DNA of 27,555 bases, from assembly GCA_027038805.1 (NCBI GenBank), contig JALWGO010000233.1:1-27555 (forward strand), written 5' to 3'. Shown here piece after piece: positions 1 through 27,555 of this stretch (positions are counted from its first letter, which is position 1; each line of letters opens with the position of its first letter). The position numbers and the translations under genes are program-made. This stretch comes from Thermoprotei archaeon. GTDB lineage: Archaea; Thermoproteota; Thermoprotei_A; Sulfolobales; WANQ01. The notes under the pieces were generated by a model, which saw only the letters and a program-made list of their open reading frames with translations, was not told the origin of the DNA and searched no databases.

Positions 1-399
1 CCCTAAGGCCATGAGCTTTTAGGCTCATGGCCGAGAAATAAGCCCATAGAATACAAACCAATAACCAATCCCAAAAGAAGAGCCCTACCCAGACACCCCA
101 TCCCCTGGGAGCCCTCGAAGCCCAAGGGATCTCCCCCAAAGGAAACCCCCAGGTCTCTGGGGTGAGGGGTATACTCCTGCTCCCCTCGGGTCTTATCTTA
201 CCCGAGGGTGAGGGAGCTACCCCGTGAGGCTGATCCCTCCCCCCAGCTCAGTCCCGGGGGTTTCCCGGGGAGTCCCGGCTTCTTGGGCCCCCTTGGGCGG
301 GGTTGTTCTGGGCGGGGCTCTTCTTTTGGGATTGGTTATTGGTTTGTATTCTATGGGCTTATTTCTCGGCCATGAGCCTAAAAGCTCATGGCCTTAGGG
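1..399. repeat. Long inverted repeat: perfect 85-bp arms (1-85 / 315-399) enclosing an imperfect GC-rich fold-back centred near 192-199
   Basis: 1-85 is the exact reverse complement of 315-399. Inner stems include 117-122/277-282 (gaagcc/ggcttc), 131-136/267-272, 141-150/256-265 (ggaaaccccc/gggggtttcc), 157-162/241-246, 179-184/212-217 and 184-191/200-207. The left arm runs to the window edge, so its true length is unknown. Confidence 0.95.
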
Positions 400-444
400 C
401 CTAGGAGCTTTACTGCTCCTAGGGAGTTATCTAGGAGCAGATAA
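7..444. repeat. Set of short palindromes with 6-nt spacers (7-32, 368-393, 400-423, 427-444)
   Basis: ggccatgagc-ttttag-gctcatggcc; ggccatgagc-ctaaaa-gctcatggcc; cctaggagc-tttact-gctcctagg; ttatct-aggagc-agataa. Confidence 0.9.
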
Positions 445-445
445 T

Positions 446-668
446 CCCAACCCAAACCCAGAGATATGACGGAGCCCAAGGATTCCGCCGGACTCGGGGG
501 AGCCTGGAGGGAGAGGCAGCTTGCCCGCGGGGCTGTCTTCTCCTTCTGGGTTCCCCCGAGTTGAATCCTTGGGCTCCGTGGGGCCGGGCGACGGTTGCCA
601 GGGGCCTCGGGCTACCGGCGGGCTCGGGGTTTCCTGGGGCCGTTGTCTGGCCTCGGTTGGGTTGGGGG
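446..668 (+). ncRNA. Candidate highly structured non-coding RNA segment (three-way junction with two long hairpins), family unassigned
   Basis: Closing stem 446-455/657-666. Hairpin 469-579 has a perfect 17-bp base (469-485/563-579) and a ~29-bp inner stem with 5 G:U pairs. Hairpin 582-652 has about 10 G:U pairs. The segment is GC-rich in an AT-rich genome and has no credible ORF. Confidence 0.6.
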
Positions 669-673
669 CCAGT

Positions 674-690
674 CTTCTCTTTTTGTTTGT
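674..690 (+). terminator. Pyrimidine/T-tract, putative archaeal transcription terminator
   Basis: cttctctttttgtttgt lies immediately after the closing stem of the structured region. Confidence 0.45.
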
Positions 691-717
691 CTACAGTTTT
701 CATTGCGTTCTATGTTA

Positions 718-735
718 GAGAAAGTGTTTTTATAT
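718..735 (+). promoter_or_regulatory. Putative BRE/TATA promoter of the MFS gene
   Basis: gagaaagtgTTTTTATAt about 55 nt upstream of ATG 789, with a gtggtg RBS-like motif at ~772-777. Confidence 0.45.
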
Positions 736-788
736 TTGCGTATAGTTATTTTTGTAGTTAGAGTTAGTATTGTGGTGTCTAGTATTTC

Positions 789-2009
789 ATGAGGTACCTT
801 GAAGCCGGTCTTGATAGGAAGTGTGGTGGTAACGTTGGTGTTGTTATCTGTTTGATGGCTTATACTGTTTTTACTGCTTCTTTTTCTCTTTTAGGTATGT
901 TTGTATACCAGTATCTTTTCAGTAGGGTTACTGTTTCGAATGTTACCTTTATGCTTGCATTGTTTTCTGTATTATATATTTTCTCTATGATTATCGCTGG
1001 TGTTTTTATTGACTTGTTTGGGGGAGAGAAATTTATTATGGTTTCTTTTTCCTTGCTGACTTCTTTCTTATTAACTATTACTGCTATATATGTATCCGAT
1101 GGGTTAACCTCTAATACTATTACAGCCTTGCTCGCCTGTACTATTGCCTGGCTTCCCATTGCTTTGGGCTCCTATATTCGTAGCCATATTGATGTTTCAT
1201 GTCGTGGTACCATTTATGGGCTTGGAACTGGTGTTGGTAGTCTGATTGCTTTCGGACTATATAATTTGATTAATGTTTTCCCTCTACGTGTTATTATAGC
1301 ATTAGTGGGTGTTATTATAGCAGCTGCTGGTATAGCCGTATTATTATTAGTTGAGAATGGAATGTGGTTTAAGAGAAGAGTGTTTAAACCATCTCAGCTA
1401 TTTTATCGCCGAGTGCCTTCTCTTAGTTTAGGTATTTTTGTCTTTTATACTATGGCTGGTTTTGTGAGCGTAAAGCTTTACCCAATGCTTGGAGAATTTT
1501 CACTTAGTATTATGGCTTATACCGTAACCGTACCCTACCTGGTATTTGTTATAACTGCTGGTTTCCTCATAGACTTTATTGGTAGAAGACCTATAGGGGT
1601 AACCGGGTTCATTATACTTAGCATTGGCAATACGTTTCTCGCATTATTTGAGGATAGCTCCTCTATACTGTTTTCAACTATTATACCATTGATTATTATT
1701 AGAGTAGCATATAGTTTTATAGACGTCTACTCCGTTGTAACGCTAATAGACTTGGCTGGGAGGAGAAGTAAGGGGATCACAATCGCGATTGGGTTAACGG
1801 CTATGTCCACTGGTATTCTCTTAGGCTCGCTTCTAGCCGGGCTTGTAGAGGCTAGTAGGCTTGGAGTAATCATGGGTACGTTGATATTGATTGCCTCAAT
1901 ATATATCGTTTTGAGAATACCCGAGACGCTGCCTAAGAGGACGGTAAAGAAGGATGAGATATTAAAATATATTGATAAGGCTAAGAAGATCGCTGAGAAA
2001 GAATTGTAA
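789..2009 (+). CDS. MFS-fold multi-pass membrane protein
   Basis: About 12 hydrophobic segments, MFS loop motifs GVFIDLFGGEK and GFLIDFIGRRP, a PETLP motif after the last TM and a charged C-terminal helix. Confidence 0.8.
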   Translation: MRYLEAGLDRKCGGNVGVVICLMAYTVFTASFSLLGMFVYQYLFSRVTVSNVTFMLALFSVLYIFSMIIAGVFIDLFGGEKFIMVSFSLLTSFLLTITAIYVSDGLTSNTITALLACTIAWLPIALGSYIRSHIDVSCRGTIYGLGTGVGSLIAFGLYNLINVFPLRVIIALVGVIIAAAGIAVLLLVENGMWFKRRVFKPSQLFYRRVPSLSLGIFVFYTMAGFVSVKLYPMLGEFSLSIMAYTVTVPYLVFVITAGFLIDFIGRRPIGVTGFIILSIGNTFLALFEDSSSILFSTIIPLIIIRVAYSFIDVYSVVTLIDLAGRRSKGITIAIGLTAMSTGILLGSLLAGLVEASRLGVIMGTLILIASIYIVLRIPETLPKRTVKKDEILKYIDKAKKIAEKEL

Positions 2010-2772
2010 TCCTATCAGCTATACTCTCTATTATCCTTGTAAACGGGTGGTCGGGTCTAGATAACACTAGGTATTCTACGCCATTACTGAGGACTACATC
2101 GTTGTAGTATGGTACTGCTGCTAGTAAGGGTATTTTGAGCTCACTCGATATTTTCTCTCCGAGTTCGATTGCTTGGCTTATGTCTGGTGTTGGAGTCTTA
2201 TTTACCACTAAGTAGGACTTCGTTTTTATCGTATCGTATATCTCCTTTATGAAGGCTAGGGCTCCCTTAATATCAACTCTATCTGGTACAACGACCAGTA
2301 TTATGTTATCGCTTGCTATGAGAGCGTTTATCGAGGAGTAATGTATTCCAGGACTTGTATCAAAGAAAATATAGTCGTATTCTTCTCCCAAGGTCTTTCT
2401 TATGCGTATTAGTTTTTTGAGCGCATTCATCTCCCATCTACGGGACTTTCCTAGGGTCTCCTTTATAGCATCTATATCTGGGTTTGCAAGACTCGCCTTA
2501 AACTTGCCCTTTAATCCAAACTCGTCTGTTAAGTCTATGAGTGTTTCCTCAAAGCCGCACTCGTCTTCGAGGTAGTCATTTATCCAGTATCTTACTGACG
2601 GTTCTCGTAGCATGTAGTAGAGGCTTGGAGCCCTCATGTCAAGGTCTACTAATAGTACATTGTATCCTTTTTTTGCAAGCATTAGGGAGAGGTTTAGTGA
2701 GAGAACACTTTTACCCGAGCCTCCTCGATGTGAGTGAATTGTATATATTGTTGCATTCAAGCAGGTGTACAC
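1981..2772 (-). CDS. MinD/ParA-family P-loop ATPase (likely start TTG at 2760)
   Basis: Deviant Walker A HSHRGGSGKS, VDLD motif, Walker B IFFDTSPG, C-terminal VPYYNDV...E segment. A ggggtg RBS-like motif precedes TTG 2760. Confidence 0.9.
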   Translation of the reverse strand: MYTCLNATIYTIHSHRGGSGKSVLSLNLSLMLAKKGYNVLLVDLDMRAPSLYYMLREPSVRYWINDYLEDECGFEETLIDLTDEFGLKGKFKASLANPDIDAIKETLGKSRRWEMNALKKLIRIRKTLGEEYDYIFFDTSPGIHYSSINALIASDNIILVVVPDRVDIKGALAFIKEIYDTIKTKSYLVVNKTPTPDISQAIELGEKISSELKIPLLAAVPYYNDVVLSNGVEYLVLSRPDHPFTRIIESIADRITILSQRSS

Positions 2773-2821
2773 CCCATTTTACTATTCTATTATGGTGTTA
2801 TAGGATATTATATCTATCCCG

Positions 2822-3247
2822 CTACTCGCGGGGAAAGTAGAAGTACACTTTCCTCCCCTTCCTCTTCTTTGCTATATACCCCATAGCTACTAGCTGGTTC
2901 AGATAAGCGCTTTCAACTGCTCTAGCTCTACCAGTCTCTCTTGAAACCTCTTCTGCTGTTGCCTCTCCTCCAAGTTTAGCTAGCGCTATAGCTGTTCTAC
3001 GCAAGTGATCTGGAAGTGATAGTAGGGTTATTGCATCTAAGTACTCAGTTAGCTGGCTATATGCTTCTGGCGCCTCCGGCATTGCATGCGGTTTTCTTTC
3101 GAGCATGTCTATTATTCTCTCTAATAATGTTATGATGCGATCTAGCTTAGCGTTTAATGCATGGTATATGTCGTCTCGATTCACTATATTCTCTAGATGA
3201 CTTGAACTGTTCCTATTTTTCTCCAAGGTGTGATCAACTCTAGGCAA
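2822..3247 (-). CDS. Winged helix-turn-helix DNA-binding protein with N-terminal coiled coil
   Basis: LSLPDHLRRTA...ATAEEVSRETGRARAVESAYLNQLVAMGYI-KKRKGRKVYF is a wHTH with wing. LNAKLDRIITLLERIIDML is heptad-like. The start is uncertain. Confidence 0.85.
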   Translation of the reverse strand: MPRVDHTLEKNRNSSSHLENIVNRDDIYHALNAKLDRIITLLERIIDMLERKPHAMPEAPEAYSQLTEYLDAITLLSLPDHLRRTAIALAKLGGEATAEEVSRETGRARAVESAYLNQLVAMGYIAKKRKGRKVYFYFPRE

Positions 3248-3326
3248 TGTACTTATACTAGGCTACATATTATATGGTAAGCATGTTATAAAAGTGTTTT
3301 TAAGTTGAACAACTGCACATAAGTTC

Positions 3327-4118
3327 TTACCGGAAGCCCGGCCGTATCGGTGGTGGGGGATATTGTTCTTCTTCTAATACTATGTTCTTTACCGAGTTGA
3401 ATGCTAGCATGCTTATTATTGACGCTATGATTCCGAGTATAAAGCCTATTATACCAGCTAGCAATGCTGATCCAAGCATGCCTAATAGTTCTGTAGTTAT
3501 CTCGCTCGGTAATACTCCACTAGATATATTGGTTAATGATGTATTGTTTACAATTGCTATCCCGGTTTCACCTATACTACCAGCTATTATAGCTGGCAAG
3601 ATCTTCGCGATAGCATGTATTATTAGGACTAATGCTATTACCCTTGCAATAAAGGCTGCACTCCACGTAAACATCGCGTACTTAAAGGTTGATATATTTA
3701 GGAGCTTATAGGCCTTATAATGAGCTATTATGTGGAAAAACTCGCCGACCAGATATATTTCAAGTGCAACTACTATTGCCACGATCAACGAGTTTACAAA
3801 TGTTTGAGCATCCATAATACTAGTACTAGAAGCATTTACAGTTAAAGTAGCCGACGATATTGCCATGAAAACTCCGATTATACCAGCAGCAATAGCTATT
3901 ATGGGCGCTAAGATTAAGATCAAGCCTATTATCTTCAACGAGGATGCTCGGGCCCACCCGCCTAGCAGAAACCATGCCACCCCAACTATGATCCAACCGA
4001 TAAATCCGACTATTATGCCGAAAACAAATAATCCTAGAAGAGAGCCTACGAGCAATAGAATGTATCCTATGAGTCCTAGATTAGCTATAGTCTCCTTACT
4101 AGCCATAAGCCTAACCAC
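3327..4118 (-). CDS. Multi-pass membrane protein (DUF973/DUF996-like) with Pro-rich C-tail; likely start ATG 4106
   Basis: About 6 TM segments, an N-terminal LGLIGYILLLVG pattern and a C-terminal QYPPPPIRPGFR. Confidence 0.7.
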   Translation of the reverse strand: MVRLMASKETIANLGLIGYILLLVGSLLGLFVFGIIVGFIGWIIVGVAWFLLGGWARASSLKIIGLILILAPIIAIAAGIIGVFMAISSATLTVNASSTSIMDAQTFVNSLIVAIVVALEIYLVGEFFHIIAHYKAYKLLNISTFKYAMFTWSAAFIARVIALVLIIHAIAKILPAIIAGSIGETGIAIVNNTSLTNISSGVLPSEITTELLGMLGSALLAGIIGFILGIIASIISMLAFNSVKNIVLEEEQYPPPPIRPGFR

Positions 4119-4218
4119 TCTCTACTACTAGCCTAAACATAGGTGGCTGGCATCTTAATTCTTTCTGCAGGAAAACTAGTATAGTTTCCCTCTACACATT
4201 ATCACTAGGGTCAAGGAA

Positions 4219-5589
4219 GTGGCTGGTAAGAGTAAATGGGATCCGAGTATAATAGCTGGTAAACTATTGGATGGAGAATTAGGAGTATCTGTTTACGGAT
4301 TAGGCTATATAGGGCTAGGAGTTCTAGCCGTACTAGCTAGAGCTCGAGTAAAGAGAATTTACGGAGTAGACATAGATGAAGGGAAATTAAGAAAACTGTC
4401 TAGAGGAGAAATAAGACACCCCGATAAACTCGTTGTCGAATGGATTAAAAAGGGATTAGAGGAGGGAAGAATCACTTTAACTAGTAATGGCGTTGACGCA
4501 TCAAGGGAGACGGATATAAAGATAGTTGACGTCCCCCTAGGCTTGACTAGTAGTGGGGAACCCGATTACACTAGTATTGATGCCGCCTTAGAAAGCATTG
4601 GCAAGGGATTAAAGCATGGGGATCTAGTAATAGTTGAGACAACGCTTCCACCACTAGCATTAAGAGAACACGTTAAACCATTACTCGAAGACGTGAGTGG
4701 GCTTAGAGTAGGTGATGACTTCTACTTAGCTTATAGTCCCGAAAGGGTGATGATTGAGAGAATAGTATATGATATCGAGGAGGCTTACCCCAAACTCATT
4801 GGAGGATTAGACAAGGATAGTATAGAGTATGCTAGAGCATTCTACCAAGTCTTCACGCGCAAAGGAGTGATTACCGAGGACGCACTAGTAGTAGAACTCG
4901 CAAAGATATTCGAGGCAATATACCGTGACGTAAACATAGCTTTAGCCAATGAGCTAGCATGGATAACTAGAAAGCTTGGAGCAAGCTATGAAAGGGTAAA
5001 GAAGCTGGCTTCAACAAACCCCTACGTACACCTCCATAACCCTGGCTCGGGTGTGGGAGGAGCCTGTCTTCCCGTCTACCCATACTTTCTACTCGATAAA
5101 GCCGAGAAAAATAACATGGAATTAAGACTAGTAGCTACAGCGAGACGCGTAAATAGTTTACAGCCTAAGAGGATTATAGAACTAGTTCAAGAAGCATCAA
5201 ACAAGCTCAGCTTACCTAAACCTAGAATCCTAGTGCTTGGCGTAGCTTATCGTGGCGGTATTTGGGATACAAGGAATTCTCCAAGTCTTGAAATCATAAA
5301 ACTCCTAAAGGAAAAAGGATTCAATGTTAGAGTAAGCGATCCATACTATGAGGGCACAGTACTAGGCATTAGAGTGGTAGGAGACTCTGAGAGCGCTATT
5401 AGAGGAGTAGACATAATAATTGTTGCGACATGTCATCCACAATATAGGTATCTATCAACTAGAAGACTACTAGAGGCTTCAGGCAAAGATAAAATAGTAG
5501 TAATAGATTCATGCAATATTATCAAGTTAGAGCCCACTCACGGAAGAATACTATATACCAGTGTTGGGAGCCCATGGACTAGTATCTAG
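4219..5589 (+). CDS. Nucleotide-sugar dehydrogenase (UDP-ManNAc/UDP-GlcNAc 6-dehydrogenase, WecC/WbpO-like)
   Basis: Rossmann VYGLGYIG, VETT-PP, AYSPER, AK-FE--YRDVNIALANE, catalytic GGACLP, LG-AYR...DTRNSP. Confidence 0.92.
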   Translation: MAGKSKWDPSIIAGKLLDGELGVSVYGLGYIGLGVLAVLARARVKRIYGVDIDEGKLRKLSRGEIRHPDKLVVEWIKKGLEEGRITLTSNGVDASRETDIKIVDVPLGLTSSGEPDYTSIDAALESIGKGLKHGDLVIVETTLPPLALREHVKPLLEDVSGLRVGDDFYLAYSPERVMIERIVYDIEEAYPKLIGGLDKDSIEYARAFYQVFTRKGVITEDALVVELAKIFEAIYRDVNIALANELAWITRKLGASYERVKKLASTNPYVHLHNPGSGVGGACLPVYPYFLLDKAEKNNMELRLVATARRVNSLQPKRIIELVQEASNKLSLPKPRILVLGVAYRGGIWDTRNSPSLEIIKLLKEKGFNVRVSDPYYEGTVLGIRVVGDSESAIRGVDIIIVATCHPQYRYLSTRRLLEASGKDKIVVIDSCNIIKLEPTHGRILYTSVGSPWTSI

Positions 5590-5634
5590 ACTTTTTAATA
5601 TGTTCAACACATATTCTAGTGAGGAGTAATCTAC

Positions 5635-6492
5635 GTGGAGATAAGACAACCAAATATAATTAAAACATTGAAGCCGCATCCACTAGCCTTTACCCACCTA
5701 TACCTACTATGGATATACATTATTGTTTTAAGCGTTGTATTTTACTTATACCATGATACCATTGAATCCTATGCTGCCACAATACCGTTTCTGGGTACGT
5801 TGATTAAGGGTTATGCTACCCTAACCTTATGGGCTGTACTAATAGTCGTACCAATGCTCATAGTATCGGTTCTAAAAATCGTGTGGAAGTACTTTATACT
5901 AGGCATAGTGATAGGCATAGTCCTACCAATAATACTATGGTATTTCAAACAACCCCTCTACCCTATGCTATATTATACTGGCATAGCTATAGGCGTCATC
6001 GGTATCATAGGAGTAGAACTACATAGAAGAGCACACAGATTCATTATAACGGATAGAGGAATAGTCATGGAGTACCGGGGACTGAGAACTCTAAGAAGAG
6101 AAATACTATACTCCAATATAACTGATATAGTCTTAGAGAAGGGAATACTTGGAAAAATATTCAATTTTGGAAACATAATACCGATAACAGCTTCCGGACT
6201 AGGACTAGGAGAAGATTCATCCCACGTAGCAGTGGGAGCAGCCGTAGGAAAGACAGTAACCGTTGGAGGAGCAGTAATAGGGGGACGGGGAGTAAATGTT
6301 CCGAGAACAAGGAGCTTCTTCATGCTCTACGCAGTGCCAAAACCCGAAGAAGTATACAATATAATCATAGAGGCTATGAGGGCTTCAGAAGAAGCCCCCT
6401 ATCTAAGGAAAATCCTAGACACTCTCAAAAAACAACAAGGTGGATCCGGATCACAACAACCACCTCCACCACCGCCTCCTCCACCAAAATAG
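5635..6492 (+). CDS. Membrane protein with bacterial-type PH domain (bPH_2-like) and poly-Pro C-terminus
   Basis: N-terminal TMs followed by FIITDRGIV...REILYSNITDIVLEKGILGKIFNFGNI, typical of bPH. Ends in nine prolines. gaggag RBS precedes the GTG start. Confidence 0.8.
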   Translation: MEIRQPNIIKTLKPHPLAFTHLYLLWIYIIVLSVVFYLYHDTIESYAATIPFLGTLIKGYATLTLWAVLIVVPMLIVSVLKIVWKYFILGIVIGIVLPIILWYFKQPLYPMLYYTGIAIGVIGIIGVELHRRAHRFIITDRGIVMEYRGLRTLRREILYSNITDIVLEKGILGKIFNFGNIIPITASGLGLGEDSSHVAVGAAVGKTVTVGGAVIGGRGVNVPRTRSFFMLYAVPKPEEVYNIIIEAMRASEEAPYLRKILDTLKKQQGGSGSQQPPPPPPPPPK

Positions 6493-6610
6493 CGTATCGG
6501 AAAACACCTAGTGGATGACTGGACAGCGGAAATAGTTTTTAGGAGTGGAGTTTTTTACACGTAAATTCTTTAAGGCTCTGAGAACACTGATTATCCTAGA
6601 AGAATTTTAG

Positions 6611-8065
6611 TTGAGGCGTTATTTGTTGAGTTTAGAAGATCTTGTATTATATGCTGTAGACTATGCTAGAGAGCTTGGCGCGAGTTATGCTGAAGCCCGC
6701 TACCATAAGAATACTAGTTTCTCTATAGTTTCAAGGAACGGTACTATAATGGGTGCTGGCCAAGAGTTAAAGGAGGGTATTGGGATAAGAGTACTAGTTG
6801 ACGGTGCCCTAGGCTTCTCCGCTACAAATCAGTTAGATAACGAGAATGTTAGAGAAGCTGTTGAGAAAGCCTATAGACTGGCTAAAGCCCATGCCAGGCT
6901 AATGAAGAAGCCAATAGAGTTTGATGACTCTCGTGTCGGTAGGGCTAGGTATAGTGTGGTTGAGAAGAAGCCCTTCACGTCTATGAGTTTAGACGAAAAA
7001 ATTAATGTACACCGTGAGCTATGGGATATAGTCTCTAGGGCTCCAAGTGAGGCTAAGGTACCAGTATTTTTCTTAAACTATATTGAAAGCATTGAAGAGA
7101 AAATAGTTGCTAACAGTGATGGAGCATTTATTGTCAGCCGTATTCCAAGGCTAACCGTATTCTATAATCTCGTGGTAATGTCGCCTCAACAAGGTAGTAT
7201 ACAGAGATTCGAGCAACTCGGAGCAAGCGGTGGATTAGAGAATCTCGAGGAATGGAGCCTCTATGAAACCCTTGACAACGATGTAAAAGTCTACGAGAAA
7301 ATACTCTACGAAGCAAAGGAACCGCCAAAACAAGAGGTAGATGTTATTGTTGGAAGCGAGGTTGTAGGACTAGTAGTACATGAAAGCTGTGGGCATCCAA
7401 GTGAAGCAGACCGTATATTGGGGAGAGAGGCAGCTCAGGCTGGTATGAGCTTTATTAAACCCGGCATGCTGGGTGAACGCATTGGTAATGAGAATGCTAC
7501 TGTTATAGATGACCCGACTATCCCCGGAAGCTATGGGTTCTATCTATACGATGATGAAGGTGTTCCAGCTAGGCCCAGATATCTTTACCGCAACGGCATA
7601 ATATACGAGCACCTACATAACAGGTGGACGGCTAAAATATACGGCACTCATAGTAATGCTGCCTCACGGGCCATGGACTATGCTAGCGAACCCATAATAC
7701 GTATGGCTAACACCTACTTCAAACCCGGAGACTACAGCTTCGAGGAACTATTAGAAGACGTTAAACTGGGAGTATACATTAAGAGCTACATGGAGTGGAA
7801 TATAGACGATACACGCTGGAGCCAGAGATATGTTGGACTAGAAGCCTATCTAGTAGAAAATGGTGAACTCAAAGGCTTCGTCAGAAACCCTGTATTAGAA
7901 GTTACAACCAAAGCCTTCTACAGCAAAGTAGATGCTGTCGGAAAAGAACTCCGATTCTATGCTGGCACATGCGGTAAAGGTGAACCAGCGCAAGGAGTAC
8001 CCGTGTGGTTTGGTGGACCAGATCTTCGTTTAAGAAAAATAAGATTGGGGGTGGCACCTAAATGA
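6611..8065 (+). CDS. tldD: TldD-family metalloprotease subunit
   Basis: HESCGH (HExxGH) zinc motif, DDPT...YDDEG, RMANTYF and C-terminal CGK. Overlaps the next gene by 4 nt (ATGA-type coupling). Confidence 0.93.
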   Translation: MRRYLLSLEDLVLYAVDYARELGASYAEARYHKNTSFSIVSRNGTIMGAGQELKEGIGIRVLVDGALGFSATNQLDNENVREAVEKAYRLAKAHARLMKKPIEFDDSRVGRARYSVVEKKPFTSMSLDEKINVHRELWDIVSRAPSEAKVPVFFLNYIESIEEKIVANSDGAFIVSRIPRLTVFYNLVVMSPQQGSIQRFEQLGASGGLENLEEWSLYETLDNDVKVYEKILYEAKEPPKQEVDVIVGSEVVGLVVHESCGHPSEADRILGREAAQAGMSFIKPGMLGERIGNENATVIDDPTIPGSYGFYLYDDEGVPARPRYLYRNGIIYEHLHNRWTAKIYGTHSNAASRAMDYASEPIIRMANTYFKPGDYSFEELLEDVKLGVYIKSYMEWNIDDTRWSQRYVGLEAYLVENGELKGFVRNPVLEVTTKAFYSKVDAVGKELRFYAGTCGKGEPAQGVPVWFGGPDLRLRKIRLGVAPK

Positions 8066-9399
8066 GGGAAGAACTATTAGATGCTAGTAAAAAGCTTGTA
8101 GAAAAAGCATTAAGTGAAGGCTATGATGAAGCAGCAGCCCTACTCCAGCAGAGAAGAACAGTTATGGTTAAGCTAGCTAATAGTGAGCCAAGTGTTATAC
8201 AGCGGTGGAGGGATCTAGTATTAAACCTATACCTCGTTAAGAACAGAAAGATACTAGTCATATCGTTGTCTCCTAAAACGTTAAGCGAGGTAGAAAAGAC
8301 TATAAAAGAACTAATCGACGTCGCCGATAAACTATATGAATCACCCTTCTATGCGCCCCTCCCCGAGCCTGGTGAACCAGTTAAACTAGATCTAGTTGAT
8401 AAGAAGTTATTGGATAAGATAGAGGATCCCTCAGAAATAGTTGAGAGAATGATTGAGACTGCTCACAGGGAGAAAATAGACTATGTTGCAGGCATGGTTA
8501 AACTATCATATAATGAGAAGGCTCTAGCCACGAGCAAAGATGCCTCCTTCTACGAGGATTCTACAAGCATACAAGCCTATCTAAGAGCTTTCGCAGGAGA
8601 AGATGGAAGCGGGCAATGGAGTATTGGTTCCCGCAGACTCAACCTAGAAAAAATAGAGGAAATGGCCTCAATAGCTGCTAGATATGCTGTGGATTCAAGG
8701 AATCGTGTAAGCATAGAGCCCGGAGTCTACGATATAATATTGTCCCCCATGGTCGCAGGCAACTTATTGAGACTTGTGGGTATGATGGCTTCAGCCTTTA
8801 TGGCGTTTATGGGTATGTCTATGTTTATGAACAAGAAGCCTGGAGACAAAGTAGGCTCAGAGAAACTAACACTAATAGATGATGCAGTAAACCCAGAGCT
8901 ACCGGGCTCTACTGGATTCGATGATGAAGGTGTTGCCACATATTCTAAGCCGATAATAGAGAAAGGCGTGTTCAAGACGATGCTCCACAACTCTAAAACC
9001 GCTGCTAAAATGGGTGTGAAGAGTACTGGTAATGCGGGATGGATTTCTCCACGACCCTGGAATCTCGTAGTAGAGGAGGGATCCTATAGCTTAGACGAAC
9101 TCGTAGGGGAGGTGAAGAAGGGTATACTTGTAACAAATAACTGGTATACACGGCTACAGAACTATGTTGAAGGCGTGTTTTCAACTATTACTAGAGACGC
9201 CTTATTCCTAATAGAGGATGGGAGGATAGTTAAACCTATTGAGAAGATAAGAATAGCCGATACGCTTCCAAGACTATTAAGCAATATAGACGCCCTGGGA
9301 CGAGAACGCTACGATATATGGTGGTGGGAAGTAGAAATTCCTACGAGAACACCCTATATACTAGTAAGACAGATACATACAAGTAAACACACAGTGTAA
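8062..9399 (+). CDS. pmbA: TldE/PmbA-family protein (non-catalytic partner)
   Basis: GSTGFDDEGV...IIEKGV, STGNAG and NWYTR motifs, no HExxH, coupled to tldD. Confidence 0.9.
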   Translation: MREELLDASKKLVEKALSEGYDEAAALLQQRRTVMVKLANSEPSVIQRWRDLVLNLYLVKNRKILVISLSPKTLSEVEKTIKELIDVADKLYESPFYAPLPEPGEPVKLDLVDKKLLDKIEDPSEIVERMIETAHREKIDYVAGMVKLSYNEKALATSKDASFYEDSTSIQAYLRAFAGEDGSGQWSIGSRRLNLEKIEEMASIAARYAVDSRNRVSIEPGVYDIILSPMVAGNLLRLVGMMASAFMAFMGMSMFMNKKPGDKVGSEKLTLIDDAVNPELPGSTGFDDEGVATYSKPIIEKGVFKTMLHNSKTAAKMGVKSTGNAGWISPRPWNLVVEEGSYSLDELVGEVKKGILVTNNWYTRLQNYVEGVFSTITRDALFLIEDGRIVKPIEKIRIADTLPRLLSNIDALGRERYDIWWWEVEIPTRTPYILVRQIHTSKHTV

Positions 9400-9404
9400 A
9401 GAAG

Positions 9405-10376
9405 CTATTTTCCGCCAAATAGTTTTTTCAATAGTTTCTTAAAGCCCTTAAACATTCCCTCACCCTTTACTTCAACCTCATATATAGTGTATGGTACGCT
9501 ATCTCTCATTGAGAGCTTCTTTAAGACCTTTGACCCAGCCTCAAGTATTTGTAGCGATAACTCATCTATACGGTAAGCACCCTTCATCCTACCATCTTCA
9601 GCTAGCATAACGTATACTTCGTCATTAATACGTGATAATAAGAGTAGGGGGCGATCATATTGTTTTGAAAGGGCTAGAAGTAGGTTTAACACGTTGAATA
9701 ATCTATCCTGACCCTTTCCAACCTGCTTGGACTCACCGGATAATTCGCTAAGTATCTTCTTGGCGTATTCTTTTTCCGACTCGCTTACAGACTCTATTCT
9801 CCACTCGGGTATTAGTTTCTCTATAATTCTCTTATACTCTTCTGTTTCAATAATTTCCTCCTCTTTCTTCTCCTCCTCTACTTCCTTCTTCTCAGCTTCT
9901 TCTTTCTCAATCTCTTTTGCAACTATTTCCTCTTTCTTTTTCTCTTCTTCTAAGATCTCTTCTATACGCCAGAGCTTCTTGTTTTCTATAAAGCTGTCGA
10001 AGAAGTCGTCAATGGATACTTCTTTCTCTAATGAAATCTCCTTGTTGTATTCTAAGTCTAATGAGATCCCGCTTTCATCAAGTTCTACTATCTCGATATA
10101 GCCTTCCTCGACTCCACGCAAGTACTCGTAGAGTTTATCTAAGACTTCTTCTCCGCTAATGGTTTCGCCGTTTACATCCTTAAGCCATGCGCCAACGATT
10201 TTACCATCGCGTACCTCTAATACGAATTCTCCCTCCTTGCCATCTCTTTTAAACAAGCCTTCCAGTCTACCAGTAAACTCTCTCGTAACAAGAGTTCTAA
10301 TCTGCTTTAGCCATTCAACGATTTCTGATACCAGTTTTACTATGCCTATAGTGGTTCCTCTTGCTACTTTCTCCAA
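9405..10376 (-). CDS. DUF2226-like domain protein with Glu/Lys-rich linker
   Basis: N-terminal FTGRLE...EGEFVLEVRDGKIVGAW...GEEVL...GYIEIVEL pattern, central EEEKKKEE low-complexity helix and a ggagg RBS before the TTG start. Confidence 0.6.
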   Translation of the reverse strand: MEKVARGTTIGIVKLVSEIVEWLKQIRTLVTREFTGRLEGLFKRDGKEGEFVLEVRDGKIVGAWLKDVNGETISGEEVLDKLYEYLRGVEEGYIEIVELDESGISLDLEYNKEISLEKEVSIDDFFDSFIENKKLWRIEEILEEEKKKEEIVAKEIEKEEAEKKEVEEEKKEEEIIETEEYKRIIEKLIPEWRIESVSESEKEYAKKILSELSGESKQVGKGQDRLFNVLNLLLALSKQYDRPLLLLSRINDEVYVMLAEDGRMKGAYRIDELSLQILEAGSKVLKKLSMRDSVPYTIYEVEVKGEGMFKGFKKLLKKLFGGK

Positions 10377-10573
10377 ATTCCTCGCCTCCTAATATGTTCA
10401 GAGTATAAGTGTGCTACTCCTCCCCATAGAAATACTAATTTGCAATAGATATATTTTATATGTTTGTAGCCTAATAACTCGGTAAATACTATCGTCTCCT
10501 ATGCTAGAGTGTTCTAGACACAAGGTATTAAAATAATTATCTCCGAAAATTAAACGTTGAGTAGGCGAGTACC

Positions 10574-11506
10574 TTGACTATGTCGAATTTACTCTACGAG
10601 AAGCTTAGCAAGAGTTTAAGCCAACATATAGTCGGCCATGAAGAAGACATATTATTGTTACTGATAGCATTATTGAGTAGAGGACACGTTATAGTTGAAG
10701 GATTACCTGGAACAGGTAAAACATTGATGATAAAACTCTTCGCTATGAGCCTGGGATTAGGGTTTAAGCGTATCCAGATGTCTCCAGACATGCTCCCCAC
10801 GGATATCATCGGTGCAAAAATCCTTGACCCTAAGACAGGGGAGCTTAGACTAGTCCTCGGACCCATACACACTAATGTTTTGTTGGTTGATGAGATTAAC
10901 CGTGCGAGCCCGAAAACCCAGAGCGCACTACTAGAAGCAATGCAGGAAGGCTACGTCAACATTGAGGGAGAGGAAATAAAGTTGCCCTACCCCTTCATGG
11001 TTATAGCAACGTTAAACCCGTACGAACGTGAAGGCATCTTCCCCTTACCCCTTGCTAGTACTGATAGATTCATGTTCTCCCTAGAATTCTCATTCCTGAG
11101 TAGAGATAAAGAGATAGAAATACTGCGTAGAGACCATGAGAGAGGTGGAGAGGAACCCGTCCTAGAACCCGTTACAAATAGAGACGAGGTATTATCAGCT
11201 ATAAGTGAGGTTAAAGGCATTAGGGTGGAGGAACCACTCATAGAGTATATAGTTGATATTATTAGGGCTACACGTCAAGCAAGGGGGGTTGTACTCGGTG
11301 CTAGTATAAGGGCTGGAATACATTTACTTAGAGCCGCTAAAGCCTTAGCATCAGTTCGTGGTAGAGACTATATTATACCGGATGATATAAAATACCTTGC
11401 ACCAAAAATACTTGTCCATAGACTAGTCTTCGGCGAAGAACAATTGAGGAGAGAGAAAGAGAGGCTTGTTAGAGCCATTGTAGAGAGTATTAAGCCTCCT
11501 TGGTAG
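10574..11506 (+). CDS. moxR: MoxR-family AAA+ ATPase (likely start ATG 10580)
   Basis: GHVIVEGLPGTGKT, RIQMSPDMLPTDIIG, LLVDEINRASPKTQSALLEAMQEG, ATLNP-E-EG-FPLP---DRF. Confidence 0.95.
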   Translation: MTMSNLLYEKLSKSLSQHIVGHEEDILLLLIALLSRGHVIVEGLPGTGKTLMIKLFAMSLGLGFKRIQMSPDMLPTDIIGAKILDPKTGELRLVLGPIHTNVLLVDEINRASPKTQSALLEAMQEGYVNIEGEEIKLPYPFMVIATLNPYEREGIFPLPLASTDRFMFSLEFSFLSRDKEIEILRRDHERGGEEPVLEPVTNRDEVLSAISEVKGIRVEEPLIEYIVDIIRATRQARGVVLGASIRAGIHLLRAAKALASVRGRDYIIPDDIKYLAPKILVHRLVFGEEQLRREKERLVRAIVESIKPPW

Positions 11507-12074
11507 CTTTCTCTATAGTGTTATAGGCTAGATATATTGCAACAGCAATAGTAAACACGAACATATTTAAAGTGAGAATAGAACCAGTAACTCTAGATAA
11601 AGCGACAATAATAGACACTAGCATCAATGATATTGAGAGTTGAGCTATAGTATGCTTAGAAAGCACTACGGACAGGTATAATAGTACTGGGATCAAAGCC
11701 ACTAGTAAGTAGACATGCAGGTCTACTGGCAAGAGATAGGCGTTAAATGATATAACAAACATATATGATAGCAGCTTGTCTAAGAATCTAGCTTTATTTG
11801 AAACAGCTATACCTGTGAGCCATAGTGATGCAAATAATAATACATTAAAGTTCAACGTGTATGCAAGATAACCTAACAGTATTATAGATATAGCACCAGT
11901 ATACTTGTTAAAGAATACTCCAAGAACAAATAATAGTGCTAACGCTATAACGTTGATAACATTGCTACCAATTATTCTTGTAATAGCGTAATACTCGAAT
12001 AACAGTAACGGCGTGTTGAGTAAGAGGCCTTCTATGTCTACAACACTATATTTTCTCAACATATCCAAACGCAT
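11490..12074 (-). CDS. Hypothetical multi-pass membrane protein
   Basis: 194-aa hydrophobic ORF overlapping the end of the DUF58-like gene, in operon position. Confidence 0.7.
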   Translation of the reverse strand: MRLDMLRKYSVVDIEGLLLNTPLLLFEYYAITRIIGSNVINVIALALLFVLGVFFNKYTGAISIILLGYLAYTLNFNVLLFASLWLTGIAVSNKARFLDKLLSYMFVISFNAYLLPVDLHVYLLVALIPVLLYLSVVLSKHTIAQLSISLMLVSIIVALSRVTGSILTLNMFVFTIAVAIYLAYNTIEKATKEA

Positions 12075-13323
12075 CTTCTATTTCACCAAGATATTTCTTC
12101 CAAGCATTCCTATAGGATTCTAAAACCTCTACACGCCAATCATAGGGGAGGACGAGTACTGTTTTATCTAATGGGACATCCACGGTGATTGAGGGGTCTA
12201 TGAAAACTCTATCCAACTCATAGAGAATACTATTATCTAGTTTCCTAAGACCCTCCAAGTCTACCTCAGTGATGCCGTCTAATGGAGCCTCGTAGAGTTC
12301 ACCGTTAACATCTATGAAGACACGAATATCATTACGAGGATCTATGGCTAATGAGTGGATAAGCGAGAATATCTTCTCACGGTAATTGTTAGATAAGCGG
12401 GCCAAATCACCTAGTATGAATGCAATCCTATTATGGGAGACCTCTTCTCCCCTAGTAGGGCCCTCTAATAATTCCTTATACTTTCTAACTCTTGGGCCAC
12501 CCGGCTTCAATAAACTCTTCGAGATAATGTCTTTTAGCCTATCGCCCACAATGTACTCTCTAACTCCAACAACCTCTGGTTCACGTATAGTCCCAAAGAG
12601 TCTAAGACCAACGTGTTCTCCGAATCTTTTCCTACCCTCTTTTCCCCTAGCTTCTACTTTAAGAGCAGGTTCTACTGTGAATGTTATGTTTTTTGAGAAG
12701 TCTAGTCTCATAAGCTTCTCCGCTTCCTCTACTAGTATTAGTTGTGGTTTCCAAGAGTATTTTCTACTCTGTATTGGCTTCCAAATATACTCTAATCGTA
12801 CATGTCCTTCACCACAAGCTCTTGTCGAACCGTAGACTTCTCCTACTGGAGGCTCGTTTACCACCATTATCTTAGAGTTCATCGGAGCCTTAACGTCTAT
12901 TCCTATTATATAGGAGCCCTCGCTCTCACGTATATAGTGGCTCACTCTTATATTTCCCGACCAATTGTAAACGTATAAGTGAAGGTATAATATAAGGGAG
13001 AGGGGTACTATTATAAGTAATGTTTCCCCTATAACAATTAACATTACAACTGCTGTTGCGCCAAGAACAGATACCGCTGTTATAAAGAGGCTAGTATACC
13101 CTAGTGCCCGGTCTCTCCTCGTGTAAATTGATTCTAGTTCTAATGGATCTATTTGCCCCTTAATCTTCTTCCCGATAATTAATTCTTCTAAAGGATAAAT
13201 CCTCCCCTTTACCCCAACAAGCAGTGGTGAGAGTCTTAGCCTTAGGATACTGTCATAGTATACTAGTAGGCCCATATATGCTCCTAGAATTAATATTAAC
13301 CCTAATACGAGTCCTAGCTCCAA
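12046..13323 (-). CDS. DUF58-like protein with N-terminal TM segments
   Basis: EVVGVREYIVGDRLKDI resembles the DUF58 E---REY--GD----I motif, and the gene lies between the transglutaminase and MoxR genes. Confidence 0.7.
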   Translation of the reverse strand: MELGLVLGLILILGAYMGLLVYYDSILRLRLSPLLVGVKGRIYPLEELIIGKKIKGQIDPLELESIYTRRDRALGYTSLFITAVSVLGATAVVMLIVIGETLLIIVPLSLILYLHLYVYNWSGNIRVSHYIRESEGSYIIGIDVKAPMNSKIMVVNEPPVGEVYGSTRACGEGHVRLEYIWKPIQSRKYSWKPQLILVEEAEKLMRLDFSKNITFTVEPALKVEARGKEGRKRFGEHVGLRLFGTIREPEVVGVREYIVGDRLKDIISKSLLKPGGPRVRKYKELLEGPTRGEEVSHNRIAFILGDLARLSNNYREKIFSLIHSLAIDPRNDIRVFIDVNGELYEAPLDGITEVDLEGLRKLDNSILYELDRVFIDPSITVDVPLDKTVLVLPYDWRVEVLESYRNAWKKYLGEIEDAFGYVEKI

Positions 13324-13330
13324 TGCTCTA

Positions 13331-15034
13331 CTACACCATGCTGTATATGTTTCTCAGTCTCTGGAGTGCTTCGTTTAGGAGTTTTCTTCTCCCACCATAT
13401 CTTGACTTTTCATAGGCTTCTAAGAATTTTATAAGTTCTAGTTTAATGTGCTCTGGATAGTATTCTATTATTTTTAATACTACTTCTCTAGGAGTCATAT
13501 AGTCTACTGGTAAGCTAATATTCTTCTTCAACGCTATTTCGCGGAGAAGCTCCTTAACCTCGCTCTCCCCTAGTCTCTTCTTCCTCTTCTCATAGAAGTT
13601 TACAACAATGATACTAGCATAAGCCATTAAAGCCACTCCAAGTAAGCTTGAAGCAATCCACTGCAAGCTTACTTGAAAACTACTAGTATTAGTGTTTCTA
13701 ACTGTTATAGTAGTTATAGTTGTTGAAATCCTTGTGTTATTGATTTTCGTCCCATTAACTTCAACTGGTTCTCTTGGGTTAAGCCTATTCGTCCTCTTAT
13801 AGGATTCTACTTCTCGTTTAAACTCTCCCGAAACATATCTGCTAATATTCTTCTCTACTCCTGATAGAACTCTTGGGCTAGGCTCTGATGATGCTGCTGG
13901 TGGTGTTGGGTCTACTTGAAGCCACCCATAGCCTGGAACGTATATTTCAACCCAAAGGTGTGGCGGATTACGTATGACTTGATGGGTTTCATTATATGGT
14001 TGGGTGATATAGCCCAATACTACGCGCGCCTTTAACCCCATATCACGTAATAATACGGCTAATGCTGTAGCATAATGCAAACAACTACCCTTAAGCGAAG
14101 TATACAAGAAGTAGTCTACCATGTCTCTATTCTTAGGCGTTGGCGGTGGATTAGGATCATATCTCGTGGCGCTTTGTAGGAAGCTTATCAAGTATTCTAA
14201 TAGCATTCGGAGGCTTTTAGTATAAAATTCTCTTCGGAGCAATTGAGCGTATTCTTGGATTCTTTTCGAGGATTCGTGTGCTGGAGGCCCTATAATTGAT
14301 GCTATTTTAACTGATAATGCCTTCTCTACCAGGGAGTTATTGGTTGTGAAGGGGAAGGGTTTGAAATTAGTAGGCCATTTCACTATGATAGAGTAGTTTG
14401 TTGTATTTGTTAGATAGAGTGTTCTCGCGGCAATAAACTTATTGGAATCATCTGCTAGGAAGCGCGGAATTTGTACTCTAAGCCACTTGCTCAGATTATC
14501 GTAGATGACTGGTTGGGGGACAGGTATTATCTTTATGCTAGGCTGAATCGTTGGTATTAGGTCTAAACTAGTTATATTTACATGTACAACTATGCTTGTC
14601 ACGTTTGAGAAAGAAGTCTCAATAGATATTGTGCCGGGTATACTAGTGTTATTAACTAGACGGATAGAAGAATTAGATGACTCATTAACGCTAATTGTTA
14701 TCGTAGTATTCGTACTTGGTAGCAGCCCCATAATCTCGTGAAGACTATATTTTCCGAGACGCCAAGTATTCTCATCGTACACGTCTAGTGCTGTAATCCT
14801 AACATAGTATGATGGGTTACCTGGTAGCCCCCAGATAAAGCCTATAGTCTCATTACCAGTACTAGATCCTTCACCAACAGTAACGTTTACTGGTACACTA
14901 GTAGTTTCTTCCACTACTACTTTCTTGACAGCTATAACTGGAGGAGGAGTAACACGTACTACTACTGGTAGAGGCGATACAATGACTAATACCAGTATAA
15001 TTGAGGCGGCAATAAATAAGGCGATATTCTTCAT
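13331..15034 (-). CDS. Membrane-anchored transglutaminase-like (Cys-His-Asp) protein
   Basis: GSCLHYATALAVLLRDMGLKARVVLGY...HLWVEIYVPGYGWLQVDPTP, N-terminal signal/TM, late TM and a DUF4129-like cytoplasmic tail (TPRE...YEKSRYG). Confidence 0.9.
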   Translation of the reverse strand: MKNIALFIAASIILVLVIVSPLPVVVRVTPPPVIAVKKVVVEETTSVPVNVTVGEGSSTGNETIGFIWGLPGNPSYYVRITALDVYDENTWRLGKYSLHEIMGLLPSTNTTITISVNESSNSSIRLVNNTSIPGTISIETSFSNVTSIVVHVNITSLDLIPTIQPSIKIIPVPQPVIYDNLSKWLRVQIPRFLADDSNKFIAARTLYLTNTTNYSIIVKWPTNFKPFPFTTNNSLVEKALSVKIASIIGPPAHESSKRIQEYAQLLRREFYTKSLRMLLEYLISFLQSATRYDPNPPPTPKNRDMVDYFLYTSLKGSCLHYATALAVLLRDMGLKARVVLGYITQPYNETHQVIRNPPHLWVEIYVPGYGWLQVDPTPPAASSEPSPRVLSGVEKNISRYVSGEFKREVESYKRTNRLNPREPVEVNGTKINNTRISTTITTITVRNTNTSSFQVSLQWIASSLLGVALMAYASIIVVNFYEKRKKRLGESEVKELLREIALKKNISLPVDYMTPREVVLKIIEYYPEHIKLELIKFLEAYEKSRYGGRRKLLNEALQRLRNIYSMV

Positions 15035-15310
15035 AGGAAGCCCTGACCCCGTACACAGTATAGTAAGCTAAAAGCCTAATATAACACTAACACTTGGAAC
15101 AATAATTAGAGGCAATGAAGACTTAACGGGGACCGAGCAGGAACTATGAGGAAGGGTGCGACCACCGAGCCTCTCTTAATATTCTAACAGTTATAGTGGA
15201 TACTATCATGTATTCTAATATCAAGAAAACACAACTATACAGAGAATACATTCTCACGAGGTTGTAATAGAGGAAAAAGTATACCTCAACTACATTGGAA
15301 AAATATTCTC

Positions 15311-18300
15311 CTAGTACTGTGGTGGTGGCGGAGGCGGTGGAGGTAGTGGTGGGTATTGGACTCTTTTCTTTCTACGTGATAAGGCTATGCCCGCTATAGC
15401 TGCTATTACTATGATTATTACTGCTACTATCACTAGATATGTATTGATTCCACTAAGTATTCCTGGCTCTACTGTTTTAGACGGAGTTGTCAAGGAGGTT
15501 GTAGGAGTAGTTGTTGTAGGTGATGTGGTGGTATGGGTTGTTGGGCTTGTTTTAGTAGTTGTAGTACTTTGTATTTGAGTACTTGTTGTTGTTTGAGTAG
15601 TGGTTTGCGTTGTCTGTGATTGCATTGAACTAGTAGTTGCGGTAGTCTTCGTAGTAGTCGTAGTAGTTGATGTAGTTGTAGCTGTGTGAGTGGGAGAAGT
15701 TGTTGGAGTAGTAGTGGTTGTTGGTAGGGGGCCAGCTGGTTTTAGTCTTAGGGTTAGTGTTAAGTTCTCCTTGGGGGAGAGCCTTACTATGGCGCTAGCG
15801 TTTTCTTCTATGCCTTCGTTTATCCAGGATGCTTCTACTAAATATGTTCCCGCTGCTACTCGGACTATGAAGTATCCTCTTTGATCTGTCTGTGTTGTTA
15901 GTACTCGTGAGCTATGGGGGATTAGTATTGTTACGTTAGCCTTGTATGCTGGTCTTCCCTGCGAGTCTATTATTCTCCCTATTATTAGCCCGGTTGGGTC
16001 GACATAGTTTTCTATTTTCCCTATACTAACATTTATTGTACCATTGTATTGGGTTACATATACCATGTCTACTAGTCCGTCTCCATTCAAGTCTATGGGA
16101 ACTGGTATTGTAAAGTTCTCTGACCATACGTCTATTGATGCCTCGTAGTTGAAGGTTTTATCTGAGGGAAGCCATGAGTATATGTCTATTGTACCTCCTA
16201 CCGGATTATTTTCCTCGTCTAGTTCAACTAGATATAATAGTATTTCAACTATGCCGTCGCCATCAATATCGAAGGTTCCGACCTCAAAGGGATACCAGCG
16301 CCCTGGCTCCATGTATGCTTGGTCAAGTACCTTTAAGCCGTTATCCCATTCATAGAGTGTTAGGTTGTGAGTAGAGGCATAGTAGTCGTTTGCTAATACT
16401 AGTAGCTCGTTCCGGTTATCCGAGTCTATATCGCCTAGCTCTAGAGCCGATATCTCTATTCCACTAGTATTATTGAATTCTAGTACCTGTAGTTCTCCAC
16501 TAGATAATCGTATTACGTATAGTTCTCCCGCATAATCCGTTATACCACCTAGCCCTAGAGAATAGTCGTTTACACCTACTACCAGATCTTCTTGTTCTTG
16601 GGAGCTAAAGTATCCTCCAGCGATATCCGTTATCTCGCTCACAGTATTCTCATTTGATTCAACATAATATTCGTCCTCTACCTCTAGAGAACTTGTATCG
16701 ACTATAAAGAACTCGCTAAAATATTCTCCATAGTTTTCATCATAGTATGTTCCAGCTAAAACTAGCTCCGCTAAACCATCATCATCGAAATCACCTAGTG
16801 CAGCCGAATAGGAGTCTAAGTTCATTATATAGTTTCCGTTACGGTAAACGTAGCCGTCTTTATAATCATATCTAAAGAATATTGTTACCGAGTTATTGTA
16901 TTGATCTGATGCCGTTAAGACAATAAATAATTCATCCATATCATCGTTGTCTACGTCTCTTCCGAAAGCGTCTACAACACTTAGCATATAATCATAGCTG
17001 AGATTGAATATCGTATCATTGTATGCTAGTAGGAGCTTGTTTGAATCATTATAGTATTTCAACATCATTAATACGGTGTAGAGTTGATCGCCGTAACCAT
17101 CTGCTATGACTACTAGTTCTTCAGCTCCATCACCGTCAAAGTCTATTGTACCGACAATATCTAAGTCCAGGTACCGTCTCGTCAAGTTGAGCTCGCTTGC
17201 TATATTCGTTGTATTAACTGTATATGATTCCCCGGATGCTACCGTGATATTCACATCGACGTTTACAGTTTTTTCTAAGACTTTACTCCACCCAGTATCG
17301 AATCCAAACCTACTCGCTGCCTCATAGACTGTTCTATTATATCTCAGAGGGAAATATATCGATATGCCATGGGATCCTCGATGCATTGTACCAGCTTTAA
17401 ACTCTACTACTGCATTTTCAACCGCGTTGGCAAGGCTCTCGGCTCTATTTCCTAAGACTCCGCCTTGAGCCGATACTTGTTTTAGAAAGGAGATAAGGTC
17501 TATTTGTGATGCTCCCGCACTTGGATCTACTCCTCCTCCAAAGAAGTCTACTCCTTCTCTTGCAAGCCTTAAGGCTTCAACATCATCGTATGCTGTTTTC
17601 ACGAATTCTTTAAATAATGGTATGGCATCTCTTATTTGCTTTAAATCTATTGCTGCTAGAGTGATATATGATCCATACCTGCTATCAACTAGTGAGCTAT
17701 AGTATTTGTTAACGATAGTTACTGCTAGCTCGCGTGGAGTCATGGTTGGATTACTTGTTAGGCTTGATAGTATCTCGTCGTATGGGTAGCCGGGGGCTGG
17801 CTCTATTTCCTCTGAAGCAGTCATATAGTCACCGTAATCCATTACCTCATATGCCATCTCTATAGTTGAGACAAGACATGCGTCGAAGGCTATTATATCT
17901 AAGTGAACTCCCGCCTCCTTTAATGCTTGACCTATCTCTTCACCCGTTAGCATGTCGTTGTGGCTATAGTCTAATGCTACAAAGCCCGGATAAGAGCCGT
18001 GATCCCATATAACCAGCATATAATGATCTGCTGGATAATTCGATACCGTGTATTTTATGAAGTCTCGTAGTGTATCGGGGTCACCCATATCTCGTTCTCC
18101 AAGAGATTTAATGAGCCTTGACCCTATTCTCGAAGAGGTATCCCTCACAACATAGTATATTCTCGTATCACTCCAAGAACCAGCATCCAGATACCCTTCT
18201 AGACCTTCCTCATAGTAGTCTTCAGCTCGGTCAACTAATACGATAATGTTTACCTCATCCGTCGAACCAACATACTCCATTTCCTTTAGATCGATTAATG

Positions 18301-18439
18301 CTGCAGCTTCTAAGTCGTTGTCTCCATCTAGGTATACCATTATAGTCCACTTAGCATTAGAGGCACTTGTAGCTTGTATAGTTGATAAAAGGGCTATCGC
18401 TATAATTGACAATATTAGAAGCATTCGTAGGGCTCTCAT
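15311..18439 (-). CDS. Surface-anchored clostripain-family (C11) cysteine peptidase with FG-GAP-like repeat propeller, Thr-rich stalk, TM anchor and poly-Pro tail
   Basis: Signal peptide, KWTIMVYLDGDNDLE, WDHG (His), FDACL (Cys), seven DxDxDG-like repeats, a carboxypeptidase-regulatory-like beta domain, a Thr-rich region, TM plus RRKKR and a Pro-rich end. Confidence 0.92.
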   Translation of the reverse strand: MRALRMLLILSIIAIALLSTIQATSASNAKWTIMVYLDGDNDLEAAALIDLKEMEYVGSTDEVNIIVLVDRAEDYYEEGLEGYLDAGSWSDTRIYYVVRDTSSRIGSRLIKSLGERDMGDPDTLRDFIKYTVSNYPADHYMLVIWDHGSYPGFVALDYSHNDMLTGEEIGQALKEAGVHLDIIAFDACLVSTIEMAYEVMDYGDYMTASEEIEPAPGYPYDEILSSLTSNPTMTPRELAVTIVNKYYSSLVDSRYGSYITLAAIDLKQIRDAIPLFKEFVKTAYDDVEALRLAREGVDFFGGGVDPSAGASQIDLISFLKQVSAQGGVLGNRAESLANAVENAVVEFKAGTMHRGSHGISIYFPLRYNRTVYEAASRFGFDTGWSKVLEKTVNVDVNITVASGESYTVNTTNIASELNLTRRYLDLDIVGTIDFDGDGAEELVVIADGYGDQLYTVLMMLKYYNDSNKLLLAYNDTIFNLSYDYMLSVVDAFGRDVDNDDMDELFIVLTASDQYNNSVTIFFRYDYKDGYVYRNGNYIMNLDSYSAALGDFDDDGLAELVLAGTYYDENYGEYFSEFFIVDTSSLEVEDEYYVESNENTVSEITDIAGGYFSSQEQEDLVVGVNDYSLGLGGITDYAGELYVIRLSSGELQVLEFNNTSGIEISALELGDIDSDNRNELLVLANDYYASTHNLTLYEWDNGLKVLDQAYMEPGRWYPFEVGTFDIDGDGIVEILLYLVELDEENNPVGGTIDIYSWLPSDKTFNYEASIDVWSENFTIPVPIDLNGDGLVDMVYVTQYNGTINVSIGKIENYVDPTGLIIGRIIDSQGRPAYKANVTILIPHSSRVLTTQTDQRGYFIVRVAAGTYLVEASWINEGIEENASAIVRLSPKENLTLTLRLKPAGPLPTTTTTPTTSPTHTATTTSTTTTTTKTTATTSSMQSQTTQTTTQTTTSTQIQSTTTTKTSPTTHTTTSPTTTTPTTSLTTPSKTVEPGILSGINTYLVIVAVIIIVIAAIAGIALSRRKKRVQYPPLPPPPPPPPQY

Positions 18440-18639
18440 ATCTCATAGCCTACTAGAACGCTATTACAATATTGAGGGGTCTTCTCCAAAACACGTGCAT
18501 ACTTATACACTGTGGGACAACTCTCCTACCATTTCCTCTTATGGGTTTCTCCTCTTAGTCTCATTATATAAACTTTGCCTTTGACCATCTTTAATAGAAG
18601 CTATTTTAATTTGGGTAGTATTCTCTAGTAACCTGTTAG

Positions 18640-18918
18640 ATGGGAGGATATAGGGCTATGACGGGCTTTGACCTAGTAACAGCTGGTATAGTATTGATGT
18701 TTGTAGGCTTCATAGTGTTATTGTTGTCAATCATATTTATGGTTGGAAAACATGGTAGAGTTGAAGGTGGAGGAGTAGTAATAATCGGCCCCATACCAAT
18801 AGTATTTGGTACGAACAAGAATGTAACAACATTATTACTCGTCTTAGCCATAATATTAACTGTATTAACGCTCATAACATTCTTCCTCCCACTAACAACC
18901 TATAGAGGTGTACCATAA
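18640..18918 (+). CDS. DUF131/TIGR00304-family small membrane protein (likely start ATG 18658)
   Basis: GGGVVIIGPIPIVFGT signature between two TMs, with a ggagga RBS before ATG 18658. Confidence 0.85.
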   Translation: MGGYRAMTGFDLVTAGIVLMFVGFIVLLLSIIFMVGKHGRVEGGGVVIIGPIPIVFGTNKNVTTLLLVLAIILTVLTLITFFLPLTTYRGVP

Positions 18919-19208
18919 TGACCTACTACGGCCCGGTTGAGGAATCCCCACTAAGCAGGTTTTGGCTAATAGGATTCCTAATAATCATCATAGGATTCAT
19001 ACTAGTATTTGCTGGAACACTACTAAGCATACAGGAATCCCAGCCCACCAACACGAGTACAAGTGTGGGTGTTGGAGGCTGCGTTATAATATTCTTTATC
19101 CCGATATGCTTTGGAACTGGAGGATTATGGATTATAGCCATGGTATTAGGAATAATACTGACTGCTATAACCTTTGCAATATACTTCTTCGCCCGTAAGG
19201 GCCTCTAA
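18918..19208 (+). CDS. DUF131-like small membrane protein (paralog)
   Basis: VGVGGCVIIFFIPICFGTG variant of the same signature, 1-nt stop/start overlap with the preceding gene. Confidence 0.8.
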   Translation: MTYYGPVEESPLSRFWLIGFLIIIIGFILVFAGTLLSIQESQPTNTSTSVGVGGCVIIFFIPICFGTGGLWIIAMVLGIILTAITFAIYFFARKGL

Positions 19209-19248
19209 ACATTCCTATCACTAGAATCCTCTTTCTCGTACTTATTAC

Positions 19249-20508
19249 CTATCTTCTATTCTCTCCTAATACTATGTGTTGTAGACCAATAATCTTTGGC
19301 TCCGGTTCCCTAACTTTCATGTCTAGTCTTCTTAGATTAACTATTTCCGCGTTGTCTGTTATTATTTTGATTACATTATCTAGTTCTCCTAACTGTTTCT
19401 CAGCCTCCAATACCTCTCTAATATTGGCACGTGTAGTTGGTTTGCGTACATTTAGTGCACAGTATTCTTCTAGTCTTATAGAGTACTCGTAGGTTCCTAT
19501 GATTCTCGCTAACTCGACTATTTCTTGTTTATCAAATCCTATCAATGGTCTTAGCACAGTCGTTGGTGATGCCTGGTCTATTACGACTATGTTTTGTAGG
19601 GTTTGAGATGCAACTTGTCCTAGGCTTTCACCAGTAACTAGTGCTTTAGCGCCCGTTTTCTCCGCTATTATAGAGGCTATTCTCTTCATTATCCTCCTCA
19701 ATATTATTGTCCTCAAGTGCTCTGGAGTCTTCTCGGATAACAGTAGTGTTATGGGTCTTATGTCAACGATATAGAGTTTCGGGTAATAGCCGTAGCTCCA
19801 ATAGTCTGCTAGAACCTTTGCTACTGGTAACATTTTCTTCACATGGGGTTCTCCACCAATATTGAAGAAGACGTAGTCTACCATACAGCCTCGCTTAAGC
19901 ATAAGCCATGCTGCTACTGGTGAATCTATTCCACCCGAGAATAATGCGAGAACCCTACCCTCGCTTCCTATGGGGAGTCCTCCCGGCCCACGTATTATCT
20001 TGTCGTAGAAGTATACTTCACCCCAGCGTACCTCGACGTATGCAGTATATTCCGGGTTCTCAAGGTCTACTCTACTAGCACCCTCTTCTAGTAATGCTTC
20101 TCCAAGCCTAACTTCAACGTCTTTGCTTGTAAAATCATGTTCACCTACTCTCCTAGCTCTAACAGCAAAGGTTTTCCCCTTAACTCTACCACTGAAGAAT
20201 TTTCTTCCAAGCTCAACTATATCGTTTAAACCACTGTGTAGAAATCCTTTTACTGGTGAAACACTAACAACACCCATTACCCTAGCAACACGCTTACCAG
20301 CTTCTAGTGCCTCCTCCTCACTTTCAAATCCATGAACCCATATGCGGGCTTCACGTACCTCTACCTTCTTATCATAGAAGCCATGGGATTTTAATGCGTC
20401 TTTTATAGCTTTTACTAGGAGACCCTCCATTCTTCTCCTACTACTCTTACCCTTTAATGCTATTTCACTATACCTTGCAAGGAGAAGCCATCCCCTTATT
20501 TCCTCCAT
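19249..20508 (-). CDS. thiI: tRNA 4-thiouridine synthase ThiI (THUMP + PP-loop, no rhodanese domain)
   Basis: RYSEIALKGK, THUMP domain, GPGGLP-G--G, SGGIDSPVA, TGESLGQVASQT, RPLIGFDK-EI. Confidence 0.95.
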   Translation of the reverse strand: MEEIRGWLLLARYSEIALKGKSSRRRMEGLLVKAIKDALKSHGFYDKKVEVREARIWVHGFESEEEALEAGKRVARVMGVVSVSPVKGFLHSGLNDIVELGRKFFSGRVKGKTFAVRARRVGEHDFTSKDVEVRLGEALLEEGASRVDLENPEYTAYVEVRWGEVYFYDKIIRGPGGLPIGSEGRVLALFSGGIDSPVAAWLMLKRGCMVDYVFFNIGGEPHVKKMLPVAKVLADYWSYGYYPKLYIVDIRPITLLLSEKTPEHLRTIILRRIMKRIASIIAEKTGAKALVTGESLGQVASQTLQNIVVIDQASPTTVLRPLIGFDKQEIVELARIIGTYEYSIRLEEYCALNVRKPTTRANIREVLEAEKQLGELDNVIKIITDNAEIVNLRRLDMKVREPEPKIIGLQHIVLGENRR

Positions 20509-20596
20509 TACCTTCTAGCCCTCGCTTATACTAGTGTTGTCAAGGTCTTTTACTTTTAGTTTCAAGACACAACTCTATTACTAGTAATAGCTAGGC

Positions 20597-20603
20597 TTAA
20601 ATA
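20597..20603 (+). promoter_or_regulatory. TATA box for the C/D sRNA candidate
   Basis: TTAAATA about 25 nt upstream of the GG preceding box C. Confidence 0.5.
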
Positions 20604-20627
20604 AACCAAGCATAATAGTGTATCTAT

Positions 20628-20685
20628 GGGATGATGTAGACACACCCTTTAGACGACTCGATGAGCTGAGTGGCCAGGGCTGACC
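20628..20685 (+). ncRNA. Box C/D methylation-guide sRNA candidate
   Basis: gg-ATGATGT (C-like, 20631-37), 15-nt guide, ACGA (D'-like), ctcg, ATGAGCT (C'-like), 12-nt guide, CTGA (D, 20680-83), cc. It is 58 nt, intergenic and preceded by a TATA box. Confidence 0.7.
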
Positions 20686-20707
20686 TTAACTACTAGGCTT
20701 TTTTAGA

Positions 20708-21673
20708 TTAGTGGATCAAGCTTCTCTTCTTATCCAGCGCATACAATGATATTGTAGCAGCAACTAGGTCTGCTATTGCCCCCAGTCTAGCATTCATTTT
20801 TACCAGCTTCTCATCAACTTTCAGTAATTCATTGAATAATTCATCGTACCCTCTATCACTCTCTATAGTCTCCGTATACTTTTCAAAAACTCTCGTAAGG
20901 ATCTCTCTAACCCTCACAGCATTCTCATATCCTATAGTACGAGACACTACTGTATCTATGAGATTAGAGCCCAAGTATAGGAATACGCCTATAACAGCGT
21001 AATTCCACCTGGTTTTTTCAACTATTTTCTCGAGAAACTCTTTCGCCTTTAGGACATTAGGGTACCCGTTAACTATTTCTCGTGCCACGAGATCCCCTTT
21101 AGAAGAATATACTAGTATCTCGTACATTCCTATTCCGCGTTCTATGAGCTTCTTCTCGTATTCTCTATCCCATACGTTAGGGTATATGCCAGTATCATCT
21201 GTTTCACGTATATAGGATGGACTAGCAGCTCTAACAGCTCGATAAAACATAACTGAATCATAGGGCGTAGTATACTGTTCCAGTATACTTGGAACTCTAC
21301 CTACTAGAGTCTTAGCCGTTATTCTATCATTGTTTTTGACCATGTACCCAGCAGTATAGGCTAGGGAGTGCAATATCAATGCTATTCCGAGACAAGTATT
21401 ACCGCCTCCGTGGATCCTCATTGAACGTTTAAGCGAGTCGTATACTAGGTCTCCAATACTATATCTTCCTCTTACCCCTCTCAACCCTCTTTTCATGGCT
21501 CTTAGGTTATTCAATAATATGATATGAGAAGATATTAGGAAGTCTTCAAACCATATATCCTCATAGTCTCTAAGACGATGAACGTTACCAGGCTTGGGGT
21601 AACCTGCAACCTCTAGTAATGCTCCAGATGATAGGAGGATAGCGTACTCTTCTACTATCCTAGTATTAGTCAA
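20708..21673 (-). CDS. citG: CitG-family triphosphoribosyl-dephospho-CoA synthase-like protein
   Basis: LLEVAGYPKPGNVHR, NTCLG and terminal LGAIADLVAA motifs. Confidence 0.85.
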   Translation of the reverse strand: MTNTRIVEEYAILLSSGALLEVAGYPKPGNVHRLRDYEDIWFEDFLISSHIILLNNLRAMKRGLRGVRGRYSIGDLVYDSLKRSMRIHGGGNTCLGIALILHSLAYTAGYMVKNNDRITAKTLVGRVPSILEQYTTPYDSVMFYRAVRAASPSYIRETDDTGIYPNVWDREYEKKLIERGIGMYEILVYSSKGDLVAREIVNGYPNVLKAKEFLEKIVEKTRWNYAVIGVFLYLGSNLIDTVVSRTIGYENAVRVREILTRVFEKYTETIESDRGYDELFNELLKVDEKLVKMNARLGAIADLVAATISLYALDKKRSLIH

Positions 21674-21704
21674 TTCTCCAGCACCTTTTTCTTGGACGAG
21701 AGGT

Positions 21705-22565
21705 TTAGATCCAGTGTTTTTTCTTAAAGTATACTAACATTATGATAGCTATTAGAGCCATTACTGTGAGGGTTATAAAGTAGCCGTAGGGATGATAGAG
21801 TTCGGGCATATACCTAAAGTTCATACCGTAGATGCTCGCTATTAGTGTTAGGGGTAGGAATATCATTGAGAACATTGTTAGCCTTGCTACAAGCTTATTC
21901 AGCTTGTCTGAGTCAACATCGTGTAATAGCCCTAACATAGTGTTTAGTCTCTCATAACTCTGAGTTAAATGGTCTTCAAGCAAGACTATGTCATCTTCTA
22001 ATCCTCTAAGCACTTCTGGGAGAACTCCTTGTAAGCCCTTAGACTTCAAGACAACGTGGAGAAGATTTCTCGTAGTCCTCCTCACCAGACGTAACTTTCT
22101 CTGCACTCTAAGGAATCGTTTTGCCTCTACAGTCTCCTCTCTAGCCAAGCTCTCCTCTATCTTATCGAGTTCAGAGTCTATTTCCTCTATTCTATCAGAA
22201 ACCTTACTCACAAGAAAATGGAATAATTCGCGTAGAAAACTAGTTAAATTCTTACATTTTATTGTCGAAAAGAGTTCTTGGTGAAAATTATCTTTAGGTG
22301 GGAGCCAGGCTATTTTATTAGAATCTTTCTCAATAGTTAATCCGAAAGGAGATCCTAAGAACTGGGAGAGATATAGTAATTCGCTATTATCTGTTATTGA
22401 TAATAACGCTCTCTTACGTCTTGTATCTAAGCTAACCTTATCGGCCCATTCACGATAATCACTAAATATCTCCAAATGAAATATAATATCTTCTTTTCTA
22501 AAACTTGTCTCAGAACCCTCAACTATTTTCCCATTAACACAGACATATTTCCCCATGACTACCAC
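21705..22565 (-). CDS. corA: CorA-family Mg2+/Co2+ transporter (likely start ATG 22556)
   Basis: Two C-terminal TMs, LPLTLIASIYGMNF--MPEL signature and a KKKHWI end. Confidence 0.93.
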   Translation of the reverse strand: MVVMGKYVCVNGKIVEGSETSFRKEDIIFHLEIFSDYREWADKVSLDTRRKRALLSITDNSELLYLSQFLGSPFGLTIEKDSNKIAWLPPKDNFHQELFSTIKCKNLTSFLRELFHFLVSKVSDRIEEIDSELDKIEESLAREETVEAKRFLRVQRKLRLVRRTTRNLLHVVLKSKGLQGVLPEVLRGLEDDIVLLEDHLTQSYERLNTMLGLLHDVDSDKLNKLVARLTMFSMIFLPLTLIASIYGMNFRYMPELYHPYGYFITLTVMALIAIIMLVYFKKKHWI

Positions 22566-22622
22566 TATATTACATTAGATCACACTGGTTTTACTCTATA
22601 GCCTATACTCTAAAATCACATA

Positions 22623-23093
22623 CTATATAATACTTCTAGCTATTAATTTACGAATAACCCTCCAAGTCATGCCCCATAGAACCCCGCCATGGACACTATA
22701 GCCTATGACAAGCCTATTATCCTTAAATAGTAGGCGATAAGCATTTGAACGCCTTGGATTAAACCAGAAGACATCGTCAACCTCTAGTCCAGGCCTTATA
22801 TTAAGCTCTCCTCTAGGCTTTGATAATAATATTGCTGTTCTAAGCCAGGGAGCATTTCTAGGATACTCCACTCCTACCACACCATAAACATAAAGGCTTT
22901 TCGGGAGAATACTAGTTTCCTCAAAAGTTTCGCGAAGCCCCGCATCAACTATGCTCTCCCCAGTCTTTATCATCCCACCAGGTAATGCTATATCACCAGA
23001 CCATGGATCTCCTTCACTTTTCTTCCTTCTAACTAAGAGAATGTAGCCGTTCCTCACGGTAGCGTTTACAACGGCTTTAACATACAACCACAC
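22623..23093 (-). CDS. NUDIX hydrolase (CoA pyrophosphatase-like)
   Basis: DPWSGDIALPGG...GLRETFEETSI Nudix box and LWGMT near the C-terminus, as in CoAse-type Nudix enzymes. Confidence 0.88.
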   Translation of the reverse strand: MWLYVKAVVNATVRNGYILLVRRKKSEGDPWSGDIALPGGMIKTGESIVDAGLRETFEETSILPKSLYVYGVVGVEYPRNAPWLRTAILLSKPRGELNIRPGLEVDDVFWFNPRRSNAYRLLFKDNRLVIGYSVHGGVLWGMTWRVIRKLIARSII

Positions 23094-23123
23094 GCACCAG
23101 TAATACTAAATGGGAGGATAGAT

Positions 23124-23190
23124 GCCGCCCGACGGATCCCCTCTTCACCCCACCCCGTTTACTCGGGGCACGGTTAGAGGGGCGAGGGCC
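23124..23190 (-). ncRNA. GC-rich intergenic hairpin, candidate sRNA or structured 5' leader of the NUDIX gene
   Basis: Nested stems 23127-30/23186-89, 23138-44/23176-82 and 23153-57/23164-68. A minus-strand aaaaaTATAA lies at ~23214-23 about 25 nt upstream. The strand is inferred. Confidence 0.4.
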
Positions 23191-23338
23191 ATAAAAGACT
23201 ATGTTCTTTACCCTTATATTTTTGTTTTAGTGTCTAGACACTTATTTGTTGATCTTCAGATAATTTTATTTTGTATCATAATATATGAATAAACGTGTTA
23301 AATACTACTAGTTCGAAAACGATCCCATAGTATCTGGG

Positions 23339-23995
23339 GTGGTCTATTCGCCTCGCTCTCCAATACTAATTATAACACAGTGCTCTAAGAGGAAGCGAGT
23401 TAGGGAATATTTTCCCAAGGGGCCGCGGAGAAGTGTACTAGACTACTTAGATGAAGAGTATAGGCGTAGACTGGTCTTAGCTCGTGAGAGCCAGTTAGGG
23501 AGAGTAATAAATAATCCGGTGGGAACGGCCTTAAGTGTATATGATGGCTGGCTGTATAGGGTTCTAAATAGAGAGCTTATAAGACGAGCCTTTCTCCTAG
23601 AAGCAATTGACTTCACTATCATTTCGGCTGGATACGGATTCGTTAACGGGTTTGAATTAATCGGCATCTACGATATAGAGATGAATGCTACGGTAAAGAA
23701 GTTCTGGGTAAATGCGGGGCTACTCAACGTCATTGGAAACTATACAGAGAACATTGGAGCGGAAGTAGTCCTAGGTTTCTTCGCATATAAGACGAAGTAT
23801 AGGGAGATCTATGAGGAGGTACCATGGCCCTCTAATGTTAGGAGGGCTCTTCTTTATACCTCGACGTGTACTTCTATATCAACTACTCTAATGTCTATTG
23901 GTGAAGCAATAAGCATCGTTGTAGATATAATTCTAAGAGGAGAAGAAATACCGGAAACCATAGATACAAGTCACTGTGTGGTTGAAACAGTATAG
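23339..23995 (+). CDS. YaaA/DUF6884-like hypothetical protein
   Basis: IITQCSKRK...ALSVYDG...FTIISAGYGFV...IGIYDIEM pattern matches the CS--K / A--lY-G / IISA-YG motif set. Confidence 0.6.
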   Translation: MVYSPRSPILIITQCSKRKRVREYFPKGPRRSVLDYLDEEYRRRLVLARESQLGRVINNPVGTALSVYDGWLYRVLNRELIRRAFLLEAIDFTIISAGYGFVNGFELIGIYDIEMNATVKKFWVNAGLLNVIGNYTENIGAEVVLGFFAYKTKYREIYEEVPWPSNVRRALLYTSTCTSISTTLMSIGEAISIVVDIILRGEEIPETIDTSHCVVETV

Positions 23996-24013
23996 TGTTA
24001 AGGGGGATAATGG

Positions 24014-24343
24014 GTGCCGCCTCAACCGGAATATGTATTAGTACGTGATAAAGCAAGAAAAATATTATACTTAGCGAAGGAGGAATTTGATAGAGGAGAC
24101 TATAGTATTACATGTTTTCTCGTATATTTAGCAAAGATACTTCTCAATTACTCGATGACACTTAGATTGGGTGTAAATCCAGGCAAACACGTAATTGATT
24201 TCAATGAAATAAGAGACTTGCTAGTAAAAGATGATAGAGATGCTGCTAGGACTTGTTTAAAGGAGGGATTCAAAGCACTTAATAGCATTGACAAACTGTT
24301 TATGGAGAAGCGGGAGAAAGAGTGTGAATGCTGGGGCGAGTAA
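24014..24343 (+). CDS. Short HEPN-like protein, apparently degenerate
   Basis: AKEEFDRGDYSITCF resembles the HEPN first helices. It is only 109 aa and has no Rx4-6H/RY motif. Confidence 0.5.
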   Translation: MPPQPEYVLVRDKARKILYLAKEEFDRGDYSITCFLVYLAKILLNYSMTLRLGVNPGKHVIDFNEIRDLLVKDDRDAARTCLKEGFKALNSIDKLFMEKREKECECWGE

Positions 24344-24507
24344 AAAGCATTATCTATCCTTATATTACAATATAATTGAGATTAGTAAAAACTGTGCAAT
24401 AATATTAGTATGTATATTTTATCTTATTTATTTATAGGTGATCATATCTTCTAAGAATTATTTCCAGACAAAAATAATAAGTAGTATAAAATACGCAATA
24501 TAAGTAT

Positions 24508-25926
24508 TTGAGGAAAAGTAATATGATTGAAGAGGACTTGCTCCTCTCAACGATAGATACGGGAGAACCCTCGTTGTGTCCTCTAGGCATTAAGAGACTA
24601 GATGATCTCCTTGGAGGTGGAGTACCTTGTGGCTCTACGATTCTTGTAGAGGGACCGCCTGGAAGCGGTAAGACTAGCTTTGCCGCTAAGTTTATCTACG
24701 AGGGAGCCCATAGGGGCGAGAAAGGTGTTTATGTAAGCTTCGTGGAGGGTAGGTATTCGTTTTATTCTTTTATGAAAAGCCTGGGAATGGACTTCTACGA
24801 TCTCGAGAGAAAGGGGCTTGTAACGTTTATAGAAGCTATACCATTACATAACGAGGAAGCTGCTAGACTAATAATCGAGCGAGTACTTATGATGGCTCTC
24901 GAGGAAGGCGTGAAACGGGTCGTTATTGATAGTGTTACCGTTCTCATCCAGACCTTTGGACTAGAAAAGGCAAGAGAATTGTTAACGACTACATTGTTAA
25001 GGGAGCTTAAGCGGGCTGGAGTTACTACTCTACTAATATCTGAGAAGCCTAGAAGTTATACTGAGTCCGAGGTAAGTGTAGAGGAATATATTTCTGATAC
25101 TGTTATAGAGCTAAACTATAGGCTTGAATACGGTAAAATAGTTAGATATATGCGTATATTAAAGGTGCGTGGAGTAAGTATACCATTATCGGAGATAACT
25201 TTTACTCTAAGAAAAGACGCTGTCATAGACCTAGCCGTACCAATAGTTCCCCATGAGATACCCGCCATAGATACCTCAACGATATATAAAACTGGCATAA
25301 AGGAAATAGACGATCTAATAATAGGTATTCCACGTGGATCGCAAACCCTAATAATAGTAGAGCCTGGTATAAACAGCTTAGACCTATCACTTGTCCCACT
25401 AATACCATTAATAGCACGTTATGGGGGACCCGCTATAATTAGGAGCTATGTGAGGGCTCCAGATGAAATCAAAAGAGTTATTATTCAATCAGCAAAACGT
25501 TTAGGCTTCGACTCTAAACGTGTACTCAACGAGGTTATTATTAGCGCTTTAAACCCAGTTAGCGTGAGCCTACAAGAAATAGCTGCTGAAAATGCTAGAG
25601 TAGATAGTACGATTAAACCGAAGTTTCTAGCAATACATAGTCTAAACACGTTACTAGAGCTCTACCCCAATATTAACGTGTACTTGGGTTCCCATTTAAA
25701 CAATGTATTGCTGAGACGAAAACACGGCATAACAAGTTTTTATACATTCTCCGGTGATCCTGGGGCCAAGAATATCCCAGGAATAGATATATACGATATT
25801 GTAGTATTAGTTAGAACCACTAGGGCTAAGGAAGAATACGAGGTAGAAGTTCTAAGGCACCCCCTATACGCTTTTCCTAAGAGGACTATTGTAAGGAGAG
25901 ATTTATTCAAATCAGGAGGTGAGTAA
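24508..25926 (+). CDS. KaiC/RAD55-like double-domain ATPase (second domain degenerate); possible start ATG 24523
   Basis: TGEPSLCPLGIKRLDDLLGGG, GPPGSGKT, VVIDS and ILKVRG. The second repeat starts KTGIKEIDDLI-GIPRG but its Walker A is replaced by EPGINSL. Confidence 0.88.
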   Translation: MRKSNMIEEDLLLSTIDTGEPSLCPLGIKRLDDLLGGGVPCGSTILVEGPPGSGKTSFAAKFIYEGAHRGEKGVYVSFVEGRYSFYSFMKSLGMDFYDLERKGLVTFIEAIPLHNEEAARLIIERVLMMALEEGVKRVVIDSVTVLIQTFGLEKARELLTTTLLRELKRAGVTTLLISEKPRSYTESEVSVEEYISDTVIELNYRLEYGKIVRYMRILKVRGVSIPLSEITFTLRKDAVIDLAVPIVPHEIPAIDTSTIYKTGIKEIDDLIIGIPRGSQTLIIVEPGINSLDLSLVPLIPLIARYGGPAIIRSYVRAPDEIKRVIIQSAKRLGFDSKRVLNEVIISALNPVSVSLQEIAAENARVDSTIKPKFLAIHSLNTLLELYPNINVYLGSHLNNVLLRRKHGITSFYTFSGDPGAKNIPGIDIYDIVVLVRTTRAKEEYEVEVLRHPLYAFPKRTIVRRDLFKSGGE

Positions 25927-25928
25927 TC

Positions 25929-26273
25929 ATGTCTCTTCTTAATTTAAACGTTAGTGATAAAACACTTGAAAAGATCGTTGAGGAGCTCTCTAAGAAGCTT
26001 GAAGTAATGCCGGGGCTCTCAACAATACTTGATGTGTATTCAATGAGAAGTTATCGTAAGCGTTTCGCAGAATTATTTGTAGAAGAACCCGTGAAAGCTT
26101 ATAAGATAATGGAAAAAGTCTTTGCAAATGATAGGGCTAGTATAAATTTTGTTCTAACGTACTTGTTGAGAACCTTTACTCGCGATGACGAGCTTATAAA
26201 TAAGGTTATAGAGGAGCTTTCGAAGGGGAATGACGAGTTACTAAGGAAAATTCTTCAAGGAGTTGCTGGCTAG
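25929..26273 (+). CDS. Small helical protein, DUF3227/NitrOD5-like KaiC-associated partner
   Basis: PGLSTIL...LFVEEPVKAYKIMEKVF pattern, 2 nt downstream of the KaiC-like gene with a ggaggtga RBS. Confidence 0.5.
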   Translation: MSLLNLNVSDKTLEKIVEELSKKLEVMPGLSTILDVYSMRSYRKRFAELFVEEPVKAYKIMEKVFANDRASINFVLTYLLRTFTRDDELINKVIEELSKGNDELLRKILQGVAG

Positions 26274-26321
26274 CTTTATTTTTCCCTAAAAACTCTTCCT
26301 TCAAGTGGTGCACGATGTCCT

Positions 26322-27215
26322 ATGAAGTTACATGCTGATTGTATTCCATGTATAGTTTATGTCAGATACAATGAGCTCGAAAACATTGTGAAAGCGGAGA
26401 AGAGTGTTGAGTACCTAGGATACGTGCTTAGAGAGTTTTCCAACTATATACTTAGTGGTGAGACTAATGTTACTCGAATTGCCACAAACCTCTTCCGACT
26501 AGTTAAAAGGCTTACTGGCCTCGAAGATCCTTACCGTGATTTTAAGCATAGAGCAAATATTGATGGATTGAAAGTATACAAGGAGGTAAGGAGGTTACTG
26601 AACACTATTGCTAACAATAGAGAGAGACTGGAGCTCGCAGTAAAGGCTAGCCTACTGGGAAATGCTCTTGATCTTGGTGTTGCAGGCTATACTCCACCCA
26701 GTCTAAGCGAGCTAGTAGAGGCTCTCCATTCATTAGATGTGAGGGGATTGGAAAATATTGACATCTTAGAGAGAGTGTATTCTAAAACCGTATTGTACTT
26801 ATTAGATAACGCGGGTGAAGCAGCTCTAGACCGTTTGCTCGCAGAGGAGCTACGTAGGCGTGGCGCAGTAGTGGTGGGTGTAGTAAAGACTGGCTCTTTT
26901 CAAAACGATGTAACAGTATATGAGGTTGAGGAACTGGAGTTAAATGAGAGTTTTAGCAAAATAATTGAAACAGGTACTGATGCCTCAAGTATATTCTTAG
27001 ATGAGATCTCACAAGAACTACGCAACCATTTAGAGAAAACAGATATCATAATTGCTAAGGGAATGGCGCATTTCGAATACCTCACAGATATAAAAGACAT
27101 TATAGGTAAACCCATACTATACATGCTGAGAGCTAAATGCAGACCCATTGCAAGAGAACTCGGAGTCCAAGTAGGAGACTTTATAACACACCTATATGTA
27201 CCGAAACGAGATTAA
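26322..27215 (+). CDS. ARMT1-like/DUF89 damage-control phosphatase
   Basis: N-terminal DCIPC, GNALD, LDNAGE, VK-G-FQNDVT and IAKGMA-FE--T...LRAKC. Confidence 0.9.
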   Translation: MKLHADCIPCIVYVRYNELENIVKAEKSVEYLGYVLREFSNYILSGETNVTRIATNLFRLVKRLTGLEDPYRDFKHRANIDGLKVYKEVRRLLNTIANNRERLELAVKASLLGNALDLGVAGYTPPSLSELVEALHSLDVRGLENIDILERVYSKTVLYLLDNAGEAALDRLLAEELRRRGAVVVGVVKTGSFQNDVTVYEVEELELNESFSKIIETGTDASSIFLDEISQELRNHLEKTDIIIAKGMAHFEYLTDIKDIIGKPILYMLRAKCRPIARELGVQVGDFITHLYVPKRD

Positions 27216-27241
27216 AAAAGAGTTAAACTAGAGAAAACTAA

Positions 27242-27555
27242 CTATCTTCTCCTCATCACAAAGTATACTGCCGCAAACAATACTATAACAGCTATTATTG
27301 GCGTTAGAATAGGCTCTGGTACTGGAGCTGTTGCAGAATTTACTACAATACCCGACTGGGTCGTCGGCCCCTCTACGAGTGTTCCACTTGAATCATATAG
27401 GTATGTTATTATGGTTAGGTTTTGTCCTACGAGATTAGTATCGTATGGTATGGTGTAGTTTGCCTCATAGTATGTATAGTATACTGGGTCAACGATCCTT
27501 ACATCACCATTAGCACTATCAAGCGTTGCAAGCCTCGTACCATTACTAGCCCATA
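27242..27555 (-). CDS. C-terminal fragment (103 aa visible) of a surface protein with a VPEP-TM-RRR sorting signal; 5' end outside the window
   Basis: Manual translation of the frame starting at 27553 gives WASNGTRL...NSATAPVPEPILTPIIAVIVLFAAVYFVMRRR*. It is absent from the ORF track. Confidence 0.85.
   Translation of the reverse strand, partial: WASNGTRLATLDSANGDVRIVDPVYYTYYEANYTIPYDTNLVGQNLTIITYLYDSSGTLVEGPTTQSGIVVNSATAPVPEPILTPIIAVIVLFAAVYFVMRRR

Follow-up and report, generated by a model that had tools for sequence, protein, structure and literature searches.

The locus and its setting

What kind of element occupies the GC-rich island at the start of the 27,555-nucleotide stretch analysed here (the window), and whether that element works as RNA, as DNA or as part of a neighbouring messenger, is the question that this locus raises. 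The window is the entire contig C233 of a 1.76-Mb metagenome-assembled genome of 40% GC in 333 contigs (G000; C140, C152 and C296, cited below, are other contigs of this assembly), and the island, which runs from base 1 to about base 690, has a GC content of 57% in 1–500 and 71% in 469–655. The public runs that contain this sequence are DNA metagenomes only, obtained from hydrothermal vents, and related records are labelled Desulfurococcales or Pyrodictiaceae archaeon. Comparative analysis of the sequences indicates that positions 469–670 are probably the two-hairpin 3′ part of an undescribed structured non-coding RNA gene of about 770 bases, carried by a few uncultured hot-vent archaea.

Read along the + strand, the locus begins with a gene for an Hjc-like protein, followed by an A+C-rich spacer, a short segment termed L1, the palindrome, hairpin 1, hairpin 2, the segment R2, a T-rich tract, a TATA-like box and a gene for an MFS transporter. 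The features considered here are the following.

G000:C140:285–767, minus strand, and G001:C226:7331–7924 (L064): upstream Hjc-like gene, unannotated, 170–197 aa
1–399, + strand: inner three quarters of a palindrome of about 546 bp, with arms at 1–93 and 307–399 and a core at 94–306
400–468, + strand: outer right arm of the palindrome, which contains the motif CCCAACCCAAACC at 446–458 and pairs with the left arm in the full-length G001 fold
469–579, + strand: hairpin 1, made of an outer stem, a bulge, an inner stem and an apical loop; 32 of 49 pairs change on both sides among five species
580–654, + strand: hairpin 2, with 33 pairs, 11 of them G:U; 21 of the 33 change on both sides among five species
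655–670, + strand: R2, the 3′ strand of the closing helix, GGTTGGGTTGGGGGCC, whose partner L1 lies outside the window on C140
671–690, + strand: T-rich tract with TTTTT at 678–682, a possible archaeal termination signal
730–741, + strand: TATA-like box of the downstream MFS gene, outside the RNA; the motif is kept in G001 and G003 and marks the next transcription unit
789–2009: MFS gene (MFS_1 match, E 4e-14)

The base composition of the flanks is also skewed, the + strand being strongly A+C-rich to the left of the RNA (L002, 1200–1400) and G+T-rich to its right (window 670–790); read outward from the element, both flanks are thus G+T-rich, and coding explains this only in part.

The two hairpins

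The outer stem of hairpin 1 consists of 17 pairs, all of them Watson–Crick (469–485/563–579), and is separated by a 5-nt bulge, CGCCG (486–490), from an inner stem of 32 pairs, 8 of them G:U (491–522/530–562), which brings the total to 49 pairs below a conserved apical loop, GCCCGCG (523–529). The stem of hairpin 2 (580–613/621–654) is capped by a conserved loop, ACCGGCG (614–620), which includes the complement of the hairpin-1 bulge. A preliminary description of this DNA had located both hairpins within a few positions of these limits (582–652 for hairpin 2), and its limits for hairpin 1 and its 17-bp stem hold, whereas the inner stem, which it gave as about 29 pairs with 5 G:T positions, is longer and contains more G:U pairs. 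Likewise, the richness in G:U pairs is real, but it had been undercounted, at about 15 against the 19 found in both hairpins together and at about 10 against the 11 found in hairpin 2.

The strand asymmetry that had been noticed is also real. On the + strand, the segment 440–690 folds at −172.2 kcal/mol, compared with −118.1 ± 5.0 kcal/mol for dinucleotide shuffles (z −10.9; none of 200 shuffles equals it), while on the − strand it reaches only −118.9 kcal/mol (z −5.4).

Homologues and copy number

Five species from two genera have a homologue at this chromosomal position, and so does a third lineage, which is more distantly related. BLAST matches to the element were restricted to its own genus (G001 and G003; the match in G002 covers the left flank only), and a BLAST search of 400–700 against 325 genomes of the order gave nothing beyond that genus; BLAST is, however, too insensitive for this element, and the second genus (g3) was found only through the gene neighbourhood, in a search of the family with both flanking proteins. 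In the sister species G001 the locus is intact inside a 24-kb contig, and the same arrangement is found in the second genus, uninterrupted in G007 and divided between the ends of two contigs in G005. Proteins homologous to the upstream one pointed in addition to L088, L089, L107 and L109, contigs that all end in the left arm of the palindrome, and to L090, an intact copy on a 267-kb contig from a more distant, GC-richer lineage, whose neighbour protein is 54–59% identical to the proteins of the family. The three closest sequences were used to build a covariance model (R1), which gives 110–118 bits for the second genus and, in 151 genomes sampled from the order, no match beyond genera g1 and g3; it missed the L090 copy even with filters off, and this copy was analysed by folding and by eye.

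Wider searches were negative. An exact-pattern scan of metagenomes with the 19-nt apex of hairpin 1 gave 53 matches, all of them due to chance (DNA of 48–76% GC with no further similarity), a scan of a genome collection with the upstream Hjc-like protein returned only already-known genomes, and the contigs of four DNA runs contained no variants beyond the G001-type strain. Each genome carries one copy, always downstream of the same gene, and three independent genomes (G001, G007 and L090) have the element uninterrupted within a contig. A MITE, a foldback element or an IS-type element was considered and rejected, given the single locus per genome and the same site in three lineages.

Covariation and strand-specific selection

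Standard pairs are formed in 99.3% of the 408 cells of the five-species alignment, and in 53 of the 82 pairs both partners vary; these figures come from an alignment fitted to the model and from six full copies in three related lineages, so that the independent events are far fewer than the cells. When the partner strand is slid by 1–3 columns as a control, the proportion of paired cells falls to 58% or less and the number of doubly changed pairs to 14 or fewer; in 500 shuffles the observed pairing and double change were never attained. An independent MAFFT/RNAalifold run gave 39 pairs changed on both sides. Nearly all stem positions have changed between lineages. The comparison of homologues that the preliminary description had proposed as a check therefore comes out in favour of the fold, with heavy covariation that collapses in the slid controls.

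The same alignment bears on the strand. Hairpins 1 and 2 contain 70 G:U cells and no A·C cell; as an A·C mismatch on one strand corresponds to a G:U pair on the other, this indicates that only the + strand has been kept foldable, as a single strand. The five f1 homologues fold 37–53 kcal/mol better on the + strand, with 14–22 G:U pairs each, and L090 folds 27 kcal/mol better on this strand. The comparison between species thus strongly supports the fold, which appears to have been selected on the + strand as a single strand, in agreement with the RNA-type structural selection proposed earlier, and both compensatory change and strand-specific pairing, which characterize the generic class of stand-alone structured non-coding RNA genes, are found here. 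A 90-aa open reading frame on the minus strand (431–703) was rejected as protein-coding, since all six frames are closed in G007 and G005 and no frame is conserved.

The palindromic stalk

Positions 1–399 form an inverted repeat with 93-nt arms that are 98% complementary. The continuity of the hairpin region with this repeat, which had been suspected from the window alone, is borne out by the overlap with C140 and by the intact locus of G001. Bases 384–468 of the window are 100% identical to bases 6–90 of C140, which then continues as the left flank, and the intact G001 locus explains the repeat as a palindrome of about 546 bp, the reverse-complemented C140 representing its left flank; the second match on C140 is consequently the other side of the same palindrome, and not a second copy. 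Both continuations at position 468 are seen in contigs of four other runs, from three studies.

The outer arms of the stalk are perfectly Watson–Crick in G000, G001 and G007, and the arms are 13–21% diverged between species. Arms that are identical within a genome but diverged between species are the outcome of arm-to-arm gene conversion in DNA, and the perfect complementarity in two genera therefore points to homogenisation at the DNA level, part of the element having been shaped also as DNA. In L090 the arms are imperfect and contain G:U pairs, 17 on the + strand versus 14 on the − strand, and the stalk folds 23 kcal/mol better on the + strand.

The core (94–306) is 89.7% identical to that of G001 (L002, 1591–1800), in reverse orientation. 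As assembled, the G001 core has 8 G:U pairs on the + strand and none on the − strand, and the orientation in the window favours the − strand (−334.7 vs −317.1 kcal/mol). The arms, perfect over about 160–180 bp, are longer than short reads, and the core orientation in this assembly is unreliable; the opposite orientations may reflect either an arbitrary choice of the assembler or a truly invertible segment. Contigs break inside the palindrome at position 1 of the window, at C140:1, at the end of G003:C20, at the ends of G005:C44 and C16, and at the ends of L088, L089, L107 and L109. Most of the short-read assemblies examined break there, and even contigs of 117 kb and 161 kb stop about 270 nt past the upstream gene; as the palindrome breaks such assemblies, the gene is usually split over contig ends and would escape annotation.

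The closing helix and the predicted ends of the unit

R2 pairs with L1 (GGCC-AAA-CCCAACCCACC), which lies to the left of the palindrome on C140. Within the family both strands are constant, with one exception in G007 (G-C in place of an A-U pair), and in L090 both have been rewritten, with CCCAGGAGCCC paired with GGGCUCCUGGG and the complementarity kept. In all lineages the helix contains a 3-nt bulge (AAA or ACA) four pairs from its end. A bulge-helix-bulge or circularisation signal was considered and rejected for this helix, where a single 3-nt bulge is found and not two bulges 4 bp apart. The full-length folds of G001 (−689 kcal/mol on the + strand, −609 on the − strand) and L090 (−637 and −581 kcal/mol, respectively) share the same architecture, in which the closing helix is stacked on the stalk and hairpins 1 and 2 lie between the stalk and the 3′ strand. 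The predicted element thus consists of a closing helix, a giant stalk and two hairpins in a four-way arrangement. The preliminary description had proposed a three-way junction closed by a 10-bp helix (446–455/657–666), which can be drawn in the own genus but competes with better-supported pairings; its motif, CCCAACCCAA, belongs to the palindrome arm and is missing from both the second genus and L090. With 446–468 belonging to the palindrome arm and 655–670 pairing with L1, that junction is probably wrong.

In ten sequences, which represent three lineages, the G-rich start of L1 is preceded at 23–25 nt by a TATA-like box, in the variants TAATATA, AAATATA, AGAAATA and TTAAAT; this is the usual distance between the TATA box and the transcription start in archaea. 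At the other end, R2 is followed by T5 runs in G000 and G001, by weaker T-rich sequence in G003, G007 and G005, and by none in L090, where the downstream gene is different and convergent. From these sequence signals, the most plausible reading of the element is as a transcription unit of its own, about 770 nt long, with predicted ends. The RNA would start to the left of the window at L1 on C140, 23–25 nt downstream of the TATA-like box, and the predicted 5′ end accords with the earlier proposal of a start outside the window; in this genus, the T-rich tract (671–690) is the likely 3′ end. L1 would pair with R2 to close the molecule, and the closing helix would lead into a palindrome rod of about 250 bp (1–468 plus the left arm), hairpin 1 and hairpin 2.

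Search for known RNA families

Searches with Rfam 15 at gathering thresholds gave no match in the whole window, and at E ≤10 on 1–800 the models returned were mostly long hairpins of the miRNA type, far below threshold (the best at 25 bits vs 86), so that no known family is matched at this locus. ARAGORN found no genes, and a tRNA or tmRNA was rejected on this ground. An rRNA operon spacer or processing stem was likewise rejected, as the window contains no rRNA and the element lies between protein genes in G001, G007 and L090. The archaeal SRP RNA (RF01857) of G000 is encoded elsewhere, at C152:2256–2566 (136 bits), and that of G001, G005 and G007 is also found at other loci (range 136–170 bits); the archaeal RNase P RNA (RF00373) of G000 is located at C296:505–837 (173.6 bits). 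That no hallmarks of tRNA, SRP or RNase P had been recognized here earlier agrees with these results.

As a separate observation, G001 has two full-length SRP RNA matches (C244:21372–21682 and C57:3975–4285; 150 and 146 bits, respectively) and no RNase P RNA match despite a completeness of 97%, which suggests that this bin contains strain duplication and gaps.

Neighbouring genes

The upstream protein carries an E...D...ExK motif and a tail rich in Lys, Gln and Thr, and it matches no Pfam family above threshold. Its structural model (pLDDT 86) shows a weak Foldseek likeness (E 1.5e-3 to 1e-2; 20–24% identity to Hjc) to the archaeal Holliday junction resolvase Hjc and to subunits of the crenarchaeal splicing endonuclease. 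The protein occurs in genera g1 and g3 and in every one of the 47 genomes of family f13; its gene often follows a DUF1152 gene. In four inspected Sulfolobaceae-type contexts the next gene follows within about 50–120 nt or overlaps, with no structured element, and in a fifth a gap of about 300 nt follows the gene. A functional pairing of the RNA with the Hjc-like protein is unsupported, since the protein occurs without the element in the four contexts, and the adjacency of gene and element is treated as inherited gene order.

On the other side, a ParA/MinD-type ATPase (AAA_31, E 9e-21) follows a TrmB-like winged-helix protein on the minus strand (window 1981–3247), and the two, which lie 1.2 kb from the RNA, are convergent with the MFS gene.

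Conserved motifs and putative contacts

Three GC-rich motifs persist across lineages, namely CCGCCGG (485–491), CCGCGGGG at the apex of hairpin 1 and CCGGCGG at the apex of hairpin 2. Within the first, CGCCG (486–490) is the unpaired bulge, and the other two overlap their apices. The bulge is the exact reverse complement of CGGCG (616–620) and, in the second genus, the complementarity between bulge and apex reaches 7 nt, which suggests a loop–loop contact; the motifs of the bulge and of the hairpin-2 apex are invariant, so that this pairing is without covariation support. From the junction it is 17 bp to the bulge and 33 bp to the apex of hairpin 2, distances that make an intramolecular contact awkward, and a contact between molecules is at least as plausible as one within a single molecule. 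As a best guess, offered with low confidence, we infer that the RNA may act as a very stable scaffold, with the three conserved motifs serving for contacts; pairing would take place between the bulge and the hairpin-2 apex, inside one molecule or between molecules, and proteins may also bind there.

A bolder and rather unlikely extension is that the RNA is a self-assembling architectural RNA, with rods linked into dimers or higher assemblies, and the archaeal counterpart of multimeric bacterial giant RNAs. In such an assembly, CGGCG at the hairpin-2 apex would bind the CGCCG bulge of hairpin 1 in a different molecule, the hairpin-1 apex would self-pair through its palindromic CCGCGG, and the linked rods of about 250 bp would form assemblies stable near 100 °C. 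If true, a self-assembling RNA would be encoded by a gene whose DNA is a recombining palindrome.

Alternative explanations

The locus could, although this is unlikely, be an element that acts at the DNA level, such as a cruciform, a site of recombination or segregation, a replication structure or a single-stranded DNA site on the + strand. Outer arms that are perfect in G000, G001 and G007 yet differ between species show the concerted evolution of inverted repeats, the core appears inverted between two assemblies, an Hjc-like junction-nuclease fold characterizes the only neighbour that all three lineages share, and the ParA-type ATPase and its winged-helix partner lie 1.2 kb downstream; all of these would suit such an element. 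Nevertheless, a duplex or a cruciform would not favour one strand, as the hairpins do with their 70 G:U cells and no A·C cell, and G:T pairs only weakly stabilise DNA. The conservation of the unpaired loops, the fixed position of the TATA-like box ahead of the structured part, and the L090 stalk, with its excess of G:U pairs and its better folding on the + strand, also argue against a DNA element. Regarding the neighbour, the Hjc-like gene is found in all the f13 genomes, and the four inspected Sulfolobaceae-type contexts have no such element.

It is also improbable that the structure is a cis-acting untranslated region that controls mRNA stability or read-through, whether as 3′ UTR of the upstream Hjc-like gene or as 5′ leader of the downstream MFS gene. 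Such a role would agree with the orientation of both flanking genes, which share the strand of the structure in genera g1 and g3, and with the site directly downstream of the Hjc-like gene, which is kept in all three lineages. However, L1 is separated from the upstream gene by a conserved TATA-like box, a second conserved box, which belongs to the MFS gene, follows the T-tract, and in L090 the gene downstream is a different one, in convergent orientation. In addition, a closed structure of about 770 nt with paired ends is unlike known archaeal leaders, and the upstream gene occurs without the element in the Sulfolobaceae-type contexts inspected.

Finally, a mobile-element remnant, an assembly artefact or a chance, functionless GC-rich fold is highly improbable and, for the hairpins, already refuted: the window starts in the palindrome, where most of the examined short-read assemblies end their contigs, and palindromic ends can be artefacts, but the whole element is intact in G001, G007 and L090, both junctions at 468 recur in the contigs of four runs (three studies), each genome has a single copy at the same conserved site, and compensatory change across species excludes a chance fold, so that doubt remains only over the orientation of 94–306.

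Comparison with known systems

Apart from rRNA, RNase P RNA and SRP RNA, hardly any large structured RNAs are known from archaea, and the literature searched contained no description of an RNA such as the one proposed here. The predicted gene, from uncultured hyperthermophiles, would add an archaeal RNA some 770 nt long that has a well-supported fold, contact loops that are conserved and a rod of about 250 bp.

The 2002 screen of Klein, Misulovin and Eddy reportedly identified GC-rich structural RNA genes in the AT-rich genomes of hyperthermophiles. The element resembles genes of this type in being a single-copy, intergenic GC island with stable helices in an AT-richer genome (57–71% against 40% GC), but none of those RNAs that are held in Rfam matched and, at about 770 nt, it is far larger. 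OLE, GOLLD, ROOL, HEARO and raiA are large orphan non-coding RNAs of bacteria, some of which assemble via loop–loop contacts. These RNAs and the element have in common their length, the presence of several helices, strong covariation, conserved unpaired nucleotides and a narrow distribution, and the complementary loops of the element would allow loop–loop assembly as in some of them; it differs in being archaeal, in having no sequence or structure match to them, and in being dominated by a nearly perfect palindrome rod of about 250 bp. The Alu domain of the archaeal SRP (7S) RNA has two neighbouring hairpins whose loops could touch, and the element is similar to this RNA in its rod-like shape, its paired 5′ and 3′ ends and its two neighbouring hairpins, whereas the order of its helices differs and the locus has no Rfam match.

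Chloroplast inverted repeats and the palindromes of Y chromosomes are kept identical by arm-to-arm gene conversion. The stalk arms, identical within a genome and 13–21% diverged between species, behave like these long DNA palindromes, but here the palindrome lies inside a predicted transcript, and the adjoining hairpins evolve in an RNA-like manner, with G:U pairs on one strand only. RNA-type and DNA-type evolution are found side by side in one element, the hairpins changing through one-strand G:U intermediates and the stalk arms remaining perfectly complementary.
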